A DNA stretch of 64,000 bases from an uncultured virus (IMG/VR IMGVR_UViG_3300003320_000433) (lineage: Duplodnaviria > Heunggongvirae > Uroviricota > Caudoviricetes): IMG/VR virus record IMGVR_UViG_3300003320_000433; one strand, written 5' to 3'. The notes beneath the pieces were generated by a model. It made no database searches. It saw nothing but the letters and a program-made list of their open reading frames with translations, and was not told the DNA's origin. This document shows positions 1 through 64,000 of the stretch, one piece after another. Made by a program: the position numbers and the translations under genes. The stretch's first letter is position 1; every line of letters starts with the position of its first letter.

Positions 1-50
1 CGATCCGGCTCGACATGCGATCATCTGCGACATGATCGAGGAGGCCGGTC

Positions 51-311
51 GTGCCGATGTCGAACTCGGAGACAACATCGTCCTCGGATACAACTGAGCA
101 TCCAGGAGACCTCACAATCTCCGGTGCTCCGCATCGCGTAGGACAGTACCTGTACATACAGCGCGGCAGCCGAATGATCGCAGTCGCCAGATTCCTGAAT
201 GAGGACGCAATCGCCAACTTCAAGGAATGGGCGGAGGCGGTCTCAGATGCCGGCATGAGGATCAAATGGGTCGGTGATGGCGAAGAAGGGACTGGCGAGG
301 AACAGACGTAA
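51..311 (+). CDS. hypothetical protein
   Basis: 86-aa ORF with GAGGAGG upstream, in the rightward gene run. Confidence 0.55.
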   Translation: MPMSNSETTSSSDTTEHPGDLTISGAPHRVGQYLYIQRGSRMIAVARFLNEDAIANFKEWAEAVSDAGMRIKWVGDGEEGTGEEQT

Positions 312-777
312 ACTCGTAGCGCGAGACGGTCTGATATGCCAGGGATGTCGAATGGAATTCCCAAACGACAAGCTGACGATAGACCACATCCGTCCTCTGT
401 CAAAGGGCGGACACCCGCGAGCTCTGGGCAATCTACAGCTGATGTGTGAACCCTGTAACAACGACAAGGGCGACAGCTGGGACGGCAAGTCGGGGCTCGG
501 AGTTGACGACTGCAACAGGCGGAAGATGACCATCGAGGAACAGGCTCTCAATTGCCTGGAGAGCGCATACGCGGCCGTGGCCAGCGCGGTGCTGGAATCG
601 CGAGGCAACAAGTCGCTCCCCGAGCTGGTGTCGATCGGGGTTGCTGCGGCCATCGAGGCAATGCCCAACGGCTACATCGCGAATAGCGAGCTGGCCGCAA
701 GAATCCGGTCGGAGGGCTCCATGACGGAGATCTTCGCTCGGGAGATCGAGAAGAACGATCCTCTCTTCGGAGAGTAA
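274..777 (+). CDS. HNH endonuclease
   Basis: CQGC...TIDHIRPLSKGG...NLQLMCEPCNNDK matches the HNH signature. Confidence 0.9.
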   Translation: MMAKKGLARNRRKLVARDGLICQGCRMEFPNDKLTIDHIRPLSKGGHPRALGNLQLMCEPCNNDKGDSWDGKSGLGVDDCNRRKMTIEEQALNCLESAYAAVASAVLESRGNKSLPELVSIGVAAAIEAMPNGYIANSELAARIRSEGSMTEIFAREIEKNDPLFGE

Positions 778-787
778 GGAGCAGCAG

Positions 788-994
788 ATGCAGTGGCGCA
801 ATGATCGCGAGAAGGCTGTTGGCGTCGGCCTGGGATTCGTCATCACGGGTTCCGGCCGGAACGCTCGTCTGGTGAACCTCGTCTTCGACGAGAAGGACGC
901 CGACCACAACAGCCCGCGTCAGAGCCGTGTTCGTCCGGCTTCTCAGGCCGAGGTGAGCATGTGGCAGGTGCTCATCGGGAACAGGGCTCTGTGA
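788..994 (+). CDS. hypothetical protein
   Basis: AAGGAG RBS, packed between neighbours. Confidence 0.6.
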   Translation: MQWRNDREKAVGVGLGFVITGSGRNARLVNLVFDEKDADHNSPRQSRVRPASQAEVSMWQVLIGNRAL

Positions 995-1251
995 GCCCCG
1001 TGCCGATCGCAGACGCAACCAATGCACCCGTCCGCATCTGGGACGGTGGACCGTGGGACTTCTTCGAGGGCGAGGACTTCGACGAGGGCGAGTGGCCGAC
1101 GCTGGCTGTCGAGCTCCGAGCCATCGCGCAGCTCCTGGGAGGCCACGGCTCTGCGGTCGAGATCATCCATCGGAACAAGGACCTCACCATCAAGAAGAAG
1201 ACGTTCCGCTGGCGCTACATCGCCCGCTCAGGATGGAGAGGAGTTCTCTGA
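991..1251 (+). CDS. hypothetical protein
   Basis: GTGA overlap with the upstream stop. Confidence 0.55.
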   Translation: MSPVPIADATNAPVRIWDGGPWDFFEGEDFDEGEWPTLAVELRAIAQLLGGHGSAVEIIHRNKDLTIKKKTFRWRYIARSGWRGVL

Positions 1252-1860
1252 GTGGACTGGTCCTGGGCTGCAACAGAGCCGTCCGGAGGATCCAGCAACG
1301 GCATCCAGAGGCTTCGGGCCTCGGAGGACGACGATCTCTCGGCAGAGGCGTTCTCGTCTATCACCGCTGTTGACCCTGGAGGCTCTACGGGAATCTGCAC
1401 GGTCTGGTACTGGGCAGACGGTCTCGCTCAGCGAGACATCCCGCTTCAGCGATGCCTGTATGCATGGCAGGCTGCGTGTCTCAATGGCACTGAGAACGAA
1501 CAGACGTTGGAGATCCTGCGATGGTTCGCCAACCGGTCGTTCTGCCCCGAGAGGGCCGACATGGTCATCGAGGACTTCATCCTCAGGTCGGCCATCAAGG
1601 GACGAGAGCTGCTGTCGCCGGTTCGCATCGGTCACAAGGTGGACTACCAGCTCTGGCGTGGCCTGAAGGTGGCCAGCGGTCAGCGGGCTCAGTTCGAGCC
1701 GTACTGGCAGTCGCCCGGAGATGCCAAGTCGGTGATGACCGACCAGCGTCTCAAGATCATGGGCATGTACACACCTGGTCCTGATCATGCTCGGGATGCA
1801 ACCCGACACGCGATCATGTGGCTCCGCAAGCACAGGGTCGACCTGCTCAAGGCGGCCTGA
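1252..1860 (+). CDS. RuvC-like Holliday junction resolvase
   Basis: AVDPGGSTG, MVIEDF and DHARDATRH motifs of RNase H-fold resolvases. Confidence 0.75.
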   Translation: MDWSWAATEPSGGSSNGIQRLRASEDDDLSAEAFSSITAVDPGGSTGICTVWYWADGLAQRDIPLQRCLYAWQAACLNGTENEQTLEILRWFANRSFCPERADMVIEDFILRSAIKGRELLSPVRIGHKVDYQLWRGLKVASGQRAQFEPYWQSPGDAKSVMTDQRLKIMGMYTPGPDHARDATRHAIMWLRKHRVDLLKAA

Positions 1861-1967
1861 ATCGTAGGGACCGCCCGTCTGGTCATTTGCCGGGCGGTCC
1901 CTCTCGGGGTAAAATCTCGAGGTCCGAAAGAACTGAACACAAGAATGCAGACCAAGGAGTTAGGGCA

Positions 1968-3800
1968 ATGACCCAAGGAGTCTTCGAGACCGCCCTTGAG
2001 ATCATGCGGGATGCCGGCATCGAGCCGCGTCCGCGTCAGATCGACCTCATGCAGTACCTCAGCGAGAGCGGTGCTCGGTACGTCCAGGCTCCGACCGGTG
2101 TCGGCAAGTCCTTCGCCGCGATCGCCGTGGCAGCCGCGAACGCTGAGCTGACCGGCGACCACTCCATCATCATCGCTGCGGACAACACGCTGCTCGATCA
2201 GTACGCCGCCAAGGACCTGCCCCGCATGGCGCAGAGCGGCCGGTTCGAGTACGCAATCGTCAAGGGGCGTCGCCACTACGCGTGCGCGTCGGCCAACAAC
2301 GAGGACAACCCCGAGTACCAGGCGATGATGGACCGAGCGCTCTCCGTCGACCGGATGCGTGGCCCCGAGCAGGCCAAGCCCACCGGGGAGATCAACCCCT
2401 GCAACGGCGGTGGGCGCTGCGTCTCGTGCGCTGGCATCGGCGTGTGCGAGCGGGAGGACTGCGACCACGACGGAGGCATCTGCTGGGCCAAGCGGGCTCG
2501 CAAGCTCTCGCACGAGGCAGACGTCGTCCTCACCAACACCTCGCTGTGGCTGGTGAACTCCAACCTGTACGACCAGACCGACGGCATGGTGCAGCTCATC
2601 CCGTTCGGACAGGCGTTCGTGGACGAGGCTCAGCAGCTCCCGCAGACCGTGCGTGATTCGCTTGGCTGGGAGCTCTCCAAGACCTCCGGGCGCGTCCTCG
2701 GGCCGGATCTCTCCAAGGTTCTTCAGGAGGGCGTCGAGGCGGTCGTCGCCAAGTACATCGAGAGCGAGATCGCCGAGGGTCGGTCGGCTGACGCCAAGTC
2801 GCCGCAGAAGCGCTTCAAGGACCGGGCGCTCAGCGACAGCGAGCGTGCCGAGATGATCGCCATCCTGCGCGGACTGGAGCACGAGGTCAAGAACGACCCA
2901 CGCATCAGCGAGGAGGCCGACATCGACCCGGACGAGACCGAGAGCGCTCAGCAGTTCCTGGCTCGTCGGATCGCCGACCTGGACATCAAGCAAAAGGAGG
3001 AATGGGACAAGGGCTTCGGCCTCACGTGGATCGACCCGAGCGGCATCCACTGGGACGTGCTCAACGTCGGCGTGCATGTGCAGAACGCGTGCCGTCGCTG
3101 GCAGCCCAAGATGATCTCGGCCACGGTCCCTGCGTCGCTGCCGCGTCGCACCGGATACCCCAACTCCAAGCCGGACTTCATCCCGCAGATGTTCGACTGG
3201 CGTGGCGCGTGCGAGGGGCACGTCGTCGATGCCGGCATGGACCCCGGCGACTGGCAGAATCGGGGCTGGTTCGACCAGCGCTGGGAGACGCTCGCCGAGC
3301 ACATCGACACGACCGACGGAGGCGTGCTGATCCTGGCCACGTCCAACGTGGACGCCGACCGGCTGTACAATCTCGCTGCGAAGCGATACCAGGGTCGCCG
3401 CCTCGTGCTGTGCCAGGAGCCGGGTAACACGTCGGCGAACCCCGGTCTGGTGAAGGCGTTCAAGGAGGACGGTAACGCCATCCTCGTGGGCGTGGAGAGC
3501 TTCTGGAAGGGCGTCGACGTCCCCGGCAAGGCGCTCTCGCTCGTCGCCATCTGGAAGCTGCCCTACTCCGTTCCGACGCTGCTGCACAACGCGATCGGCG
3601 GGAAGACGCGTGACATGCAGTTCTCGTACAGCAACGAGTGCATGCACACCCGCCTCGTCCAGGGCATCGGCCGACTCCTCCGCAGCCAGGAGGACACCGG
3701 CAAGGTGGTCGTGTGCGACGGCCGGTTCCGTCGCGTCCTCCTGCGCGGCCCGATCCCGCAGATGTCCAAGCACCTCCCGCTCGTCTTCAAGAATGACTAG
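1968..3800 (+). CDS. DinG/XPD-family helicase
   Basis: QAPTGVGKS, KGRRHYAC, Cys cluster, VDEAQ, ISAT, FWKGVDVPG, QGIGRLLRS; AAGGAG RBS. Confidence 0.9.
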   Translation: MTQGVFETALEIMRDAGIEPRPRQIDLMQYLSESGARYVQAPTGVGKSFAAIAVAAANAELTGDHSIIIAADNTLLDQYAAKDLPRMAQSGRFEYAIVKGRRHYACASANNEDNPEYQAMMDRALSVDRMRGPEQAKPTGEINPCNGGGRCVSCAGIGVCEREDCDHDGGICWAKRARKLSHEADVVLTNTSLWLVNSNLYDQTDGMVQLIPFGQAFVDEAQQLPQTVRDSLGWELSKTSGRVLGPDLSKVLQEGVEAVVAKYIESEIAEGRSADAKSPQKRFKDRALSDSERAEMIAILRGLEHEVKNDPRISEEADIDPDETESAQQFLARRIADLDIKQKEEWDKGFGLTWIDPSGIHWDVLNVGVHVQNACRRWQPKMISATVPASLPRRTGYPNSKPDFIPQMFDWRGACEGHVVDAGMDPGDWQNRGWFDQRWETLAEHIDTTDGGVLILATSNVDADRLYNLAAKRYQGRRLVLCQEPGNTSANPGLVKAFKEDGNAILVGVESFWKGVDVPGKALSLVAIWKLPYSVPTLLHNAIGGKTRDMQFSYSNECMHTRLVQGIGRLLRSQEDTGKVVVCDGRFRRVLLRGPIPQMSKHLPLVFKND

Positions 3801-3810
3801 GAGCACAGAC

Positions 3811-4050
3811 GTGAGCAGGCAGCGCGAGATCCCTGAGTTGGTGTACCTCCTGGAGGCAGGAGCCAGCCATGCACAGGTGATCAACTACACCCAGAAGATC
3901 CTCGACTGGGCCGTGGAGACCGTGGCCACGACGCCCAGGCAGACGGTCACCGAGAGCGAGGCTCTGGTCAACGCGACCCGACGTCTCGTTGCCGGCAAGG
4001 AGCGACTGCTCGACACGGTCGGCCTCGGGACCGTTCCGGAAAAGCCGTAG
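3811..4050 (+). CDS. hypothetical protein
   Basis: AGGAG RBS before GTG; last gene before the convergent terminator. Confidence 0.6.
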   Translation: MSRQREIPELVYLLEAGASHAQVINYTQKILDWAVETVATTPRQTVTESEALVNATRRLVAGKERLLDTVGLGTVPEKP

Positions 4051-4156
4051 GAGCCCGCGTAACGGCCGAACGCGGCTCGGGTGGGCAAGGGGACCGACCC
4101 TGACCCGTTCGGCCGTTACGCGACCAGCTAGCCCTCATGCCGGCATCATAACGCCG

Positions 4157-4193
4157 AAGAGCCCCGCCTCCCTCTGTGGGAGACGGGGCTCTT
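4157..4193. terminator. intrinsic terminator between convergent arms
   Basis: AAGAGCCCCGCCTCCC...GGGAGACGGGGCTCTT hairpin followed by TGTGTTT. Confidence 0.75.
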
Positions 4194-4209
4194 TGTGTTT
4201 CCGGGGCTC

Positions 4210-4737
4210 TTACAGCTCGTGGGTCTCGCTGTAGTCCAGCAGCTTGGCGAAGGCTCCGAGGAAGTCGCCGCGACGCTGCTTCTTCTTGTCGGTGATCGCG
4301 ATGTTGCCCTTGACGAAGGAGCCGAAGAACATCCGGATCTGCGGGACCCAGGTGTACGTGTCAATCATCGCGTAGTCCTCCAGGCGAGCCTCCAGCCAGC
4401 CGACCTTCGTGGCCAGGACCGAGAGGAACTCGTGCGCGGCCTTGGTGCCAGAGACCTCGACCGTCCTCCAGCCCTTGTCCGTGCGGACCGCGAGGCGCAG
4501 ACTCTTCGGCTTGCCACCGAAGGAGGAGTTGTACATGTCGCACTCCTCCTGGGTCGGCCGGAACTCGGTGTCGTTGTACCGGGTGAAGTCCTCCGGGGCG
4601 ACCGGCAGGCGGAGCCGCATGGCGTCCACGAACGCGGTCTTGTCGATCGGGTGGTACCAGCCGTCCGTGTCGCCGATGCCACGGGAGACGTAGCCGGAGT
4701 AGGCGGCCTGCTCGAACTCAGCGGCGGTGGTGATCAT
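4210..4737 (-). CDS. hypothetical protein with its own early-type promoter
   Basis: CCCCAAGGAGG RBS; 175-aa ORF. Confidence 0.75.
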   Translation of the reverse strand: MITTAAEFEQAAYSGYVSRGIGDTDGWYHPIDKTAFVDAMRLRLPVAPEDFTRYNDTEFRPTQEECDMYNSSFGGKPKSLRLAVRTDKGWRTVEVSGTKAAHEFLSVLATKVGWLEARLEDYAMIDTYTWVPQIRMFFGSFVKGNIAITDKKKQRRGDFLGAFAKLLDYSETHEL

Positions 4738-4769
4738 GGGGAGCCTCCTTGGGGCCTTCGAGTTGTCCT

Positions 4770-4808
4770 GACGAGAAGAACTTTACCCCATGTCCATGCA
4801 GATCAAAA
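4770..4808 (-). promoter_or_regulatory. copy of the conserved phage promoter
   Basis: Minus strand TGGACATGGGG-TAAAGT matches the repeated motif at 37-46 kb. Confidence 0.55.
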
Positions 4809-4822
4809 CCTCTTCTGCAGAT

Positions 4823-5041
4823 TTACTGCCAGAGGATGTGCCAGAGGTACCAGCCGGAGAAGCCGACCCATGCGGCTCCGAACACCCACTTACCAGCGAT
4901 GGTGTCCGTCATGAACCACTTGCGTGTCGTGTCGGACAGGGTGTCCTTCCATCTCTTGGATCTGATGGCGGTCACCTCGTACACCAGGCCGCTGAACATC
5001 AGCAGCCCCCAGAAGACGTCCGCCTGTGTGCTGTCGCCCAT
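4823..5041 (-). CDS. small membrane protein
   Basis: Two hydrophobic Trp-rich segments; AAGGAGAGG RBS. Confidence 0.7.
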   Translation of the reverse strand: MGDSTQADVFWGLLMFSGLVYEVTAIRSKRWKDTLSDTTRKWFMTDTIAGKWVFGAAWVGFSGWYLWHILWQ

Positions 5042-5050
5042 CGCCTCTCC

Positions 5051-5902
5051 TTACGGCCACTCGACCACATAGCGCACCGACTTGCGCTCGGCGTCGAGAT
5101 CGATCGTTGTGTGGTCCTTGTAGCTGCGAGCACGGTCGTTGAGCTCGTCAGCGTTCATGGCCAGGATCTTCCGGGCTCGCTCCTCGACGGTGCCGTCCGG
5201 CATGGCACCCTTCCGGTGGTACCCGACGAACCCGGCGTGGTAAGCCCGAGGCACAGCCCCGTACATCGTCGGGATGCCCAGGTGCTCCTGCTGCCTGTGG
5301 AGCAAGCCGTCCTGCTCGGCGTGGCCAGCAGGGATGGCGGTGTTGGGGAAGTTCCGATGGCAGTAGCCGACCATGTCGTTGTAGTAGTCGCTCCCGATTC
5401 CGGCAAGCGAATACTCCAGAACGCTCCTTTGGAAGCTCACGCCGATGGACTGGTACGAGCCGTGCAGATACACCGCCTCGTCGTCCTGCTTGGGGTCCTG
5501 TCCGACGGGGAATTGCTGATTCCGACAGGCCGACACCGAGAAGGATTCTTCGAGCTCGTGGGCTCGCCGGTGGAAGTCGAAGTAGTCGTATCCGACGAGC
5601 ACATCCTCCTCAACGAGATGGATGAGGTCGAATCCGTCCGAGATTGCTTCCTTGTAGGACTCGATGACGTTGTAGCTGTTGCCCCGCGTCCTGTGCTGTC
5701 CGCTGTATCGGAGCTCCAGCTTGTTCTCGGCGACGCGAGAGTTGAACTGCTTGGCAGCCCATTCGGTCTCCGGGAAGTAGTGTCGGTCCAGGCACACACG
5801 AACAACAATGTCCTCGTTGTCTCGTGCAGTCCAGATCCGCGTGAGGGCGGCCCACAGGAACTCGGACCGCCGCCACGCAGGAACGAGAACGATCTCGCTC
5901 AT
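5051..5902 (-). CDS. GT-A fold glycosyltransferase
   Basis: IVLVPAWRR start and HLVEEDVLV (DxD-like); clustered with other GTs. Confidence 0.7.
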   Translation of the reverse strand: MSEIVLVPAWRRSEFLWAALTRIWTARDNEDIVVRVCLDRHYFPETEWAAKQFNSRVAENKLELRYSGQHRTRGNSYNVIESYKEAISDGFDLIHLVEEDVLVGYDYFDFHRRAHELEESFSVSACRNQQFPVGQDPKQDDEAVYLHGSYQSIGVSFQRSVLEYSLAGIGSDYYNDMVGYCHRNFPNTAIPAGHAEQDGLLHRQQEHLGIPTMYGAVPRAYHAGFVGYHRKGAMPDGTVEERARKILAMNADELNDRARSYKDHTTIDLDAERKSVRYVVEWP

Positions 5903-6456
5903 CACGAACTCCTGTATCGAGTGAAGCACACGCCACGTGGCGTGGGCAGGTAGAGGGGCGGCACGATGACGCCATCCGCAGCCAGCTTGTCGAGATCGCT
6001 CGCTATGGAGCCATGCGTAGCCGTGTCGTGGATTCCGAGCACGCATGCCGGACTGGCCCATTGCCTGAACCTTTGGATCTCCAACGGGCGGAGATACGGA
6101 AGCGAATCCAGCCACATGAAGTCGATGGGCTCGGTCGGCTCCCACAGGAGGCTCGATTCGGCAAGCACCGAGACAGGCAGCCCATCGCACCGTAGGACGG
6201 CCGTAGAGCGCCGTTCGGGATCGGGCTCAAGGGTTACGAGTCGGCCGTGTCCGTTGGCTGCGAGAGCGCGTCCTACGGCTTCGGCGGTCTGACCGAAGGC
6301 TGTGCCGGTCTCCAGCACAAAGCTCGGCTTGAGCGCGGTGATGAAGTCGGCGACGAGATCTGTGACCTGGTGCTCGGTGGACTCACCGTCGTCGGTCGTC
6401 CAGCGCTCTGGATGCGGACACTCCTTCCGAGGAGCAGTCCATTCGGATTCGAGCAT
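5902..6456 (-). CDS. class I SAM-dependent methyltransferase
   Basis: VLETGTAFG, LVTLE, DFMWLDS, LGIHDT motifs. Confidence 0.8.
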   Translation of the reverse strand: MLESEWTAPRKECPHPERWTTDDGESTEHQVTDLVADFITALKPSFVLETGTAFGQTAEAVGRALAANGHGRLVTLEPDPERRSTAVLRCDGLPVSVLAESSLLWEPTEPIDFMWLDSLPYLRPLEIQRFRQWASPACVLGIHDTATHGSIASDLDKLAADGVIVPPLYLPTPRGVCFTRYRSS

Positions 6457-6464
6457 CGCTCTCC

Positions 6465-7028
6465 TCAGAAGTCGACCGCGACAACGTCTGTCGCGTAGTT
6501 CGTGCCGGTGCGGCGCAGAGTCCTGTAGACGTGGCCGTGCTCGGTCAGCCATGGGATGATCTTGTCGCCCTTGAACACGTGCGGAGACGACAGGTTGACG
6601 TCGTCGAGCAGGAGCATGGCGTCCTTGGCCATGAGCCGCTTGGCGATCATGAACTCGTGCAGGATGAGGTTGCCCTCGTTGTCGCTGTCCAATAGGACGA
6701 CGTCGAACGACGGACGCGACTCCTTCGGGAGCTCCAGCATGCCGGCAAGGACGTCGACGGAGTAGCCCTGGTGCAGCGTGACGAACTCGCGCAGATGCGC
6801 GGCCGACAGCACGTTCTCTGCCGCTCCGATGAACAGATCGACACCGACGAGATCGCCGCCATTGTCGCGAACGTCCTCTGCGAACGTCAGAGTGGACCAG
6901 CCGTCGTTCTGCTGGTATTGCTCGCGCTCGTCCCGGATCGTTCCGGTCTCCAGGATGTTGAGCGCGGTCTTGCCCGTGCGCTCCCGGTAGGCGCTGAGCT
7001 CGATCCGCAGAAGCTCGCTCATGTGCAT
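6465..7028 (-). CDS. class I SAM-dependent methyltransferase
   Basis: ILETGT, LVGVD, FDVVLLDS, LLLDD motifs. Confidence 0.75.
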   Translation of the reverse strand: MHMSELLRIELSAYRERTGKTALNILETGTIRDEREQYQQNDGWSTLTFAEDVRDNGGDLVGVDLFIGAAENVLSAAHLREFVTLHQGYSVDVLAGMLELPKESRPSFDVVLLDSDNEGNLILHEFMIAKRLMAKDAMLLLDDVNLSSPHVFKGDKIIPWLTEHGHVYRTLRRTGTNYATDVVAVDF

Positions 7029-7933
7029 GAAAGTTCTCCCAGCAGCTGGATTGCAGTCTTACGGAATGCAGCATTCCGATCCGAGATGTGCTGCCGAGCC
7101 AGAGCCCCTCGCTTCTCACGCTCTTCGTGGCTCAGGTCGAGCGATGCACGAACAGCATTCGCGATGTCGTCTGGATCAACATCGTATTCCCGGACCATGT
7201 CACGAGCGTGGCTCGCAACCGGCTCGACAAGCATACCCCAATCGGGGTTCACTTGTTCATTCATGGGTGATGCATTGGTTGTGATTACAGACGCACCAGT
7301 CGACAAGCCCTCGGTGATATAGTGCCCCCACCCCTCGGCCCTGCTCGGACACAAATGCACATAGCACTCGTTCATGAGATGCTTGAGCTCGTCGCCGGGG
7401 ATCGCACGCCGAAGCGACACGTTCGGCGGAAGGTCCTCGACTGGATTGTTGGACACGATCACGAGCTCAGGCAGATCGGGATTCCGTCGCCATGCCTCCA
7501 GCACGGCCGGAGTGTTCTTCAGGTCGGAATGACCCTTGAGATGGAGCACCTTGTCCTCGCGAGCGACCGTCGGATCCCACATGTCCCTCGACAGGAAGCC
7601 GGTCAGATGCGTCCGCTTGTCGTGTCCGAGCGAGCGGAACACGGCGTCGGCCTCGGAGCTCTTGGCCCAGATCTGGTGCATGTTGTTGAGATAGCGTCGC
7701 CACTGGATCATGAACCACTCGGGGTTGAAGATGCCGACAGCGTGGCGCATCGCGGGCAGGAGTCGGGGCTGCAATAGCTCGATGTAGATTCCGACGTCAC
7801 ATTTCTCCATGCCTCGACAGGACCACTCAACGCGAATCACGTCGTGCCCCTCTTCGACGAGCATCTGCTCCAGCAGGCGCATGTCCGTGGACAAGCCAGC
7901 CCCGTTGTCCCTGCTGATCAGACTGATCTTCAC
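7019..7933 (-). CDS. GT-B (GT4-like) glycosyltransferase
   Basis: PSRAEGWGHYITEGLSTG has the ExxGxxxxE motif. Confidence 0.85.
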   Translation of the reverse strand: MKISLISRDNGAGLSTDMRLLEQMLVEEGHDVIRVEWSCRGMEKCDVGIYIELLQPRLLPAMRHAVGIFNPEWFMIQWRRYLNNMHQIWAKSSEADAVFRSLGHDKRTHLTGFLSRDMWDPTVAREDKVLHLKGHSDLKNTPAVLEAWRRNPDLPELVIVSNNPVEDLPPNVSLRRAIPGDELKHLMNECYVHLCPSRAEGWGHYITEGLSTGASVITTNASPMNEQVNPDWGMLVEPVASHARDMVREYDVDPDDIANAVRASLDLSHEEREKRGALARQHISDRNAAFRKTAIQLLGELSCT

Positions 7934-8859
7934 TTGAGAACCATCCTTGCTATCGACTCAAGCCGGTGGCGCCACATGTGCCGATCCCATGTTACCGCGA
8001 GAGCGGCCTCTCGCATTGCGGCCACGTCTGCATCCGACATGGAGTCGATCGCTTCACCCAGCCTGTCGAAGTCGAACCGGTCGAACAGGATCATGCTCCG
8101 GTCGTCATAGCCGTGCTCAGCCATCCCCGTGGTCCTAGGGTGTGCTAGGACGCCTCCGCGACCCATCGTGGTAGGAATCCGGTCAGACCAGTAGAACGGC
8201 GCTGGAGCGCTATCTCCGAGGGCGATGCGTGACTTGGCATAGAGCTGATTCAGATCCTCGCCATGCACACGATGATTGAGTCCGTAGTGCTTGAATGCTC
8301 GACCATATCGACGTGCAGCCCAGTTGAGAAGCTGCTGCCTGTGGTCGCCATGGATCCCTCTGGACGATGTTCCGACGAACACATATGGCGCTATGGCTCG
8401 TCCGCGACCAGGCTCTCGCAGGCCGAAGTGCTTGTCGCCTATTGCTGGTGGCATCCAGATATGGCGAATGCCGGCTGCAGAGAACTTGTCGTCGTGGCCG
8501 CCATCGGCCGTGAACACATATTGAGAAGAGAACCAGGGATTGCTGATCGGGTCGACCAGAGGCTCTCTGCTGTCAATTCCCCAGTACAGGTCCATGTGCA
8601 ATCCGACAGTCGTCGTTCCTGCGTCCTCGATCTTGCGGAGCATGGTCCACGGATCACCGGCCGGATCGCATCTGTTCATTCGCAACCACAAGAAGATGTC
8701 GCACCGTCCTGCCTCGCGTGCGACATCCTCCGGATCGGCGCTCTGCGCTTCTCTGTAGACGACATCCCAGCCCAGACGCTCGGCCGAATCCTTGATGTCG
8801 AATCGCCATCTGTTCCCTCGGAAGTCGTTGTTGCTTCCGAGTATATAGATCTTGATCAT
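7930..8859 (-). CDS. CgeB-like GT-B glycosyltransferase
   Basis: VFVGT, HGEDLNQLYAKSRIALG, YWSDRIPTTMGRGG and HMWRHR resemble Glyco_trans_1_2. Confidence 0.75.
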   Translation of the reverse strand: MIKIYILGSNNDFRGNRWRFDIKDSAERLGWDVVYREAQSADPEDVAREAGRCDIFLWLRMNRCDPAGDPWTMLRKIEDAGTTTVGLHMDLYWGIDSREPLVDPISNPWFSSQYVFTADGGHDDKFSAAGIRHIWMPPAIGDKHFGLREPGRGRAIAPYVFVGTSSRGIHGDHRQQLLNWAARRYGRAFKHYGLNHRVHGEDLNQLYAKSRIALGDSAPAPFYWSDRIPTTMGRGGVLAHPRTTGMAEHGYDDRSMILFDRFDFDRLGEAIDSMSDADVAAMREAALAVTWDRHMWRHRLESIARMVLK

Positions 8860-10760
8860 GCAGTCGTGTTGTCCGTGATCAGGCCGAGCGTGGCGAGCGC
8901 CGTGATCAGAGATGCGAGAGCAGCATTTCCGCCTCGCGATCCTGTGACAGTCTGTCGACCCACGTTGATGTCTCCGAAGAATCCCACGGTTCCGAAGAAC
9001 CTCATTCCTCCGTCAACCTGTCCGTTGGAGATGTCGGTGTATCCGGTGAGGCTCTTGTTGCCAGCGATGGTCTGGTCGCCAGTCGTCTTGACGACATTGC
9101 CAGCGTCTCCGAACACGGTCAGGCTGTCGTCTGTGGCCATGGAGTCAGCTGCCAGCCTGTACAGGTTGACATCTCCTGTTGAACCGAGCTGAAGCGCTCC
9201 AGCCGCACCGATGCGGAATGTGTCATCGGTCCCGAGGAGATTCGCAGCCATGCGATACAGATTGGTGTCACGAGCCGCATTCCCAGGACCCCATTCCTGG
9301 AGGCCATCCGCATATCGGCGATACCTGTCGAAGGTGTCGCCTGTGACGAGCGAGGCCAGAGCGACGGTGGCTGCTGTGGCGAGCGTGGCGTTGATCGTGC
9401 CGGTCATCGTGCCGCCGGAAAGAGCAAGGGCGAGCGCGAGCGTGGATGAGACACCAGCCGGGTTCTCGCTGAACCGGGCGGCAGAGATGATCCTGGCCTG
9501 AGACGAGACGCTCAGGTTCGAGCAGTTCTTCGTCATGACGAGATATCCGATCAGCACACCGTCGTTGTTGATCGGATTCTTCACGTATGCAGACGTGTTG
9601 ATCGCTGCCACGGCCGCATCGAGACTGCTGTAGACCGTCTGGCCATACTGCACGACGATCTGATTCGCGACATCGTTCTCGGGGAATAGGAACACACGCT
9701 GGATCGTGGCCACGGTGCCCGCACCCGGAATCGCCGTGATGACGCCGCCGTTGTCGTAGCTGCCAGGGATGACACTTGTCACGGTCGGCACAGGAGCCGA
9801 AGGTGTACGCGTGACATAGCGCATCGTCACGGGATTCTGTGCAGCGACAGACGTGACATGCGGATCGTTTTGATACACGTCGTTCTCGTACTTGCTGAAT
9901 CCACGGTCGAACACCGTTCCGGATTCCTTGGCGAGCGTGAGATTCGTGCTAGCAGCAGACAGCCGGTTGCCAGAGATGTTGAATGGACCGATGGCGTCCA
10001 TGAGGTCGTACAGCTGATTGATCGGGTTCGACAGCTGCTGATTGATGGTCTGCTCAAGAAGCACATCGCCAGCAGATATGACCACTGCTCCGAGCTGGAT
10101 GTGCGTGCGACGCTGCGAGTTGGTTGGCTTCGTCGTCTGCTGAACGATCGCTCCAGCCGAGCTGACCATCAGCCATGTGACTGGCGACACGAGGTCTGTG
10201 ATGGTCACCGTCTGCGCCGAGATGGGCACGAGCGTTACGGTTGGCGATCCGTCGTCCGCAGTGTAATCCACTACGATGCCTGAACCCGCCGTGAGCGCGA
10301 CAGCCCCGACCGTTGCGCTGTTGTTGAGCTGGGCACCCCAGAGGATGCCGGTGTCGAGCCCCATGACCTTGACAGCCTCGGTGCGGAACACAGAGGCGCT
10401 GGACAGAGCCGGGCTCGTCGACGTCGAATCCAAGATGTCCGACAGGATGACGCTCGGCTCGTTCTTGCTGAGGACCGAATAGCGCGTCCATCCGGGCGCA
10501 TTCGTGAACTCGGCAATGATGGTGTAGGACCATCCGGTCGGCGAGATGCCCGTGGCGTCCTGCGGGACGAGCGAGATCGAGAACGCTCCATCGACGAGTT
10601 CCGCAACGGCTTCTCCTCCGAGGGTGTAGTCGTCCGTGGGGACCACTGCCAGATCCGGAGCGATGAATCGGATGTGCCCCTTGACGAACGTTCCGTCGGG
10701 CAGCGTGAGCGGCTCTCCGCTGCTGACGGTTACCTTTTCCACTCCTACGGGGATGGCCAT
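8856..10760 (-). CDS. tail fibre / minor tail protein
   Basis: Thr/Ser/Gly-rich 634 aa; repeated D(T/V)NLYRxAA..xTDD; C-terminal TVTGSRGGNAALASLITALATLGLI. Confidence 0.75.
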   Translation of the reverse strand: MAIPVGVEKVTVSSGEPLTLPDGTFVKGHIRFIAPDLAVVPTDDYTLGGEAVAELVDGAFSISLVPQDATGISPTGWSYTIIAEFTNAPGWTRYSVLSKNEPSVILSDILDSTSTSPALSSASVFRTEAVKVMGLDTGILWGAQLNNSATVGAVALTAGSGIVVDYTADDGSPTVTLVPISAQTVTITDLVSPVTWLMVSSAGAIVQQTTKPTNSQRRTHIQLGAVVISAGDVLLEQTINQQLSNPINQLYDLMDAIGPFNISGNRLSAASTNLTLAKESGTVFDRGFSKYENDVYQNDPHVTSVAAQNPVTMRYVTRTPSAPVPTVTSVIPGSYDNGGVITAIPGAGTVATIQRVFLFPENDVANQIVVQYGQTVYSSLDAAVAAINTSAYVKNPINNDGVLIGYLVMTKNCSNLSVSSQARIISAARFSENPAGVSSTLALALALSGGTMTGTINATLATAATVALASLVTGDTFDRYRRYADGLQEWGPGNAARDTNLYRMAANLLGTDDTFRIGAAGALQLGSTGDVNLYRLAADSMATDDSLTVFGDAGNVVKTTGDQTIAGNKSLTGYTDISNGQVDGGMRFFGTVGFFGDINVGRQTVTGSRGGNAALASLITALATLGLITDNTTA

Positions 10761-10785
10761 TGCAGAACTCCTCGATGTGTAGGTG

Positions 10786-11022
10786 CTACTTGATGAGCTG
10801 CTTCTCGTCGTTCTCGATGCTCGTGTTGAGAGCACCCATCATCTTCTGGCCGATCTCCGACGCCATGAAGCGCGTCACGACGCCGGACACGGCGACGACG
10901 GAAGCGAGCCAGCCAGCAGCCTCCACGCCGCCGACCTGCTGGACGAGGAGTGGCGCGACGACAGCCGCACCGACGACGACCTGGATGATGGTTCTGACGG
11001 TGACCTTGGTCTTGTGGTTCAT
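10786..11022 (-). CDS. holin
   Basis: 78 aa with two TM segments (RTIIQ...VVTRFMA), directly after the endolysin. Confidence 0.75.
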   Translation of the reverse strand: MNHKTKVTVRTIIQVVVGAAVVAPLLVQQVGGVEAAGWLASVVAVSGVVTRFMASEIGQKMMGALNTSIENDEKQLIK

Positions 11023-11033
11023 GGTGCCTCCTG

Positions 11034-12038
11034 CTAGTCCTTGAGTCGAGCGGCGAGCTTGTCGGCGACCTTCTCGGCGAGCGCGTCCATCTGCGCTTCC
11101 GTGAGGCCCGTGGCCGACATCGAGCCGAGCGCCGACTTGATGTGGGCAGTGTCGTCCAGGAGCGCGGTGAGCTTGGCGAGAGCCTCACGACCGGCGCGGA
11201 CGATGGTGTACAGCGCGTACTTGACGGTCCACGTGCCGTTCTTGATTGTCTTGCCGTCGGCCTCGTAGTAGTCCGGATTGTTGTACGGAGCGGGCTGCGC
11301 GGGGATCTCGTCCGCGTACCAGATGTTGTGGATGTCGTCCTTGCTGAGCGACACGGCGGTGCCACCTCCTGTGTTGTTGTCGGGGGCAGTGCTGGCGTTC
11401 CACTTGCCAGCCGGAAGAGCGAGCGCGGCCTTGACGTCCGAACGGAACTTCGTCATCGTGAAGCCACGCGGATCGATCTTCCAGTTCGACCACTCCAGGT
11501 GGCCGATGGCCGACTTCTCGGTCCATCCGTAGTGGCGCAGGATGGCGACAGTCGCCTTGACCATGGCCACGTACTGCACGAACGGCCAGGGGTCCTTGCC
11601 GTCGCCGAGGTTCTCGCACTCGAAGCCGTAGAAGCAGTCGTTGCCATCGGCTGCACCGGGAGAGCCCTCGTGGTATTCCGTCGCTGTCGGCTTGGTGTCG
11701 TACGACTCGTTGACGACCTGGTTGAGGACGCGCGGGTCGCCTCCGCCTGCATGATTGGCACGTCCCGCACTGCACATCAGGGCTTCGCCAGCCTTGTTGA
11801 TGTACACATGAGCACGTGGCCCAGGCAGGGACGAGTTGCCGTCGTAGACGATGTTGAAGTCGTCATGTCCTGCAGTGTGATGGATGAGAACGCCGTGGAT
11901 CGGGCCGAACGTCTTGCCCGTCTCGTCGTCTCGCTCGTGCGTGGCCCAGCCAGACCGAGGCGTCTTCACGATGACGCCCTCTGCACGCAGCACCGTGACG
12001 AGCGTGCTTGCGCTCATCGGATTCGCCATTCCTGGCAC
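11034..12038 (-). CDS. endolysin, N-acetylmuramoyl-L-alanine amidase
   Basis: LIHHTAG, GRANHAG, YGFECEN, IGHLEW..KIDP (Amidase_2 Zn ligands). Confidence 0.9.
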   Translation of the reverse strand: MPGMANPMSASTLVTVLRAEGVIVKTPRSGWATHERDDETGKTFGPIHGVLIHHTAGHDDFNIVYDGNSSLPGPRAHVYINKAGEALMCSAGRANHAGGGDPRVLNQVVNESYDTKPTATEYHEGSPGAADGNDCFYGFECENLGDGKDPWPFVQYVAMVKATVAILRHYGWTEKSAIGHLEWSNWKIDPRGFTMTKFRSDVKAALALPAGKWNASTAPDNNTGGGTAVSLSKDDIHNIWYADEIPAQPAPYNNPDYYEADGKTIKNGTWTVKYALYTIVRAGREALAKLTALLDDTAHIKSALGSMSATGLTEAQMDALAEKVADKLAARLKD

Positions 12039-12195
12039 CTACTTTCTCCCCCGAGTTGTGTTCCGATACCAATCATACCCGGACACGTCGCCCGGAGAGC
12101 CTCCGTAAAGCGCCGTAGAGGCCCGCGTAGCAGCCCCGTAGCTCAGGGTCGGTACGCGGGCCTCAGAGGCAGCCGTTCGGGCCTTACGCGGGCTC

Positions 12196-12402
12196 TCAGC
12201 CCTTTGGGGTTGAACCCGGAATGAGATTGACGACGGAGGCGATCACCGCCGCTCCCGTCCCGTACCTCCAGTACTCCAAGGCTCTGATCCTCGACCGGAA
12301 GTCGGTCCGGTCCTCGCGGGTCCTCTCCAAGATCTGGTCGACCTTGGTTTCGATCCTGGCCAGTCTCTCCGGGATCGAATCCTCTGAGGTGTTCGGCGGC
12401 AT
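12196..12402 (-). CDS. small coiled-coil/TM lysis-associated protein
   Basis: ERLARIETKVD...RIRALEYWRY plus hydrophobic tail; AAAGGAG RBS. Confidence 0.65.
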   Translation of the reverse strand: MPPNTSEDSIPERLARIETKVDQILERTREDRTDFRSRIRALEYWRYGTGAAVIASVVNLIPGSTPKG

Positions 12403-12471
12403 CGCGTAGGCTCCTTTCAGCTGACAGCGGTAATCCTACCCACTGCTCAGAAAGCGCGCTCTATCGGGTGC

Positions 12472-12978
12472 TCATTCAGCCTCGTATTCGATCACACCCT
12501 TAACAGTTGAACCAGAACCGAATGTGAACGGCGTGACGCGGTCAACAAGACCCGTATTTGCAATTGCACCAGCGTCGACCCGGTTGTTTGCAAGCTCGAT
12601 CTCTACAGTGGTTGTTGAGAACAAACGTGCACGACATATACACCTGGCACCTACAGCAGACGTAGATATGAAGAAATCTCCAACAGCCTGAACAAGAGTG
12701 CCCGACGAAGTTGCCGGCACTGGAAGGCTGAATGTGAAGTTGTCAGCTGTGGTTCCTGCATTGAAGTTGGTTGTAGATCCGAATGTGATGTCGAAGTGCG
12801 CAACTACCAGGTCGCCCGACTGCGAATAACGACAGTCGATGACTGCGTTGCCATACGTCGGGATGTTGGCTCCAGACGTTGTGCTCCAATCAGGCGTCCA
12901 GTCGTACATCTTGGGAAGCATGTTGGCAAGGCGCTCCGAAGACACACGGTCTCCTGCGGCCCATTGTGTGGCGCTCAT
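12472..12978 (-). CDS. minor tail protein (paralog B)
   Basis: Tail module position; similar to 12988-13479. Confidence 0.75.
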   Translation of the reverse strand: MSATQWAAGDRVSSERLANMLPKMYDWTPDWSTTSGANIPTYGNAVIDCRYSQSGDLVVAHFDITFGSTTNFNAGTTADNFTFSLPVPATSSGTLVQAVGDFFISTSAVGARCICRARLFSTTTVEIELANNRVDAGAIANTGLVDRVTPFTFGSGSTVKGVIEYEAE

Positions 12979-12987
12979 GCCGACTCC

Positions 12988-13479
12988 TCACGCAGCCTCG
13001 TACCGGATGACGCCCTTGAGCGTATGCCCCGATGCCCATGTCCACGGAGTGAGTGCATCGACGAGGCCCGTGTTCGCAGCAGCCACACCGTCCGGAGCAC
13101 CGCCGCCGAGCTCCATCTCGAAGAATGTTGTGCCAGTGAAACGGGCGCGACATGGATGCCGCTTCGCAGTGCTCTGCTCCACGAAGATGACGCCGGTCGC
13201 CTGAGTCGTGGACGCAGCCGTCACGGGCAGGCCGATGCGCCAGTTGGACCCGGTGCTCGCTGTTCCGAATGTAGAGGTCGAGCCCCAAACGATGTTGTAA
13301 TGCGCGGTGACCAGATCTCCGGACTGCGAGTACCTGCACAACACCGTGGCGTTGCCGTAGGTCGGAGCCGTACCCGACGACACGCCGAGCGTAGGAGTGA
13401 AATCGGAGAACTTGTTCAACATGTTGGCCAGACGCTCGGCCGTCACACGCTGTCCCCCGAGCCACGGAGACGAACTCAT
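12988..13479 (-). CDS. minor tail protein (paralog A)
   Basis: Shares ERLANML, PTYGNA and CRYSQSGDLV with its neighbour. Confidence 0.75.
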   Translation of the reverse strand: MSSSPWLGGQRVTAERLANMLNKFSDFTPTLGVSSGTAPTYGNATVLCRYSQSGDLVTAHYNIVWGSTSTFGTASTGSNWRIGLPVTAASTTQATGVIFVEQSTAKRHPCRARFTGTTFFEMELGGGAPDGVAAANTGLVDALTPWTWASGHTLKGVIRYEAA

Positions 13480-13492
13480 CAGAGCCCTCCAA

Positions 13493-16400
13493 TTACCTCA
13501 TCGTCGTGAAAAGTGGTTCGTTGACATTCACGTCGGATCCGGCCGGGAGAGACTTCACGACTCCGTTCCTGGATCGCTCGACATTGAACACCTGCGGATG
13601 ATTGTTCTTCGCGAAACTATACGCGATGGTCGGGTTCACATTGGTGTTCGACGAGAATGAGATCGACCTGAATCCCTGGAGCGTGCCGGTTGTGAGGCTT
13701 GTGTCAGTGGCTTCCAGGTCCCACTGGCGCGAGATGTCTTGGCCGTTCGTTTGGTCCCAGAGCTGTGCCTTGAGCGAGGACCCACGGATGTAGAACCTCA
13801 GGCCATATCCGCGATTCGCAACGTGCGCGATCTGTGTGTCGAGCGATGCGATCTCTGTCTCGACAGCAGCCACGCGCTTCCGCAGACTGAGCGTCAGGAA
13901 GCCGGTCGTCTTGAACTCGATCCGTGCTGCATACAGATTGTCGCTGTCTGCGTATCGACCTGTGATGCTTCCCGTCAGGCTTCCGCCGGTTGCAAGCTCG
14001 TGCGTGCCGATGATGCACGTAACGTCCATGTCGTCGCTAAGCTTGTTAATGAACGTCCTGCGAGAGACATTCACGCTCGCGAGAACGTGTCGTCCCTCAA
14101 GCGATGCGGAATCTACCGAGTAGTCGGTCGCGGAGCCTCCACCGGTTCCGTAGACGTGGCCCGAGTCAGAGGTGCCCCAGCCGCTCGCAACAGTCCTGAA
14201 GAAGGAGTCGTGATACTTCGGGATGCACGAGTCTGCACGGACAACCTCGCCCGCCACTCGGAGTGCAAGCGGATAATCGTCCTCGCTGAACTGCACGTAA
14301 ACAGAGGACCCCGTGCGACGGAGTCGAGCCTCTGTGCCGTACACAGCCGTCGAGACAGGAACCGATCCGGAGCCGCCCTCGTCATCCAGGCTGAAGTGGA
14401 CCGCACCGCGAGAAGCACTCGCAGGAGCGATCATCGAGCCCGACAGGTATATCCACGTCTTCGCCGGGATCGCTATCGTCGATCCGCTGGACGTTGCCAG
14501 ATATGTGTTGGATGCATCGGCCCAGTTGATCGCGATGCGGGCGCGAATGTTGGTCGTCGCGTAGATCCAGCCGTTCGCGAAATACGACAGGCCTGGGGTA
14601 ACTGTTCCCGCTGCAGACGAAGCGTTCAGAATCGACTGGATCGTCGAAGATCCATCGCTCGTGAACTGCGCGGCCTTGTCGGCGTCGAACGGCGGGAACC
14701 CAGGAGCGTCCGCATACGCCAGCGTTCCGCCCTGTGCGCTCCAGTTGGTGATACCGGTTCGCATCGAGGCATTCGTGCTGATCACTGGATATGCACTCGC
14801 CCACGGAACCTTGGCCTCGTCCGACATGATCGCTTCGAGCGCGGTGTCGGTCGTGCTCATCGCAGTGAGCAGAGTTGACCCGTTCAGGTCGGCTCGGTTG
14901 TAGGCGTTGGTTGCAGACTCCAGGCTGTCCTGATTCGACTGCGTGGCTCCGACGCGGTACGGGTCGCCGGGGATGCAGATGAACGTGATCTTCCACTCGT
15001 TCGGACCCATGGTCTCGTTGTATCCGATGACGATCAGGTCAACGTCGTCCGGCGGAAGGTCGCTCGGGAGATTCGTCAGACGGATCATGTCGCCAACGTC
15101 GACATTGAAGATCTCAGTGGCGAATGCGGCCACGCGGTCGTTCGCGAGATTGAGAGTGATCTTGGTGTATCGCAGGCCGTCAAATGTACCTGTGTGCAGC
15201 AGCCAAGATGCCAGGTTTTCGGCCAGCCCAAGGTTCTCAAGGCTGTAGGTGTACTCAACGTCGTACAGGCCAACACCATTCGGCGGGCTCTGAATCGACA
15301 TCGTTCCGCTCTCAAGCACCTGCGGAGAGCTGCTAGATCCTCCATCAACGGTAACGACCACGCTGTTGCGCGTGAGCTTGTCATCGTCCACCGGGTCGAA
15401 CGGAGGACTGATGATTCCATTGGAGTAATCCAGAATGACTCCGGGCTCCTGGTTGAGCATCGTCGTCATGGACCTGTACGAGATCTCCAGGGCATCTCGC
15501 GCCTCAAGGAGGAAGCCCTGGTCCGATATTGCGCATTCGGTGATCAGGTCCACGAGCGTCTTGATGCGCTGCGGACCCATGGTGATCTGGTTGGACTTCG
15601 GCGTGTAGTTATACGATGCAATGACACCGCTTTCGCTACACAGCCTGACGATCCTGCCGCCAGCCGTCTCACCGGCATACGCATCGAGCTGCTCAACGAT
15701 GTCGAACAGGTTGGTCTCGGCAGCCTGGAATGTCACGTGGCCCATCACTGTCTGGCCGAGACCAGCGGTCGAACCGAGCGTGATCTTGGTGACACGGCCC
15801 ACGGTTGCGCCATTGAGCGTGTCCACGAGTACGTTCGCGAGCGCCGCATTCGGCTCAAGCGAACCCATGGTGACCTGGACGTTGGCTCCGACCTGCGTGA
15901 GGCCGACTGAGAATCGCAGCAGCTTGCCGTCCACATCGAACGAGATGGGGCCTGTGTTGTCGATCTCTACGTTGTCGCCGTCGACCATCTGAACCTGAAG
16001 CGCTCCGCCTGTCGTGTAGATCAGGTTGAATGCCTTTGCCGTTCCTGTGCACGCCATGCGCATGATGACTGCATTGTTGGTCGTGCCGCCGGAAGGCACA
16101 TTCAGGAAGAATCGAACCTGGCTCGATCCGGTCGTCGTGTAGGACCGCACGGTCATATCGACAGTGCCGGCATTCATCGTTGGCAGTGCATCAGACGACG
16201 CGAACGGAGACGAGGACGCCAGATCGATGCCGCCCTTGATGATGCCGTTGGGGCCACCGTCGAGACCTGACGTGATGGCTGTCGCCTCAGAGCCGTCCTC
16301 CCAGGGCCAGTACTCCAGGATGGGCGCGTCCGGGTCGTTGAAGGTGATGGAGCGGAACGCGGCAGACTTGAGCGGCTTGGCTCCTGAGCCCAGCCTACGC

Positions 16401-17407
16401 AGGATTCCGGCGGGTGCGACAGGAACCGTCACGTGCCCCGACAAAGTCCGCTTAGGCGGCCATGCAGGCACCTCCCCGGCCAGGCGGGTGTGCGTGTTCG
16501 AGATGACAGCCGTACCTGTCAGCGACCAGCTTCGGCCAACCGAGTCTGTCCACGCGGTCGTGCCAGCAGTCAGGCTCGTGAAGTCTGCATCTGCAACAAG
16601 TGTGCCGTTGATTCCGTTGTAGCACTGGAATGCGTAGAACCGGCCAATGGGCCGACCCAGCAGAATGCCGTCAGTGTTGCCGACGTCGAGCGGAGAGGTG
16701 GAATTGAAGATGCTCGTCGTGCCGCTGGTGGTAACTGTCTGATTGCCGAACTGCGTCCACGGACCGGCGATCGTCGGCGCAGTGTAGAACGTGACGGTGT
16801 ATCCACCCGAGCCATTGTTCACGTCCAACGTGGCGCGGAGCGCGATGCGGGCATTCGGCGGCACACGCAGCACTTCGCTTGAGACGACGCTCACGCCGGT
16901 TGCGCCGGTGCCGTCCGTTGTCCAAGTGAATTCGATCGTACCGTTGGCCAGCTGGAGGAATCGCCACGACCGCTGATCGCCTGTGATTTGCTGCTTGTTG
17001 CACAGCTCGGTGATCTGTGGGAAGTTCCAGTTCTCCAGCTGAGCCTCGACGCGGACGTCTATGTCGCCAGTGATATCGAGTGCAGCATCGTCCGGCGTCC
17101 GAGCGCTCGACAGCGTGTTGTCGACGTCAGGGATCTCCAGCCACGGCTTGCCGGCATCAACCTTGAAGCGGATCGGCGTGTTACGCCCGATCTTGCCGTA
17201 CAGAGTGCTGTTGGGGTTCTTGGGGCTGAACTTGCCCGTGGGATTCTGCAGGAGAGCCGAGCCCTCGTTGGGGTCCGGCTGGTTCCCCTCCGACGTCGTA
17301 CCCCGCGTGATCTCGACCTGCTCAGTCTGACTGAGTGCGTCCGTGATGTCGTTCCACACGCCGTCGTAGAACAGGTCTGCTTGCATGCGGGGCGGCAGGC
17401 TCGGCAT
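13493..17407 (-). CDS. large minor tail / baseplate protein, probable carbohydrate-binding domains
   Basis: 1304 aa, beta-rich, immediately after the tape measure gene. Confidence 0.75.
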   Translation of the reverse strand: MPSLPPRMQADLFYDGVWNDITDALSQTEQVEITRGTTSEGNQPDPNEGSALLQNPTGKFSPKNPNSTLYGKIGRNTPIRFKVDAGKPWLEIPDVDNTLSSARTPDDAALDITGDIDVRVEAQLENWNFPQITELCNKQQITGDQRSWRFLQLANGTIEFTWTTDGTGATGVSVVSSEVLRVPPNARIALRATLDVNNGSGGYTVTFYTAPTIAGPWTQFGNQTVTTSGTTSIFNSTSPLDVGNTDGILLGRPIGRFYAFQCYNGINGTLVADADFTSLTAGTTAWTDSVGRSWSLTGTAVISNTHTRLAGEVPAWPPKRTLSGHVTVPVAPAGILRRLGSGAKPLKSAAFRSITFNDPDAPILEYWPWEDGSEATAITSGLDGGPNGIIKGGIDLASSSPFASSDALPTMNAGTVDMTVRSYTTTGSSQVRFFLNVPSGGTTNNAVIMRMACTGTAKAFNLIYTTGGALQVQMVDGDNVEIDNTGPISFDVDGKLLRFSVGLTQVGANVQVTMGSLEPNAALANVLVDTLNGATVGRVTKITLGSTAGLGQTVMGHVTFQAAETNLFDIVEQLDAYAGETAGGRIVRLCSESGVIASYNYTPKSNQITMGPQRIKTLVDLITECAISDQGFLLEARDALEISYRSMTTMLNQEPGVILDYSNGIISPPFDPVDDDKLTRNSVVVTVDGGSSSSPQVLESGTMSIQSPPNGVGLYDVEYTYSLENLGLAENLASWLLHTGTFDGLRYTKITLNLANDRVAAFATEIFNVDVGDMIRLTNLPSDLPPDDVDLIVIGYNETMGPNEWKITFICIPGDPYRVGATQSNQDSLESATNAYNRADLNGSTLLTAMSTTDTALEAIMSDEAKVPWASAYPVISTNASMRTGITNWSAQGGTLAYADAPGFPPFDADKAAQFTSDGSSTIQSILNASSAAGTVTPGLSYFANGWIYATTNIRARIAINWADASNTYLATSSGSTIAIPAKTWIYLSGSMIAPASASRGAVHFSLDDEGGSGSVPVSTAVYGTEARLRRTGSSVYVQFSEDDYPLALRVAGEVVRADSCIPKYHDSFFRTVASGWGTSDSGHVYGTGGGSATDYSVDSASLEGRHVLASVNVSRRTFINKLSDDMDVTCIIGTHELATGGSLTGSITGRYADSDNLYAARIEFKTTGFLTLSLRKRVAAVETEIASLDTQIAHVANRGYGLRFYIRGSSLKAQLWDQTNGQDISRQWDLEATDTSLTTGTLQGFRSISFSSNTNVNPTIAYSFAKNNHPQVFNVERSRNGVVKSLPAGSDVNVNEPLFTTMR

Positions 17408-17410
17408 CTC

Positions 17411-19069
17411 TCATCCCTCCGCGAACTTGACTACGCTTCCACCGGCCTGGGTGCGAACAGACTCCTGGAAGAACTCTCGGAATGCCCTGCTGCCACCCTT
17501 GAATTCGATAACGGCGACAGCCGTAGTCTGATTGCCACCGGCCATGTTAAGCATACCCTGAAGCTTGCTCAAAGGCAGAACAGCCTCCTGCTCACTTCCT
17601 TCGCCAATCATGGCGAGAGTCGGGCCGGTTGTCACACCACCATCTGCGAGATATGGGATGTACGGCACGTGCGGAATGTTGACGCCGGGGAGACGGTTCA
17701 CTCCGCTGATCAGGCTGTTGATTCCGCCAATGGCGCTGTTGATGAGTCCAATGGCTCCATTCAGCGCAGAGCGGAGGCCATTGCTGATTCCGCTCCACAT
17801 TCCGCTGAAGAATCCCTTGATGCGCTTCACAGCGTCACGAACGAATCCAGCAGCCTTGTCCCAGGCACCCTTGATCCAGCCGGTGATTCCGCCCCAGTTC
17901 TTGATGATGATTCCGAGCGGCATGAAGTTGAAGAAGATGTACTTGATGACGCTGATGGCTCCAGAGATCACGGCCTTGATCTTGTTCCACAGGCTGACGA
18001 AGAACGACCACACTGCATTCCATGCGGTCGAGATCCCCGACTTGATCGCTTCCCATGCCTTGGACAACCATCCCATGATCGCGTTCCACACAGCGATCGT
18101 TGCGGCCTTGATCTGGTCCCAATACATGATGATCAGGACGACCACGGCGATGATGGCAGCGACGATGAGTGCGATCGGCCAAATGGAAAGCAGCCATGCA
18201 GCAGCCATTGCGATGGCAGAAGCCGTGGCGGACGCAGCCATGGCGATCCAGCTACCAACCCACGCAGCAGCCGTGGCGACGGCCGAGGCAACGGCGGTCG
18301 CAGCGGTGGCTACAGTCTCTGCCCCGAACAGGGCGAACGTGCCGATGAGGCCGAACAGTGCTGTGGCGATCTGTGAGACCATGCCGACCCAGCTGCCCAT
18401 GACACCGGCTCCAACGACATTACGCTGTGCCTCGTTAAGGTCGAGCTGTGCATTGCTCGCATCGATGGCGGCCTGCTTGCCGTCCTGGTTCGCCTGCTTG
18501 TAGTCCTCGGTGGCCTGCTTGGCATCGATGTCGGCCTGCGTCGCGTCGGCTGTCGCCTGCTCAAGGTCGATCTGCGCCTGCTGGGCCTCGATGGAGTTCT
18601 TGCCGTGCTCCTTGACAGCGGTGTTGTAGTCGTCCTGCGCCTTCTTCTGGTCCAGCAGGGCCTGCTTCAGGTCGATGCCAGCCTGCTTGCCGTCAAGCTG
18701 AGCCTGGTTCGCGTCGATCTGGCTCTGAGCCATGTCTCGCGTCGCCTGCTCAACGTCGAGCGCGGCCTGAGCCACGTCGTTCTGTGCACGCTGGAGGTCG
18801 TCGGCTCGCTGTGCGCCGGTGTTCCACAGGTCGACTGCCTGGTTGACAATGTCGTCCATGGAGGCGAATGCAGCGCTCGCGCCGATGGCTCCGACGCCGA
18901 TCTTGTCCATGTGTCCGGCGAGACCCTGTGCGCTGTTGCCAGCTTCGTCCAGGTCAGACCCAGCCGTGTTGGCGGCATTGCCGAGATCGTCTAGGCTGTT
19001 GGAGGCGTCGTTGATCGTTGCAGGCGTGTTGCCAAGGTTGGCGTCAATGTCAATCGTTACGTCGGCCAT
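17411..19069 (-). CDS. tape measure protein (short, ~552 aa)
   Basis: Follows the chaperones; Ala/Gln coiled coil, TM region and W-x10 repeats. Confidence 0.85.
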   Translation of the reverse strand: MADVTIDIDANLGNTPATINDASNSLDDLGNAANTAGSDLDEAGNSAQGLAGHMDKIGVGAIGASAAFASMDDIVNQAVDLWNTGAQRADDLQRAQNDVAQAALDVEQATRDMAQSQIDANQAQLDGKQAGIDLKQALLDQKKAQDDYNTAVKEHGKNSIEAQQAQIDLEQATADATQADIDAKQATEDYKQANQDGKQAAIDASNAQLDLNEAQRNVVGAGVMGSWVGMVSQIATALFGLIGTFALFGAETVATAATAVASAVATAAAWVGSWIAMAASATASAIAMAAAWLLSIWPIALIVAAIIAVVVLIIMYWDQIKAATIAVWNAIMGWLSKAWEAIKSGISTAWNAVWSFFVSLWNKIKAVISGAISVIKYIFFNFMPLGIIIKNWGGITGWIKGAWDKAAGFVRDAVKRIKGFFSGMWSGISNGLRSALNGAIGLINSAIGGINSLISGVNRLPGVNIPHVPYIPYLADGGVTTGPTLAMIGEGSEQEAVLPLSKLQGMLNMAGGNQTTAVAVIEFKGGSRAFREFFQESVRTQAGGSVVKFAEG

Positions 19070-19768
19070 TCTCCACACCTCCCATCGACTTGTTCAACCC
19101 CTTGATCGCCGCAAGCATCTGCTCTGGCGACTTCGGTCCGCTGTCTTCGTACTTGATCAGGAAGTCGTCCACATTGAACTTCTTCCCCTTCTTGCTCCGG
19201 TTGGCGTTCGCGATTGTCGCCGCAATTGTGGCCGCCTGTATGTCCTGCCGACGCCGACCGAGTGGACCGGTGATCTTTTCGAACGCCATCCACTCGGTCA
19301 GCTCGGCCGAACCCAACCGGGAATCCAGGTCGGCCACGGTCATCCCGAGGTGCTCTGCTAGTCGGAATCGGAAGAGTCGCTCGGGGCGGCGTCGGAGTTT
19401 CCCTCCGCTTCCTTCACCGCGTACTTGCCCATGCCCGAGAGCTCCTGGACCTTCCCCGCGAGTCGCTCGATGACCGCACCGGACTTCCCGCCGAGGACAC
19501 CCGCTGCGATCTCCTTGTTGGAGTAGATCCGCTCGAAGTTCTCGTCCACCATCGACATGCCGACGAGCTTCTCGCGGTAGACCTTCAGCGACTCGACCTT
19601 GAGCTGCGGTGTCTGGCCGTTGGCGACGACCGAGCCAGCCTCGATGTAGCCGCGATCCGACGCGGACAACTCCATGAGTCGGACCTCGCCGTTCCACTCG
19701 GGAACAGGAACGTCCTCCCACTTGCGGTCGACCGCGTCGTTGATCTGCTGCTTGCCCAAGAGTGCCAT
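19050..19768 (-). CDS. tail assembly chaperone, -1 frameshift-extended (gpGT-like) product
   Basis: G GGA AAC at 19397-19403 shifts into the frame reading GKLRRRPERLFRFRLAEHLGMTV. Confidence 0.8.
19358..19768 (-). CDS. tail assembly chaperone (gpG-like)
   Basis: EDVPVPEWNGEVRLMELS motif; between the major tail and tape measure genes. Confidence 0.85.
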   Translation of the reverse strand: MALLGKQQINDAVDRKWEDVPVPEWNGEVRLMELSASDRGYIEAGSVVANGQTPQLKVESLKVYREKLVGMSMVDENFERIYSNKEIAAGVLGGKSGAVIERLAGKVQELSGMGKYAVKEAEGNSDAAPSDSSDSD

Positions 19769-19790
19769 GATGCTCTGTTCCTCGTTCTCG

Positions 19791-20225
19791 TCAGCTGCCG
19801 GCAGTCGGCGTCAGGGTGGGCTTGCCGGAGATCTTGAAGGTCGCCGTCCGCTCCATCTTGTCGTCGTGCGGGAACTCGTCGCCCAGCGCGGTGATGAGCG
19901 CGTCGAAGTCCCAGGTCCACTCGTTGATGGTGTCCGGGAAGATCTTGATCTGGTAGGCCCGGAGCGCGTCCTCCTCGAAGTCGTCGTCGAGGTCCTGGTG
20001 CGTCGGGCTACCCGCGTCGTAGTTGAGCGTGAGCTCCACCTCGCCGCCGTCCTTGAGCCCCTTGACGAACTCGCGGTACTGGTTCGGGGAGTCGTGCGCG
20101 GTGACCTCGATGGCCTCGCGCTCCCGGCTCGGACCCGAGATGTCCGTGACCTGCGCGATCACCACATAGGTCGATCCGGTCGTGTTGCGGAGGAACTGAG
20201 TTCCCCACGCATCCTGTCCTGCCAT
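19791..20225 (-). CDS. major tail (tube) protein
   Basis: IEVTAHDS..YREFVKGLKDGGE and TFKISGKP. Confidence 0.9.
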   Translation of the reverse strand: MAGQDAWGTQFLRNTTGSTYVVIAQVTDISGPSREREAIEVTAHDSPNQYREFVKGLKDGGEVELTLNYDAGSPTHQDLDDDFEEDALRAYQIKIFPDTINEWTWDFDALITALGDEFPHDDKMERTATFKISGKPTLTPTAGS

Positions 20226-20228
20226 GTG

Positions 20229-20639
20229 TCACACCTCCTGATTGATCAATATCCGGAATTGTACCGGAACGTGGCGTATCTCGGGGTCCGGATCGCGCAA
20301 TGTAGAAAGCTGCACGAATCGGATGCCTGTTATCGACCAGGGGTCCGGCAGGGCTATTGCGCTCCGCTTGTGGTCGAGGATCGGAATGATCTCATATGCG
20401 ACATCCAGCGCTGGCTTGAATCCGAGCGATTTCGTCCACACATGGATCGTGGCGAGCACGTCCCAGCCGAAGCTGTCGTGCTGATTGTCGGGGAGCGCGA
20501 TAATCTCTCCAACAGTTGCCCAAGGCTTCGTCTGGTCCTCGGGCACGTTGTCGTAGACGCCAGCCGTGATGTTGCCGTTGAGCGCGACATACAGCTGCTT
20601 CTGAAGCTCGTTGAAAGGGGGATTTGCAGTCTGTGTCAC
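20229..20639 (-). CDS. tail terminator (DUF3168-like)
   Basis: LQKQLYVAL, VYDNVP, TIHVWT; synteny. Confidence 0.8.
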   Translation of the reverse strand: MTQTANPPFNELQKQLYVALNGNITAGVYDNVPEDQTKPWATVGEIIALPDNQHDSFGWDVLATIHVWTKSLGFKPALDVAYEIIPILDHKRSAIALPDPWSITGIRFVQLSTLRDPDPEIRHVPVQFRILINQEV

Positions 20640-20989
20640 GACTCAATCTCCCCCTTGATCTTGTTGGCGATTCGCTTGGGTCCGTTGGCACGCGCCCACT
20701 CGATCGTCGGTCGGACGTACGGCTGAGCCGGTCCACGACTGGTTCCGTATTCCACGAACTCGGCATAGTTGACGCCACGTGGCCCGACGGTGACAGACGA
20801 CCCCTCGATCTTCTTGGAGATCGAGCCCTTGAGCTTGCCGGTATCCACCGGGACAATGCCCTTCATGTGGATCACGACCTCGTCTGCGAACTCGCTGATG
20901 GCCTCCTGGGTCACGCCAGCGAGCCTGTCTGCGATCCGCTCCAGGCGCTGCTGAGCAGCACGAATGCCCCGCGCACGGATGCCCATCAT
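20636..20989 (-). CDS. HK97 gp10-family neck protein
   Basis: PVDTGKLKGSI and YAEFVEYGTS..AQPYVRP. Confidence 0.85.
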   Translation of the reverse strand: MMGIRARGIRAAQQRLERIADRLAGVTQEAISEFADEVVIHMKGIVPVDTGKLKGSISKKIEGSSVTVGPRGVNYAEFVEYGTSRGPAQPYVRPTIEWARANGPKRIANKIKGEIES

Positions 20990-21147
20990 CGCCTCCCTTG
21001 CTGGTGCCGGGCCAGAGCGAGCAGGCCGAGCGTGGACCATGCTATGGATTCGTCCCAGTTGCCAGCGCGGGCTGCAGCTTCCGCCCGCTCACGCGCCTCA
21101 GTGGGACCGATCGGCTTCTCCGCCTGAGCGGGCTTCTCATCCTCCAT
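20986..21147 (-). CDS. small hypothetical protein (53 aa, not in ORF track)
   Basis: MEDEKPAQAEK...HQQGRR fills the gap; AGGAGAG RBS; stop overlaps the next start. Confidence 0.55.
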   Translation of the reverse strand: MEDEKPAQAEKPIGPTEARERAEAAARAGNWDESIAWSTLGLLALARHQQGRR

Positions 21148-21149
21148 GG

Positions 21150-21491
21150 TCAGCTCTCCTGCTCGCTCTGGATGATCTCGACGTCCGCGCGGATATACAC
21201 GCCCGGTGTCGAGGGCTTGACGACGTTCATCACACGGAAACGATCCGAGCCCTGGCGATATTCATCGCCGCGCTGGATGTCGTCGTCATGATTCTGGTAC
21301 ACCTTGTGGGTCAAAGATGCACCAGCCTGCTGCGCCTCGAACTGCTCACGGGCCGATGCCTGGTCAATCTTGACCTTGCGTCCGCTCTGGAGCAGGCTGA
21401 AGGAGTATGTCACTCCTCCTTGGCCGTCCGACACTTCAGTCCGTCGATAGACATCGGCGGTCTGCTTCAGCAGGTGTGACACCAAGCTCAT
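21150..21491 (-). CDS. head-to-tail stopper
   Basis: SDGQGG and DIQRGD motifs; synteny. Confidence 0.8.
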   Translation of the reverse strand: MSLVSHLLKQTADVYRRTEVSDGQGGVTYSFSLLQSGRKVKIDQASAREQFEAQQAGASLTHKVYQNHDDDIQRGDEYRQGSDRFRVMNVVKPSTPGVYIRADVEIIQSEQES

Positions 21492-21492
21492 C

Positions 21493-21966
21493 TCAGTACC
21501 CCGATCCGAGGTCGGGGCGCTCGACCCATGGAATGATTCCCTCCAGGTCTCCGTCGTTCAGCAGGACCTTCTCGGTCGGCGTCAACGGGTCCATGGTGCG
21601 GGTTCGCTTCCACCTGAGCTTGGTGATCCAGCGCTGCGCGATCGGAGCCAGCATCGCGGAATCCTCCGAGCTGCCGCCCGACCCCGAACCGCCGGAGCCG
21701 TTGGTGTAACTGTAGTCGCCGAGCGTCTCGCTCTGCTTCTCCGTGCCAGTGCCGAAGTCGTCGACACCCTGGTCCTTCTGCCACTTGGCCTGCCAGCTGA
21801 GGGCCTGCTTCAGGATGCGCAGTGTGCGCGGCTGCAGGTCCGCAACGAGTCCGTAGTGGATGTCTGTGTGCAAGTCGATGATGGACTGAGCTGTGTCCAG
21901 GTCGGACTGAAACAGCGTCACGCCGGTGATGGCGGAAGCCTCCGCCGGGGTCGCCCAGGTTCCCAT
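21493..21966 (-). CDS. head-to-tail adaptor
   Basis: QSETLGDYSYT motif; follows the capsid gene. Confidence 0.75.
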   Translation of the reverse strand: MGTWATPAEASAITGVTLFQSDLDTAQSIIDLHTDIHYGLVADLQPRTLRILKQALSWQAKWQKDQGVDDFGTGTEKQSETLGDYSYTNGSGGSGSGGSSEDSAMLAPIAQRWITKLRWKRTRTMDPLTPTEKVLLNDGDLEGIIPWVERPDLGSGY

Positions 21967-22015
21967 GCCGCCCTCCTCAGTCGGTATGCCCCTCGTATGG
22001 CCGCGTAACGAACGA

Positions 22016-22048
22016 ACGCCCCGTCCCCGGTGAAAAGGGACGGGGCGT
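22016..22048 (-). terminator. hairpin terminator downstream of the capsid gene
   Basis: ACGCCCCGTCCC...GGGACGGGGCGT inverted repeat. Confidence 0.6.
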
Positions 22049-22091
22049 CGCCCGCAGGCCGCTACGGGGGCGTTTACGGCCTACGCCGGGG

Positions 22092-23162
22092 TCAGCTCAG
22101 GGCGGAGCCGTCGTCGACCAGGACGGCGAACGCCTTCTCGTGGCCGATGGCGAAGCCCTTGCGGACACGGATCTTGACGTTGGCCTCGTCCGTCGTGGAG
22201 ATCGCGGCCGGGATCGGCTGGGTCTCGACGGTGGACCGGTCGCCGACGACCAGGAAGTCCCGGTTGCCGAAGACCATGATCGGCGCACCCGTGGGCGCGG
22301 CGGAGGCCGTGGCGTTGAGGCGGCAGCCGTTCGACCACTTGACCGGGATGTCGAAGACGGTGTCCGGCGTACCGGCGTCCCCACCCTGGCCACGGACGAA
22401 GATGGGCTGGCCCTGGTCGTCCTTGATCTGGCGGAGCTGCTTGCGGAAGGTCGGGTGCGCGATGCAGACCGACATCGACTCGTCGAAGTAGTCGCCGTCC
22501 TCGTACCGGCCCAGCGCCTCGGAGAGCTCGTTGTAGGTGACCGTGCCCTCGGTGACCGTGCCGACGATGTTGTCGTTGGCGGTGTAGCCGGTCGTGGCGT
22601 TGGTCTGGGTGAGCGCGTAGTAGACCGAGGTGTAGGGCACCGTCGGCGCGGACTCGGCGGCGGAGGTCGCCAGCGTCGCGTTGTCGAAGTACTTGGCGTA
22701 CGAGGTCGCCCAGTCCTTCTCCTTGGACGCGATGATGTCGGCCGCGCTGTCGTTGAGGTCCTCCTCGGCCACGGTCAGGAGGCCGGTGTGCTTCCGCGCC
22801 GTGAGCAGGACGTCGTCGTTCTCGTCGTTGCTGGAGGTGTAGGTGCCGCTCTTGTTGAGCGTCTTCACCTCCATGCCGGACGAACGCGGCTCCTTCTTGG
22901 TCGCCGAGTTCATCGGGGTGTGACGACCCCACGCCTCGACGGCCGAGACCTGGACGACCCGCTGGATGACCTCGGAGTCGGTCTCCTCCGGGATCCAGCT
23001 GTCGAAGTTGTCGGCCGCACCACCGGCGACGAAGAGGATGGCGGAGCCGTCGGCCTTGAAGCCGATGACGTCGCCGGGCTCGAACTCGGTCCATACCTGC
23101 GACGTGCGCTTGGCCGCGAACTCGGCCTTGCGTGCCGCCCAGTCTTCCATGGAGAAGTCCAT
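22092..23162 (-). CDS. major capsid protein (HK97 fold)
   Basis: WIPEE, LRQIKDDQGQPIF, VFGN, RVRKGFAI..EKAFAVL; strong codon bias. Confidence 0.85.
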   Translation of the reverse strand: MDFSMEDWAARKAEFAAKRTSQVWTEFEPGDVIGFKADGSAILFVAGGAADNFDSWIPEETDSEVIQRVVQVSAVEAWGRHTPMNSATKKEPRSSGMEVKTLNKSGTYTSSNDENDDVLLTARKHTGLLTVAEEDLNDSAADIIASKEKDWATSYAKYFDNATLATSAAESAPTVPYTSVYYALTQTNATTGYTANDNIVGTVTEGTVTYNELSEALGRYEDGDYFDESMSVCIAHPTFRKQLRQIKDDQGQPIFVRGQGGDAGTPDTVFDIPVKWSNGCRLNATASAAPTGAPIMVFGNRDFLVVGDRSTVETQPIPAAISTTDEANVKIRVRKGFAIGHEKAFAVLVDDGSALS

Positions 23163-23299
23163 GTGGGCTCCCTTCGGGAATTTGATCGGGTAAATGCAAA
23201 CAGCCCCAGGCGGGGTTGCCCCACCCAGGGCTGCTGCACTCGGCACTCGGCCGTGTGTGCTCGGGGCAATGATACCCCATCCAGCGGAAAGCAGCCGGA

Positions 23300-23560
23300 T
23301 CAGTATTCGTACCCTGCTTTCAGCCGATCGGCGGCCTGCTGTGCAGGTGTCTTCTTGTTGTTCATGCGATCGGCCGTGTCACGGATCTCGCGAGCGTTGT
23401 ACGTGTGCTGCTGAATGTGCCTCGCAGCCATTTGTACGACGCCATCCGGGCGACTGGAATTGTCGCTCTTGGCGAGGTACGTCTCGGACATCTTGACCGC
23501 CTTGTCGTGCAGGGCAGCCATGTCCTCCAGGTACTTCTGCTCCAGGTCTCCGAGCGCCAT
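23300..23560 (-). CDS. hypothetical protein
   Basis: 86-aa ORF between scaffold and capsid genes. Confidence 0.6.
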   Translation of the reverse strand: MALGDLEQKYLEDMAALHDKAVKMSETYLAKSDNSSRPDGVVQMAARHIQQHTYNAREIRDTADRMNNKKTPAQQAADRLKAGYEY

Positions 23561-23594
23561 TGCTACAACTCCTAGTCGCGTTGATCGCTATTGC

Positions 23595-24488
23595 CTACAG
23601 GCCTCGGAGCCTGTTGGCCACCTTCTGGGCTGCGGTGAGCCGCTCGTCACCGGCACCCTCGTCGCCACCACCGGACCCACCGGCCTTGCGCGCGGAGCCG
23701 CCCTTGGCAGCCGTGGTCTTGCCGGAGCCGTCCCCGTTGGAGGTGGTCCGCTTGCGGGTCGTCGTGGCCTTGCGCGGCCCGAACATCTCGGGCATGTCCT
23801 TCTTGAGCGCGATGACCTGGTCCGAGACGTCGATGGAGCCGTCCTCGTCGTCGATGTCCGCCTCGTTGACGTCGATCATACGGACGAGTCGGTCCACCAG
23901 CGCCGGACGCGCACCCTGCGCCATGAGCTCGGCCTTGGCCGCCATGCGGATGACGACCGGCTTGAAGGAGTTCTTGCCGTCCTCCTTGGCCTTCTCGATG
24001 AGCTCGTTGATGCGTCGCTGCGCGGCCTCGGAGTCGACCTCCTTGCCGGCAGTCTTCTGGAGCTCGGCGAACTGCTCCTGCAGGGTCGCGAAGTCCTGCT
24101 CCAGCTTGGACTTGGCGGACTCGGCCGCAGCGAGGCGCGTGCCCCGGTTCTTGGAGTTCTTGAGCTTCTTGAGGTAGGCCGCTCGGAGACGCTTGACTTC
24201 GGCACGGAGCTCGTCCTCGGACTTGCCCTTGTCCTCGTCATCGTCGTCTTCGTCGTCCTCCTCGTCGTCCTCGGAGCCCTTGCCCTTGTCGTCCTCCTCG
24301 TCCTCGTCCTCTTCGTCGTCCTCGTCCTCGCCACCGTCGGCGTAGAACACAGGCGAGAAGGGGTCCGTGGCGTAGGGATGGGCCCACCCAGGCTCGTATC
24401 CGTCCACACCGGCGGCAGTCAGCAGGTCCAGGCCCGCACCGGCGGACTTGGCGGCCGACAGGCCAGGACGGAGAAGGTTGTTCTGCAT
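23595..24488 (-). CDS. scaffolding protein
   Basis: Acidic tract, coiled coil and LKKDMPEMF; upstream of the capsid gene. Confidence 0.75.
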   Translation of the reverse strand: MQNNLLRPGLSAAKSAGAGLDLLTAAGVDGYEPGWAHPYATDPFSPVFYADGGEDEDDEEDEDEEDDKGKGSEDDEEDDEDDDDEDKGKSEDELRAEVKRLRAAYLKKLKNSKNRGTRLAAAESAKSKLEQDFATLQEQFAELQKTAGKEVDSEAAQRRINELIEKAKEDGKNSFKPVVIRMAAKAELMAQGARPALVDRLVRMIDVNEADIDDEDGSIDVSDQVIALKKDMPEMFGPRKATTTRKRTTSNGDGSGKTTAAKGGSARKAGGSGGGDEGAGDERLTAAQKVANRLRGL

Positions 24489-24505
24489 GTACGTAATCCT
24501 CACGA

Positions 24506-25546
24506 CTATGGGTTCGGAACACTCCGGCCCCGAGCGAACTCACCGCGCTTCAGGTCGCGGTGAGCCCTCTCGAGCACGGTCTTGGGGAGATTGGGACTGC
24601 CCGAAAGCAATTCCTTCAGCGCTCTGATCCTGCTTGCGTTGGATTCCGAAGGTAGTGAGAATCCACGAGCAACTGATCGCTGCGCCTCTCTTGAGATCGC
24701 GTCTGGCAAGCTTACCTCGCCTGGCTTTGCCCACGCTGGATTCCACGGAACAGGCCTGCAACGGCAATGTGGATGGAGCGGTGGACGAACTCCCTTGGCA
24801 TTCTTGTCGACCTGATTCGGATCCCAGGATTGTCCACCGGTCCAGTCCTCGCCACGCTTCACAACCTGGCCCGCGTATTTCAGGCAGCGCACACAGGCAT
24901 CTCGCTCAGACACCCATATCTCCATGGGAGCCTTATTGGCCGTGGCTGTGGCATGCATGGTCTTCTGCACGTTGTTGTTGACCGACGTCGTAATTGTCGC
25001 CTTGGCCCGGTCGAGAACCTTGCGTGCCTGCGTCAGGCCAGACAGGATGCCGCGCAGTCCGAGCCGCTCCACAACCGGCTTGCGCAGCAGTCGCTTGAAC
25101 AGGCCCTCACCCTCCTTGACGGCCGTCCTCACGGCCGCGCGCTCTTCCACGAGATCAACCGCAGGAGCCGCTACGTTGGTCGCTGCGGGCTTGCCGGTTG
25201 CCCCCGCAACGAACGCCGCTCCCTGTTCCTGCGCGGTCGTTACAGCGGCGCTCGCGGCCTCCGTGAGGGCTGAGATGGTCGACGCCTCCAGCCCCTTGAG
25301 CGCTCCGGTCGACGCCGACAATGCATCCCTGATCATCGAGTCCAGAGCAGGACCGGCTCCGGGCGCAGACATCGACCCGAACTCCTTGATCCATGCAGAC
25401 GTGGCTGAGCGCACAGCAGCATCGATGGCAGCGAATCGCTTGTCTGTCGCCGCCTTGATCGCCTTGTCCTCGATCGCCTTGATGGCTTCGATCTGCTTCT
25501 GCTGCACAAGCTCCAGCAGCTTCTCGGGATCTATGCGCTCAGCCAT
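24506..25546 (-). CDS. MuF-like minor capsid protein
   Basis: DACVRC and PPLHPHCRC motifs. Confidence 0.85.
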   Translation of the reverse strand: MAERIDPEKLLELVQQKQIEAIKAIEDKAIKAATDKRFAAIDAAVRSATSAWIKEFGSMSAPGAGPALDSMIRDALSASTGALKGLEASTISALTEAASAAVTTAQEQGAAFVAGATGKPAATNVAAPAVDLVEERAAVRTAVKEGEGLFKRLLRKPVVERLGLRGILSGLTQARKVLDRAKATITTSVNNNVQKTMHATATANKAPMEIWVSERDACVRCLKYAGQVVKRGEDWTGGQSWDPNQVDKNAKGVRPPLHPHCRCRPVPWNPAWAKPGEVSLPDAISREAQRSVARGFSLPSESNASRIRALKELLSGSPNLPKTVLERAHRDLKRGEFARGRSVPNP

Positions 25547-25549
25547 GTG

Positions 25550-25765
25550 TCAGTCCTCCAAGGAGAGAAGCATCTCGTCCCAGAGCGCTTCAGGAACCAG
25601 AAATCCCAAGATGGCCGGTCCGTCTGCTATCTGTCCGATTCGGTTGTCGTCCTTGAGCGCCATGTACGCCCTTGATGGAAGGTCCTTTCCACACTGCACG
25701 AGAATGACCGGTCCTGCTGCGCCAGTACTTCGTGCAAGCTTGAGAGCCTCCATGGTGCTCATCAT
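25550..25765 (-). CDS. hypothetical protein
   Basis: GAGGAG RBS; fills the gap. Confidence 0.55.
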   Translation of the reverse strand: MMSTMEALKLARSTGAAGPVILVQCGKDLPSRAYMALKDDNRIGQIADGPAILGFLVPEALWDEMLLSLED

Positions 25766-25779
25766 GTTGCTAACTCCTC

Positions 25780-26175
25780 TCAAACACCAACGCCGAAGTG
25801 CACGGCGAGACGGCCGAGGATGTCGGCCTTGAGCTTGAGGTCGGAGATGTCGACCTGTTCCTTGGCGGCGAGCTCCTTGAGCTCGGGGAGCTTGAGCGCC
25901 TCCAGGTCCTCCAGCGTCGGCTCGCCGCCCTCCTCGCGGGTGCTGGTGACGTCGGCCTGCTCCTCCTTGAAGTCGCCGGACTCCTGGGCCTCCAGCTCGG
26001 TCTCCTCCGACTCTTCGTCCGAGACCTCCAGGAACCAGATGCCGGCAGAGCCCTCCGCGCCGAAGCGCTCGCGGATGACGTCCTTCTCCTCGCGGGTGAG
26101 CGCGTCCCGCTCCAGCAGAACGCCACGCTTCCCCTTGGCGAGGAAGATCTCGATCGCTTCGATGGACATGGTCAT
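25780..26175 (-). CDS. acidic protein with C-terminal HeH/Rho-N-like domain
   Basis: LEALKLPELKELAAKEQVDISDLKLKADIL; ATGA overlap with the portal stop. Confidence 0.65.
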   Translation of the reverse strand: MTMSIEAIEIFLAKGKRGVLLERDALTREEKDVIRERFGAEGSAGIWFLEVSDEESEETELEAQESGDFKEEQADVTSTREEGGEPTLEDLEALKLPELKELAAKEQVDISDLKLKADILGRLAVHFGVGV

Positions 26176-27731
26176 GACCCTTCGTCGGTGGGCTCTTCCC
26201 TGAGCCCGGCGATGTCGATGAACAGTTGCGAGATGATCTCGTTGGCCTGGGACAGATCGATCCCCAGAGCCGCAGCCGTGCCGATCTTCTGCACAGCATC
26301 GCCCAGCGTGTTGAGCAGCGTGACACGGCGCAGCAGCTCTGTGTCGTTGGGCTGGCCAGACAGCCACTGGCGGACGGTCTCCTCGTCGTAGCCAGCCTCC
26401 GAGAAGGCGATCTCCGGCGGGATGCCGAGCTCGATCTTCTTCTGGACCATGTCCAGCTTCTCGTCCTCGGTGACGTACTCGATCGGCTTCCACTTGATCG
26501 AGATGGAGAGGTCCTCGTCGTCCTCGGTGTCGTAGAGGATCTCGTACGCCATGTACAGCATCTCCTTGAACTGGGAGTCCAGGAGCTTCTGCTGCCACTC
26601 GGTCTTGGTGTTGAGCCGGGCATCCCTCTGCCGGATCGACTCACCCGTGGGCGTGCCTCCGCCAGTGGAGTCTGCTGTGAAGTAGTACACAGGCGTGTTC
26701 GTGGCGGCAGCCATCAGCTCAACCGCCTTCTCCAGCGGCTTCAGGTACTGGTCCACATCCGCACTGGCGAACTGCCCCACGGAGTCGAAGCCTGACAGGT
26801 CCCAGATGCGTCCCGGACCCGACACCAGAGTCGACACGTTGTCGTTGCTGCGCCCGTCCGGAACGGTGTCGTCCTGCCCCGACCAGTCGATGTCGTCGCC
26901 ACCGGACATGCTGCGCGTCTTGGCCAGGGCGTAGCGCTGCGGGAAGGCGTTGAAGTCTGAACCCGACACCTCGTTCACGAGGAACTTGGTGATCTGGTTC
27001 TGCGGGCCGTACGCCTTCTGGTGCAGCGGGCAGCCATAGGGCAGGTCATTGCGCAGGTGGATGAACGGAATCTCGCCCAGCGGGTTGTCGCGGTCCTCGA
27101 CGTACTCGAAGTCGTCGATGCCGCACTTGTTGGGCGGAGTCTGGTAGTACTCGATCGTCCCGTCTTCCAGGTACAGCCACGCCTCCTCCTGCTTGCCCTT
27201 GCCAGTCTTCTTGCGCTTGACGGCGTGGGTCTTGCGGGCGGGGTTGAGGTCGTCATAGAAGACGCGCACCTTGAGCGGCGACTGGTAGCACGCCACAATC
27301 CCGGTCAGCGCCTGCTGCGGCTGCTCGGCCTCACCTTCGGGGGCAGCCTCGTCGACTGCACCCTCCATGTCCTCGTATTCCGGCCACATGAAGATGTAGG
27401 CGTCGCCGAACTTCTCGGCAGCGAGGATGGCGGTCTTGTGGACGAACTGCAGCTGATTGGCCTTCCAGACTTCCTCCTGGAGCGCCTCAGTGACGTCCGG
27501 ATCGTTGGTCTGGATGTCGACAATCTCCAGCTTCTCGACCACAGCGTCAACCGGCACAGCGCTCAACACAGCCTTGTAGTTGACGTCCTTGCGAACCAGA
27601 AGGCGCTGCATCACCAGCGACTGAAACGGCTCGACGAATGTGCCCTTGTAGAACTTGTCCGCCTCGACATATCCGGGCGTTGCCTTGTCGAGCTCCCTCA
27701 GAGAATCGCGGAGCAGCTGCTTGTGCGACAT
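26172..27731 (-). CDS. portal protein (SPP1 gp6-like)
   Basis: 519 aa after terminase; NPLGEIPF, AFPQRY, TGESIR. Confidence 0.85.
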   Translation of the reverse strand: MSHKQLLRDSLRELDKATPGYVEADKFYKGTFVEPFQSLVMQRLLVRKDVNYKAVLSAVPVDAVVEKLEIVDIQTNDPDVTEALQEEVWKANQLQFVHKTAILAAEKFGDAYIFMWPEYEDMEGAVDEAAPEGEAEQPQQALTGIVACYQSPLKVRVFYDDLNPARKTHAVKRKKTGKGKQEEAWLYLEDGTIEYYQTPPNKCGIDDFEYVEDRDNPLGEIPFIHLRNDLPYGCPLHQKAYGPQNQITKFLVNEVSGSDFNAFPQRYALAKTRSMSGGDDIDWSGQDDTVPDGRSNDNVSTLVSGPGRIWDLSGFDSVGQFASADVDQYLKPLEKAVELMAAATNTPVYYFTADSTGGGTPTGESIRQRDARLNTKTEWQQKLLDSQFKEMLYMAYEILYDTEDDEDLSISIKWKPIEYVTEDEKLDMVQKKIELGIPPEIAFSEAGYDEETVRQWLSGQPNDTELLRRVTLLNTLGDAVQKIGTAAALGIDLSQANEIISQLFIDIAGLREEPTDEGS

Positions 27732-27842
27732 ATGGATAACACCTCCTCAACGAATAGGCATAAGGCATCCCATAAGGAGGAGATGCCCCATTAGGGCTGC
27801 TGGCCCCACACAGGGCGTTCTGCTATGCGGCGAAGTATAACC

Positions 27843-29386
27843 TCACGCGTAATTCCCACTGGACACGCGGCGCTGCGGAGTCTTGGGCGGGCTGAGCAGC
27901 TTGAGGACGGCATTGCCAATTGCGTCAACAATGTCGTCATGCTTGAGTCGAGGGAATCCAACGAGATTCTCTTCAGCCTGCTGATGACGCTGCGTGTGCA
28001 GAACACGCGAGGGAATCCGCTGATACAGAGCATGGACCTTGCCGGCACGAACCTCCTTGGGCTCGCTGTTGTTGAACAGCACCACCTTGACCGGCATGTC
28101 GTGCATGACCTCTCGCCAGAGCTCACCGCCCTGGTTCGCCTCGACCAGGATCACCTTGATCTCGGGGTACATCTCCAGAATCTGCAGGATCTTCTGGCGC
28201 AGCGCCTTGCCCAGGAGCTTGACGCCCACAGCGTACTTGACCTCTGCACGCCGACGCGGATCTCCAGGCTTGTGAGGCGTGGCGCCGACGACGGCCAGTC
28301 CAGTGAAGTCCGACTTCTTCTTGTCGGTCACTGCACCGTCGACGCTGAGGATGGTGATGGCGCAAGGCAGCGAGCCATATGTGAAGTCGTCACGCGTCCA
28401 GTACTGACCGTCAACTGCCAGCGGGTCGTTCTCGTAGTTCTTGGCGAACGACCGGGTGTGGCGCACCGAGTTGAGCCACTCCATCGGCCACTTCTCCGGC
28501 CACAGGCTGGTCTCATTGCCGTCGTCGTCGATGTTGATCGGCTTGTAGTGGTGGACCTTGAACTTCTCAGTTGTGATCCACTCTTCGACCTCGTCCTCTG
28601 GCAGATCTCCGCGCTGTACAGCAGCCGCCTTCACCAACTGATGGGTGATGCTGCCCGGCATCGTTACAGTCCCAGCGAGGATGACGCGTGCCCTGATGTT
28701 GAGCGGCAGGATGGCGTCNNNNNNNNNNNNNNNNNGTCAGGACGCTTGTCCTCCACCTTCATACCCAGCACAGAGACATCTGCGCCTCCAGCCGCGAACA
28801 CGAATCCTGACTGTGCCTGGTACAGGTCCTGTGTATCGGCCACCGTCATGTTGCCACGCCTCTTCAGCGGCTGACACAGGTCTGGGAAGTCCGACTGGAT
28901 AAGCGGATTGGCTTCCAGCTCTCGCTTGAATGACGACAGGTGCTTCTTGGCCTGTGGTCCCGAGTCCGCGAATGCAGCGACGAACTTGACGTGGCCATGG
29001 GCGGCAGCCCACATGGGCAGGATCTTGAACAGCCATGTCGACTTGCCGGCATCTCGGGGCGCGATGAATGCATCCCGCATCTCTGCAGGACCGAATTGCG
29101 AGGCAGGCTTCTCAGCCCATTCACGAGCCTTCTCGCAGAGGTCCCAGTGGAACTCCGACATGGAGATAACGCCGACTTCGGAATCAGCGCCCTCAGCAAT
29201 GTCCTCCATTGGCGCTGGCATCTTCAGCGAATGCGGCATGTACGTCAGGGCGAACAACAACGGTTCGTCATATGTGAGATATCGACGCCCAACAGACGTA
29301 CCCAGCAACATGCGCAGCGCCTCAACAGAGCCATCGCACATGGCATCGGCCACGTCCTCAAAGTACTCAGCCAGCGTCGTCGTCAT
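27843..29386 (-). CDS. terminase large subunit (spans N gap 28719-28735)
   Basis: IAPRDAGKST Walker A; SVDGA, KSDFTG, VEANQGG and HDDIVDA nuclease motifs. Confidence 0.9.
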
Positions 29387-29666
29387 CGTTGTTCCATCCC
29401 AGCTCATTGCGCGCCACCTCAGCACGCATAACCGTTTGTGTGTAGTCCACGAGCCCCATCACACGGTGATATGGCAGCCCGCCTCCCATGGGGAGAATCA
29501 TCATGACCGAGCCCGCTGTGTCGCCCTCGTCGTCAATGGTCTGCACACCACAGAGCGTCACATACTCGGTCAGGATGCCTTGCGCACCACGGAGCCGGAG
29601 CACAGCCTCAATGGCGTGCTCCAGATCCGCGTATGCCTTCTTCTGTTCAGGCGAGAGGGGCGGCAC
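29367..29666 (-). CDS. hypothetical protein
   Basis: Overlaps neighbours in the leftward operon. Confidence 0.6.
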   Translation of the reverse strand: MPPLSPEQKKAYADLEHAIEAVLRLRGAQGILTEYVTLCGVQTIDDEGDTAGSVMMILPMGGGLPYHRVMGLVDYTQTVMRAEVARNELGWNNDDDDAG

Positions 29667-30075
29667 TGTCGTCCTCGTCGCCCACGATCGGAGCCGGGTC
29701 CGAGATAGCGTCCACAGAGACCGGAGGAGCGCTCTGCTGTCCCAGCGTGTCCATGCGCCCCACGGGAACGCCTGCCAGCGAAAGCATCTGGTCCACTCGT
29801 TCGGGGCCGGTGGCCAACTCCGCCTTCAACGCCTCACGGAGCTTCTGCGCCTCGAACAGTCCGGCCATCCGAGCGTCCATGGCCTCACGAGCTTCCTTGT
29901 AGCTGCTCAGTGGCGTCACAGGAGCAGGAACCGGCTCCACAGTCGCGCTGTCGGCCGGAGCCTCAGCAGGAGCCGTCCATCCGATGGACACCAGCCATGC
30001 GGCCGTCTTGGGTCCGACCGAGAACTCCACATCTGCCGACGTCGCCACATTGACGGCGAGGTTCGCGTCAGCCAT
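29647..30075 (-). CDS. hypothetical protein
   Basis: AAGGAGGAG RBS. Confidence 0.65.
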   Translation of the reverse strand: MADANLAVNVATSADVEFSVGPKTAAWLVSIGWTAPAEAPADSATVEPVPAPVTPLSSYKEAREAMDARMAGLFEAQKLREALKAELATGPERVDQMLSLAGVPVGRMDTLGQQSAPPVSVDAISDPAPIVGDEDDSAAPLA

Positions 30076-30436
30076 CGTTCTCCTCCTTGTCCAGCTCCTC
30101 CGGCGTCAGGCCGGGCTCTCCATGGCTCAGCTTCTCCAGGCCGCACTGGGCGTGGCGACGCGAGTAGCCAATCGTCGTCCCGTCTCCGAGCACCAGAGCG
30201 AGAGGCTTGCTGCACGCAGGACAGGGAACGCTGCGCATGATGAGGAGCTCGTTCCCCTCAGGCATGCGGAACGCCACAGCGCTCTCGATGCGCTCCCACT
30301 CCTGCGTATCTCTGTTGATGGTGTCTGCCGGCATCCCCAGCATGTTGATCTCCTCAGTGTGTCGGCACACCCAGCAGGCGCACCGTCTGTTCCCGACGCA
30401 GTGATGGCTGTCCATCCAGCAGGACGAACACGTCAT
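30068..30436 (-). CDS. Cys-rich hypothetical protein
   Basis: CSSC, CACWVC and CPAC motifs. Confidence 0.55.
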   Translation of the reverse strand: MTCSSCWMDSHHCVGNRRCACWVCRHTEEINMLGMPADTINRDTQEWERIESAVAFRMPEGNELLIMRSVPCPACSKPLALVLGDGTTIGYSRRHAQCGLEKLSHGEPGLTPEELDKEENDG

Positions 30437-30438
30437 CC

Positions 30439-30609
30439 TCAGCGGCCGACGTGCTTGCGCTCCGTCCCCTTCTTCGCGGGCCACCGGATCGCCTGTGCTG
30501 CCTGTGAGGCCCGGATCGCTGCTGCCTGCGCCTCCGCCTGCTTCCGGGTCGGATACACCTTCCCCGTCTTGCCCCATCGGTATCCACCCTTGACCTTCTC
30601 GATCGGCAT
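30439..30609 (-). CDS. small basic protein (56 aa, not in ORF track)
   Basis: MPIEKVKGGYRWGKTGKVYPTRKQAEAQAAAI; GGAGGTGA RBS. Confidence 0.65.
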   Translation of the reverse strand: MPIEKVKGGYRWGKTGKVYPTRKQAEAQAAAIRASQAAQAIRWPAKKGTERKHVGR

Positions 30610-30611
30610 GT

Positions 30612-30815
30612 TCACTCACCTCCCTGCGCCTCAATCCTACGCATTGCGTGGCCGTCCCAGGGCCACATCTCCTCTGTCCTGCTCAATGTGGCGAGCACAT
30701 CATTCAACGTCGGCGGCAGAACAGGCTCTGGAAGGCGTGGCCAGCGCCGGAGCACAAGTCGTCCTCCCAGGCGCATCCACAGATATCGCTTTCCGAAGAA
30801 CCAGACCTCCTTCAC
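30612..30815 (-). CDS. hypothetical protein
   Basis: GGAGG RBS; GTGA overlap. Confidence 0.5.
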   Translation of the reverse strand: MKEVWFFGKRYLWMRLGGRLVLRRWPRLPEPVLPPTLNDVLATLSRTEEMWPWDGHAMRRIEAQGGE

Positions 30816-31078
30816 GCCTCCACCTCCAACAGCTTCAGCAGCTCCTCGAAGTAGACCCCAGCGTCCATCCCAGACAGCAGGCCTCGCATCTCCACCACGA
30901 GCCACTGCACGCGGGCCTCCGGGTCGAATCGATAGCCCATGTTCCACAGCTGCGTAGCCATGGCCTTGAAGTCCGGTCGTGTCTGCTGCTCGCACGAGTG
31001 GCCGTCAGACGCGGCCAGCGCACCAGCCACAGTCCGCCTGAACTCCTGATAGCCCACAACCAGCTTGTCGCCACTCAT
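30812..31078 (-). CDS. hypothetical protein
   Basis: GGAGG RBS; ATGA overlap. Confidence 0.55.
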   Translation of the reverse strand: MSGDKLVVGYQEFRRTVAGALAASDGHSCEQQTRPDFKAMATQLWNMGYRFDPEARVQWLVVEMRGLLSGMDAGVYFEELLKLLEVEA

Positions 31079-31362
31079 GCCAGCTTCCTCCGCTCTCGCT
31101 GCACCCGAGAACACCCGTGCACATCCTTGCACTCCATGCGCCCGTCCCAGCGACGCATCCTGTCATCCCGCCTGATGCGCCCGCACCACGCGCACTCGTA
31201 CCTCTTGTGCTTCGATGTCGAGTCAGCCAGTGAGCAGTACCCGTTCCGATGCATCACAGCATGCACCGTGCAGTCGTGGCCGCAGCGCGGGCATCCGCCC
31301 ATCACTCCGGTCTTGCGTCTCCCTGACCACCCACACTTGCGACATCTGTGTCTCTTGCACAT
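31075..31362 (-). CDS. Cys-rich putative zinc-binding protein
   Basis: CRKC, CPRC and CAWC motifs. Confidence 0.5.
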   Translation of the reverse strand: MCKRHRCRKCGWSGRRKTGVMGGCPRCGHDCTVHAVMHRNGYCSLADSTSKHKRYECAWCGRIRRDDRMRRWDGRMECKDVHGCSRVQRERRKLA

Positions 31363-31536
31363 CTTACAACGCACCGACACCCGTCTCACGCTCCTTCCGA
31401 CCCGACCCGCGCCCCGCATTCACCCCGTAAACCGATTCTTTGGGGTCATAGCCGACCCCGTAGCCCTCTCTGAGGCCCCGGTCCCACCCACAGCGTAAAA
31501 GCTCGGCAAACGGCCATACGCTGATTCTGACCGCAG

Positions 31537-32058
31537 TCAGCTCTCGGAGCGCTTCACCACTTCACCCGCAATGACGTGGCCAGCACCGGCCGGAGCATTG
31601 CCGAAGAACTGATCCAGCAGTCGCTGCGCCTCCAGTGCATCCTGGTCTGCATTCGACACGTTGAGGTTGACAGCGATCGGCTTCTCCACACCTGTGAGCC
31701 GCATCTCGCGATCCACAAGCCGTGTCCATGCAGCGATCGCCTTCTCGTCACCCATCAGCATCTTGGGTTCGAGCCGCCGCTTCTGAAGCGAGATTTGCTC
31801 CAGCAACGTCTGACGATATGCCTCGGCCGTTTCCTCCAGCTCCGGCTTGATGCGCTCCTGTATCCACCGCCTCACAGTCTCGAACGCGAGATTGTCACCG
31901 AACTCCTCATTGACGATTTCCACAGTCTCGCGGAGCGTGTACGAATCCCGCCGCAACTCCATGGCGCGAATGGTGACCATGTCCTTGAACTCGTTGGTGA
32001 TATCCGACGGTCGTCCTGGTCGGCGCCCCTCGGTCCTTTTCGTCAACTTCCTTGCCAT
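31537..32058 (-). CDS. probable terminase small subunit / HTH protein
   Basis: GRPS, HTH-like segment, DREMRLTGVEKP; first gene of the virion arm. Confidence 0.65.
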   Translation of the reverse strand: MARKLTKRTEGRRPGRPSDITNEFKDMVTIRAMELRRDSYTLRETVEIVNEEFGDNLAFETVRRWIQERIKPELEETAEAYRQTLLEQISLQKRRLEPKMLMGDEKAIAAWTRLVDREMRLTGVEKPIAVNLNVSNADQDALEAQRLLDQFFGNAPAGAGHVIAGEVVKRSES

Positions 32059-32631
32059 TACACAGCACCTCGACTTTTTGTATAGGCCACCTGTATACCC
32101 TACCTCGCAGCGACTCGTTTACGCTCTCCACACACCACGCACCCATCCGACGGATGAATTTCCGATGTTCCTCCGATGCCGGCATCTCATCCGTCATACC
32201 TTCTACCTGCTCTTCTTTCCCTTTACCTCTTATGATCGGATGAATCAATGAAAACCCCCGGGATAGAGACCCTATGTAAATACACCCTTACGCCTCCATA
32301 AATAGCCCTTGAACGCCTCACACCCGTGTAACATACGTAGGAGCCGTAAGGGCGTAGAAATAGGGCGCGCATCCGTTCATCGGCCGTCATCAACCGTTTC
32401 CGCAGGTAGCCAATGATTTCCCATCGGAGCCCACGCATCCGCCCTCCAGCACCAGATCGACCATTTCGACCCATTTTCCACAGCCATCCACATGAACGCC
32501 TACGAGCCGTTACCCATTTCTTCCACATTCCATCTCGACATTCCAACCCCATCGAACGGCCCCGTACCGTTTGAGGTAAGGTTGACCCCGTAAGCTTGAA
32601 CGGCCCGACCCCGTCGAACAGGAGACGACAA

Positions 32632-33033
32632 ATGGGTATGAAGACCGCCAACGACGATGTGTACAGCCGCATCAAGTCAGGATCCAGCCTTATCGCTGCG
32701 GGTGTCCGCCTGCGTAAGCCCGAGATGGAGGCCAAGGGGCGCGCGGCCTATGCCGAGGCGATCATCGAGAACGCCGTACGGCTGTATGGCGAGCACCTGA
32801 CCGCCAACGCTCTGGTCCGCATCACCAACCTCATGTACGACGCGCAGCCCTCCGACACCAACAACGCCGACGACGACGCCACAGCGGACGCCGAGGAGAC
32901 CGGCCAGGAACTCGACGACTTGGCCTCCGAGCTCCACGACCTGCGCGAGACCGTCACCCCGGCTTCCGTCCTCGCGGCCGACCCCGCGCTCGACGAGGAC
33001 CCGGACGACGAGTTCGAGTACGACGAGGACTAG
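32632..33033 (+). CDS. hypothetical protein with acidic C-terminus
   Basis: AGGAG RBS; first gene of the rightward arm. Confidence 0.7.
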   Translation: MGMKTANDDVYSRIKSGSSLIAAGVRLRKPEMEAKGRAAYAEAIIENAVRLYGEHLTANALVRITNLMYDAQPSDTNNADDDATADAEETGQELDDLASELHDLRETVTPASVLAADPALDEDPDDEFEYDED

Positions 33034-33086
33034 CGACTAGCTCCGCAACGCAACACATCTACACCGAGCACGAACGGAGCATTCAA

Positions 33087-35654
33087 TTGGCCACACGGCC
33101 GACCAACGCACAGAGGGCCAAGTACAGGCCTGAACCCAAGCCCACGGACTTGTGCCAGTGCACGATGGCAGACGCTCGCCTCAAGAACTCCAAGGCGAAG
33201 GTCACGCATCAGTTCCCGTATCACGACGCGGACGGCATTCGTCTCTTCAGTCGGTTCCGTTTCGAGATTCCCCCGAACGAGACCCACTCTGACGGCGACA
33301 AGACGTATCGCTATTGCCAGCACTACGACCGGACCAGTCAGCAGCACATCGCTCTGCCGTACGGTCTGCCTCGGCTGCTGGAGGCCGTCCGCACCCAAGC
33401 GCCACGGATTTATCTGGTTGAGGGCGAGAAGGACTGCGAGGCCATCTGGGAGGAGGCCAACGAGTACGCCACGACCACGCATCTGGGCACTCGGTTCCCG
33501 TCTGAGACGGCTGCATACTTCGCCGGATACCAGCGCGAAGTCATCAACGTCATGGACAAGGACCAGTCCGACCCGGAGCACATGGAGCGGCTCAATCACG
33601 AGGATCCTGCCAAGAGGCGCGACCTCCCTGGGGCCGTGTCGGCGCTCCGGCGCTGGCGAGCGCTCCGCAAGGTCGGCGTGACGCGCGTGCCGTTCATGCA
33701 GGTGCTGTTCGGCAAGGACCCGGACGACCTGCTCAAGAAGAGCAAGCGCAAGCGGTCCATCGAGGACATGAAGCGCATCAAGCTCGACCAGATCAAGGCG
33801 TGGGCTCCCAGGGAGGCCGAGAACAGGCGCTCCACGACCTTGCAGCTGTCGGCCTCAGACTTGCCTGAGGGACCGGCGATGCGGCGCTTCTGCGAGGCTC
33901 TGGAGGCCAAGGGGCACCTCCTGGAGAAGATCGGGCCGACCCGGTACAAGACCAACTGCCCGCATCCGGACCACGACGACCACAACCCCAGCTTCGAGTT
34001 CGAGCAGGGCCAGAAGTCCAAGGTGGTTGGGTGGTGCGAGAGCGCGGAATGCACGCGTGGCCCGAAGGACGACCCGACGGCCGGTTGGAAGGCCATCTGC
34101 AAGTATCTGGGGCTTCCGCTGGCAGCGCTGCGAGACGACTGGGATCCGGACAAGCGACGTAGGGCCAAGGCGGACACGCCGGATAAGCCGAGCGACGGCG
34201 ATACGTACTGCCCGGACGCGGCCGACCCGATGGAGGTGGCTCGCCACATCCAGGATGAGTGGGTCAACAAGGAAGACGGATCGGTCGGCTTCATCTACGC
34301 CAACGAGGACACGTGGCTGTACCGGGGCACGCACTGGGAGTCGGTCCTCGACGGCACGATCAGATCCAAGCTGTACCACCGCATGGACAACGAGATGACG
34401 CTCAAGCTCCAGACTGTGGACGGCCAGCCGTCCTGGGTGCCAGTTCGCTGGGCTCCTGCCCCAGCCAAGATCGGCGCTCTGCTGGAGTCTGTGCGAGCCA
34501 TCAACTCGCGAGACAGTCTGCCGGACCCCAACACATGGCAGGGACCGCCCGAGCACGACACCAAGCACGTGGCGATGGTGAACGGTATCTTCGACATCGA
34601 GCGGAAGGAGATGCGGCCGCACACGCCACGCTACTTCAACACGTGGTCGCTCCCGTTCGAGTATGACCCGGATGCGCAGTGTCCGCAGTGGCTGGCGTTC
34701 CTGGACGACGTGTTCGAGAACGACCCGGAGTCCATTCGCACGCTTCGACAGTTCCTGGGCTACTTCATCTCTGGGCGCACCGACATGGAGAAGATCCTGG
34801 CGCTCATCGGTCCAAGCCGCTCAGGCAAGGGCACCATCGCAGAGATGATCGACGCGCTCATGGGTCCCAGCAGCGTCGCGGCGTTCACGCTCAAGTCGCT
34901 GGCTGGTGACTTCGGCCTCCAACCGCTCGTGGGCAAGTCCGTGATGATCGCAGCCGACTCTCGCAGCGCAATGAAGGCCGACGAAATGCAGATCGCCATC
35001 GAGCGGCTGCTCAGCCTGTCGGCCAACGACAAGCTGACCATCAACCGGAAGAACCAGCGACAGATCGACATGAAGCTCGGCGTGCGACCGGTCATCATGT
35101 CGAACGAACTGCCGGCATTCATGGACTCGTCCAACGCCATCAACCAGCGCATGGTCATGCTCAAGATGCGCAAGTCGTACGTAGGTCGCGAGGACCACAC
35201 GCTCAAGGCGCGGCTCATGAAGGAGGTCCAGGGCGTGTTCAACTGGGCCCTAGGCGGCCTGGACGACCTCAACAAGACCGGCAAGCTGCTCCAGCCCGCA
35301 TCTGCCCAGAACTACATCGACACGCTGGACGAGGGTGCGAGCCCGCACGAGCAGTTCCTGGCTCTGCACTGCGAGATCGGCGAGCCGGGCGACGAGGAGT
35401 TCTGGTGCTACCACCCGGAGCTCGTGCAGCTCTGGAAGTCGTACTGCGACCAGAACGACATGAAGCCGGGCAACCCCAACTGGCTTCCACGCAAGCTCGC
35501 TCCGATCGTGACCCGGCTCGGAGGCGAGATGGACAAGGGCTGGCACACCGATGAGAAGGGAAGCCAGTTCCGTACCATCACCGGCATCCGCATCAAGGAG
35601 TCAGCGCCCGGTCCGAAAGAGAAGGGGCTGAGCCTTCAGGTGGACAAGGGATGA
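33087..35654 (+). CDS. DNA primase-helicase (TOPRIM + Zn finger + D5/P4-type SF3 helicase)
   Basis: LVEGEKD, KDPDD, CPHPDHDDHNPS, CPQWLAFL, GPSRSGKGT, MSNELP. Confidence 0.9.
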   Translation: MATRPTNAQRAKYRPEPKPTDLCQCTMADARLKNSKAKVTHQFPYHDADGIRLFSRFRFEIPPNETHSDGDKTYRYCQHYDRTSQQHIALPYGLPRLLEAVRTQAPRIYLVEGEKDCEAIWEEANEYATTTHLGTRFPSETAAYFAGYQREVINVMDKDQSDPEHMERLNHEDPAKRRDLPGAVSALRRWRALRKVGVTRVPFMQVLFGKDPDDLLKKSKRKRSIEDMKRIKLDQIKAWAPREAENRRSTTLQLSASDLPEGPAMRRFCEALEAKGHLLEKIGPTRYKTNCPHPDHDDHNPSFEFEQGQKSKVVGWCESAECTRGPKDDPTAGWKAICKYLGLPLAALRDDWDPDKRRRAKADTPDKPSDGDTYCPDAADPMEVARHIQDEWVNKEDGSVGFIYANEDTWLYRGTHWESVLDGTIRSKLYHRMDNEMTLKLQTVDGQPSWVPVRWAPAPAKIGALLESVRAINSRDSLPDPNTWQGPPEHDTKHVAMVNGIFDIERKEMRPHTPRYFNTWSLPFEYDPDAQCPQWLAFLDDVFENDPESIRTLRQFLGYFISGRTDMEKILALIGPSRSGKGTIAEMIDALMGPSSVAAFTLKSLAGDFGLQPLVGKSVMIAADSRSAMKADEMQIAIERLLSLSANDKLTINRKNQRQIDMKLGVRPVIMSNELPAFMDSSNAINQRMVMLKMRKSYVGREDHTLKARLMKEVQGVFNWALGGLDDLNKTGKLLQPASAQNYIDTLDEGASPHEQFLALHCEIGEPGDEEFWCYHPELVQLWKSYCDQNDMKPGNPNWLPRKLAPIVTRLGGEMDKGWHTDEKGSQFRTITGIRIKESAPGPKEKGLSLQVDKG

Positions 35655-35929
35655 GCGGCGTTATCGGCCCAAGCAGCGATGATGTAGATGCCATGTTCGA
35701 CCTGAAATTCGAGGTCAGTAGATATGGCAACGTTCCCCTTTCGGTGGCATCTGGAATCTGGAGCCAATATTGCACCGAGACAGGGGTCGAGAGAGGGAGC
35801 GCGCTGAAGTTCATTGAGCATTTCTGTGCATCTGCAAGGAAGCGCAATCCGAAGGCTAGGCGATATGGATTCTCGAAGGTCGTCGGAGTCGCAGTGCGCG
35901 TGGTGCCCGTGGGACTGTCCGAGTCCTGA
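35651..35929 (+). CDS. hypothetical protein
   Basis: ATGA overlap with the primase stop. Confidence 0.5.
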   Translation: MSGVIGPSSDDVDAMFDLKFEVSRYGNVPLSVASGIWSQYCTETGVERGSALKFIEHFCASARKRNPKARRYGFSKVVGVAVRVVPVGLSES

Positions 35930-36074
35930 GACGGCTGCATGCCAGCAAGGTGCCAGGCCGGTGCCCCAGGTGCTGGCAGGGGTTTGCGATGCGGCCTGGC
36001 AGGGTACGCGCCGGACAAGGGGCACACAGGACGTGATACGCGACCTGTCCGACTATGCAGAGGAAGAGGACCGA

Positions 36075-36473
36075 GTGACGCTCGTCCTGACGCGGGAGCT
36101 CCACGATTCCATCGTGGCGCACGCCCGCAGCGAGGCACCGTTGGAAGCCTGCGGAGTGCTCACGGCTCCGATGGGCGCCAACCGGCCGCACACGTTCATC
36201 CCGATGGTCAACGCCTCGCAGTCCGACAGGTTCTACGAGTTCGACACGGACGAGCTCTTGTCGCTGCACCGCCACATGGAAGCGCGTGGCGAGGACATCA
36301 TCGCGATCTACCACTCGCACACGGCCACGGAGGCGATCCCTTCGGGCGTGGACATGCGGATGGCACAGAGCGGCATCCACTACATCATCACATCGACGCT
36401 CGACGGCTCCGTTCGCTCGTTCGTCAAGGGCGAGGACGGCAGCATGACCGAAGAGGAAGTGCGCGTAACGTGA
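36075..36473 (+). CDS. JAB/MPN+ metallopeptidase, Mec+ (CysO-cysteine peptidase)-like
   Basis: PLEACGVL and IYHSHTATEAIPSGVD form a complete JAMM motif. Confidence 0.9.
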   Translation: MTLVLTRELHDSIVAHARSEAPLEACGVLTAPMGANRPHTFIPMVNASQSDRFYEFDTDELLSLHRHMEARGEDIIAIYHSHTATEAIPSGVDMRMAQSGIHYIITSTLDGSVRSFVKGEDGSMTEEEVRVT

Positions 36474-36514
36474 GCGAGGCTGTATACGGCCAACTGCAGA
36501 GGCCATATGCACAT

Positions 36515-36534
36515 CGCATCCGTTAAAGCCCATC
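36515..36534 (+). repeat. 20-bp intergenic direct repeat, copy 1
   Basis: CGCATCCGTTAAAGCCCATC, identical at 38496-38515. Confidence 0.85.
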
Positions 36535-36742
36535 CAGAGGCCGGCATGTGCAGGCGGCCATATGCACAGGAAGGAACATCAAATGCTCGAAGCGCTCTGC
36601 TACGCAGCGGCGTTCATCCTGTTCACTCTGGCCGCCGTGCTCCCGCCGACCCCGCGCCATCACACGCTCACCAACGCCGGACTGGCCCTGGCCGTCCTGC
36701 CGAGCGCAGTGCACGCCTTCCAGGCGTAACCCCAAGAACGGC

Positions 36743-36778
36743 GAGAGCCCGCCTCCTCGGTCCAGGAGACGGGCTCTC
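36743..36778. terminator. hairpin terminator
   Basis: GAGAGCCCGCCTCCT...AGGAGACGGGCTCTC just past the stop at 36791. Confidence 0.7.
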
Positions 36779-36790
36779 GTCTTATGCAGA

Positions 36791-36994
36791 TCAGCCCCAG
36801 GCCATCGCCCGACGCTCGTCCTCTTCGACCTCCCAGCGGTACTGGTCGTTGGTCTCCAGGTGGCGCTCGTACGCCATCTCTGCGTCGTACTCGGCCTGCG
36901 CATCGCGCATCTCGTACAGCTCACGAGCCGTGAGGAGCTCGGGGTCCCAGAAGATCGGGAGAGGGAAGTTGCGGATCTTGGTGGTCTTGCGCAT
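36791..36994 (-). CDS. hypothetical protein
   Basis: GAGTCCCCAAGGAGG leader and own promoter. Confidence 0.75.
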   Translation of the reverse strand: MRKTTKIRNFPLPIFWDPELLTARELYEMRDAQAEYDAEMAYERHLETNDQYRWEVEEDERRAMAWG

Positions 36995-37017
36995 CTGGTC
37001 CTCCTTGGGGACTCGGC

Positions 37018-37058
37018 CTTACAACAAGAACTATACTCCAGTCGGGCTGGAGGCGCTA
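37018..37058 (-). promoter_or_regulatory. conserved phage promoter
   Basis: TAGCGC-17-TATAGT-7-GTAAG. Confidence 0.75.
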
Positions 37059-37081
37059 CCCTCCAGCCCGGCCAGGTTCCG

Positions 37082-37282
37082 TTATGCAGGCTGGAAGCCG
37101 GCATCCAGGATGCACTGCGCGTGGCCCGGCAGCGACACCTTGCGCTGCGGGTCGTAGTATTCGGTCGACTCCGCGTCCGCCATCTCGCCGCAGAGGCTGC
37201 AGCAGTCGGGGCACTCGGTCGGCTGCGAACCGTCAACCGGGCAGTAGAGCCGGGCTCCGCACTGGAAGCAGGTCTCGTCCAT
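37082..37282 (-). CDS. small Cys-rich protein
   Basis: CFQC, CPDC, CSLC, HAQC; GAGTCCCCAAGGAGG leader. Confidence 0.7.
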   Translation of the reverse strand: MDETCFQCGARLYCPVDGSQPTECPDCCSLCGEMADAESTEYYDPQRKVSLPGHAQCILDAGFQPA

Positions 37283-37303
37283 TTCGTCCTCCTTGGGGAC
37301 TCG

Positions 37304-37344
37304 CTTACAGTAAGAACTATACCTCATCTGCACACGAAAGGCAA
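37304..37344 (-). promoter_or_regulatory. conserved phage promoter
   Basis: TTGCCT-17-TATAGT-7-GTAAG. Confidence 0.75.
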
Positions 37345-37357
37345 CACCAAACTGCAG

Positions 37358-37386
37358 TTGCTTTCCATCTGGACATGGCGTATAGT
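37358..37386 (+). promoter_or_regulatory. conserved phage promoter (divergent partner)
   Basis: TTGCTT-17-TATAGT. Confidence 0.7.
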
Positions 37387-37417
37387 TGACGTAGTCAACG
37401 ACCCCAAGGAGGTCCAA

Positions 37418-37594
37418 ATGTCTGCTCCCGTCTTCGTCCCGGTCTACGCCCTCTACGTTCGGCTTACGCTGCTTGCGGCGGAGCGTGTGGCTGCGTGCCC
37501 GGACTGCGCCGCGCTCCCGCCGTTCCGCTACTGCCTGTCCCACGTCTGCCTGGACTGCGGCCGCATGGCCCACCCCCACGGCTTCGGCTGCTAG
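37418..37594 (+). CDS. small Cys-rich protein
   Basis: CCCCAAGGAGG RBS; CPDC and CLDC; hairpin follows. Confidence 0.65.
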   Translation: MSAPVFVPVYALYVRLTLLAAERVAACPDCAALPPFRYCLSHVCLDCGRMAHPHGFGC

Positions 37595-37749
37595 CGCCAA
37601 CCGTGCGCCCCGGTCTCCGGACCGGGGCGTGCCGGCATGTCCAAAGAATCTTGCGCGAGGGGTAGTGCCGGCATGTGGACATGGAGTAGACTTGGTTTGA
37701 TGCCCAAAATCCAGTTGGCAAAGATCTTCAAGAAAGTTGCACTGCAGAG

Positions 37750-37790
37750 TAGCCAGCGGTGTGCAGATGGAGTATAGTTCTTCTTGTAAG
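37750..37790 (+). promoter_or_regulatory. conserved phage promoter
   Basis: TAGCCA-17-TATAGT-7-GTAAG. Confidence 0.75.
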
Positions 37791-37817
37791 GAACAAGGAG
37801 CCCCAAGGAGGCCCAGG

Positions 37818-38048
37818 ATGACCAGCTACAAGATCTTCGAACTGACCGCCACCACCCCGAGCGGAACCGAGCGCTTCAAGATTCGCGCGACCTCCAGCGC
37901 TCAGGCCCAGGGCATCGCGGACGCGCAGATCGCAGATGCGGGTCGCGCCCCGGTCCGCACCTGGACGGTCAACGAGGTCCGCACCGCCTGCTTCAGCCAC
38001 GAGGGCTGCGACGGTGCCGACGACACGCACCGCGCGCTCGGCCTGTAA
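37818..38048 (+). CDS. hypothetical protein
   Basis: CCCCAAGGAGG RBS. Confidence 0.7.
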   Translation: MTSYKIFELTATTPSGTERFKIRATSSAQAQGIADAQIADAGRAPVRTWTVNEVRTACFSHEGCDGADDTHRALGL

Positions 38049-38075
38049 CAATCTTCAGAAAGTCGGCCTGCAGGG

Positions 38076-38117
38076 TAGCGCCTGCAGGCCGGCATGGAGT
38101 ATAGTTACTCCTGTAAG
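38076..38117 (+). promoter_or_regulatory. conserved phage promoter
   Basis: TAGCGC-18-TATAGT-7-GTAAG. Confidence 0.75.
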
Positions 38118-38138
38118 CAAGAGCCCCAAGGAGGCCAA

Positions 38139-38411
38139 GTGTACGACGCTGAGAACACCAACGAGGACCTGCTCAACAAGGTCCGCGCGACCATCGAGGA
38201 GCCCGCCACCCTGGAGGCGACCGGCCGAGTCCGTGGCCAGTGGCACGAGGTGGTCGAGACGCCGCTCCTGGGCGATGAGGCCTACGCCTACTGGGTCGCC
38301 GAGGACGATGTCAACGCCGTGGGCTACAAGCTGGTCGAGGTGGCCAGCAGCGATCCGGACGCGACCGACCTGGACTACGCCCACCTGACCCAGACCGACG
38401 GCGAGGGCTGA
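38139..38411 (+). CDS. hypothetical acidic protein
   Basis: CCCCAAGGAGG RBS, GTG start. Confidence 0.7.
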   Translation: MYDAENTNEDLLNKVRATIEEPATLEATGRVRGQWHEVVETPLLGDEAYAYWVAEDDVNAVGYKLVEVASSDPDATDLDYAHLTQTDGEG

Positions 38412-38418
38412 ACCCCGC

Positions 38419-38453
38419 GAGCCCCGCTTCTCCACACAGGAGGAGCGGGGCTC
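38419..38453 (+). terminator. hairpin terminator
   Basis: GAGCCCCGCTTCTCC...GGAGGAGCGGGGCTC. Confidence 0.65.
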
Positions 38454-38495
38454 CTGCATGTGCAGGCGGCTGTCTGCCGGCTCCAGGCGCACCGG

Positions 38496-38515
38496 CGCAT
38501 CCGTTAAAGCCCATC
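38496..38515 (+). repeat. 20-bp intergenic direct repeat, copy 2
   Basis: Identical to 36515-36534. Confidence 0.85.
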
Positions 38516-38576
38516 ACCACTCCAGAGGCCGGCAAATCAGCCTCTGCACAAATCCAAAGAAAGTTGCTGTGCAGAG

Positions 38577-38618
38577 TAGCCAACTCATGTCGACATGGGG
38601 TATAGTTACTCTCGTAAG
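38577..38618 (+). promoter_or_regulatory. conserved phage promoter
   Basis: TAGCCA-18-TATAGT-7-GTAAG. Confidence 0.75.
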
Positions 38619-38648
38619 GCAGGGAACGAAGCCCCGAGGAGGCACCCA

Positions 38649-39347
38649 ATGTTCAGCATCCGCTACAACCGAGCCACCAACCACATCGCTGGGATCGCCT
38701 GCAAGACCCAGAGCAACCAGACCGACGAGAACATCAACGAGACCGGCGTCGTGGCCTACTACGCGGAGAACGCCTGTGGCGTTCTGACCCGTGGCCGTCT
38801 GGCCCAGGGGCAGTCCTACGAGCGCCTGGAGGACGCGCTGGAGGCCGCTCGCAAGACCGGCGGTCGCAAGTGCTGCAAGACCTGCGAGAAGGCCGCGCTG
38901 GCCGCTCTGGAGGCGATCGTCAAGGCTGAGGCCGAGGCCAAGCCGGAGATCGTCGAGGGTGCCGAGCACCAGGTCGGCGACAAGCTGTACTTCCTGCCGG
39001 GCGAGCGTCCCCACGGCTACGTCTGCCCCGCCGGAGAGGTCGAGGTCGTCCGGGTGATCGACCACGGCGAGCCGACGCCGTACGCGCCCCGGTTCAGCTA
39101 CGTGGTCCAGGTGCCGGGCATCTCTGCGACGCGACAGGGCACGGACGCCAGCGAGCTGTACAAGATCGGCGAGGTGCCCAAGGACTACCGCTTCGAGTGG
39201 ACCTACCTGACGGCCATCTGCGGTGAATGCAAGGCCCAGGTCACCTACGCCAACACCAAGCTCGTCGAGGAGCCCATCCACCACGACGGCCCGGTCTACC
39301 CCGGCATGGCCACGGTGAAGCAGCGCCGAGTGTGCGCCCACCACTGA
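38649..39347 (+). CDS. hypothetical protein with Cys motifs
   Basis: CCCCGAGGAGG RBS; CKTC and CGEC. Confidence 0.75.
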   Translation: MFSIRYNRATNHIAGIACKTQSNQTDENINETGVVAYYAENACGVLTRGRLAQGQSYERLEDALEAARKTGGRKCCKTCEKAALAALEAIVKAEAEAKPEIVEGAEHQVGDKLYFLPGERPHGYVCPAGEVEVVRVIDHGEPTPYAPRFSYVVQVPGISATRQGTDASELYKIGEVPKDYRFEWTYLTAICGECKAQVTYANTKLVEEPIHHDGPVYPGMATVKQRRVCAHH

Positions 39348-39364
39348 CCCCAAGGAAGCCCGTA

Positions 39365-39395
39365 GAGGCCCTCTCCACAGCCGGAGAGGGCCTCT
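39365..39395 (+). terminator. hairpin terminator
   Basis: GAGGCCCTCTCC...GGAGAGGGCCTC. Confidence 0.65.
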
Positions 39396-39474
39396 CGGCT
39401 ACCCGCGTCCGGTCTGCTGCCGGCATGCCGGCAAACGGCCACCTACTGATTTTCAACAATCTTCCGGATGCAGG

Positions 39475-39515
39475 TTTCCATGCATGTGGAGATGGGGTAT
39501 AGTTCTTAGTGTAAG
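39475..39515 (+). promoter_or_regulatory. conserved phage promoter
   Basis: TTTCCA-17-TATAGT-7-GTAAG. Confidence 0.7.
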
Positions 39516-39557
39516 GCCGACCGCGAGGGTCGGCCCCGAGGCCCCAAGGAGGCCACG

Positions 39558-39875
39558 ATGGTCCACTCCATCGAGCACGAGAAGCACCAGGTCGCGATCC
39601 AGGTGTCGGTCCTGTCCTACGACCTCAACCGGCTCAACCCGGTCGTGCCGACCCTGATGGCCGAGAACACGCTGGACCAGCTCGTGGCCAAGCGGGACGA
39701 GCTGCTCAGCGCGATCGACGAGCAGGTCGCCCTGGACGGGTTCTACGAGGTTCCGGACCACATGGACGCGTCGTGGCTGGCCACGCTGCTCCAGACCGAG
39801 CTCGGCTCGTACGTGGATGCCGGCATGTACCGCGAGGTCAAGGCGATCATCCCGGTCGACCCCGGCACCGTCTGA
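39558..39875 (+). CDS. hypothetical protein
   Basis: CCCCAAGGAGG RBS. Confidence 0.75.
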   Translation: MVHSIEHEKHQVAIQVSVLSYDLNRLNPVVPTLMAENTLDQLVAKRDELLSAIDEQVALDGFYEVPDHMDASWLATLLQTELGSYVDAGMYREVKAIIPVDPGTV

Positions 39876-39884
39876 TCCATCCCA

Positions 39885-39917
39885 GGAGCCCCGGCTGCCC
39901 CGCGCAGCCGGGGCTCC
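39885..39917 (+). terminator. hairpin terminator
   Basis: GGAGCCCCGGCTGC...GCAGCCGGGGCTCC. Confidence 0.65.
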
Positions 39918-39959
39918 GCCCGTGTCCAAAAGAATCTTCGAGAAAAGTGCACAAACGGG

Positions 39960-40001
39960 TAGCGCGCCGATGTGCACATGGCGTAGAGTTCTTACTGTAA
40001 G
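39960..40001 (+). promoter_or_regulatory. conserved phage promoter
   Basis: TAGCGC-18-TAGAGT-7-GTAAG. Confidence 0.7.
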
Positions 40002-40031
40002 CGAGAGAGCAAGAGCCCCAAGGAGGCAGCC

Positions 40032-40373
40032 ATGAGCGAGAACATGATCTTCGGACACTTCGAGATCCTGGCGGACCTGGACACGTCCACCCGCGACTAC
40101 GACAGCGAGAGCTGCACGATGCTCCTGTGGAACACCGTCCTGGGCGGGCTGTTCCGGCTGGACGCGTCGGGGTGCACCTGCTGCGGGAACATGTACGACG
40201 ACATCAAGGTCGAGAACGCGGTGCTGGTCTCGGACCTGGAGGCGATGGCGCGTGAGGTCCACGAGGCGGTCGTGAGCTCGGACGAGCCCAACGTTCCCGC
40301 GCTGCGGGCGGGGCTGATCCGGGCGATGGAGCTCCTCGGGGTGACCCGCGAGCTCCCCGCGCTGGAGGGCTGA
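40032..40373 (+). CDS. hypothetical protein
   Basis: CCCCAAGGAGG RBS; SGCTC motif. Confidence 0.75.
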   Translation: MSENMIFGHFEILADLDTSTRDYDSESCTMLLWNTVLGGLFRLDASGCTCCGNMYDDIKVENAVLVSDLEAMAREVHEAVVSSDEPNVPALRAGLIRAMELLGVTRELPALEG

Positions 40374-40391
40374 GCGCAACTGCCGGCAACC

Positions 40392-40419
40392 GGCCCGCAT
40401 CCCTTCGGGGGTGCGGGCC
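40392..40419 (+). terminator. hairpin terminator with UUCG loop
   Basis: GGCCCGCATCCC-TTCG-GGGGTGCGGGCC. Confidence 0.65.
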
Positions 40420-40450
40420 TGAGGTGGTGAAAGAATCTTCCAAGTGCAGG

Positions 40451-40491
40451 TAGCCAAACACCTGCACATGGAGTATAGTAGTTCTCGTAAG
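40451..40491 (+). promoter_or_regulatory. conserved phage promoter
   Basis: TAGCCA-17-TATAGT-7-GTAAG. Confidence 0.75.
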
Positions 40492-40524
40492 GCCAACCGG
40501 AACGAAGCCCCAAGGAGGCTCCCG

Positions 40525-40858
40525 ATGATGAACTCCGCGAAGACCGCCGAGACCGTCGCCAAGATCGCCCAGTCCGCCGCGCAGACCCTGCTCACCGCTC
40601 AGGCCCGCGTCACNNNNNNNNNNNNNNNNNNNNNNNNNNNNNNNNNNNNNNNNNNNNNNNNNNNNNNNNNNNNNNNNNNNNNNNNNNNNNNNNNNNNNNN
40701 NNNNNNNNNNNNNNNNNNNGTGGCTGGAGGACGCCGAGGAGCAGCTGATCTTCAACTCCGCCCCCGGCTCCACCTCGCAGGTCCAGAACGAGATGGACAA
40801 GGCCGAGCGCAAGGCAATGCAGAACGCCTACAAGGCGCTGAGCCGCTGCAAGGCCTGA
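40525..40858 (+). CDS. hypothetical protein interrupted by an N gap
   Basis: MMNSAKTAE... before the gap and ...WLEDAEEQLIFN...RCKA* after it. Confidence 0.6.
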
Positions 40859-40874
40859 CCAACCGGCCCAACCC

Positions 40875-40907
40875 GGAGCCCCGTTCCCCAAGTGGGAGCG
40901 GGGCTCC
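40875..40907 (+). terminator. hairpin terminator
   Basis: GGAGCCCCGTTCCC...GGGAGCGGGGCTCC. Confidence 0.65.
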
Positions 40908-41148
40908 GCTGCGTTATGGGGTCGGCAAGGCCGCTACGTGGCCGCGTAACGGCTCCGCGCTGCGTGCGAGCCCCGTTGGGCCAGACTGAGGGCGTTCGGC
41001 CCGCTACGGGCCACGTAGGGCTTCCGCCCGGACGTAACGGCGAACCGGTCAGAGCGCCCCGGAGGGGCGAGTCCATGCCGGCTCCGCGCCCGATTCGACC
41101 CGATTCGTTCCGAGGCGCGGTGAATCGCCGTAGACGCCCAGCACTCAT

Positions 41149-41239
41149 GTCTACCTGGTCAAACAAAAGTTCTTGAAGAAAGTTCAAGAATGCCGGCAAG
41201 CCATCTACCAGGACATTCAGCATGTTTGACCAGGTAGAC
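41149..41239. repeat. perfect 17-bp inverted repeat upstream of the ncRNA-A promoter
   Basis: GTCTACCTGGTCAAACA (41149-41165) / TGTTTGACCAGGTAGAC (41223-41239). Confidence 0.8.
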
Positions 41240-41245
41240 GCGGTG

Positions 41246-41286
41246 TTGCCTTTCCTGTGGATATGGAGCATGATAGTTCCTGTAAG
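41246..41286 (+). promoter_or_regulatory. variant promoter driving ncRNA-A
   Basis: TTGCCT-17-CATGAT-7-GTAAG; same hexamers at 45596. Confidence 0.65.
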
Positions 41287-41647
41287 CGAGAGGGCGGCGA
41301 GCGAAGCTCCCGGGACGGCGACTCCAGCCGACGGTCGAGGCTCCACCCGAAGAACGCGAACACCGAGCAAGGCGGCCAGGCGACAGGTCGGTAGCAGCAA
41401 ATGCAGCGTCGGAGACAGGGCACCGACCCTCCACAAGAAAACGGCAGCGAAGGTAGTAGCGCGCAACTCTCCGGGGACGGACGCGCGGCAGGCTAGGGAG
41501 ACACGGAACCAGCCACCGCACGAGAGAACATCCGGAAGGTTGGCAAGGCGTGAGGGCGGAGCGAACGGGCGGAGCGGCTGGTAGGTCCCACCGACGCCCG
41601 AGTAACACAACAAGACGAAACAGCCCCGTCGGGAGACGCTGGCTGTC
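41282..41647 (+). ncRNA. putative structured ncRNA-A (~366 nt, ending at the hammerhead 1 cut)
   Basis: No RBS-led ORF; purine-rich; paralogous to 45632-46077 with compensatory changes. Confidence 0.6.
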
Positions 41648-41676
41648 GGCCGCTGAACGGCGGTCCTGAGGAGTCT
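41613..41676 (+). ncRNA. type II hammerhead ribozyme 1
   Basis: AGAC-GAAA-CAGCC..GGCTG-TC^(41647)-GGCCGCTG..CGGCGGTC-CTGAGGA-GTCT. Confidence 0.92.
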
Positions 41677-41687
41677 CTGGAGGAACG

Positions 41688-41888
41688 ATGTCCATGCGAA
41701 GCCGCAACACCGTGGCCGGTACGACCGACGCGGGGTTGCCCAAGCGGCGCATCAACGGCTCCAACCCGCCCAACAAGCCGGGCACAACGGCCGAGTCCCG
41801 CTCGACCGTGACGGACGGCTCGGTGCTGGAGGGTCCGGGCGATGTGGTCCAGGGTCCGACCAACGGCCCCGACCAGATCAACCGCTGA
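41688..41888 (+). CDS. hypothetical protein (66 aa)
   Basis: GGAGG RBS directly after hammerhead 1; hairpin follows the stop. Confidence 0.6.
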   Translation: MSMRSRNTVAGTTDAGLPKRRINGSNPPNKPGTTAESRSTVTDGSVLEGPGDVVQGPTNGPDQINR

Positions 41889-41959
41889 AGGAAGGCAGCC
41901 GGGGAGTCCAGCGCTCCCCGGCATGCCGGCAACAACTTTAAGAAACTTGCACTGCACAG

Positions 41960-42001
41960 TAGCCATGCCGGCTGCATGTGGAGTATAGTAGTTACTGTAA
42001 G
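41960..42001 (+). promoter_or_regulatory. conserved phage promoter
   Basis: TAGCCA-18-TATAGT-7-GTAAG. Confidence 0.75.
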
Positions 42002-42034
42002 GCCGACCGAACGAGAGTCCCCAAGGAGGACCCC

Positions 42035-42622
42035 ATGGCCCGCAACGAGAACAAGACCCCGAAGAACTACGAGGCGATCGCCGCCAAGGCTCCGACCCAG
42101 CTGCACCAGGACTTCGCCGAGTGGCTGTACCTGCAGACCGGCGTCCGCGTCGACCTGAAGACGGTCCAGCTGGTGACCGTCCTCCGGATGGACTTCCAGG
42201 CCAGCCCCGAGAACCAGGCCAAGCTGGCCGAGCGCAAGGCCAAGGCTGCGGCAGCCAAGAAGGCGTCGGCCGAGCGCAAGAAGGCCAAGCTGGAGAAGAT
42301 GCTGGCCGAGATCAAGGGCGAGACCAAGACCGAGAAGGCCGAGGAGCCTGAGGTCGAGGCTCCGGCCGAGCCGGGTCCGGTCCAGAAGCTGACCGTGGTC
42401 TACACAGGAACCGGCGAGCCCCAGGTCCACAAGTTCGGCTGCGCCGACCTGAAGAAGATGACCAAGGCCAAGGGCTTCTCCAAGGAGACCGCGCAGGTCC
42501 GCAGCCACACCGAGCTGACCCACTTGATCTACTCCGACATGATCGACTCCGGCGAGTCGAGCCTGGAGGACAACTACATGGCCTACGAGGCCAAGCCCTG
42601 CTGCCCCGCGCTGGACAGCTGA
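42035..42622 (+). CDS. KTVQL-family protein, paralog 1
   Basis: PTQLHQDFAEWL..TG..DLKTVQLVTVLRMDFQASPENQA. Confidence 0.8.
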   Translation: MARNENKTPKNYEAIAAKAPTQLHQDFAEWLYLQTGVRVDLKTVQLVTVLRMDFQASPENQAKLAERKAKAAAAKKASAERKKAKLEKMLAEIKGETKTEKAEEPEVEAPAEPGPVQKLTVVYTGTGEPQVHKFGCADLKKMTKAKGFSKETAQVRSHTELTHLIYSDMIDSGESSLEDNYMAYEAKPCCPALDS

Positions 42623-42628
42623 CCAACA

Positions 42629-42702
42629 GGACGAAACGGCCCGGACGCCTCAACCAGAGGCGGACGGGCCGTCTGCGGCTGAGTGGCCGTACTGACGAGT
42701 CC
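42629..42702 (+). ncRNA. type II hammerhead ribozyme 2
   Basis: GGAC-GAAA-CGGCCCG..CGGGCCG-TC^(42673)-TGCGGC..GCCGTA-CTGACGA-GTCC. Confidence 0.93.
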
Positions 42703-42711
42703 CCCAGGAGG

Positions 42712-43035
42712 ATGGTCATGGGTCTGGTTCCGCTGCCGAGCGACGACGAGGTCGTCAAGGCGTGGCGCAATCACGACAAGAACAACTCGCGGACTGCCAA
42801 GTACTTCGGCGTCAACGAGAGCACGATCCGCAAGGTCGTGCAGCGCGCAACTGGCCGGACGCCTCGGCCCTACAAGAGGCTCCCGCTGGGCGGTGCAGCG
42901 CTCTACGGGGCGTTCCTCAAGGAAGGCGGTGACTGCCACTCGGTAGGCCGCCTAGCGCGCTCCTACGGCGTCAAGCCGCAGTCTGTACGTGCGGCGCTCC
43001 GCCGCTATCTCGATCGGGTCGACCCGGTCAACTGA
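42712..43035 (+). CDS. helix-turn-helix DNA-binding protein
   Basis: NSRTAKYFGVNESTIRKVV and VGRLARSYGVKPQSVRAAL (two HTH-like motifs). Confidence 0.7.
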   Translation: MVMGLVPLPSDDEVVKAWRNHDKNNSRTAKYFGVNESTIRKVVQRATGRTPRPYKRLPLGGAALYGAFLKEGGDCHSVGRLARSYGVKPQSVRAALRRYLDRVDPVN

Positions 43036-43055
43036 GTCCCCAAGGAGGACACCCC

Positions 43056-43274
43056 ATGGACAACGACCGCAAGGCTGTGTACGACTACATCATGAACGCG
43101 GACGGCCTCATCAAGATGTCGACGTTCGCGATCTTCGACGGTGTGGTCAACAAGGACTACGTCGTCATCCACAGCGCACCGCCGCGTGTCGTGCGCGAGC
43201 TCGTCGGCTTCTGCAAGATGGTGTCGATGAGCGAGCAGGGCCTGCTGATCCCGCTGACCAAGAAGGAGAGCTAG
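43056..43274 (+). CDS. hypothetical protein
   Basis: GAGTCCCCAAGGAGG leader. Confidence 0.7.
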   Translation: MDNDRKAVYDYIMNADGLIKMSTFAIFDGVVNKDYVVIHSAPPRVVRELVGFCKMVSMSEQGLLIPLTKKES

Positions 43275-43438
43275 TGACACGGGGAACACCGATCCCGCAG
43301 GATCCGAGCGGAGCCCACGAGGCCGCTCCTCCGCCGGAGGCCGACCCGGTCGTCCAGGCGGAGGCACGGGGGCACAGCCCGGCGGATCAGGTCCAGCCGC
43401 CGGACGCGGACGCCATCGACCTCTACGGAGGCATCTGA
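43274..43438 (+). CDS. small hypothetical protein
   Basis: AAGGAG RBS; TAGTG coupling. Confidence 0.5.
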   Translation: MTRGTPIPQDPSGAHEAAPPPEADPVVQAEARGHSPADQVQPPDADAIDLYGGI

Positions 43439-43439
43439 C

Positions 43440-43520
43440 ATGTTCATCCTGGAGATCCTCGCCGAGACGATCGGCGAGTTCATCGGCGCTCTGTTCGGGC
43501 GCAGAAGGAGGCGCAAGTGA
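43440..43520 (+). CDS. 26-aa amphipathic peptide
   Basis: MFILEILAETIGEFIGALFGRRRRRK; GGAGG RBS. Confidence 0.5.
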   Translation: MFILEILAETIGEFIGALFGRRRRRK

Positions 43521-43693
43521 GCGGCGAGACACCGCGTGGCGTGACCGGGCCGGGATACGACGAGCACCAGGCCACGCCGCACAAGGACCACAACCACTCA
43601 GACCACCAGGTTCAGCCGGACAACCAGAACACCGGAACTGCCGGCACGACACATGGCGAGGGTGGACGCCAGCACACGGAGCACGCGCCATGA
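43517..43693 (+). CDS. small His-rich hypothetical protein
   Basis: AAGGAGG RBS; GTGA overlap. Confidence 0.5.
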   Translation: MSGETPRGVTGPGYDEHQATPHKDHNHSDHQVQPDNQNTGTAGTTHGEGGRQHTEHAP

Positions 43694-43833
43694 GTGCGCC
43701 CCAGGTCGTAGAGGTCGACGTCCCCGAGTGGGCCGTCGGCCTCCCTGGCGCACTGGAGCTCTATGCGGCAATCAAGGCTGAGTTCTCGTTCATGAGCGAC
43801 GACTGCATCTGGGAGCTCGTGCGCGACTGGTGA
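43690..43833 (+). CDS. small hypothetical protein
   Basis: ATGA overlap; stops 3 nt before hammerhead 3. Confidence 0.55.
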   Translation: MSAPQVVEVDVPEWAVGLPGALELYAAIKAEFSFMSDDCIWELVRDW

Positions 43834-43836
43834 CAA

Positions 43837-43889
43837 GGACGAAACCTCCGGAAGGAGGTCGGGTGCTGGATGGCACTCCTGATGAGTCC
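43837..43889 (+). ncRNA. type II hammerhead ribozyme 3
   Basis: GGAC-GAAA-CCTCC-GGAA-GGAGG-TC^(43860)-GGGTGC..GCACTC-CTGATGA-GTCC. Confidence 0.95.
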
Positions 43890-43903
43890 CCAAGGAGGAC
43901 ATC

Positions 43904-44137
43904 GTGTCCAGTAGCAGGATCAAGGCAGGGCTGGAGACCCTTGCGCCGTTCCAGGGCACACACATCCGGACCGACGACCGGTCCGAGTTCGTCAGGTTCC
44001 CCAACATGCTCATGGCTGCACAGTTCGTGAAGTACTTCCAGCTTGAGGAAGTCGCCTTCGCCTGTGTAGCGAGCGAGCACGCCGACAGGCGTAGGTTCGA
44101 CGTCCGTGTGGTCGTTGAGCTCGTACGTCGGCGCTGA
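43904..44137 (+). CDS. hypothetical protein
   Basis: CCAAGGAGG RBS fused to hammerhead 3. Confidence 0.65.
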   Translation: MSSSRIKAGLETLAPFQGTHIRTDDRSEFVRFPNMLMAAQFVKYFQLEEVAFACVASEHADRRRFDVRVVVELVRRR

Positions 44138-44156
44138 GGCCCGAAGGAGGCCCAAC

Positions 44157-44552
44157 ATGTACGACCGCAAGCATCGCATCCAGGTGGCGTTCGACGCCGA
44201 GACGGTCGGTGTCCCGCTGGACCCCGAGACGTTCGAGGACCACCTGGAATTCGCAACCGAGTACCAGCTGGCGATGTACCGGCTCGGGTCCAAGTCGAAG
44301 CGCGACGAGACCCGCCCGCACGTCCGCCACGGTCTGGCGTCGCGCTACTCTCTCATGGAGCTCCGCGCGCTGTTTCTGTTCGCCAACGCCGAGCACAAGG
44401 CCGAGATCGCCAAAGGCGGACGACTCAACGAGCTGGAGCGCGGAGAGCTCTGGGTGCAGATCGCCGACGACGGGCTGATCGAGTTCCCCGCCCGTGGCAC
44501 GGCTCCGGTTGCCACGGACAAGTCCATCACGATCAAGTACGACAACAACTAG
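44157..44552 (+). CDS. hypothetical protein
   Basis: AAGGAGG RBS. Confidence 0.7.
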   Translation: MYDRKHRIQVAFDAETVGVPLDPETFEDHLEFATEYQLAMYRLGSKSKRDETRPHVRHGLASRYSLMELRALFLFANAEHKAEIAKGGRLNELERGELWVQIADDGLIEFPARGTAPVATDKSITIKYDNN

Positions 44553-44582
44553 CATCACCAGTCCCCAAGGAGGACAAGCACA

Positions 44583-44930
44583 ATGGCTAAGCGCATCCAG
44601 GTTCGCCCCACGGTCGTCGAGGTGCTGTCGCACAACGTCGGCAAGGTCGTCACGATCAGCGACATCATGTCGCGTCTGCCCAAGGGAGCGCAGCCCGCTT
44701 CCGTCCGCAATGCCGTGCGCTGGCTCATGGACGAGGGCGGCATGTGCATCAGCGTCATCTCTGCCGGCAACAGCTGGCGTCTGGAGTCGCTGGACAACTC
44801 CGGCTTCAGCACCCGCGCCAACCCGGATGCCGGCAAGTCGCTGGTGTTCGAGCTCGTGGGCGAGAAGGAGGACGGCACCCGCGTTGTGCGCGACCCGGAC
44901 GGGAAGCTCTACGACGTAACGCCTCTCTAG
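44583..44930 (+). CDS. putative winged-helix protein
   Basis: GTCCCCAAGGAGG leader; VTISDIMSRL...SVRNAVRWL. Confidence 0.65.
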   Translation: MAKRIQVRPTVVEVLSHNVGKVVTISDIMSRLPKGAQPASVRNAVRWLMDEGGMCISVISAGNSWRLESLDNSGFSTRANPDAGKSLVFELVGEKEDGTRVVRDPDGKLYDVTPL

Positions 44931-45025
44931 CGGCCCTACGCGGCCACGTAACGAACGAACGCGCCCCGGTCAGGCACTCGCCCCGACCGGGGCGTTCCGA
45001 GCCCTTACACGAGCGAAGGACAGGC

Positions 45026-45427
45026 ATGAAGATCAGGAACGTGGCGATGGCCGGGGCAGTGCTGCTCGCGGTCGCTGCATGCGACGCCAATGCACCGGCC
45101 CAGAAGGCGGTCAGCGGCGACCGGGACGACGTCAAGAAGGTGGACGCCGTCAAGGAGAAGAGCCACAAGGAGCTGGCCAGCAGCACGACCTGCACCCGCA
45201 GAGTTGCCGGCAAGTGCAAGGCGACGAAGACGACCAAGACCTGGAAGAAGGTCGTCGACCAGGCCGCCAAGCCCGCGCTGTACTGCGTCGAGCTGGACAA
45301 CGTCAACGGCTCCGCCAAGGACGACGACGTGTGGTACACCACCACCAGCGCTGTCTACTGGAAGGCCGTGGCCAAGCACGAGGGCGATCGCATGAAGTTC
45401 ATGCCGCTCCACGGCGGCTGCTGGTAG
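45026..45427 (+). CDS. predicted lipoprotein
   Basis: MKIRNVAMAGAVLLAVAA-C signal with lipobox. Confidence 0.7.
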   Translation: MKIRNVAMAGAVLLAVAACDANAPAQKAVSGDRDDVKKVDAVKEKSHKELASSTTCTRRVAGKCKATKTTKTWKKVVDQAAKPALYCVELDNVNGSAKDDDVWYTTTSAVYWKAVAKHEGDRMKFMPLHGGCW

Positions 45428-45595
45428 GCCGCAGGCCGGGTGAATCGCCGTTGACGATGTGATTCGCCCGATTCGACCTGATACGCGTCGCACTCATGCC
45501 GGCCTGCGGAAACGTAGAAAGTCGAAAAAAGTTCCAAGAAGTTTGCACATGCCCCTACCTGCGCATTCACCGAGAATGACCAGGTAGGGGCTGAG

Positions 45596-45636
45596 TTGCC
45601 TCCGGCCCAGATCTGGCGCATGATTCTTCCTGTAAG
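45596..45636 (+). promoter_or_regulatory. variant promoter driving ncRNA-B
   Basis: TTGCCT-17-CATGAT-7-GTAAG. Confidence 0.65.
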
Positions 45637-46077
45637 CGAACGAGGGCAGGGAACGAAGCTCCCCAACTGGCCGGTCTGGCCGAGGGTAGAGGTTCCGCCC
45701 GAAGACCGCGAACCCGAGCAGGACAGCCAAGAGAGACGGCTGAGATCGCGCCCCGGAGACGGGCCGCTGACTCTAGACAGGAACCGGACTCCCCAAAACC
45801 GGTAGTTGCGAGCGAAGCGACTGGACTGGCCGAGGACGGGCAGCCGACTCCCACTGCGGGCGTCGGAAGCGCACACATCCGGTTGGTACTGAAAGCTGCT
45901 AGCGAGCGACGGACTCCACCTCTTCAAGCCTGGGTCAAGTGAGACACCCCGCTCGGGGCACCTCTGGCCAGGAAGTCGAAAGGTGGACGGTCTGCCGGCA
46001 ACCGCAACCCTCGAAGCGAGGAGATGCCGGCACGAACAACAAGGACGAAACGAGCCCGCTGGGAAGCGCTGCTCGTA
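45632..46077 (+). ncRNA. putative structured ncRNA-B (~446 nt, ending at the hammerhead 4 cut)
   Basis: No RBS-led ORF; paralogous to 41282-41647. Confidence 0.6.
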
Positions 46078-46106
46078 CGCCGGTGGATGCCGGTGCTGAG
46101 GAGTCC
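46043..46106 (+). ncRNA. type II hammerhead ribozyme 4
   Basis: GGAC-GAAA-CGAGC..GCTCG-TA^(46077)-CGCCGGT..GCCGGTG-CTGAGGA-GTCC. Confidence 0.92.
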
Positions 46107-46119
46107 CCAAGGAGGAACC

Positions 46120-46599
46120 ATGTCCGAGAACACCACCGCCAAGAAGACCTTCGCCGAGCGCGCCGCAGCGGAGCCCACCGAGCTCCACAAGCAGTTCGCG
46201 GCGTGGATCGAGGCGCAGACCGGGATCAAGCCCGACCTCAAGACCGTCCAGCTGGTCACGACCCTGCGGATGGACTTCCAGAAGTCGGACGAGAACCAGG
46301 CCGCGCTGAAGGAGCGCAAGGTCGCCGCCGAGAAGAAGGCGGCGGAGGCGCTGGCCCGGAAGCGGGCCAAGCTGGAGGCGGAGCTCGCCAAGCTCAACGG
46401 GAGCACGGCGAGCGAGGACAAGGCCGACGAGGCGAAGCCCGAGGAGCCCGCTGAGGCCCCGAAGGACGCCTCCGAGCCCACCGCTCAGGCGGAGGGCGAG
46501 AACGCCCCGGAGACGGCCACGGAGGCCGCCGCTGAGGCCAAGACGGACGCGCCCAAGCCGCGTGCCCGCCGCACTCGCCGGACCACCGGCACCAAGTAA
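46120..46599 (+). CDS. KTVQL-family protein, paralog 2
   Basis: PTELHKQFAAWI..TG..DLKTVQLVTTLRMDFQKSDENQA. Confidence 0.8.
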   Translation: MSENTTAKKTFAERAAAEPTELHKQFAAWIEAQTGIKPDLKTVQLVTTLRMDFQKSDENQAALKERKVAAEKKAAEALARKRAKLEAELAKLNGSTASEDKADEAKPEEPAEAPKDASEPTAQAEGENAPETATEAAAEAKTDAPKPRARRTRRTTGTK

Positions 46600-46661
46600 C
46601 ACCCCTGACGCCCCCGGTCGAGTGGCAGCCGCAGAGCACCTCGACCGGGGTGCATGGGTAA

Positions 46662-46725
46662 GGACGAAACCTAGGGCGGCTCGCCGCCCGATGGTCCGGC
46701 GCTGAACGGCGCTGCTGAGGAGTCC
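46662..46725 (+). ncRNA. type II hammerhead ribozyme 5
   Basis: GGAC-GAAA-CC..GGGCGGC/GCCGCCC..GG-TC^(46696)-CGGCGCTG..CGGCGCTG-CTGAGGA-GTCC. Confidence 0.88.
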
Positions 46726-46738
46726 CCAAGGAGGAACC

Positions 46739-47227
46739 ATGCTGGAAGCGTTCGCCCTGTACACCTGGTACGAAGAGGGCGAGGGCCGCGAGTTCGTGGC
46801 GGCGTTCGTGACGAGCCCCACGACCCCCGACCCGCACGGCCGTGCTCACGAGGTGATGCGGCGGATGTCGGCCGACGGAACGCGGGGTGACTGCTTCTCG
46901 GTCGAGAAGCTGGACATCAACATGAGCAACAAGGAGCTCGGCCTCAAGCCGACGATCGACGAGATCGAGACGGACGACTTCCTGGACGCTGTGTACCGCG
47001 AGCTCCTGGAGCATGGCGTCGTACAGCTTCCGCTCTGGATGAACCAGGCCTGGGTCAAGCACGAGATCAAGATGCGGTACAACGACTCCGTGGCACTGAC
47101 CGGGCGTCGGCTGGAGCTCGTGCCCAGGACCGCGCTGACCCGCTCAACGGACGCGGCCGAGTCTGAGGCGTATGATCGGGACGCAGCAGCCGAGGACGCC
47201 GGATTCGTAGAGAGCACCGACGCATGA
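46739..47227 (+). CDS. hypothetical protein
   Basis: CCAAGGAGG RBS fused to hammerhead 5. Confidence 0.75.
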   Translation: MLEAFALYTWYEEGEGREFVAAFVTSPTTPDPHGRAHEVMRRMSADGTRGDCFSVEKLDINMSNKELGLKPTIDEIETDDFLDAVYRELLEHGVVQLPLWMNQAWVKHEIKMRYNDSVALTGRRLELVPRTALTRSTDAAESEAYDRDAAAEDAGFVESTDA

Positions 47228-47319
47228 ACAAGCCTCAGCGCCCCGACCATTCGGGGCTGTGGTTCTGGTTATTAACCATCGCCCTGCTCGCGGCGTACAT
47301 TAAGTCGCAGCGGGGCTGA
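47224..47319 (+). CDS. 31-aa membrane peptide
   Basis: ATGA overlap; GLWFWLLTIALLAAYI. Confidence 0.5.
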   Translation: MNKPQRPDHSGLWFWLLTIALLAAYIKSQRG

Positions 47320-47331
47320 CTCTCCACCCCA

Positions 47332-47405
47332 GGTCGAAACGCTCGTGGCGCGACAGCCGGTCGTGCGCGAGCGTCCGCCGGTATGGTGCCGGTGCTGAAG
47401 AGACC
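47332..47405 (+). ncRNA. type II hammerhead ribozyme 6
   Basis: GGTC-GAAA-CGCTCG..CGAGCG-TC^(47375)-CGCCGGTA..TGCCGGTG-CTGAAGA-GACC. Confidence 0.92.
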
Positions 47406-47421
47406 GTGGAGGTCTGTGCAC

Positions 47422-47706
47422 ATGAAGTTGGACAAGCTGATCGAGGACCTGCTGGCCATCCAGGAGGAACTCCAGGAAGCTGGTGTGGACACGTCTGACA
47501 CGGACGTGCTTGCCGGCATCCAGCCCACGTATCCGCTCACCTCGGTCGTGGTCGGCGTTGTCTCGGGTGAGACGCTGGCTGACGAGTCCGAGAGCGAGCT
47601 CCGAGAGCCGGAGCGCAAGGCCGTCTGGGTCGCCACAGACCAGGTCGGCTCGTGGTCCAACTACAACCCCTACGCCCCGAAGGCGCTCTGGGAGGTGGCC
47701 AGGTGA
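47422..47706 (+). CDS. hypothetical acidic protein
   Basis: GGAGG RBS after hammerhead 6; MKLDKLIEDL...NPYAPKALWE. Confidence 0.75.
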   Translation: MKLDKLIEDLLAIQEELQEAGVDTSDTDVLAGIQPTYPLTSVVVGVVSGETLADESESELREPERKAVWVATDQVGSWSNYNPYAPKALWEVAR

Positions 47707-48020
47707 AACCGGAGATCAGCGTCACCCCGGCTCAGAAGGGGTCGAACTGCTACCTGTGCCACGAGACGGCTGCTGTGTGCTGCCTCCCGCGAGACCTGGA
47801 CGATCCTGACATCACGCCGGAGGCCAACGAGTGGTACGACATGGGCCTGCTCTCGTGCTGGGGCTGCATCCGCAAGATCCTCACCATGCTCATGTCCGAC
47901 CCCAAGCTCCCCGAGCGTGAGGCGGACGCGCTGGAGGAGGATGTGAGAGCGCTCCGACCCGAGCGTCTCGACGAGCTGGAACACAAGATCGACACGGCCA
48001 TCCAGGAACTGGAGAAGTGA
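47703..48020 (+). CDS. hypothetical Cys-motif protein
   Basis: GTGA overlap; CYLC and CWGC. Confidence 0.65.
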   Translation: MKPEISVTPAQKGSNCYLCHETAAVCCLPRDLDDPDITPEANEWYDMGLLSCWGCIRKILTMLMSDPKLPEREADALEEDVRALRPERLDELEHKIDTAIQELEK

Positions 48021-48175
48021 TGGCGAGCTTCACTAAGAACTGGTGGGCTAAGCATGACATGGACCGTGACGGCAAGGGCTGCTTCTTCATCGTCATGGTG
48101 ATAGCAGGAGCGCTCCTGTTCGTCGGCGTCGGACTCGGCATCATCGCCACGGTCGCAGTCGCCAAGCTGTTCTAA
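48020..48175 (+). CDS. small membrane protein
   Basis: TGATG coupling; long hydrophobic C-terminus. Confidence 0.55.
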   Translation: MASFTKNWWAKHDMDRDGKGCFFIVMVIAGALLFVGVGLGIIATVAVAKLF

Positions 48176-48186
48176 TCCTCAGCCTA

Positions 48187-48240
48187 GGACGAAACCTCCG
48201 TGAGGAGGTCCGCCGGTAAGGTACCGGTGCTGACGAGTCC
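48187..48240 (+). ncRNA. type II hammerhead ribozyme 7
   Basis: GGAC-GAAA-CCTCC-GTGA-GGAGG-TC^(48210)-CGCCGGTA..TACCGGTG-CTGACGA-GTCC. Confidence 0.95.
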
Positions 48241-48255
48241 CGAGGAGATTCGCGC

Positions 48256-49287
48256 ATGTCCGAGAGCATCACGAAGAGCAACCCCAAGCTGAAGACCATC
48301 CAGGCCCTGCTCGACAAGGCCAACCGGACCGAGAACCCGGCTGAGCGCGAGACCTTCCTGGAGAAGGCCGAGCAGCTCATGCAGAAGTACGCGATCGACG
48401 CGGCCATGCTGGCCGAGGCGAAGAGGATCGCGGGCGGAAAGCAGGAGATGCCGGAGAAGCGGATGACCACCTTCATGGCGGCCAACGACAAACTCGGCAA
48501 CCAGTGGTACAACCTGATCATCGCCGTGGCAGAGCACTACGACTGCCAGTTCTTCGGCTGGACCTCGGGCAATGGTTGGCTGGTCGGCTTCCCGTCGAAC
48601 ATGGACCTGGTCGAGATGGTCTACACGTCGCTGCAGCTGCAGGCTCTGCAGAAGCTCGACCCCAAGCCCGACAAGCGCAAGTCGTTCGACGAGAACGTCT
48701 ACATCCTGCACGAGGCTGGCATCAAGTGGCGGAACATCGCGCACCTGATGAACAAGGCGTATCACGAGGAGAAGGAGCTGGGTCGCCTGGAGCGTCTCGG
48801 CCTCCCCGAGGACACCGACACCTCCTGGTCCTTCCGCATCCCCGGTGCGGACAGCAGCTGGCAGGAGGTCCCCTGGGAGGTGGACGCTCAGGGCAAGGGC
48901 AAGAAGGACGGTGGCCGTCTGATCCGGGCGTGCAAGCGCTGGTGCTCCGAGATCGGAGAGCCGTACCGGGCCGTGCAGTCGCCGATCACCTTCCAGCGTT
49001 CCTACGCGCAGGGCTTCCTCAACGAGGTTCGCTACCGATTCGCCGCGCTGCGCAAGTATCGCGACGAGCAGGTCAAGGCGACCACGGGTGCTGAGCTGGT
49101 CCTGTTCGACCGCAACAAGCTCGTGCAGGACATGATGGACGAGCTCAAGCGGCTGATGGGGCACAAGGACGGCAAGGGTTACAGGCAGCGGATCGTGGGC
49201 GAGGCGTACGACCGTGGCCGACAGGACGGCCGCACGGCCGATATCGGGCAGGACCGCGTTGGTGGTCGCCGCAAGGAGATCTCATGA
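48256..49287 (+). CDS. DUF2786-like protein
   Basis: TIQALLDKA...ERETFLEKAEQLMQKYAID; FQRSYAQGF. Confidence 0.75.
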   Translation: MSESITKSNPKLKTIQALLDKANRTENPAERETFLEKAEQLMQKYAIDAAMLAEAKRIAGGKQEMPEKRMTTFMAANDKLGNQWYNLIIAVAEHYDCQFFGWTSGNGWLVGFPSNMDLVEMVYTSLQLQALQKLDPKPDKRKSFDENVYILHEAGIKWRNIAHLMNKAYHEEKELGRLERLGLPEDTDTSWSFRIPGADSSWQEVPWEVDAQGKGKKDGGRLIRACKRWCSEIGEPYRAVQSPITFQRSYAQGFLNEVRYRFAALRKYRDEQVKATTGAELVLFDRNKLVQDMMDELKRLMGHKDGKGYRQRIVGEAYDRGRQDGRTADIGQDRVGGRRKEIS

Positions 49288-49856
49288 GGTGCGGAAACTG
49301 CAAGGGTGAGCACGACACCGTGGCGCAGGTGCGGACGTGCTTCAACACGGTCGAGGGGCAGCCGTCAGCGAAGCAGATGTCGCTGGCGCAGGCTCTCGGT
49401 CGCGAGAAGGTGCGCCTGCCTGAGCATGCCGGCATGAGCGAGGAGGACTACCACCTCTTCATCGCCGGGCTCAACAGGAGCGCGATGGGCAAGTTCCTCG
49501 ACAAGATGCTCAAGCAGCCCAACTCGGGCCTGTCGAGGGACGAGCTGTTCGGCAAGCTGGAGAACGGCCGATACGCGCTGAAGAACGAAGAGGATGACGA
49601 CATCCGGTTCTATCACGTGTCTGGTACGCGACACAGGATCCTCTGGGAGCTCGTCGGGGCTCCTGGCGACTTCCGTCAGACGCGCATCTACAGGCCTGAG
49701 AAGATCCTCAAGCGCATCGCCGACGACCCGGTCGCCGCATTCGCGCTCTTCGGCCTCAACGTCGGAACGTGTGGACGGTGCGGATCACCGCTGACGCAGA
49801 AGCACACGCGTGAGCGCGGCATCGGCGACACCTGCTACGCCAAGATGACGGCATGA
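49284..49856 (+). CDS. DUF6011-like zinc-finger protein
   Basis: CGRCGSPLT....ERGIGDTC. Confidence 0.7.
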   Translation: MRCGNCKGEHDTVAQVRTCFNTVEGQPSAKQMSLAQALGREKVRLPEHAGMSEEDYHLFIAGLNRSAMGKFLDKMLKQPNSGLSRDELFGKLENGRYALKNEEDDDIRFYHVSGTRHRILWELVGAPGDFRQTRIYRPEKILKRIADDPVAAFALFGLNVGTCGRCGSPLTQKHTRERGIGDTCYAKMTA

Positions 49857-50076
49857 CGAGCAACGAGTTCGTACGGTGTGTGCTCTGGGGAATCATCCTG
49901 GGGTGTGCAGCTCGCGTGATCGTGGTAGTCGCCCAAAGCCTGTAAACGGGCGCGTAACGGCTCGGCGCGACCGCGTCGGGCAAAGGTACTCAGGGACGGC
50001 CCCGGAGCCGCCTACGACCCCGTAGGATCGCTCCTCGGGCCGTCCCTGCGTCTGTCCCTCGGCTCGGAGGCCGACG

Positions 50077-50295
50077 ATGAGATGGAATCAGGTGCCCGAC
50101 GGGGCATCTCTGGCCCTGTCCAAGGAAGCCGCGATGGAGATGCGCGGTGGTGGGCCCAAGACGTTCTTCACCGGAGTCATCTGCGGGGTGGTGTTGACCA
50201 TCGGCCTGCAGAGCTGCGGAACGAGCGACCACAAGACGACGGACAAGCCCAGCGACAAACCGTCCGTCAGCACAACCCACAAGCCCGGCAACTAG
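50077..50295 (+). CDS. small membrane / lipoprotein-like protein
   Basis: GGAGG RBS; hydrophobic segment ending LQSC. Confidence 0.55.
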   Translation: MRWNQVPDGASLALSKEAAMEMRGGGPKTFFTGVICGVVLTIGLQSCGTSDHKTTDKPSDKPSVSTTHKPGN

Positions 50296-50319
50296 CACAA
50301 GAGAGCGAGCAAGCCACAC

Positions 50320-50529
50320 ATGAGCGAGATCGGACTCGTCGGAATCCTGGTCATCCTGGGGCAGCTGGTCCTGGGGATCGGGGCCGGATCTGTGGCCCTG
50401 TGGGTCCAGCGACGGTTCTTCCTCCACGCCGACGAGGACCAGTCGTTCGTCATCCCTGGGACGGTAGCGTTCTTCACCTCCCTGTACTACTTCTGGATGG
50501 TGATCCAAATTGACGCTTTTGCGCAGTGA
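50320..50529 (+). CDS. small membrane protein
   Basis: Two hydrophobic segments. Confidence 0.6.
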   Translation: MSEIGLVGILVILGQLVLGIGAGSVALWVQRRFFLHADEDQSFVIPGTVAFFTSLYYFWMVIQIDAFAQ

Positions 50530-50926
50530 TGATGAACGGCGCAAGGTCTGGCTCGGTGTGGCAAGGGCCGTGGCCGAGGGCAGCCACTGCATCAGGTCGA
50601 AGGTCGGAGCGGTCATCGTCGTGAACGACTGCACGACATTCGTCGGATGGAACGATGTGCAAGGAATCGGCATTCCGTGCGATCTCGGTGGCTGTCCTCG
50701 CGGGGCAAAGACCAAGGACGAGCTTCCCAGCGGAGCCCCGTTCACGGGAGACGGCTGGTGCAATTCGATCCATGCAGAGATCATGGCGGCCATGCTGTAC
50801 TTCCGCCGATATCGACGCGTGAATCCCGACGTCATGCTGTACTCAACTCGTGAGCCGTGCGAGATGTGCTGGAAGGAGCTCATCGGACTCGGCTTCATGC
50901 GCGATCAGATCGTCTGGAGCAACTGA
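50510..50926 (+). CDS. dCMP (deoxycytidylate) deaminase
   Basis: SHCIRSKVGAVIV, IHAE and PCEMC zinc motif. Confidence 0.85.
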   Translation: MTLLRSDDERRKVWLGVARAVAEGSHCIRSKVGAVIVVNDCTTFVGWNDVQGIGIPCDLGGCPRGAKTKDELPSGAPFTGDGWCNSIHAEIMAAMLYFRRYRRVNPDVMLYSTREPCEMCWKELIGLGFMRDQIVWSN

Positions 50927-52812
50927 TGCCGGCACCCAGAGTGCATATCGAGCTGAGCGAGAAGGGTGACCGGATCGTTCTGCGCAGCCCGTTCTTCCCT
51001 GGCGTGAGCGAGATGTGCCAGGAGGTGCCGGGCCACAGCTGGTCCAAGACGAGGCGCTGCTGGAGCTATCCGGTGTCGCTCCAGACATGCCGCCTGCTGC
51101 GCCACGTCTTCACGGACATGCTGGTCGTCGGCAAGCGACTCTCAGCATGGGCTCGCGCAGCCATCGCCGAGGAAGAGGGCATGCGAGCTCTGGGGCAGCT
51201 CAGAGACACCGAGCTGGACCGTCTGCACGAGATCCTGCCCCGGTTGGCCGGTGCCATGGATGCTCGCACATATCAGCGGGTCGGAGCGGCGTTCCTCGCC
51301 AATCAGCCGCAAGGTGGCGTCCTGCTGGCTGACCAGCCGGGGCTCGGGAAGTCGATCCAAACGCTTGGCGGCATCGTTGAGCGCGGGCTTGAGGTCGGCC
51401 TCCACCTGATCGCATGCCCGGCCACGGCCATCAGGATCGTGTGGGAGAAGGAGGTTCGCAAGTGGACCGACTTCCGCGTGTTCCCCGTGGCTGGCAGCGC
51501 AGGGCAGAAGCAGAAGGCGATCGCTGCTGCTCTGGATGCTCCGGAGGACGAGCCCAGGTTCGTCATCATCAATCCGGAGACGACGCGCATCAAGATGGGG
51601 CGCTGGTGTCAGAAGTGCAAGTCGTTCGTCGAGGACTTCGCGACACCGCAGCAGGACATCGACCATCGCGAGGACGGCCACAAGACGCAGCCCAAGCCGT
51701 ACGTGATCCAGTTCCCGGAGTTCTTCGAGCCTACGTGGACGACGATCACAGTGGACGAGTCGCACAGGTTCCTGAGCGGCATCAAGGGTGCACACGCCAA
51801 GACTCAGATGGCCGAGGGCTTGTGTCGGCTGCCGATCGATCCCGACGGCCTCAAGGTGGCGCTCTCGGGCACGCCGATCAAGGGCAACCCGGTCAACTTC
51901 TGGGGTGTCCTCCACTGGCTGGATCCCAAGACCTACTCGTCCAAGTGGACTTGGGCATCTCAGTACTTGGAGGTCCAGGAGACCAGGTTCGGACAGAGCA
52001 TCGGCGGTCTGAACCCGGCTCGTGCGGAGGCTCTGTACCGATCGCTGGACTACGTGATGCTGCGCCGGACCAAGGCTGAGGTCGCAGAGGACCTGCCACC
52101 CAAGCAGTACATCGAGCACTGGTGCGACCCGTCTCCGCAGCAGCAGAAGCAGTACGACGAGATGCGCGAGATGGGCGAGGCCATGTTCGGCGAAGCCCAT
52201 GTGTCCGTCACTGGCGTTCTTGCCGAGCTGACCCGGCTCCGCCAGATCGCAACGGCGTACCAGGGTGCCGATGGCCCGATCATGTCTAAGAGCTGCAAGT
52301 GGACATTCCTCCTTGAGCTGTTGGAGGAACGTGGCCTGGTCGGGGGCAACCGGTACGACAACGGCACCAAGTACGTCATCGCCTCGCAGTTCAGCCGGGT
52401 GATCGACGCCATGGAGATCGAGTTCAAGAAGCTCAAGGTGCCCGTGCTGAAGATCACTGGCAGCGTGACGCCCAAGCAGCGCCTCGCAGCGCAGAACACA
52501 TTCCAGTCCGTTGGCGGGCCACGCATCATGCTCATCAACACGATGGCTGGTGGCGTCGCAATCGACCTGGACCAACACTGCGACGAGCTGTTCTTCATGG
52601 ACGAGACATTCATCCCGGACGACCAGGAGCAGGTTGAGGACCGCATCCACCGGGTGTCGCGCATCCACCGCGTGACAATCCACTATCTCTACGCACGGGG
52701 TAGCATCGACGAAAGCATCGCTCACTCCAATGTCGGCAAGGACGAGATCCAGAAGAAGATCCTCGACGGTCGGCGCGGAGTGAAGTTCGCACTTCGACTT
52801 CTCCAGGAGTAG
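50926..52812 (+). CDS. SNF2-family helicase
   Basis: LADQPGLGKS, VDESH, LSGTP, MLRRTKAEV, QVEDRIHR. Confidence 0.9.
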   Translation: MPAPRVHIELSEKGDRIVLRSPFFPGVSEMCQEVPGHSWSKTRRCWSYPVSLQTCRLLRHVFTDMLVVGKRLSAWARAAIAEEEGMRALGQLRDTELDRLHEILPRLAGAMDARTYQRVGAAFLANQPQGGVLLADQPGLGKSIQTLGGIVERGLEVGLHLIACPATAIRIVWEKEVRKWTDFRVFPVAGSAGQKQKAIAAALDAPEDEPRFVIINPETTRIKMGRWCQKCKSFVEDFATPQQDIDHREDGHKTQPKPYVIQFPEFFEPTWTTITVDESHRFLSGIKGAHAKTQMAEGLCRLPIDPDGLKVALSGTPIKGNPVNFWGVLHWLDPKTYSSKWTWASQYLEVQETRFGQSIGGLNPARAEALYRSLDYVMLRRTKAEVAEDLPPKQYIEHWCDPSPQQQKQYDEMREMGEAMFGEAHVSVTGVLAELTRLRQIATAYQGADGPIMSKSCKWTFLLELLEERGLVGGNRYDNGTKYVIASQFSRVIDAMEIEFKKLKVPVLKITGSVTPKQRLAAQNTFQSVGGPRIMLINTMAGGVAIDLDQHCDELFFMDETFIPDDQEQVEDRIHRVSRIHRVTIHYLYARGSIDESIAHSNVGKDEIQKKILDGRRGVKFALRLLQE

Positions 52813-52982
52813 ATATGGACTGGCTGGAAATTGCTCTGCTGATCGCTGTCGTGATTGTTCCTCCGCTCACTGCGTGGCGCGCATACCGCATGGGCTACCA
52901 GGCAGGAATTCGAGATGATCGAACACGACAGATAATCCGTAAGCGATACTCCAGTCGACCCAGAAACAGCAGAGAATCCTGA

Positions 52983-53013
52983 TTGCGCGAGCGACCGCCA
53001 TATGAGGTATAGT
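52983..53013 (+). promoter_or_regulatory. promoter motif copy
   Basis: ATATGAGG-TATAGT with TTGCGC upstream. Confidence 0.55.
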
Positions 53014-53050
53014 TGCTCGTGCCAAGCCTTCCGATCTGGAGCAGACACCC

Positions 53051-53599
53051 ATGACCGAACAGACCGCCGACCGCTTCGAGAAGCTGGTCGACAAGGACCC
53101 CTCGGACCTGCACGAGCGCTTCGCCGAGTGGCTCGTCGACAAGACCGGCTACGAGGACGTCGACACCAAGACCGTCCAGCTCGCCTGCTCCCTGCGGATC
53201 GAGTTCCAGAAGTCGCCGGAGAACCAGGCGGTGCTCGCCGAGAAGCGAGCGGCGGCGGAGGAGGCGGAAGCCAAGCGTGAGGAGAAGCGCGAGGCCCGCG
53301 AGCAGAAGAAGCGCGAGGAGGCCGAGGCCAAGGCGAAGAAGGCCGCGACCGCCAAGGCCAAGAAGGCCGCTCCGGTGGAGGCCGACGAGGACGAGGCCGA
53401 GGAGCCGCCTGCCAAGCCCGTGAGCCGTCGTCGCCGGGGTTCCGCCGCGAAGGCCGCGCCCGTCGTCGAGGAGGCCGAGGAGGCGGAGGAGCCCCCGGCC
53501 AAGCCGGTCTCCCGTCGCCGTCGTCGTCCGGCCGCCAAGGCCACCGCCGCGAAGGCCGCGCCCGTCGAGGACGACTTCGACGAGGACGACCTCGGCTGA
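53051..53599 (+). CDS. KTVQL-family protein, paralog 3, with Lys/Ala/Arg-rich repeat tail
   Basis: PSDLHERFAEWL..TG...DTKTVQLACSLRIEFQKSPENQA; EEPPAKPVSRRRR twice. Confidence 0.8.
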   Translation: MTEQTADRFEKLVDKDPSDLHERFAEWLVDKTGYEDVDTKTVQLACSLRIEFQKSPENQAVLAEKRAAAEEAEAKREEKREAREQKKREEAEAKAKKAATAKAKKAAPVEADEDEAEEPPAKPVSRRRRGSAAKAAPVVEEAEEAEEPPAKPVSRRRRRPAAKATAAKAAPVEDDFDEDDLG

Positions 53600-53691
53600 T
53601 TCGCCGCGCTGCCGGCAAGCACCAACCGCACAACCCTGAGGGGGACCGAGCCACAACCGGCCGGTCCCCCTCGTCATCCCCGGAGAGCACA

Positions 53692-53937
53692 ATGCAGATC
53701 TTCCTCCTGATTCAGGACCCCGAAGGACCGAGAACCAGAGTTCGTGGCGTGTTCACGACGGCCGACAAGGCCAAGAACCACGACAAGGAGCTCAAGGGTG
53801 GATGGAGCACCGGTCCGAGCATGGGCTGGTACGACATCAATCGTGGCAGTCTGACGGGGGCGCACCATATCGTCCGTCCAGCGCATGCCAACGAGGAGCT
53901 GGAGCTGTATGCCCATACAGATGCTGCGAACGTCTGA
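53692..53937 (+). CDS. hypothetical protein
   Basis: GGAG RBS. Confidence 0.6.
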   Translation: MQIFLLIQDPEGPRTRVRGVFTTADKAKNHDKELKGGWSTGPSMGWYDINRGSLTGAHHIVRPAHANEELELYAHTDAANV

Positions 53938-54907
53938 GCGCGGAACCTTCAAGGAGTGTCCTCAGAAGTGGCAGTGGTCCACCAATGAGGGGCTGGCAGC
54001 CAAGCGGGACTCGAACCCGCTCTGGTTCGGCCAGGGGATCCACATCGCCCTCGCCGAGTGGTATCAGAAGGGGCGGGAACGGGGACCGCACCCGGCTGAC
54101 ACCTGGGAGGACTTCTGCGCTGACGAGGAGCGCTACATCCCGACGGAGTACGACGAGGATGGAGCGAAGTTCGTCGAGGCCAAGGAGCTCGGCATCGCGA
54201 TGATGGAGGGCTACGTCGACAAGTACGGCGAGGACGAACACTGGGACGTCATCGCCACGGAGCAGACGTTCCGCCTCCTCATCGCCGATCCGCGTATCGA
54301 TCGGCTGCCCAACGGCAAGCGCAAGGCGCTGGTGCGCTATGTCGGCACGTTCGACGGTGTGTACAGGGATCTGGGCACCGGCGAGATCTTCCTCATGGAG
54401 CACAAGACGGCTGCCGGTATCACGACAGCGCATCTGCCGCTCGACGATCAGGCTGGCTCGTACTGGTACGTGGCCACGCGAGTACTCCGCAAGCAGGGCC
54501 TGATCGGGCCACGCGAGGAGATCGCAGGCATCCAGTACAACTTCATGCGCAAGGGTCTGCCGGACGACAGGCCGACCAACGAGCGCGGCGAGGCTCTCAA
54601 CAAGAACGGTTCGGTGTCGAAGAACCAACCGGCTCCGCTGTTCGTACGAGAGGTCGACTGGAAGTCAGAGGCCAACCGTGCGAACATGGAGCGTCGTATC
54701 CAGGCCGAGGCAATGCACATGGAGGCGATGCGCAACGGCACGCTTCCGATCTACAAGCGACCGCAGAGGGATTGCTCCTGGAGATGCGAGTTCTACAAGA
54801 TGTGCATGCTGGACGAGGCAGGCGCAGATGTGGAGGAGTACAAGGAGGCGGTCTACAAGAAGAGGGACCCGTACGGGGACCACCGAGATATGAGGAAGGC
54901 AGCATGA
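53909..54907 (+). CDS. PD-(D/E)XK Cas4/RecB-like exonuclease
   Basis: ECP, FGQGIH, GTFDG, MEHKT, CSWRCEFYKMC. Confidence 0.85.
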   Translation: MPIQMLRTSERGTFKECPQKWQWSTNEGLAAKRDSNPLWFGQGIHIALAEWYQKGRERGPHPADTWEDFCADEERYIPTEYDEDGAKFVEAKELGIAMMEGYVDKYGEDEHWDVIATEQTFRLLIADPRIDRLPNGKRKALVRYVGTFDGVYRDLGTGEIFLMEHKTAAGITTAHLPLDDQAGSYWYVATRVLRKQGLIGPREEIAGIQYNFMRKGLPDDRPTNERGEALNKNGSVSKNQPAPLFVREVDWKSEANRANMERRIQAEAMHMEAMRNGTLPIYKRPQRDCSWRCEFYKMCMLDEAGADVEEYKEAVYKKRDPYGDHRDMRKAA

Positions 54908-55080
54908 GGAGCGTCAAGGACGCTGGTCCCGGCGAGGTCGACCGACTGAGGCGTAGGATCGGACGGGCGCTCGGCGCTCAGGCGATCACAGCCGAGGATC
55001 ACGAGTACATCCGCACCCGACTCGACGAGATCGACCAGCGGATCGCGGACATGGAAGAGGAGGACGATGGCACGGCCTAA
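54904..55080 (+). CDS. hypothetical protein
   Basis: ATGA overlap. Confidence 0.55.
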   Translation: MRSVKDAGPGEVDRLRRRIGRALGAQAITAEDHEYIRTRLDEIDQRIADMEEEDDGTA

Positions 55081-55852
55081 AGCCATCAGGTCTGTAAGGG
55101 GTCAGAAGGCGAAGATCCACATGACCCTTGTCGCGGACGCGGGCTGGGGCAAGACGGTGTTCGGCGGATCGGACGAGGGCGTGCTGTTCCTCACGTGCGA
55201 CCCCGAGGGCACGATCTCGGCAGGAGCCCTCGGCTCAACCGCCCAGGAGTGGCCCATCAAGACGTACAAGGACCTGGACGAGGCGTACCGATGGCTCCGT
55301 GATGAGGGCCACGAAGAGTTCGACTGGGTGTGCGTCGACACCGTCGGCGGAGCCCAGCGGATCTTGCAGCGTTCGGCGCTGGACCTCTCGTACGCTGCCA
55401 ACCCTGGCAAGCGCGACCCCGACGTGCCGTCCATGGACGTGCACCAGAAGGCGCAGATCCAGACCATCAAGTTCATCATGCAGTTCAACGACCTGCCGAT
55501 GAACACGCTCTTCACCGCGCACCCGATGCATCTGGAGGACGGCGAGGGCGAGCCCTACATCCTCCCGTACGTGCACGGCGGTCGTGGCGAAGTCGCCCAG
55601 CAAGCGCTCGGACACATGAACGTGGCCGGGTACGGGGTCATGGCGGAAGACGACAACGGTCGCGAGGTGCGTCGTGTCTACTTCCGCAACACCGGTCCGT
55701 ACCGGGGCAAGGATCGCTTCAACAAGCTTCCTCGCTCTCTCGACAAGCCGACCCTCGCTCAGATCCGCGAGATCATCGAGGCTCCGGCTGCCCGCCCGGT
55801 CCGCAAGACGACGGCCAAGAAGACGGCCGCTCGTCGTACCACCTCTCAGTAA
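55067..55852 (+). CDS. Sak4-like (AAA_24) ATPase / recombinase
   Basis: ADAGWGKT, DPEG, VCVDT, FTAH, GKDR. Confidence 0.75.
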   Translation: MARPKAIRSVRGQKAKIHMTLVADAGWGKTVFGGSDEGVLFLTCDPEGTISAGALGSTAQEWPIKTYKDLDEAYRWLRDEGHEEFDWVCVDTVGGAQRILQRSALDLSYAANPGKRDPDVPSMDVHQKAQIQTIKFIMQFNDLPMNTLFTAHPMHLEDGEGEPYILPYVHGGRGEVAQQALGHMNVAGYGVMAEDDNGREVRRVYFRNTGPYRGKDRFNKLPRSLDKPTLAQIREIIEAPAARPVRKTTAKKTAARRTTSQ

Positions 55853-55867
55853 CCAGGAGCACTGCAT

Positions 55868-56731
55868 ATGCCCAAGATGAAGTTCGGTGTGAGCGACAAG
55901 GTCTCCACCGACTCCGGCTTCACTCCGTACGAGGGACCGCTGCCGAAGCCGGGTGTCATCTACCCGGTCGTGCAGAAGTCGGCCACTGTCCGGCTGACCG
56001 GCGAGAACTCCAAGAACCCCGGCACGGAGTACATCAACTCCATGTGGGAGGTCGAGTCCGGTGAGTGCAAGGGCTTCACGGCCTGGCACCGGCTCATCCC
56101 CGGCGAGCACGAGATCCAGCAGACCCGGATCGCCCAGTACATGCAGGCCGTCTGCGGCAAGAACAGCGGCGACGTCGTGCACGAGTCCGTCGAGGACGGG
56201 GGCAAGATCTCCAAGATCGGCGGTCGCAAGCCCGAGGGCGTCCGTGCCGGCATGACGTTCCAGCGCAAGAAGGACACGCGCAACGCCATCGAGGGCGAGG
56301 AGACGCCCTGGATCGCGGAGTCGGCCGACATCATCCCCGGCTGGAAGCCCAAGTCCAAGGTCGAGGCCGAGGACGAGGAGCCGGAGGAGGACGAGGTCGA
56401 AGACGAGGTCGAAGACGACGAGGACGACGTCGAGGAGCCCGAGGACGACGAGGCGGAAGAGGACGACGAGGACGCGGAGGACGACGAGGACTCCGACGAG
56501 GAGGACGAGGACGAGCCGGAGGACGCCGACGAGGACGAGGAGGAGGGCGTCCCGTACGAGACGGCCGCCAAGATGTCCCTCGTGGAGCTGAAGAAGCTCG
56601 CCAAGCAGTACGAGTACGAGGACTCGGACCTCAACCCTTTCAAGGGTCCCGCTGGTAAGAAGAAGCTCCTCGCCAAGCTCGTCGAGGACGAGATCGTCGT
56701 CCAGGACGGCGACGACGAGCCGCCGTTCTAA
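55868..56731 (+). CDS. probable single-stranded DNA-binding protein with long acidic tract
   Basis: Follows the Sak4-like gene; C-terminal DDEPPF. Confidence 0.6.
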   Translation: MPKMKFGVSDKVSTDSGFTPYEGPLPKPGVIYPVVQKSATVRLTGENSKNPGTEYINSMWEVESGECKGFTAWHRLIPGEHEIQQTRIAQYMQAVCGKNSGDVVHESVEDGGKISKIGGRKPEGVRAGMTFQRKKDTRNAIEGEETPWIAESADIIPGWKPKSKVEAEDEEPEEDEVEDEVEDDEDDVEEPEDDEAEEDDEDAEDDEDSDEEDEDEPEDADEDEEEGVPYETAAKMSLVELKKLAKQYEYEDSDLNPFKGPAGKKKLLAKLVEDEIVVQDGDDEPPF

Positions 56732-56901
56732 CCGGCGCGCGTCCGCAACACCCTGAGAGGCCCCAAGGCGACCCGCTACGGGGCCTCTCGCACGCTTTCA
56801 CCCTGGGGTCGGTCAAAGGGGCCGACCCCGCCCGGAGGAGCCCTTACGCGGGCTCCTACTGATTCCGGTCTGAGTGGACCGGAGAAGGAGTTGCAGTTCC
56901 C

Positions 56902-57615
56902 ATGGCGGATCTGAGCAAGGGTTACACCACGCAGGTCGTCGATGTCGACTACGCGCAGCTGCAGACCATCACGCCGGACGACGGCTGGAGCCCGCTCGAC
57001 TCGGTCGAGGTCCTGGAGATGGGCCTGGGCTGGGACAAGTCCACGGGCGGCCACGGTGGAGCGCTGGGCTGGCTGAGCCGGAAGGTCGGGTCCGACCTGG
57101 ACGGCGTCGGCACGTTCTACTCCGGACCCAAGCCGGTCAAGTACCTCGGCTGGGACGAACTGGACGCCTTCGCCAACGAGGGCTCTGCGGCCGGTTCGGC
57201 CACGCACACCGGTGACAACCAGACGGGCGAGGGAGCGGGCGACGACGAGACGCTCCGCCTGGAGTTCAAGCGGATCCCGATCCGCATCACGGACATCGTC
57301 CTCAACGCTGCCGCGTTCAAGAAGGGCAGCGACATGAAGCGGGCCAAGAACATCACGGTCACGCTGTACGACTCCACCGGCGGCACCAAGAGCCCCGTGG
57401 CCTGGATCGAGCCGAGCCTGTACAAGCCGAAGAACACCATCGCCGTGGCACACATCCGCCGGAAGCGCGACGCCGAGGGCAAGGTCATCCAGGGTGCGGC
57501 CGGTGGCTGGGAGCTCAAGGTCATCGACACGTCCGTGGACGTCAAGCAGGGCGACCGCGACGACTTCCTCCTGAAGTCCGGCCAGATGGTCGGCATCGCC
57601 GTCTCGGCTGGCTGA
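56902..57615 (+). CDS. TerD/TerZ-family protein
   Basis: MGLGWD, DLD, HTGDNQTGEGAGDDETL. Confidence 0.85.
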   Translation: MADLSKGYTTQVVDVDYAQLQTITPDDGWSPLDSVEVLEMGLGWDKSTGGHGGALGWLSRKVGSDLDGVGTFYSGPKPVKYLGWDELDAFANEGSAAGSATHTGDNQTGEGAGDDETLRLEFKRIPIRITDIVLNAAAFKKGSDMKRAKNITVTLYDSTGGTKSPVAWIEPSLYKPKNTIAVAHIRRKRDAEGKVIQGAAGGWELKVIDTSVDVKQGDRDDFLLKSGQMVGIAVSAG

Positions 57616-57704
57616 GCCGAGCCCTGAACACCGCGCTCCGGCTACTTCTCTGCATCCGAGCAGGGGAGCTGGACGAGTCGGAGCGCGGGATTGAGGGAGG
57701 TGGC

Positions 57705-58052
57705 ATGGACGTCTATTACAAGATCGACCCGCGTGAAGGCAATCTGCCGAAGTGGGTTCAGGACCATTTGAACTCGCTGCGTGCTTCAATCCGAACCATG
57801 CAGAAGGCACTTGAACAGGATGTGAACGACAGCAACACCTTCCTCCAGTGCCAACACCCCATTGAGAATGAGGCGTTGGGCAAGGACTCGCGAATCATCT
57901 TCAAGGTGAGCAACGCGAAGAACAGCAGCTGGGCAGACCAGTTCACTGTGCACATCGAGGGCGACACGCTGAAGATCTACGCGGCCACAACCGTGCTGAT
58001 CAAGCCGACGTCCTCGAATCTGCTGGAGATTCGCATGGAGGACAGGCGGTGA
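57705..58052 (+). CDS. hypothetical protein
   Basis: GGAGGTG RBS. Confidence 0.65.
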   Translation: MDVYYKIDPREGNLPKWVQDHLNSLRASIRTMQKALEQDVNDSNTFLQCQHPIENEALGKDSRIIFKVSNAKNSSWADQFTVHIEGDTLKIYAATTVLIKPTSSNLLEIRMEDRR

Positions 58053-58234
58053 AGAACTACAAGCCGGTCTGGTACAACGAACGTGGCGAGGTCACGACGT
58101 CGGTCGTCTCGTACAGTGAGGATGGTGCAAACGACCGCGCCGACGAGCTGGAGGAGGACGGCTTCGAGATCATCGACGTCGTAGAGTGCAAGCCGGGCAC
58201 TCCGCCCGAAGTCGTGGAAGGATGGTTCAAGTGA
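58049..58234 (+). CDS. hypothetical protein
   Basis: GTGA overlaps on both sides. Confidence 0.6.
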   Translation: MKNYKPVWYNERGEVTTSVVSYSEDGANDRADELEEDGFEIIDVVECKPGTPPEVVEGWFK

Positions 58235-58788
58235 GCGACCCGCGAGTCATCTGGTGGCTCGATCCCAGGCCGACCATGACGCTCGACTGCCTCATGGACG
58301 ACGCCCTCAAGGACATGGTGAAGCTGCTCGGGTCGGCACACAGCCGGTTCGATGGCGGAGCCGAGAAGCTGCCCGCTGCTGAGCAGGGATGGAAGGACAG
58401 GCATCTCGCTCTGCTGGTGTACGGCGCGCTGTCGTGCCAGGAGCTCCGGCTGAATCGCTATGACGACGTCGGCTGGTTCTGGCAATTCGCCAATGCAGGA
58501 CGGGACTTGGTCCGCAGAGGCCACGTGTTCGACATGCCGGCATGGTTCGAGGACGAGCACATCATGCAGTCGCATTGGTCGGCTGGCCGTCGGCACAAAG
58601 CGATCGTGGCGGACCTGAAGGTACCATGGCCTCAGGTCGACGAGTACTGGCCGATCCTGTGGCCCGTGCCCATCGAGGGTGGTGGATACGAACTCAGGAT
58701 CAACAAGCAAGACCGAGAGGCCATGAAGGTGGATGACCTCTGGCTGCCCGATGAAGTGAGACACAGGGTGGTGAACATCGATGGATGA
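58231..58788 (+). CDS. possible pyrimidine-dimer glycosylase-like (MSMEG_6728-like) protein
   Basis: W....LALLVYGALSCQE and MPAWFEDEHIMQSH..LWP resemble that family; divergent. Confidence 0.45.
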   Translation: MSDPRVIWWLDPRPTMTLDCLMDDALKDMVKLLGSAHSRFDGGAEKLPAAEQGWKDRHLALLVYGALSCQELRLNRYDDVGWFWQFANAGRDLVRRGHVFDMPAWFEDEHIMQSHWSAGRRHKAIVADLKVPWPQVDEYWPILWPVPIEGGGYELRINKQDREAMKVDDLWLPDEVRHRVVNIDG

Positions 58789-59014
58789 CCCGGACGCGTT
58801 CAGATTCCTCGGTACACGGATCAAGCTGGCCCGAGAGAACGGCAACCATCAACTCGTAGATGCTCTGCTCGACTTGTGGATCGAGCACAGCACACTGGCT
58901 ACCGACTGGGACGCAGTCCAGTGGGGAATCGACCCGAAGATGTGGGCCGACCCTCGCGACATCGCGGCCTTCAGGCGGATGGGGCATCCGGGAACGTCGA
59001 GGCTGAAACTGTGA
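58781..59014 (+). CDS. hypothetical protein
   Basis: Overlaps neighbours. Confidence 0.55.
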   Translation: MDDPDAFRFLGTRIKLARENGNHQLVDALLDLWIEHSTLATDWDAVQWGIDPKMWADPRDIAAFRRMGHPGTSRLKL

Positions 59015-59187
59015 GCCTCGTCTGCTGCCTCGCTCCCGAGCCGGGATGCATCTGCGAGAAGAACAAGTCGTGCGGCGGAATTCACGTGATAGACTCACAG
59101 TGCGTTCCGCACGCAAGGGCGGGCCAGGTAAGGTCTCGCATCCATGAGGTCGGACAGCGACCGACAGAGACAGTGGAGATCAAGTGA
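59011..59187 (+). CDS. small Cys-rich protein
   Basis: GTGA overlaps. Confidence 0.45.
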   Translation: MSLVCCLAPEPGCICEKNKSCGGIHVIDSQCVPHARAGQVRSRIHEVGQRPTETVEIK

Positions 59188-59948
59188 AGGTTCTGATCCT
59201 GGGCTGTGGCCCTGCAGGTCTGATCGCTGCGCATGCGGCGTACAACCGGGGTGCCGACTTCGTCGTCATGTCCAAGGCTCGTAAGTCGTACATGAATGGA
59301 GCTCAGTACCTGCACGCGCCGATTCCTGGCGTGTCGCTGGCGGATCCGTTCCTGATCAACTACGAGATCAGTGGCAGCGTGGCCGGGTACCGGGACAAGG
59401 TGTACGGGCCGGACGCCAAGGTCGAGGTCAGCCCCGAGACGCTCGTGGGTCGGCATCTCGCATGGGACATTCGCGAGGCATACGACAGCCTGTGGGGCCT
59501 GTATGGATCGGACGTGCAGGAGGTCACGATCACGCCGACGATTCTGTCGAAGGTGATTCGTGAATGGAATCCGGACGCGGTCATCTCGACCATTCCGGCG
59601 CACATCCTCTGCTACAACGGGAAGCACAAGTTCGAGTCCGAGCTCGTGTGGGCCACGAACTCCCTGGAATGCCAGCTGTCAGACAACACGGTGATGTGCA
59701 ACGGAGAGCCGAGCTTCGACTGGTACAGGGCATCGAAGATCCAGGGCTTCACCAACACCGAGTGGCCGCACGACAAGTATCCGGCAACCTACAACGGCCA
59801 GATCTGGCGCGTGACCAAGCCGCTCAGCACCAACTGCCGATGCTTCCCGCAGGTTCACCGGGTCGGCCGGTACGGTAAGTGGACCAAGGGCGTTCTCTCG
59901 CACGAGGCGTGGGAGGAAGCCAACAAGATCATGGATGGGATCGTCTGA
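59184..59948 (+). CDS. FAD/NAD-binding oxidoreductase
   Basis: ILGCGPAGL Rossmann motif, GAQYLH, VISTIP, VGRYGKW. Confidence 0.8.
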   Translation: MKVLILGCGPAGLIAAHAAYNRGADFVVMSKARKSYMNGAQYLHAPIPGVSLADPFLINYEISGSVAGYRDKVYGPDAKVEVSPETLVGRHLAWDIREAYDSLWGLYGSDVQEVTITPTILSKVIREWNPDAVISTIPAHILCYNGKHKFESELVWATNSLECQLSDNTVMCNGEPSFDWYRASKIQGFTNTEWPHDKYPATYNGQIWRVTKPLSTNCRCFPQVHRVGRYGKWTKGVLSHEAWEEANKIMDGIV

Positions 59949-60602
59949 ATGTATCGATCGAGGCGACCGGGTCCAGACGCACCGCTGGTTGCGCTGGACC
60001 TCGACGGGACGCTCGGCGATTACCACAGGCATTTCGAGATGTTCGCTCAAATGTGGACGGGTCGAGATGTCGTGTGGAATCCCGAGATCGTCGGGCCGTT
60101 CTACAAGCAGCTCGGAATGAGCAGAGCTGTATATCGCCAGTGCAAGCTGGCATACAGGATGGGTGGCATGAAGCGCTCCATCCCCGTATTCGAGGGGGCG
60201 AGCGATCTCACCAGAGCGATACGTGGCGCGGGTGTGCGCATTGCGGCGTGCACAACTCGGCCGTATCTGCACATGTCCACGATCGACCTGGACACCCAGC
60301 ACTGGCTCAAGCGCAACGGGATCCAGGTCGACCACATCCTGTACGGAGAGCACAAGTACAGGGACCTCGTCAAGTCCGTCGGCAGGCAGCGAATCGTGTG
60401 CGCGCTTGACGACGACATCAGCCAGCTGACCGTGGCCAGTCGCGTCGGCATCGTTCCGCTGCTCCGGCAGAACACGGCCAACAAGCTCTACGAACCGTCC
60501 AACGGCATGATGGCCGTCTGGACTCTCAAGGCAGCACAGGAGACCATCCTGGAGCTGATCGACATGCACAAGAATGGAACTGGGTTCTATGCGGATCGCT
60601 GA
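59949..60602 (+). CDS. HAD-superfamily phosphatase (5'-nucleotidase-like)
   Basis: ALDLDGTL, CTTRP, K, ALDDD (motifs I-IV). Confidence 0.85.
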   Translation: MYRSRRPGPDAPLVALDLDGTLGDYHRHFEMFAQMWTGRDVVWNPEIVGPFYKQLGMSRAVYRQCKLAYRMGGMKRSIPVFEGASDLTRAIRGAGVRIAACTTRPYLHMSTIDLDTQHWLKRNGIQVDHILYGEHKYRDLVKSVGRQRIVCALDDDISQLTVASRVGIVPLLRQNTANKLYEPSNGMMAVWTLKAAQETILELIDMHKNGTGFYADR

Positions 60603-61626
60603 CAACTCCATGGGCACCGGGATCGCCATCGAACGCGAGGAAGGCGACAGCCAGGAGCTCAACGTCATCGCCACGCGGATCATGCCCGAGTGGCTTGCTC
60701 TGTTCGCCCAGAAGAACCGGGACTACGGATCCGGCTCGGCCTACGAGCTCGGGGTGCGCGGGCAGTACTCCGACATCCACCGGAAGATGATCAAGCTCAA
60801 GCGGGCCATGTGGGACGGCCACGACCTCGACTTCGAGGACACCGACGAGATCATCAAGGACCTGATCAGCCACCTCTTCCTCACGCTGCACATGTTCGGA
60901 CTCCAGCGTGAGGCGGAGCAGGCGTACGTCTACACCGAGGACGACGCCGCCGTGGACGCCTTCTTCCGGATGGTCGGAGGCGACGCGGAGAACGCGCTCA
61001 AGATGTCCGGCGTTCTCACGGAGCCGTTCAAGCGGCTGGTCCGGGAGCGCGCCACGAAGATGCTCTCGGAGGAGCAGGCCGAACACGCTGCATCCCTGGG
61101 CGACGGCGAGGACAACAAGCCGGACGTCTCGCTCTGGCTCAGGGAGCACAAGTCTGCTCCTCGGGATGGATATCCCTCGATCGGCGACTGGGCTGCCAGG
61201 CAGCAGGCCGAGATGGCCGAGCGGCTGAAGCGCGGCACGGACGAGGCCCTCTACGGGGCGCGAGAGGCCCGTAGGCGAGCGCGGGAGGACGCCGGGTCGC
61301 CCGGTGAGCCCGACAGCTCGGAGCGAGCCTTCGAAGCCGCCTACGGCTTCCGGGCCGACGGATCGGACTTCGCCTCTGAGGAGTTCGCCCAGGGCGACTT
61401 CGAGCAGGCGTTCGGTCCGGCCAAGGTCGGTCCGGCCCGCATCGTCACCGAGTACGTGGACGGGCGCGTGCAGTACTTCCACGAGCCGTACCCCGGTGCC
61501 GACCGCGAGCCACTGGCTCTCGTGCCCAAGGCTCTGATCGAGCGTGCACAGAAGGACCAGCACGTGATGTCCAAGGAGCAGGAGGCCGGGCTCCGCACGC
61601 TGGCTGACTGGGCCAACAACCAGTAA
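60574..61626 (+). CDS. nucleotide-modification-associated (Nmad1/DUF1599-like) domain protein
   Basis: FAQKNRDYG....GVRG...IHRKMIKLK...DL. Confidence 0.6.
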   Translation: MELGSMRIADNSMGTGIAIEREEGDSQELNVIATRIMPEWLALFAQKNRDYGSGSAYELGVRGQYSDIHRKMIKLKRAMWDGHDLDFEDTDEIIKDLISHLFLTLHMFGLQREAEQAYVYTEDDAAVDAFFRMVGGDAENALKMSGVLTEPFKRLVRERATKMLSEEQAEHAASLGDGEDNKPDVSLWLREHKSAPRDGYPSIGDWAARQQAEMAERLKRGTDEALYGAREARRRAREDAGSPGEPDSSERAFEAAYGFRADGSDFASEEFAQGDFEQAFGPAKVGPARIVTEYVDGRVQYFHEPYPGADREPLALVPKALIERAQKDQHVMSKEQEAGLRTLADWANNQ

Positions 61627-61706
61627 GCCAGCAACCACCGCAAGACCGGGCCGACCGTCTGCCACCCCTCCGGTGGACGGTCGGCCCTCTGCATGAAAGG
61701 ACAACC

Positions 61707-61970
61707 ATGTCTGGAGCCCCCAGCAGAGCGACTATCACTTGGCTATTGGACGAGATCCTTCGGGCCAAATCCGAAATGGATGCCGGCAACAAGGACCGGT
61801 ATATTCGGGGACGACACGTGGCGCTGTGTGAGGCGGCCAGCCGCATATGCCAGGTGTCGCGAAGGGACTTGGACGCGTACCTCGAATGGCTTGAGCAACA
61901 GGTCACCGAGGGCAATCGGATAGGCGCTGTGCTGGAGCCTTCTCCATGGGTGAGGATCAACTGCAAATGA
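61707..61970 (+). CDS. hypothetical protein
   Basis: AAAGGA RBS. Confidence 0.6.
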   Translation: MSGAPSRATITWLLDEILRAKSEMDAGNKDRYIRGRHVALCEAASRICQVSRRDLDAYLEWLEQQVTEGNRIGAVLEPSPWVRINCK

Positions 61971-64000
61971 AGTATGTCTCTCTGCATCACCACTCAACAT
62001 ATTCATACATGGACGGATACGGATCGCCGGATGCGCACGCCAAGCGCGCTGCAGATCTGGGCATGTCGGCTCTCGCCCTGACGGAGCACGGCAACATCTC
62101 GTCGCACGTCAAGCACATGCTGTCGTGCCAGAAGTATGGGGTGAAGCCGCTGTTCGGCCTGGAGGCGTATACCGCTCCGGCCAACATGCGCGAGATGGAA
62201 TGGGTGGACAAGACCGGCAAGATCCGCGTCGGCATGTCGCAGAAGGCGCACCTCACTCTGCTCGCGATGGACGAGACGGGGTTGCACAACCTGAACCAGA
62301 TCGTGACGAGGTCCTGGGCTGAGGGGTTCTACCGCTGGCCGACCGTCACCGGGCAGATGCTCAAGGACCACCACGAGGGTCTCATTTGCCTGTCGGGCTG
62401 TGCGGACTCGATGCTCGCCAACAACCTGCTCGGCGGTAAGTGGATCCGCCAGGGAGATGAGCGTGCAGCGCTCAAGACGATGCGCAGCTTCCAGAAACTG
62501 TTCGGTGATCGCTATTACTTGGAGACGCAGCAGTTCCCCGAGCTCGCACGGTCTGGCCAGCTGAACCAGTGGTATGAGCAGCAGGGCAAGAAGTACGGCA
62601 TCAAGCTCGCAGCCACGTCAGACTGCCACTATCCGTTCCCAGACGACAACGAGATGCAGAAGATCCTGCATGCTGCAGGTCGTAACATCGGAACCGTGGC
62701 GGCAGCAGAGGCGGGCTGGGAGTACGACATCCGCCTGACATTCCCAACATCTGACGAGATGATCTACGAACGCCTGCGAGCCACGGGCCTGAGCAAGTCC
62801 GGAGCCGAACAGGCCATTGCTTCCACATCTGAGATCGCTGAGCGATGCAATGTGCTGCTTCCGAAGATGGACCGGGTTCGCTATCCGATCGACCAGGAGC
62901 CGGGTTACCGAGAGGGCATGTCCTCGGTCGACATGATTCGCAAGTGGATGAACGACGGCTGGAAGTATCGAGGATTCAACAAGTTCCCGCGCGACAGGCA
63001 GCTCAACTACAAGGCACGTGCCGAGTACGAGCTCGACCTGATCGTGCAGAAGGACTTTGTCGACTACTTCCTGATGCTGTCGGATGCCGTTCGCCACACC
63101 AAGGATGCCGGCATTCCGGTTGGACCTGCACGTGGCTCAGCGGCGGCATCGCTCGTGTGCTATCTGCTGCGGATCACCGAGATCGACCCGATGCTCTATC
63201 CGCAGATGATGTTCGAGCGCTTCATTGACCCGAACAGGCACGACCTGCCGGATGTCGACCTCGACTTCGATGACGAGCGACGCGACTATGTCCGCCAGCA
63301 CATGATCAAGCGCTACGGGGCAGACCGCGTCGGCAACATCGGAACCTACACTCGCTATCGCGGCAAGAACGCGGTCGACGATGTGGCGCGGGTGTACGAG
63401 ATCCCCAAGTTCAAGGCGGAGCAGGTCAAGGAGGTCATCGTCGAGCGGTCGGGCGGTGACAGCCGGTTCGACGCATCGCTGGCCGATACCGTGGAGGCTT
63501 TCCCACAGGCCAAGGAGGTGTTCGACGAATACCCCGATCTGCACCGCGCCATTCAGCTGGAGGGCAATCTCAAGGGGTTCGGCGTTCATGCGGCCGGTGT
63601 GGTCGTCGGAGCCAAGCCGCTCCACGAATACGTCGCCACGTACTCCAAGGAGAATGTAGGCAAGGAGAAGAAGACGCTGGCAGTGCTTTCCGTCGACAAG
63701 TACGACGGCGAGTATCTCGGCCTGCTGAAACTGGACGCCCTCGGCCTCCAGACGATGGGCATGATTCGCATCGCTCTCGATCTGATCGGGATGTCGCTGG
63801 AGGATCTGTATGCAATTTCGATGGAGGATGAGAAAACACTCGACGCATTCCGCCGGGCTGACGTTGTTGGCATCTTCCAGTTCGAGGGTCGTACTACTCG
63901 TATGGTCTGCCAGGAAGTGGCACCCACGACATTCCTCGAACTGTGTGATATCAATGCGCTCTCACGGCCTGGGCCGCTTCACTCTGGTTCGACTGGAGAC
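61967..64000 (+). CDS. dnaE: DNA polymerase III alpha subunit, truncated by the window end
   Basis: SLHHHSTYSYMDG, LTEHG (PHP); GPARGSAAASLVCYLLRIT; FERF...PDVDLDF; HAAGVV; LKLDALGL. Absent from the ORF track because it is open-ended. Confidence 0.93.
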   Translation, partial: MKYVSLHHHSTYSYMDGYGSPDAHAKRAADLGMSALALTEHGNISSHVKHMLSCQKYGVKPLFGLEAYTAPANMREMEWVDKTGKIRVGMSQKAHLTLLAMDETGLHNLNQIVTRSWAEGFYRWPTVTGQMLKDHHEGLICLSGCADSMLANNLLGGKWIRQGDERAALKTMRSFQKLFGDRYYLETQQFPELARSGQLNQWYEQQGKKYGIKLAATSDCHYPFPDDNEMQKILHAAGRNIGTVAAAEAGWEYDIRLTFPTSDEMIYERLRATGLSKSGAEQAIASTSEIAERCNVLLPKMDRVRYPIDQEPGYREGMSSVDMIRKWMNDGWKYRGFNKFPRDRQLNYKARAEYELDLIVQKDFVDYFLMLSDAVRHTKDAGIPVGPARGSAAASLVCYLLRITEIDPMLYPQMMFERFIDPNRHDLPDVDLDFDDERRDYVRQHMIKRYGADRVGNIGTYTRYRGKNAVDDVARVYEIPKFKAEQVKEVIVERSGGDSRFDASLADTVEAFPQAKEVFDEYPDLHRAIQLEGNLKGFGVHAAGVVVGAKPLHEYVATYSKENVGKEKKTLAVLSVDKYDGEYLGLLKLDALGLQTMGMIRIALDLIGMSLEDLYAISMEDEKTLDAFRRADVVGIFQFEGRTTRMVCQEVAPTTFLELCDINALSRPGPLHSGSTGD

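Follow-up and report, generated by a model that had tools for sequence, protein, structure and literature searches.

Two paralogous structured RNAs of a Streptomyces phage, each located between a promoter-like site and a type II hammerhead motif

The window, i.e., the whole stretch of 64,000 nt that was analyzed, comes from a Streptomyces phage. Seven type II hammerhead motifs are present on its + strand at 41.6-48.2 kb, and each adjoins a ribosome-binding site. Two gaps in this region, 41282-41647 (ncRNA1) and 45632-46077 (ncRNA2), both on the + strand, carry no annotation in the records of related phages. The promoter-like site of ncRNA1 (41246..41274, + strand) comprises the -35 element TTGCCT, a 17-nt spacer, and the -10 element CATGAT, which reads CATAGT in many relatives, and the presumed start is G41282 within GTAAGCGA. 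The site of ncRNA2 (45596..45624, + strand, presumed start G45632) has the same elements and spacing. A preliminary description had noted this shared variant promoter, and TTGCCT-17-CATGAT-7-GTAAG was indeed recovered at 41246-41286 and 45596-45636; an identical layout precedes all 27 family copies listed. The ncRNA1 site was absent from the output of a simple sigma-70 scan, and a count by hand gave 8 of 12 matches to the sigma-70 consensus.

Just 5' of the ncRNA1 promoter lies a 16-bp inverted repeat (41149..41239, no strand assigned), the arms of which, GTCTACCTGGTCAAAC and GTTTGACCAGGTAGAC, are separated by an A+T-rich spacer. It surfaced as a perfect hairpin beneath a spurious mir-2831 match in the Rfam search, is kept in relatives, and might act as an operator. 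A similar repeat, CCCCTACCTG ... CAGGTAGGGG, is found 5' of the ncRNA2 promoter at about 45552-45592. All family copies are promoter-proximal and ahead of genes, and the two RNAs would represent the first part of two early phage transcripts. The downstream genes vary by class and encode a small LPKR-motif protein, a phrog_20596 protein, or others. Contigs of related phages from RNA libraries cover RNAs and genes alike and extend upstream of the presumed start, and therefore they may represent DNA or read-through.

The lack of an open reading frame led by a ribosome-binding site, as claimed earlier, was corroborated: no Shine-Dalgarno-led start occurs inside either stretch, in contrast to the strong AAGGAGGA sites of genuine genes of this phage. 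Comparison with relatives revealed variable columns by phase of 35/44/51 and 29/22/24, and thus no third-position excess of substitutions; indels of 1, 2, 4, and 5 nt occur frequently, and the frame that stays open shifts from one relative to another. Phase, indels, and frame comparison hence gave no coding signal in either region. Small proteins overlooked by annotators could be invoked on the basis of long stop-free runs of up to 100-143 codons; however, the T content is only 6.9% (ncRNA1) and 10.9% (ncRNA2), so that stop codons are rare by chance, and together with the inconstant frame, the indels, and the missing start and third-position signals this makes such proteins extremely improbable. 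By all these signals, both stretches are non-coding. They are also purine-rich, as had been noticed before (63.3% for ncRNA1 and 58.0% for ncRNA2, versus 52-55% in + strand coding DNA), and G exceeds C in both.

At its 3' boundary each RNA runs into a hammerhead motif. Hammerhead 1 (41612..41677, + strand) has a complete core at 41616-41673, consisting of stem II AGAC/GUCU, CGAAAC, stem III, GUC, stem I, and CUGAGGAG; the predicted cut is after C41647, and the motif directly adjoins the Shine-Dalgarno sequence GGAGGA and ATG 41688. Hammerhead 4 (46042..46107, + strand; complete core at 46046-46103) is built likewise from stem II GGAC/GUCC, CGAAAC, stem III, GUA, stem I, and CUGAGGAG, with a predicted cut after A46077, and is followed by CCAAGGAGGA and ATG 46120. 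Both have the conserved core elements of RF02276 in the type II order (CGAAAC, GUC/GUA, CUGAGGAG), and in the cmscan alignments hammerhead 1 spans model positions 4-56 and hammerhead 4 positions 1-66. Their scores stay below the Hammerhead_II (RF02276) gathering threshold of 37 bits, with 20.6 bits for hammerhead 1 at 41616-41672 and 19.9 bits for hammerhead 4 at 46043-46111 (E 0.036 on 111 nt); the hammerhead of a related locus of an uncultured phage, L026, reaches 46.5 bits. Inspection, rather than a formal count, revealed that stem III is wholly different between relatives yet paired throughout (AGCCCCG...CTGGCT, CCCGACGGG...CCCCGAGGG, CTGCAGG...CTTGCAG), and that stem I also varies in sequence and stays paired. 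All copies of classes 1-3 listed in the hammerhead table terminate at a hammerhead with covarying stems. The view that each copy is bounded by a promoter and a hammerhead is thus upheld by a conserved promoter-like site and covarying stems, and the predicted cuts yield species of 366 and 446 nt, the sizes that had been expected. Both RNAs are probably cut free by self-cleavage. In six of six cultured relatives examined, C replaces the core U in the hammerhead after ncRNA2 (CCGAUGAG or CCGAAGAG versus CUGANGA), and therefore ncRNA2 may stay attached to the mRNA in these phages, which would favor a role in cis.

The proposal that both stretches belong, as paralogues, to a single phage RNA family was borne out. 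Local alignment of the first ~100 nt gave a score of 78, versus 22.5 +/- 3.1 with a maximum of 36 for 300 dinucleotide shuffles, and the earlier hand count of 44 identities in the 54 aligned columns of the shared block was reproduced. Among the shared words, CGAAGCTCCC, GGTAGT, and ACATCCGG stand at homologous places; in contrast, CGGAGAC is present in both RNAs but is not homologous, because in ncRNA2 it sits in a non-homologous tetraloop hairpin and the homologous word is CTAGAC. The covariance model R1, the seed of which contains only ncRNA1-type, Yara-type, and L022-type cores and excludes ncRNA2-type sequences, matches the ncRNA2 core at 45759-45904 with 30.1 bits (E 4.7e-7) and every class-2 relative with E-values from 1.9e-9 to 0.011; ncRNA1, which is itself part of the seed, scores 168.2 bits. 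Judged by alignment and model, ncRNA1 and ncRNA2 are true paralogues.

The predicted fold of ncRNA1 (all elements on the + strand) begins with a long 5' hairpin, D1 (~41293-41349), and the small hairpin P3 (41373-41390), followed by a pseudoknot with stems S1 (41417-41420/41427-41430) and S2 (41422-41425/41442-41445) and an A-rich loop (41431-41441). The long arm consists of helix W (41460-41464/41548-41552), helix X (41465-41474/41532-41541), an internal loop (GGACGGA / AGAGAACAT), and a hairpin (41482-41522) with the invariant loop GAGACACGGAA at 41498-41508. A 3' hairpin with a UAGGUC loop (~41567-41599), an A/C-rich linker, and the 5' part of the hammerhead complete the RNA. The counterparts in ncRNA2, also on the + strand, are D1 (~45644-45700), P3 (45724-45742), the pseudoknot hairpin (~45777-45803), and a long arm (~45806-45920) with the GGACGG internal loop and the ACUGC-loop hairpin. 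ncRNA2 further contains a long-range helix (AGACCG 45703-45708 / CGGUCU 45988-45993), a variable hairpin (~45747-45768) that is capped by a GAGA, UUCG, or GCAA tetraloop among relatives, a long 3' hairpin (~45935-45987), and the hairpin GCCGGCA...UGCCGGC (45994-46033), which is followed by a linker and the 5' part of the hammerhead.

Relatives were found in nine cultured Streptomyces phages, in 32 further viral or metagenome loci, and, among 151 Streptomyces genomes, in one integrated element of a single genome. The class-2 alignment comprises 14 sequences; 97.7% of its cells are paired, nine pairs have double changes (equalled by one of 500 shuffles), 30 cells have double changes (none of 500 shuffles), and the covariation score is 0.083 versus at most 0.032 in slid controls; in the cross-class core of 13 sequences, compensatory double changes affect 18 of 38 pairs (none of 500 shuffles) and the score is 0.293 versus at most 0.063 in controls, although these contrasts are somewhat inflated by the close relationship of the sequences and the derivation of the tested structures from the same sequences. 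The compensatory pairs GAGC/GCUC versus GAAC/GUUC and CGGCC/GGUCG versus CAGCC/GGCUG, which had been picked out earlier from the two copies, fall within the 5' hairpin and P3, respectively, and P3 has more variants in relatives. All 11 family variants form a hairpin that has a bulged A and presents the invariant 11-nt loop, on stems that differ. At one pair of pseudoknot stem 1, A-U, U-A, and G-C alternate among relatives, and in stem 2 CCG/CGG changes to CCA/UGG, a pattern that supports an H-type pseudoknot in the family fold. L026, which is otherwise unrelated, shares only an 82-nt core with Rooney and Gibson, two cultured relatives of the phage of the window, at ~90% identity, which is indicative of strong constraint. 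On this comparative evidence, the relatives share a conserved shape with real RNA structure, and the homologue alignments thus contain the covariation on which the preliminary description had made its proposal depend.

That description did not recognize the family, and a search of the whole 64 kb with Rfam 15 at gathering thresholds likewise gave no matches. At E-values up to 10, only hammerheads and spurious snoRNA and miRNA matches appeared over 40800-46300; the Rfam 15 models of GOLLD, ROOL, OLE, HEARO, raiA, tmRNA, RNase P, 6S, riboswitches, T-box, and other families did not match either RNA body. ARAGORN found no tRNA or tmRNA genes in the window or in L001, L007, L020, L022, L026, and L065. 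ncRNA1 and ncRNA2 represent a family of modular structured RNAs of Streptomyces phages that is not yet catalogued.

The integrated element (L065) contains a mini-version of the core and, where the hammerhead would stand, a tRNA-like cloverleaf, which is followed by an excisionase-like and an integrase gene. ARAGORN does not call this cloverleaf a tRNA, and its best match is RF01684 (mascRNA), below threshold. In the case of MALAT1 and mascRNA, tRNA-processing enzymes make the 3' end of a long non-coding RNA at a tRNA-like element. The layout of the element resembles this arrangement; however, it is bacterial, its processing is putative, and the device in the window is a hammerhead. The cloverleaf in the place of the hammerhead suggests that release of the RNA matters; because two different processing devices occur at the same position, separation of the RNA from the mRNA would be the selected feature.

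The data show that the two RNAs are paralogous and non-coding, and that their structure and their position between a promoter and a processing element are conserved. On this basis, the following mechanism is proposed, and we give it about an even chance. Each copy would be transcribed from a sigma-70-like promoter and make up the initial ~330-410 nt of an early transcript; this part would fold into the 5' hairpin, P3, the H-type pseudoknot with its A-rich third loop, and the long arm, whose internal and terminal loops are conserved. The type II hammerhead directly 3' would cut the RNA off; the freed molecule would carry a 2',3'-cyclic phosphate at its end, and the mRNA would begin ~40 nt ahead of the start codon. 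The freed RNA would be stable and the functional product, acting in trans. Early in infection, it might use the invariant loops GAGACACGGAA, GGACGG/AGAGAACAU, and UAGGUC and the pseudoknot to contact a conserved partner, for which a protein of the host or the phage is the likeliest candidate.

As the main alternative, each RNA might be a leader that works only on its own transcript or its own RNA polymerase, a possible but rather unlikely explanation. It could serve for processive antitermination, with one element per early operon. Other options are a leader that senses a ligand or a protein and thereby controls hammerhead cleavage, the stability of the mRNA, or its translation, and a G-rich structured shield against Rho on a long untranslated leader. 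lambda nutL/nutR and HK022 putL/putR are pairs of paralogous antiterminator RNAs, each just past an early promoter, and are hairpin elements of ~20-70 nt that stay with the polymerase. The placement of ncRNA1 and ncRNA2, directly behind a promoter, ahead of co-transcribed genes, and with one of two copies per transcription unit, fits such promoter-proximal antiterminators (nut, put, EAR), which let the polymerase pass terminators farther downstream. The base composition (G above C, very low T), the core-variant hammerheads of the cultured relatives, and the position of the mini-core in the integrated element, as leader to a gene pair (excisionase-like and integrase) of a kind that is usually expressed under tight control, are further points in favor. 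However, RNAs of 330-410 nt that combine several domains, a pseudoknot, and a number of conserved loops are far larger than the known antiterminator RNAs, a cut at the self-cleaving motif just downstream would separate the RNA from the elongating polymerase, and a consensus scan of 40400-46300 found no + strand terminator. Gene-specific control is not apparent because the downstream genes differ between classes, and the riboswitch families of Rfam 15 gave no match.

It is very improbable that the conserved feature is the DNA itself, be it a replication origin, regulatory DNA, or a recombination hotspot, or that the RNA is a passive spacer and an inert by-product of promoter placement. The inverted repeats, A+T-rich spacers, and short CTACG-type repeats 5' of both promoters could be protein-binding DNA, and the folding energy of the two RNAs is no better than that of shuffles (z 0.01 and -0.01); however, these repeats lie upstream of the RNAs and none inside. 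Compensatory changes maintain the pairing of numerous helices, and some of the pairs kept are G-U, which on the opposite strand would read as C-A mismatches; these changes, the tetraloop exchanges on the variable stem, and the core kept in an otherwise unrelated phage argue for selection on the fold of the + strand RNA.

A more far-reaching and tentative idea, which we regard as unlikely on balance, is that these large pseudoknotted RNAs make up a new class of phage RNA that is the first "cistron" of early transcripts, is freed by interchangeable modules (hammerhead or tRNA-like fold), and then acts autonomously as an effector. An RNA of this class might sequester some conserved factor of Streptomyces, e.g., RNA polymerase, a nuclease, a defense sensor, or part of the ribosome, or instead form a ROOL/GOLLD-like higher-order RNA assembly or be catalytic, and the two paralogues per genome would be specialized or hetero-associating forms.

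Clustered hammerheads that flank genes in prophage and phage transcripts have been proposed to divide long transcripts into pieces of the length of a gene (Perreault et al., 2011, PMC3088659). The operon of the window is similarly punctuated by type II hammerhead motifs, but in each unit the segment that precedes the first hammerhead is a conserved pseudoknotted RNA of 330-410 nt, in two paralogues, and not a gene; a description of such an RNA was not found in the sections of that report available to us. The picture of hammerhead-punctuated phage operons is thereby extended, in that the first unit of a transcript can be a non-coding RNA product. GOLLD and ROOL are large ornate RNAs that are often phage- or prophage-borne (Kretsch et al., 2025, PMC12286853). 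As far as the available part of that source describes them, the RNAs of the window are like them in being large, complex-folded, non-coding, phage-linked, and without assigned function, but are smaller, co-transcribed with genes, and ribozyme-ended, and have no sequence or structure match to them in Rfam 15 at gathering thresholds.

The family is well suited for bench work, since it occurs in Streptomyces phages that are in culture and easy to grow, namely Rooney, Gibson, Lizz, Dryad, Wentworth, and Yara. To our knowledge, large structured RNAs of unknown job are rare, and phages carry several of those described so far. Further assets are the two copies per genome, a covariation-backed structure model that includes the pseudoknot, and natural variants that exchange the 3'-end device or lose the long arm.

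The window contains two paralogous, structure-constrained non-coding RNAs, ncRNA1 (41282-41647, plus strand) and ncRNA2 (45632-46077, plus strand), each of which is shown to have a conserved promoter-like site on one side and an RNA-processing motif on the other. All features listed in the preliminary description are present in the sequence. They are two copies of a real, uncatalogued structured RNA family, the anatomy of which is well supported. The promoter-like sequence TTGCCT-17-CATGAT-7-GTAAG of the preliminary description was confirmed at 41246-41286 and 45596-45636, and transcription would start near G41282 and G45632. The lengths given for the two RNAs agree with the predicted hammerhead cuts after C41647 and A46077, which would yield 366 and 446 nt. 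The RNA body matched no family of Rfam 15, and a literature search, with most subscription journals outside its scope, yielded no description of this RNA among reports on hammerheads and on structured, non-coding or leader RNAs of Streptomyces phages and actinobacteriophages.

The block shared by both RNAs, 44 of 54 columns in an alignment by hand, was verified, and the first approximately 100 nt of ncRNA1 and ncRNA2 gave a local alignment score of 78, compared to 22.5 +/- 3.1 (maximum 36) for 300 dinucleotide shuffles. The short words proposed to be common are all present in both RNAs, but CGGAGAC is non-homologous in ncRNA2, where it forms a hairpin with a GAGA tetraloop. R1, a covariance model of the family core with 162 positions, was built without any class-2 (ncRNA2-like) sequence. 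It matched ncRNA2 at 45759-45904 (30.1 bits, E 4.7e-7) and the class-2 copy in every relative (E 1.9e-9 to 0.011); on chance loci the match was confined to the 15-nt loop that had fetched those loci. The R1 search of the window revealed no third copy, and the next match had 10.4 bits (E 0.26).

Both RNAs are purine-rich, as had been noted (63.3% and 58.0%, versus 52-55% in plus strand coding DNA), and their T content is strikingly low (6.9% for ncRNA1, 10.9% for ncRNA2), which accounts for the long runs free of stop codons on either strand. Strong AAGGAGGA sites are found on the real genes of this phage and none inside either RNA, in agreement with the proposed lack of an ORF led by a ribosome-binding site. 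Among relatives, the variable columns fall on the three codon phases without periodicity (35/44/51 and 29/22/24). Gaps often have a length of 1, 2, 4 or 5 nt, and which frame is open for the longest stretch changes from phage to phage. Hidden small genes are unlikely in regions with these properties.

The region matched 11 database records, two of which represent an unrelated short match in phage Hiyaa. The Streptomyces phages Rooney, Gibson, Lizz, ShakeNBake, PHTowN, phiRKBJ001, Dryad and Wentworth match at 81-85% identity, and in Yara the match is limited to a short part. Compared by coordinates with the maps of the cultured phages, the window is reverse complemented and circularly permuted; its position at about 32 kb (about 31.7-32.6 kb) coincides with the right end of their genomes, and thus it spans the joined ends. 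In every cultured relative fetched, both homologous places are gaps that carry no annotation (about 560-840 bp), and the blastn matches to ncRNA1 and ncRNA2 fall outside annotated features in 9/9 and 8/9 records, respectively. Contigs of related phages (88-99% likeness) from four RNA-library runs of two studies span parts of both RNAs and of the genes. As all of these data are contigs, and those at 41279 extend into promoter-type sequence ahead of the presumed start, they give no reading of expression, ends or abundance.

Public collections were scanned with exact patterns, and chance matches in the viral and metagenome scans were removed after inspection. The pattern of an ncRNA2 motif found eight viral loci, an invariant 15-mer 20 viral loci (nine judged to be family, 11 chance), and a longer pattern 22 metagenome loci (15 family, seven chance). 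Seven further loci found with the longer pattern in genome contigs were all long-gap chance matches and were discarded. The family comprises class 1 (ncRNA1-like), class 2 (ncRNA2-like), class 3 (the Yara type, which differs in its 5' domain), class 4 (L022, L026 and L039, preceded by a promoter of another type), and hybrids (L038 and L043). The phage of locus L026 and the cultured Rooney-group phages have a sole common stretch, namely 82 nt of the RNA core with about 90% identity. At L022 no hammerhead is present behind the class-4 RNA, and a T-arm-like GGTTCGACTCC motif is found there instead (about 1640-1730). A cloverleaf at this motif was considered and rejected, because folding gave none and ARAGORN found nothing.

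The proposal of a structured family with covariation among homologues was borne out, as the class-2 alignment and the cross-class core alignment both exceeded shuffled and slid controls; the structures were derived from the same sequences that were used in the tests, and the phages are close relatives. For class 2, RNAalifold gave a consensus of 104 pairs from 14 distinct sequences, with 97.7% of the cells paired. Double changes occur at nine pairs (reached by 1/500 shuffles) and in 30 cells (0/500), and the covariation score is 0.083, compared to at most 0.032 with slid partners; many helices never vary, so covariation says nothing about those. The length of a hairpin at about 45747-45768 is variable, and its cap is a GAGA, UUCG or GCAA tetraloop, depending on the phage. 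For the core, 13 sequences of classes 1, 3 and 4 and the hybrids were analyzed with a hand-anchored structure of 38 pairs, 18 of which have double changes, in 49 cells (0/500 shuffles each), and the score is 0.293 versus at most 0.063 for the controls.

The core contains a long hairpin with the invariant loop GAGACACGGAA and a bulged A two pairs below, which forms in 11/11 family variants with quite different stems. Conversely, 14 chance matches to the invariant 11-mer folded in unrelated ways or formed no more than short stems. The small hairpin P3 occurs in at least four pairing variants. Two overlapping helices covary (AGGG/CCCU to UGGG/CCCA or GGGG/CCCC; CCG/CGG to CCA/UGG) and together define an H-type pseudoknot, in which the connecting loops are 1 nt long and the third loop has 11 nt and is rich in A. 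A function of these regions at the DNA level, beside helices that covary in this way, is unlikely. Single-sequence folding energies were no better than those of shuffles (z 0.01 and -0.01), and inspection by eye for complementarity of the conserved loops with one another, with the ribosome-binding context or with hammerhead stem II revealed nothing conserved across classes. RNAalifold gave poor or spurious long-range pairs on mixed classes and on ncRNA1 including the hammerhead, and was replaced by per-class alignments and the hand-anchored core; a scan of all column pairs of a MAFFT alignment for covariation was dropped as too noisy.

At the 3' boundary of both RNAs lies a hammerhead-like motif. 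A regular-expression scan revealed seven type II hammerhead-like motifs in the window (41616, 42632, 43840, 46046, 46665, 47335 and 48190; span 41616-48237), all on the plus and none on the minus strand. Such an array is a known kind of arrangement, as a 2011 report described clusters of hammerheads that flank genes of prophages (PMC3088659). Hammerheads 1 and 4, which lie at the predicted 3' ends of ncRNA1 and ncRNA2, have Hammerhead_II as their best Rfam family, with 20.6 and 19.9 bits, both below the 37-bit threshold; one hammerhead in a related locus reaches 46.5 bits. Among relatives the core is kept, and stems I and III are wholly different in sequence yet still paired. The hammerhead after ncRNA2 is canonical in the window and in the related locus L008 (CUGAGGAG with GUA). 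By comparison, in 6/6 cultured relatives examined (L001-L006, e.g., L001 6365-6430) it reads CCGAUGAG or CCGAAGAG, with C for the conserved core U and a GUC triplet, and judged from its sequence it is possibly an inactive or altered ribozyme. Each of the seven motifs ends directly at a ribosome-binding site of the GAGUCC(C)CAAGGAGGA type, and therefore the 3' strand of stem II lies 2-6 nt from the Shine-Dalgarno sequence.

A search of 151 Streptomyces genomes with R1 gave one match (49.7 bits), in an integrated element on the minus strand of contig 1 of genome G127 (loci L065/L066, about 574.3-574.7 kb), which adjoins ordinary host genes (TetR, oxidoreductase). The element carries, in this order, a promoter, a mini-core, a tRNA-like cloverleaf, an excisionase-like gene (HTH_17) and a gene for a tyrosine integrase. 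In the mini-core the pseudoknot is kept, as is the outer helix of the long arm, and a short hairpin replaces the rest of the arm. Its position ahead of the excisionase-like and integrase genes indicates that the family also heads the operon of an integrated element. The cloverleaf, about 30 nt downstream, encodes a CCA and has an "anticodon" loop of 5 nt; ARAGORN did not call it a tRNA, and its best Rfam match, below threshold, was mascRNA. Thus, in this element a tRNA-like fold stands where the phages carry a hammerhead.

The reading that we favor, although it may be true or false with about equal probability, is that the hammerhead would free the RNA from the mRNA, and that the released, stable RNA would bind a conserved partner. 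It is favored because a ribozyme and a tRNA-like fold, two unrelated devices, share one position, and because the loops do not vary among phage lineages with nothing but the host genus in common. The main rival, possible but rather doubtful, is a cis-acting leader that would serve in antitermination or sensing, or would protect a long 5' untranslated region. Such a leader is favored by its placement, which is always proximal to the promoter, by the excisionase/integrase context and by the altered hammerhead core of relatives; the coincidence of the two devices and the loop invariance speak for a released RNA. Nearest in spirit to this family are GOLLD and ROOL, large RNAs of unknown function that are carried by phages (PMC12286853), and which are unrelated to ncRNA1 and ncRNA2 in sequence and context.

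Just upstream of both ncRNA promoters (41149-41239 and about 45552-45592) perfect inverted repeats of 16 bp (and 10 bp) with the common half-site ACCAGGTAG surround A+T-rich spacers; they are probably operator sites for a regulator specific to these two promoters. Clusters of short CTACG/CGTAACG-type repeats lie at 40915-41045 (1815-1935 in the related locus L007), between a terminator-like hairpin (40868-40905) and the promoter region, and are found in Yara, too. A second promoter type, with TAGCCA or GGTAGC, then TATAGT or TAGAGT, and then CTGTAAG, recurs at 38111, 39995, 40451-40479 and 41960-42001. It drives the class-1 RNA of L025 and L030 in place of the TTGCCT type, and the initial transcribed GTAAG is common to both types. 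A comparison of the neighboring proteins with Pfam and PHROGs yielded HTH, DUF2786 and families of unknown function, and no functional clue. A small lone gene with a lipoprotein-type signal (MKIRNVAMAGAVLLAVAAC..., phrog_38663) is located at 45026-45427, with a terminator-like hairpin on one side and the promoter of ncRNA2 on the other. The proteins encoded at 42035-42622 and 46120-46599 are paralogs of unknown function (both phrog_20596), one behind a short leader and the other behind ncRNA2, which indicates that the duplication took in the gene together with its leader region.

Follow-up and report, generated by a model that had tools for sequence, protein, structure and literature searches.

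What would a phage do with seven putative self-cleaving ribozymes strung along 6.6 kb of small genes? This question is raised by a 64,000-nt stretch of DNA from an uncultured virus (IMG/VR IMGVR_UViG_3300003320_000433), hereafter the window, whose source appears to be a lytic Streptomyces phage of BN-cluster type, with an identity of about 81% to Rooney and ShakeNBake. Its rightward small-gene region is spanned by seven elements (HH1 to HH7) of type II hammerhead form, all in sense orientation. They are likely functional type II hammerheads that are transcribed with this region and would split its messages into separate pieces. Among the proteins of the genes which they flank, 13 of 17 have neither a Pfam nor an informative PHROG match, and in the GenBank records of six relatives CDS features are the sole annotation across the hammerhead region.

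The seven elements lie on the + strand and follow one order, namely stem II 5′ strand, GAAA, stem III hairpin, GUH, stem I hairpin, CUGANGA and stem II 3′ strand. HH1 (41613–41676, predicted cut after 41647) is located 2 nt upstream of the Shine-Dalgarno site (SD) of a 66-aa gene (41688–41888), and its orthologues occur in six of six relatives. HH2 (42629–42702, cut after 42673) starts 6 nt past the stop of gene 42035–42622 and is followed by an SD and the ATG (42718) of an HTH gene; its stem III is a 35-nt hairpin of −30 kcal/mol. HH3 (43837–43889, cut after 43860) and HH4 (46043–46106, cut after 46077) are placed upstream of genes 43904–44137 and 46120–46599, respectively. HH5 (46662–46725, cut after 46696), whose stem III consists of two core-adjacent pairs, an internal loop (UA/GAU) and six G-C-rich pairs, lies upstream of gene 46739–47227, and HH6 (47332–47405, cut after 47375) lies upstream of a gene with its ATG at 47422. 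HH7 (48187–48240, cut after 48210) precedes a 343-aa DUF2786 gene (48256–49287) and the genes beyond. The cleavage triplet is GUC in six elements and GUA in HH4, core position 7 reads G, C, U, G, G, A and C from HH1 to HH7, and stem II is AGAC/GUCU in HH1, GGUC/GACC in HH6 and GGAC/GUCC in the other five. The positions of all seven elements as given in the initial annotation were recovered by descriptors and folds, its cut sites match those predicted here, and its account of an invariant core with a variable position 7, of the triplets and of the stem II variants agrees with the window in all seven cases.

The conserved core, comprising C3 U4 G5 A6 N7 G8 A9, G12 A13 A14, the A15.1-U16.1 pair and H17 at the cleavage site, is present in each of the seven. 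Descriptor and minimum-free-energy fold both place three helices round this core, two of them (stems I and III) capped by loops and the third (stem II) open, the fold being the hammerhead three-way junction for 7/7. In the 64-kb window a strict descriptor matched six times on the + strand, HH5 being the copy that it missed, and an energy-based descriptor seven times, and neither matched the − strand. For comparison, 100 dinucleotide shuffles searched on both strands with the energy-based descriptor yielded 0.41 matches on average and three at most. With a covariance model trained on the family, the seven scored 58–80 bits (74.4 for HH1, 80 for HH4 and 58.1 for HH5) against 15.1 bits for the next best match in the window; the seven matches arise by construction, and the test is informative only on the absence of further copies. 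With filters off, this search of the window returned nothing besides the seven, and a window search allowing one core mismatch gave no extra compact copies. Long multi-branched matches of the variant-core search were discarded as spurious. The folding z-score was ≤ −2 in only three of the seven (−5.37 for HH2) and unremarkable, at −0.8 to −1.6, in the other four.

The initial annotation had proposed a check with Rfam hammerhead models. At gathering scores, Rfam gave no match anywhere in the window; for Hammerhead_II (RF02276), none of the seven was reported at the gathering score of 37 bits, which is the threshold of one curated model and not a structural feature. In E-value mode four were reported (32.2, 31.9, 22.1 and 20.6 bits, all below the gathering score), and the other three were not reported at E ≤ 10.

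For fast hammerhead cleavage at cellular Mg2+ a tertiary contact is usually needed. A pseudoknot between loop I and the 3′ tail (UGG:CCA) was looked for in the five copies with UGRRYG loops; none was convincing, and loop and tail did not covary. For loops of the HH6/HH7 type (UANGGYR), a putative contact of three base pairs with (A/G)CC directly 5′ of stem II can be drawn in the 10 copies inspected, in U-A, U-G and C-G variants.

A search of related phages, proposed in the initial annotation, recovered the same arrangement. Together, the window and six isolates hold 48 copies, all on the coding strand, with 6–8 copies per relative at syntenic sites. The sites of HH1, HH2, HH3, HH4, HH5 and HH7 are filled in 7/7 genomes, whereas HH6 was found in only three of these seven isolate-level genomes; an extra hammerhead site is likewise occupied in three. 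Five further IMG/VR records gave 5–8 matches each on a single strand and none with a reversed control pattern. Covariation was analyzed for 41 copies (37 distinct rows) from the window and five related phages, Gibson's seven being omitted as near-copies of Rooney's. Of 628 cells, 97.8% are paired, a percentage that is partly circular because the rows came from a descriptor that demands pairing; sliding the partners by 1–3 columns left 31–47% paired. Changes on both sides occur in 12 of 17 helix pairs at a fixed core, and the covariation score of 0.554 compares with 0.141 in shuffles, none of 500 reaching 0.554. The available text of Perreault et al. 2011 (PMC3088659) gives an acceptance rule that allows no core-adjacent mispair (10.1-11.1, 1.1-2.1, 15.1-16.1); in our alignment columns 4/72 are C-G, columns 8/44 A-U and columns 46/64 paired, without exception among the 37 rows.

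Of the 48 copies, 42 have the identical core, and the remaining six share the same single-base difference. Counted for the six relatives, whose copies number 41, 35 cores are canonical and six carry U4C, all at one site. In 11 of 15 genomes the HH4 orthologue combines the core CCGAWGA (U4C) with GUC; neither a GUA triplet nor the U4C change occurs outside the HH1 and HH4 sites. The presence of U4C at the HH4 orthologue in most relatives suggests that not every copy need cut fast.

The initial annotation had read the array as marking the gene boundaries of one early operon. HH2, HH3, HH5, HH6 and HH7 are indeed intercistronic; HH1 and HH4 are not, and the region as a whole is, from its signals, made up of several putative transcription units. 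A family of promoter-like repeats has ten copies within 37.3–45.7 kb, three of them inside the region (41245–41287, 41960–42002 and 45595–45637), where the second, on the + strand, separates the HH1 gene from gene 42035–42622. Three strong hairpins, read off the + strand, are also found there: one with a 9-bp G+C stem (41898–41922) 3′ of the HH1 gene, terminator-like and without a U tract, a terminator-like one with a 10-bp G+C stem (44962–44994) 3′ of gene 44583–44930, and one with an 11-bp G+C stem (46612–46650) located between the stop of gene 46120–46599 and HH5. Because of these three repeats and three hairpins inside the region, the one-operon reading is overstated. We infer the early timing from position only. 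With seven ribozymes for about 19 genes, each unit that they bound comprises one to six genes. Among public sequencing runs, one DNA run contains the stretch and is its probable source; two RNA runs and the remaining ones contain small shares of it. Contigs from four runs represent relatives that are 90–99% alike; several of the contig joints coincide with copies of the hammerhead (41609>46693, 41641>48207, 48082>41614) and may be assembly jumps between repeats.

The position of the elements relative to the start of translation is uniform, an SD following 0–3 nt downstream of the ribozyme and then a start codon in 48 of 48 copies. For the copies of the window, the predicted cleavage products have 5′ UTRs of 40–46 nt. 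Each ribozyme would fold co-transcriptionally and cut after C17 (A17 in HH4), leaving an upstream product that ends in the stem III hairpin and a 2′,3′-cyclic phosphate, and a downstream product that begins with a 5′-OH and continues through the stem I hairpin, CUGANGA-GUCC, SD and start codon as a uniform 5′ UTR. The two products should separate, since the 4-bp stem II alone holds them. The transcription units would thereby be divided into the single genes and short blocks described above, each with hairpin-protected ends and each supplied with a standard ribosome-binding leader independent of the upstream sequence. Effects on RNA stability and translation we only infer.

HH1 and HH4 each end what reads as an ORF-free leader on the + strand. 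Leader 1 (41288–41612, about 330 nt) runs from the promoter-like repeat at 41245–41287 to HH1, and leader 2 (45638–46042, about 410 nt, structured and highly conserved, with a mean column identity of 88% in six genomes) from the repeat at 45595–45637 to HH4. The job of these two ribozymes would accordingly differ from that of the other five and consist in severing the structured leaders from the first cistron. An extension of this reading, which leaves the explanation favoured for the remaining five untouched, is that HH1 and HH4 mainly mature a stand-alone non-coding RNA, the leaders being functional and their 3′ ends ribozyme-made; we consider this possible, if rather unlikely. It draws on the ORF-free character of both leaders, with indel lengths that are not multiples of three, on the paralogy of leader 2 and the 5′ domain of leader 1, and on the identity of 83–85% for 45426–46741 versus 69–73% for 44136–45423, the leaders being more conserved than the adjoining genes. 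Furthermore, RNAalifold reported compensatory pairs (10/128 with 6 sequences, 13/49 with 15 sequences), one hairpin alternates between UUCG, GAGA and GCAA loops, and the confinement of GUA and U4C to these two sites fits as well. However, the leaders have relatives only within the clade and no Rfam match at E ≤ 10, covariation is limited as the sequences are close, and an extended regulatory 5′ UTR that the cut simply removes could account for the same features. That the two paralogous, promoter-proximal leaders constitute a new class of phage non-coding RNA freed by hammerheads, with a release rate tuned by the non-optimal features of the two sites (GUA, or the conserved U4C), so that HH1 and HH4 act as timers for how long the structured RNA stays on the first early message, is a speculative and doubtful proposal.

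Other readings concern the array as a whole. If the elements were translation switches, the uncut fold would hide the SD and cleavage would expose it. HH6, in which pairing of stem II can continue into the start of the SD, behaves this way in the model (SD-unpaired probability 0.01 before and 0.60 after cleavage), and the probability rises for HH1, HH2 and HH7 too; it drops, however, for HH3 (0.59 to 0.29) and HH4 (0.58 to 0.46) and hardly moves for HH5, and stem II does not include the SD in most copies. A general SD-masking switch, modelled in this way, was rejected as inconsistent among copies, and the switch reading is improbable. Equally improbable is the view that the ribozyme-plus-RBS units serve chiefly as recombination joints for swapping, gaining and losing gene cassettes, with cleavage secondary. 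Stretches over which the window resembles its relatives do stop within about 10–16 nt past HH2, HH3, HH5 and HH6 (at 42712, 43900, 46741 and 47417), and Rooney, ShakeNBake and Gibson carry one additional gene and hammerhead between HH2 and the HTH gene. Because HH2 of the window joins HH2-type stems to the tail of this extra copy, the crossover was placed in the shared CUGACGAGUCC segment. Yet block ends beside a conserved element are expected regardless, and repeat recombination leaves unexplained why an invariant 13-nt catalytic core stands alongside compensatory stem changes. The same pattern bears on the notion of inactive relics or structural punctuation, i.e. hairpins for host RNases or termination: Rfam scores under the threshold and the tolerance of U4C at one site speak for it, but the near-uniform core, set among stems that vary freely and stay paired, makes it very unlikely. 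Hardly credible is, finally, a ligation of the pieces between two ribozymes into circular or spliced RNAs. The pieces would bear the 5′-OH and 2′,3′-cyclic-phosphate ends, and the GGAC/GUCC stem II common to most copies could bring them together; the strands of stem II are mismatched, however, for pieces bounded by HH1 or HH6, and Perreault et al. 2011 (PMC3088659), as far as the accessible text goes, sought such products and found none. The preferred reading, for which sequence, fold, synteny and covariation provide good support, is that type II hammerheads cut the phage's transcripts.

The possible novelty of a dense array at gene boundaries, raised in the initial annotation, does not hold, as phages with such an arrangement were already described in 2011. 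The accessible text of Perreault et al. (PMC3088659) describes prophages in which several hammerheads border one gene or a few genes at a time, three tandem phage-type arrangements that cleaved in vitro and a halovirus transcript whose 5′ end was mapped ≤3 nt from the hammerhead site. Like our array, those clusters comprise gene-orientation hammerheads, type II included, in phage intergenic gaps bounding single genes or short blocks, at a similar density (three in about 2 kb versus seven in 6.6 kb), and for them, too, it was proposed that long transcripts are processed to shorter mRNAs. The present array differs in its host clade, a lytic BN-cluster Streptomyces phage, in the placement of each copy 1–3 nt from an SD, in having two copies at the ends of long structured leaders, and in being known from sequence alone. 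HHphage of the haloviruses HF1/HF2, as far as it is described in that text, resembles HH1 and HH4 in standing a few nt ahead of the gene that opens an early polycistronic transcript; it differs in being a structural variant from an archaeal virus that requires high Mg2+, with a transcript 5′ end mapped adjacent, whereas the core here is canonical, or U4C in relatives, and is known from DNA only. A 2019 review (PMC6765202), in the part available, calls the processing of polycistronic transcripts "suggested", with more work needed and the role of bacterial and phage hammerheads still undefined. Our literature search returned no on-topic paper joining hammerhead and Streptomyces phage, or actinobacteriophage and ribozyme, and ribozymes and hammerheads alike go unmentioned in the phiRKBJ001 genome note.

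Rfam Hammerhead_II (RF02276) shares permutation, core and helices with the present family, and four of the seven align end to end with the model; its consensus has a pseudoknot between loop I (UGG) and the tail (GCCA), whereas here an SD is found directly 3′ of stem II. Modestly new are the U4C core change of the HH4 orthologues and one gain or loss of a gene-plus-ribozyme cassette with a putative crossover within the shared 3′ core of the ribozyme. RiboJ, an engineered ribozyme derived from a satellite-RNA hammerhead, cleaves itself just upstream of an RBS, strips off the upstream RNA and leaves a standard leader headed by a hairpin. The action proposed here would be alike; RiboJ is no relative of the phage copies, and insulation is suggested for them by analogy. 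Eight cultured lytic Streptomyces phages with 6–8 syntenic copies each provide a tractable test bed, offering natural variation in the presence of HH6 and the extra site, in GUC versus GUA and in U4 versus C4, at a fixed ribozyme-to-RBS spacing throughout. The array opens no new category; its value lies in a clean comparative data set and in a natural counterpart of engineered ribozyme insulators.

The coordinates, cleavage triplets, N7 identities, stem II variants and cut sites given in the initial annotation for the seven type II hammerheads HH1 to HH7 (+ strand, starting at 41613, 42629, 43837, 46043, 46662, 47332 and 48187) were all confirmed by reading of the sequence and by two descriptors. 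A strict descriptor, which requires uninterrupted helices, found six copies on the + strand and missed the 46662 copy (HH5), in whose stem III an internal loop separates two core-proximal pairs from the other six. The energy-based descriptor returned seven copies on the + strand and none on the − strand, compared with a mean of 0.41 matches on both strands of 100 dinucleotide shuffles (0 matches in 70, 1 in 21, 2 in 7 and 3 in 2). The hammerhead three-way junction was the minimum-free-energy structure for 7/7 copies; against the G+C-rich background the folding z-score was ≤ −2 for only three of them. The Rfam search proposed in the initial annotation gave no match in the window at gathering scores; in E-value mode Hammerhead_II aligned end-to-end with three copies and partially with a fourth (32.2, 31.9, 22.1 and 20.6 bits vs. 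a threshold of 37), and the remaining three were not listed. A covariance model derived from the family itself scored all seven at 58–80 bits, with the next best hit in the 64 kb at 15.1 bits; no additional or degenerate copy emerged in the window. The array consists of real, well-supported hammerheads.

A 7.1-kb stretch of the window matches eight Streptomyces phages (Rooney, ShakeNBake, Lizz, PHTowN, Gibson, phiRKBJ001, Dryad and Wentworth) with 81–83% identity over 50–78% of its length, on their minus strands at ~52.5–59.9 kb. The genome note on phiRKBJ001 (PMC8852317) reports 69 kb of circularly permuted DNA and assigns this phage, like Wentworth, to the lytic BN cluster. Matches in public sequencing runs suggest that the window derives from a metagenome assembly. 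In homologous 26-kb arms from six relatives the same descriptor identified 6, 7, 6, 5, 6 and 5 canonical copies; every one lies on the coding strand, and the opposite strand gave no match. Allowing one mismatch yielded a further copy in each relative, at the HH4 site. The arrangement sought in related phages was thus found at syntenic sites in all six: together with the window, sites HH1, 2, 3, 4, 5 and 7 are filled in 7/7 genomes, HH6 in 3/7 and an extra site before an HTH gene in 3/7, giving 48 copies. Forty-one of these were aligned with MAFFT, Gibson's seven being omitted as near-duplicates of Rooney's. Paired cells accounted for 97.8% of 628, a percentage that is partly circular because the rows came from a descriptor that demands pairing; this circularity does not extend to the filling of syntenic sites or to the variety of pair types. 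Both sides had changed in 12/17 helix pairs, the covariation score of 0.554 (0.141 in shuffles) was reached by 0/500 shuffles, and sliding the partners by 1–3 columns lowered pairing to 31–47%. Furthermore, five IMG/VR records of the clade contained 8, 7, 5, 7 and 7 core-pattern matches, confined to a single strand within each record and spanning 4.6–7 kb, with 0 matches for a reversed control pattern. None of the GenBank records of the relatives annotates the hammerheads. A coding region upstream of the leader that ends in HH1 contains a run of 106 N (40614–40719), masked or unassembled.

In 48/48 copies a Shine-Dalgarno (SD) site (AAGGAGG, GGAGG or GAGGAG) follows the stem II 3′ strand after 0–3 nt and is itself followed by a start codon. 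The predicted 3′ cleavage products in the window would all carry a 5′ UTR of 40–46 nt in the order 5′-OH, stem I hairpin, CUGANGA, GUCC and SD. Within the ribozymes the stem II 3′ strand is provided by GAGUCCCCAAGGAGGAC, which also leads ribozyme-free genes on both strands (families D13, D14 and D20; 42015–42041, 43025–43045 and 44558–44580 on +, 36983–37015 and 37271–37303 on −), so that stem II overlaps in sequence with the general translation-initiation motif of the phage. The GUCC and GGAC ends of GAGUCCCCAAGGAGGAC could pair with each other and enclose the SD in a short hairpin. For comparison, 60/159 similar-pattern matches in diverse viral contigs have an SD within 14 nt, vs. 54/730 random 14-mers; proximity to the RBS is therefore common for this ribozyme type and not peculiar to this phage. 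A general "SD unmasking" switch was considered and is unsupported, since the modelled accessibility changes are inconsistent across copies: cleavage raises the SD-unpaired probability for HH1, 2, 6 and 7, lowers it for HH3 and HH4 and leaves it about level for HH5.

The initial annotation placed all seven copies in a single punctuated operon. This does not hold, as three promoter-like repeats and three strong hairpins (41898–41922, 44962–44994 and 46612–46650) lie inside the region. The three repeats belong to a set of ten (...TTGCAC..GTAGCCA..ATGGAGTATAGT..TGTAAGG) on the + strand between 37375 and 45639, mostly spaced by 330–900 nt and each followed by a small gene or leader, a family which, judged from sequence, suggests many separate early transcription starts. 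HH2, 3, 5, 6 and 7 are intercistronic, and HH1 and HH4 form the 3′ ends of ORF-free leaders that begin at promoter-like copies. Just upstream of the leader 1 copy lies a perfect 17-bp inverted repeat (41149–41239, arms 57 nt apart) flanking an A+T-rich stretch, and a related CCCCTACCTG/CAGGTAGGGG pair (45553–45591) precedes the leader 2 copy; these repeats look like operators. A gene at 45026–45427 (phrog_38663), preceded by a terminator-like hairpin and followed by the promoter copy of leader 2, encodes a protein of 133 aa whose N-terminus (MKIRNVAMAGAVLLAVAAC...) resembles that of lipoproteins.

Leader 1 (~330 nt, 41288–41612) and leader 2 (~410 nt, 45638–46042), each running from promoter-like repeat to hammerhead, are paralogous (71% identity over ~248 nt) and conserved above the neighbouring genes, with indels of lengths not divisible by 3. 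Compensatory changes were seen in 10/128 predicted pairs among six leader-2 sequences and in 13/49 shared pairs among 15 sequences of both leaders, and the loop of a hairpin near 45750–45775 alternates between UUCG, GAGA and GCAA. The leaders are apparently structured; no Rfam family matched them at E ≤ 10. Each duplicated leader module carries one of two paralogous phrog_20596 genes (42035–42622 and 46120–46599, ~71% DNA identity over 139 nt).

The HH4 site occurs in two forms, GUA with CUGAGGA in the window and three IMG/VR loci, and GUC with CCGAWGA (U4C) in six isolates and five IMG/VR loci; its helices are intact, stem III with compensatory changes. GUA is also found at HH1 in 4/7 genomes, and all sites other than HH1 and HH4 have GUC and the canonical core throughout. 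The GUA and U4C variants at the leader sites are non-optimal features, and U4C is not named in the text of the core-variation section of Perreault et al. 2011 (PMC3088659), figure 5 aside. HH6 and HH7 have 7-nt stem I loops (UANGGYR; within 47373–47405 and 48208–48240). In the 10 copies viewed, these loops can pair with (A/G)CC 1–2 nt upstream of stem II (GGU:ACC, GGU:GCC, GGC:GCC or GGUG:CACC) and may form a 5′-side pseudoknot.

Similarity blocks shared with relatives stop 10–16 nt past HH2, HH3, HH5 and HH6. Rooney, ShakeNBake and Gibson carry an additional unit of one gene and one hammerhead (L001 10956–11304; equivalents in L002 and L003), which is missing from the window (vs. 42629–42720), phiRKBJ001 and Wentworth. 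HH2 of the window combines HH2-type stems with the tail of the extra copy, and a crossover within the shared CUGACGAGUCC segment is therefore indicated; the cassette junction lies inside the 3′ core common to the two hammerheads.

The core, fold, conservation and placement of the seven hammerheads are established. By established hammerhead chemistry, cleavage would occur after position 17, leaving an upstream RNA capped by stem III with a 2′,3′-cyclic phosphate end and a downstream RNA with a 5′-OH capped by stem I, the two being joined only by the 4-bp stem II. 5′-OH ends and terminal hairpins slow the 5′-end-dependent RNase E and RNase J as well as 3′ exonucleases; because of this, the cut pieces should acquire independent stabilities and a context-free RBS.

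The BN-cluster clade is a good experimental system for phage hammerheads, and the U4C/A17 variants at the leader sites, A17 being the GUA triplet, and the paralogous leaders with their predicted ribozyme-mediated release are worth pursuing. The array itself is an already known type of arrangement. Its supposed lack of precedent, as raised in the initial annotation, is contradicted by passages of Perreault et al. 2011 (PMC3088659) on clustered prophage hammerheads flanking genes; the role of such hammerheads has been suggested and is still undefined according to passages of a 2019 review (PMC6765202). According to PMC3088659, multiple hammerheads in prophages often border individual genes or short gene blocks, three tandem arrangements cleaved in vitro with one active in vivo, and a halovirus hammerhead precedes the first early gene by 13 nt.

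Follow-up and report, generated by a model that had tools for sequence, protein, structure and literature searches.

Type II hammerhead ribozymes, the class represented by Rfam family RF02276, are described from phage DNA, where they cluster among small genes whose function is unknown and share the orientation of these genes (Perreault 2011, PMC3088659). In the consensus published there, stem II counts 2-3 bp, stem I is longer than in the copies described below, and loop I forms a pseudoknot of at least 4 pairs with the 3' tail. Clustered prophage hammerheads of that study cut transcripts of ~2 kb in vitro, leading to the proposal that they process phage polycistronic RNA. In Desulfovibrio vulgaris, three type II hammerheads found near phage-like genes also cleave, with activity in vivo (PMC8782182).

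The tertiary contact of types I and III is captured by the UNmYN / RNnA motif, defined with a reverse Hoogsteen U:A pair that forms a triple with the penultimate U; the C:A opposition of the Schistosoma hammerhead is accepted as well (Dufour 2008, PMC2632901). In both solved classes the AU Hoogsteen pair joins the A that ends the stem II tetraloop to the U beside position 1.6 (Chi 2008, PMC2553840). The motif was tallied for types I, II and III by Perreault 2011 (Figure S5, PMC3088659). For type II, the account of De la Pena 2017 (PMC6155905) states that no structure exists and that tertiary contacts are 'usually Watson-Crick'. The ribozyme HHmin-AL4:U1.7 (O'Rourke, Estell and Scott 2015, as presented in PMC11875169) combines a 4-bp stem II with an A at L2.4 and an unpaired U at 1.7, and carries no other tertiary element; it is an engineered, trans-acting molecule whose stem II is closed by a GNRA tetraloop.

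The window (the whole stretch of 64,000 nucleotides of uncultured virus DNA analysed here) contains seven type II hammerheads, all on the + strand and with an open stem II, within 6.6 kb of a lytic-type Streptomyces phage genome, between early genes (Table 1). The literature searched yielded no report of hammerheads in Streptomyces phages or actinobacteriophages. A covariance model run with filters off over the whole 64 kb gives seven matches at 37.8-67 bits, the runner-up scoring 12 bits. One pattern scan of the window returned three matches, including a chance match on the - strand (33243-33264), and a second one returned five against 0.28 expected.

Table 1. Hammerheads (HH1 to HH7) and accompanying features in the window; positions are counted from its first nucleotide.
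Feature	Position	Strand	Flank A	Cut	U1.7	Bits	Stem II	Loop I	Core	Setting and remarks
Promoter-like repeat (..GATAGT..CTGTAAG)	41260-41289; 41975-42004; 45610-45639	+								repeated in all six relatives
Leader 1	41280-41611	+								ORF-less; ends at HH1
HH1	41612-41676	+	41612	41647^41648 (GUC)	41654	49.8	AGAC/GUCU	UGAACG	CUGAGGA	3' end of ~330-nt leader; 11 nt to ATG at 41688
HH2	42628-42702	+	42628	42673^42674	42680	48.1	GGAC/GUCC	UGAGUG	CUGACGA	upstream of HTH-protein gene 42712-43035
HH3	43836-43889	+	43836	43860^43861	43867	67		UGGAUG	CUGAUGA	upstream of GTG start at 43904
Leader 3	45630-46041	+								paralogue of leader 1; ends at HH4
HH4	46042-46106	+	46042	46077^46078 (GUA)	46084	53.2		UGGAUG	CUGAGGA	3' end of ~410-nt leader; upstream of ATG at 46120
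HH5	46661-46725	+	46661	46696^46697	46703	48.4		UGAACG	CUGAGGA	upstream of ATG at 46739
HH6	47331-47405	+	47331	47375^47376	47382	37.8	GGUC/GACC	UAUGGUG (heptaloop)	CUGAAGA	5' flank CCCC; upstream of ATG at 47422; RF02276 32.2 bits, below GA 37
HH7	48186-48240	+	48186	48210^48211	48217	65.9		UAAGGUA (heptaloop)	CUGACGA	5' flank CCU; upstream of DUF2786 gene 48256-49287; RF02276 31.9 bits

The core (C3 U4 G5 A6 N7 G8 A9, G12 A13 A14 and A15.1-U16.1) is complete in all seven copies, and residue H17 is never G, being C in six of them and A in one. Each copy follows the strand order 11.x, GAAA, stem III, cut, stem I, CUGANGA, 10.x, the permutation in which loops close stems I and III and stem II stays open, and in each the three-way junction is both the minimum-energy and the centroid structure. 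In an alignment of 63 sequences, 12 of the 15 pairs show double-sided changes and the covariation score is 0.743 versus 0.150 in shuffles; sliding the partner columns makes pairing collapse from 100% to 27-41%, the 100% holding by construction, as the rows came from a parser that demands pairing. The sequence-only reading had taken these elements as selected rather than decayed, a view that the intact cores, the junction folds and the compensatory stem changes support. The copies look like working ribozymes of a known kind. Core position 4 is a C in the HH4 orthologues of five relatives.

None of the seven copies is matched by RF02276 at its gathering threshold of 37 bits; in E-value mode the family detects HH6 and HH7 (Table 1) together with two other copies at 22.1 and 20.6 bits, three being unlisted. 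The RF02276 consensus is that of the pseudoknot class, and the scores of the window copies fall below its gathering threshold. Unlike that published consensus, the window copies have a 4-bp stem II and a 6-bp stem I followed by a U, and HH1-5 lack such a pseudoknot. When a pairing of loop I with the 3' tail was sought by eye, no complement of the loop was found in HH1, HH2 and HH5, and in HH3 and HH4 the loop UGG could pair with the tail CCA through at most 3 bp, consuming U1.7.

It had been claimed from the sequence that the seventh nucleotide after the cut is U in every copy and that an A immediately precedes a 4-bp stem II. Re-parsing of the window copies finds the U, the A and the 4-bp stem II in seven of seven each; the heptamers given at the time (GGCCGCU, UGCGGCU, GGGUGCU, CGCCGGU, CGGCGCU, CGCCGGU, CGCCGGU) are exact, and the span given, 41612-48217, has the A of HH1 and the U1.7 of HH7 as its two ends. 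Given the composition of the region (A 0.214, T 0.138), chance occurrence has p = 2e-5 for the seven A and p = 9e-7 for the seven U, values that overstate independence because the window copies are paralogues. The geometry then proposed agrees with the positions of both bases: the A immediately precedes 11.4 on its 5' side, the place taken by L2.4, the last loop II base, when a tetraloop caps a 4-bp stem II, and the U adjoins 1.6, as in solved structures (Chi 2008, PMC2553840) and as in the account of O'Rourke 2015 (PMC11875169). Stem II has no closed loop and no A-bearing internal loop, so the A comes from the 5' flank, of which it is the last base, in line with the earlier claim that the open flank supplies it.

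The motif of the earlier claim is incomplete, as it also comprises a penultimate loop pyrimidine and a C:A opposition. Loop I is UGRAYG in HH1-5 and UANGGUR in HH6-7, both of which fit UNmYN with m = 3 or 4; its penultimate base is a pyrimidine in all seven (C, U, U, U, C, U, U) and in 41 of 43 unique regex-parsed copies (7 from the window and 36 from relatives). The base opposite the flank A is C in six window copies and G in one, the purine of the RNnA half thus being absent from six of the seven. In common with the type I/III motif (PMC2632901, PMC2553840), the window copies have the U as first loop base next to 1.6, the penultimate pyrimidine and the A directly 5' of 11.4. Unlike that motif, they have no loop 2: the A is the last single-stranded residue of the 5' flank, and the residue facing it opens the 3' flank leading into the ribosome-binding site. 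HHmin-AL4:U1.7 shares with them the 4-bp stem II, the A and the U, in an engineered trans format whereas the window copies are natural, act in cis and leave stem II open.

Conservation in homologues had been put forward as a check of the two bases. Both are present in 49 of 49 matches of a model whose seed was picked for having the A; these are the seven of the window and 42 in the Streptomyces phages Dryad, phiRKBJ001, Wentworth, Gibson, Lizz and Yara, which are ~77% identical to the window across the hammerhead region. A broader scan of IMG/VR fixed only the core and GAC/GUC of stem II, that is three of its four pairs, and gave at least 154 pattern matches in at least 137 loci; 131 could be parsed, of these 125 were unique, and the filter retained 122. 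Among the IMG/VR matches listed that have a 4-bp stem II (n = 100), the A is found in 94 and U1.7 in 93: both bases occur in 93, the A only in 1, the U only in 0 and neither in 6 (Fisher p = 5.9e-9). By eye, a loop I / 3' tail pseudoknot is present in at least two of these seven exceptions, L134 and L103. When stem II has 3 bp (n = 11 among the matches listed), both bases are present in one copy. At control positions of the flank no base exceeds 37% among the matches listed. Of the IMG/VR loci, 23 have no parsed copy; by eye ~20 are chance matches and three resemble imperfect hammerheads, of which two have both A and U while L095 has U1.7 and a C replacing the A. RF02276 gives at best 33.6 bits on copies in 20 IMG/VR loci, below the gathering value of 37.

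Could the two bases be unselected leftovers from the recent duplication of a single ancestral unit? Stem I is identical in HH6 and HH7, whose likeness over 33 nt reaches 88%, and the stems III of HH3 and HH7 are 92% alike, as such a history would leave. Yet the stems diverged with compensatory changes around a fixed U and A, and the same bases recur in unrelated contigs whose GC content ranges from 0.32 to 0.70, with 75 different stem I hexamers among the A-and-U IMG/VR copies listed, which contradicts this explanation and makes it highly improbable. The joint presence or absence of U1.7 and A is a direct observation that supports a contact; it is not true covariation, because the two bases are essentially invariant, and it is equally compatible with Hoogsteen and Watson-Crick pairing.

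U1.7 could also be a seventh stem I pair (U:G or U:A) that closes a small loop without tertiary contact, the flank A being kept to block a fifth stem II pair, as part of a stop codon or as local sequence. Minimum-energy and centroid folds do pair U1.7 with G2.7 or A2.7 in all seven window copies, and across 144 copies, IMG/VR matches listed included, position 2.7 is G in 106, A in 21, U in 15 and C in 2, so that 127 could pair and 17 would be U:U or U:C. Positions 1.7 and 2.7 are, however, never C:G, G:C or A:U, whereas all neighbouring pairs switch, with 4-6 pair types at each of 1.1-1.6: U1.7 behaves unlike a helix base. A trans-acting minimal hammerhead with its U7 held in a U:G pair has a lower turnover than one with unpaired U7, in a source where a section heading reads 'U7 ... 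is not essential' (PMC11875169). As for the A, a G in its place would pair with the opposite C, but 'not G' would suffice to limit stem II, and all 49 model matches and 94 of the 100 IMG/VR matches listed have A there; the base opposite is A in 68 of these 100. The A lies within a TAA, TGA or TAG triplet in 51 of 101 IMG/VR copies listed, so part of its conservation could be coding-related, versus 6 of 43 in the window and relatives, where 37 As are outside stop triplets. The joint loss of U and A remains unexplained by a stem I pair, which we consider quite unlikely.

A third possibility is that loop I and the 5' flank form a very small Watson-Crick pseudoknot in place of a Hoogsteen pair, like the classical type II pseudoknot but shorter and on the opposite side of stem II. 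Watson-Crick pseudoknots make up most type II tertiary contacts in the accounts of Perreault 2011 (PMC3088659) and PMC6155905, although the published one uses the 3' tail rather than the 5' flank. In the heptaloop class (HH6, HH7 and their relatives) the loop GG accompanies a flank CC at -8 to -6 in 15 of 15 cases versus 20 of 129 other copies (IMG/VR matches listed included), and the loop AGG of HH7 can pair with the flank CCU. The CC occurs nevertheless at two spacings (CCA and CCUA), all 15 heptaloop cases belong to one phage group and perhaps descend from few ancestral copies, and neither HH1-5 nor the IMG/VR pentaloop copies listed have a flank complement beyond the A. The pseudoknot is an improbable explanation; an additional GG:CC contact is possible in HH6 and HH7.

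We favour the reading that the seven copies are type II hammerhead ribozymes, predicted to be active, that dock through a U1.7:A contact and process an early transcript, with a probability of roughly 0.7. Stems I and II would dock as in natural hammerheads of types I and III, through a reverse (trans) Hoogsteen pair between U1.7 and the A, the latter being stacked on the far end of the 4-bp stem II as the last unpaired base of the 5' flank. The penultimate pyrimidine of loop I probably completes a U:A:Y triple; among the IMG/VR copies listed it is found in 29 of 34 hexaloops and 25 of 62 pentaloops. Docking would let the core cut at cellular Mg2+. Motifs, conservation, joint occurrence of the two bases and gene layout are observed; pairing geometry, cleavage rate, cleavage in vivo and the effect on expression are predictions drawn from the sequences.

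The observed gene layout gives a setting for such cleavage. All seven hammerheads are co-oriented with the genes and placed at a fixed spacing, each preceding a shared ribosome-binding module, with stem II ending 10-17 nt upstream of the start codon. The promoter-like repeats are candidate starts of the hammerhead-cut transcripts. Leader 1 is 92.7-98.5% identical in 8 of 9 phages and has no annotated feature. Each cut would detach the RNA lying upstream, be it a long leader or the preceding cistron, leaving a downstream message headed by a stem I hairpin with a 5'-OH, ~25-30 nt before the Shine-Dalgarno sequence, and an upstream piece that ends in a stem III hairpin with a 2',3'-cyclic phosphate. 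A long early transcript would become separate messages, and cutting of the polycistronic early transcript into single messages is the likely function, by analogy with the prophage arrays (Perreault 2011, Figure 3) and those of Desulfovibrio vulgaris (PMC8782182), which likewise place several ribozymes per transcript between short genes of unknown function. Unlike those arrays, the window has seven ribozymes in 6.6 kb at a fixed distance from starts, two of them closing long conserved leaders.

The form that combines U1.7 and a flank A with a stem I of 6 bp and a stem II of 4 bp accounts for 102 of the 122 IMG/VR copies listed and scores below the Rfam threshold. That it is the main subclass of phage type II hammerheads, as yet undescribed, with cleavage gated by the flank and leaders released, is a tentative and rather doubtful proposal. 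In it, the docking A follows the upstream stop codon by 2-15 nt or terminates a highly conserved 330-410-nt leader. Since docking would rely on an unpaired nucleotide belonging to the upstream RNA instead of a loop, whatever occupies the flank could gate cleavage. If the form is indeed such a subclass, this gating role could fall to a ribosome that is terminating, to the folded leader or to some bound factor, and HH1 and HH4 would free the conserved leaders, each as a stable RNA of its own with the stem III hairpin as its cap.

Seven hammerhead motifs (HH1 to HH7), identified by two pattern scans and a covariance model, lie on the + strand between 41.6 and 48.2 kb of the window. Of the three matches of the first pattern scan, two are true and one, on the - strand, is due to chance; the second scan gave five matches against 0.28 expected. 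Covariance model R1, built from an alignment (A1) of 63 short hammerhead copies and run with filters off over the entire window, returns exactly these seven with 37.8 to 67 bits, the next match having 12 bits. Each copy is composed in order of the 3' strand of stem II, GAAA, the stem III hairpin, GUC or GUA, the cut, the stem I hairpin, CUGANGA and the 5' strand of stem II, an arrangement that is the type II permutation. The hammerhead core is complete in all seven and the three-way junction is both the minimum-energy and the centroid fold of each. Stem II has invariably 4 bp (AGAC/GUCU once, GGAC/GUCC five times and GGUC/GACC once). Stem III is long in HH2, HH6 and copies of relatives, and such long forms often have CAGCC(A)G within the loop or close to it, an example being GCAGCCAG in phages Dryad, Gibson, Lizz and Yara. 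Rfam gives no match in the whole window at gathering scores, and in E-value mode four copies match RF02276 with 20.6 to 32.2 bits against a threshold of 37. The gathering score is also unreached in 20 IMG/VR loci with 29 pattern matches (best 33.6 bits). Annotation by Rfam overlooks these ribozymes; R1 detects them cleanly.

The sequence-only reading listed the heptamers that follow the cut, all with U at position 7 (U1.7, the first base of loop I), and reported that the base directly 5' of the 4-bp stem II is always A (the flank A). The heptamers are identical to those listed, with U1.7 in 7/7 copies and the flank A in 7/7, and the observation is confirmed over the whole span from the flank A of HH1 (41612) to U1.7 of HH7 (48217). 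By base composition the chance of seven A is p = 2e-5 and that of seven U p = 9e-7, figures that concern paralogous copies, so that the real test of both bases is their conservation elsewhere. The loops I of HH1 to HH7 are UGAACG, UGAGUG, UGGAUG, UGGAUG, UGAACG, UAUGGUG and UAAGGUA, each made of U, three or four bases, a pyrimidine and one final base. Six copies have C opposite the flank A, and one has G.

The region shares about 77% identity with Streptomyces phages phiRKBJ001, Dryad, Wentworth, Gibson, Rooney, Lizz and others; six related GenBank records carry no ribozyme annotation. R1 finds 42 copies in the corresponding regions of six relatives. Together with those of the window, 49/49 copies keep both the flank A and U1.7, while stem I varies around them (position 1.1 and position 1.6 are each C, G or U). 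The HH4 orthologues of five relatives read CCGANGA, with C for U at core position 4; HH4 of the window is canonical. Everything else is kept in these orthologues, including U1.7 and the flank A, and the change would be either tolerated by the ribozyme core or attenuating.

Unrelated phages were reached by one IMG/VR pattern scan, with the core and GAC/GUC of stem II as its sole fixed elements. It gave at least 137 stretches with at least 154 pattern matches; among the 154 matches listed, 131 are parsed as hammerheads, 125 are unique and 122 passed the filter. The 100 listed copies with a 4-bp stem II have the flank A in 94 cases, U1.7 in 93 and both in 93, leaving one with A alone, none with U alone and six with neither (Fisher p = 5.9e-9). 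Both bases are found in only 1/11 listed copies with a 3-bp stem II. No base exceeds 37% at control positions of the flank among the matches listed, whose copies with A and U have 75 distinct stem I hexamers and whose loci range in GC from 0.32 to 0.70. At least two of the seven exceptions among listed 4-bp copies (loci L134 and L103) have a clear pseudoknot, seen by eye, between loop I and the 3' tail. Inspection by eye of the 23 listed loci without a parsed copy points to about 20 chance matches and three imperfect hammerheads, two with A and U and one (L095) with U1.7 and C in place of A.

Position 1.7 could be merely the seventh base pair of stem I, and folding programs do pair U1.7 with 2.7. 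Pairs 1.1 to 1.6 occur each as four to six pair types, whereas 1.7 is always U in the class with A and U, facing G in 106, A in 21, U in 15 and C in 2 of 144 copies (IMG/VR matches listed included). Position 1.7 lacks the covariation that a helix position would show, which argues that it is not simply a seventh base pair. The flank A could alternatively be kept as part of an overlapping stop codon. It lies inside a stop-like triplet in 51/101 IMG/VR copies among the matches listed; in this phage group such a triplet is present in only 6/43, which excludes a stop codon as the origin of the A there.

The two bases correspond to a known docking contact. Chi et al. 2008 (PMC2553840) describe one tertiary pair common to both solved hammerhead classes, a Hoogsteen pair that joins the A at the end of the stem II loop to the U adjoining 1.6. 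Dufour et al. 2008 (PMC2632901) assign loop 1 the motif UNmYN, with m = 3 or 4, and loop 2 the motif RNnA; their mutants show a reverse Hoogsteen pair of U and A, which the penultimate U joins in a triple, and a C:A opposition is accepted, as in the Schistosoma hammerhead. PMC11875169 describes fast minimal hammerheads by O'Rourke et al. 2015 in which stem II has 4 bp, L2.4 is A and U1.7 is unpaired; its own results show that the U is not strictly essential and that a U:G pair there is mildly harmful. Unlike the published docking motif, the window copies have no loop II. The flank A lies directly 5' of position 11.4, where L2.4 would sit, so the geometric argument of the sequence-only reading holds. 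Its wider interpretation, ribozymes under selection that would be fast, with the A supplied by the open 5' flank, is supported as far as sequence goes: at this level the seven are real, selected ribozymes that bear the complete docking signature known from other hammerheads, here with stem II open.

Docking of type II hammerheads is mostly ascribed to pseudoknots in the literature searched. The type II consensus of Perreault et al. 2011 (PMC3088659) includes a pseudoknot formed with the 3' tail, and their Figure S5 counts the interaction 'U Nm Y N - R Nm A' in each of types I, II and III. According to the review of De la Pena 2017 (PMC6155905), no structure exists for type II, whose contacts are usually of Watson-Crick type. 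Our search for type II hammerheads together with Hoogsteen contacts gave nothing beyond Perreault 2011, and that for hammerheads in Streptomyces phages or actinobacteriophages found no report. In contrast to the pseudoknot picture, the tertiary pair common to all solved hammerheads would be the rule in a large phage type II group that lacks loop II. The copies with a 7-nt loop I (UANGGUR), which include HH6 and HH7, associate loop GG with CC at flank positions -8 to -6 in 15/15 cases against 20/129 for other copies. This may add a pseudoknot of 2-3 bp; the cases are not independent because all come from one phage group.

Every copy has the orientation of the genes, with 10-17 nt from the end of stem II to the start codon, and in 5/7 stem II runs directly into a shared ribosome-binding module, GAGUCCCCAAGGAGGA. 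The module also precedes three genes without hammerhead, and CUGA lies just ahead of its copy near 43030. Such sites may derive from ribozymes since lost, or the module may serve translation in common. The window has three copies of a conserved phage promoter-like motif, ..GGTAG..GGAGTATAGTTCTTACTGTAAG, and a stretch of phage Yara has up to six. Behind two of the three window repeats come leaders without ORFs, one of about 330 nt that ends at HH1 and one of about 410 nt that ends at HH4. Leader 1 has 92.7-98.5% identity in 8/9 related phages, against about 77% for the whole region, and carries no annotated feature. Neither leader has an Rfam match, thermodynamic structure gives no signal (z = -0.25 and -0.13), and the leader consensus fold of nine sequences is not convincing (12/54 pairs doubly changed; covariation contributes just -0.65 kcal/mol). 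Hammerhead cleavage may free the leaders as RNAs.

The only sequencing runs found have small shares (0.06): one run whose kind is unclear, and four runs of root metatranscriptomes that belong to one study. Four of these five runs consist of assembled contigs of relatives, which do not show ends, strand or level; some bridge HH1 and some end nearby. In run X1 two of them terminate at 41645, which, as a contig end, does not mark an RNA end. Contig depth, which is not expression level in these assembled contigs of relatives, is highest in the leader bins.

Coordinates of hammerheads and associated features (window positions unless a stretch of a relative, L001 to L006, is named)
Feature	Position	Remark
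HH1	41612-41676	+ strand
HH2	42628-42702	+ strand
HH3	43836-43889	+ strand
HH4	46042-46106	+ strand
HH5	46661-46725	+ strand
HH6	47331-47405	+ strand
HH7	48186-48240	+ strand
Long stem III, HH2	42636-42672	
Long stem III, HH6	47339-47374	
Flank CC with loop GG, HH6	47326-47331 with 47385-47386	
Flank CC with loop GG, HH7	48182-48184 with 48213-48215	
HH4 orthologue, core C4	L001:6187-6262	
HH4 orthologue, core C4	L002:6280-6355	
HH4 orthologue, core C4	L003:6626-6701	
HH4 orthologue, core C4	L004:5914-5989	
HH4 orthologue, core C4	L005:12197-12272	
Promoter-like repeat	41260-41289	recurs in all relatives
Promoter-like repeat	41975-42004	recurs in all relatives
Promoter-like repeat	45610-45639	recurs in all relatives
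Promoter-like motif, Yara	L006: 229, 591, 1092, 2024, 2804, 7877	
Leader 1	41280-41611	ORF-less, to HH1
Other leader	45630-46041	ORF-less, to HH4
Module, gene without hammerhead	42015-42034	
Module, gene without hammerhead	43034-43053	
Module, gene without hammerhead	44559-44578	
PHROG 20596 gene	42035-42622	
PHROG 20596 gene	46120-46599	preceded by HH4

The genes nearby are small. Among 14 neighbouring ORFs compared with Pfam and PHROGs most have no assigned function, and the matches include one HTH protein, DUF2786/DUF7168 and DUF6011; these comparisons give no link to RNA processing. Small genes, mostly without known function, are the usual neighbours of phage hammerheads (PMC6155905). Two paralogous genes of PHROG 20596, whose function is unknown, share 71% DNA identity over 139 nt and are each the first after a promoter, only one having a hammerhead ahead of it. 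By analogy with the role that Perreault et al. (PMC3088659) proposed for prophage arrays, the window hammerheads most likely cut a long transcript into single messages. Each downstream message would then begin with a 5'-OH hairpin, and the stem III hairpin would form the end of each upstream piece; we infer that cutting would affect message stability or translation. Message processing of this kind by hammerheads would resemble synthetic ribozyme insulators. Type II hammerheads beside phage-like genes of Desulfovibrio vulgaris cleave in vivo (PMC8782182). The copies mark probable cut sites of early transcripts just ahead of the ribosome-binding module, and their layout offers a simple test of ribozyme-based message processing in a laboratory-growable Streptomyces phage.
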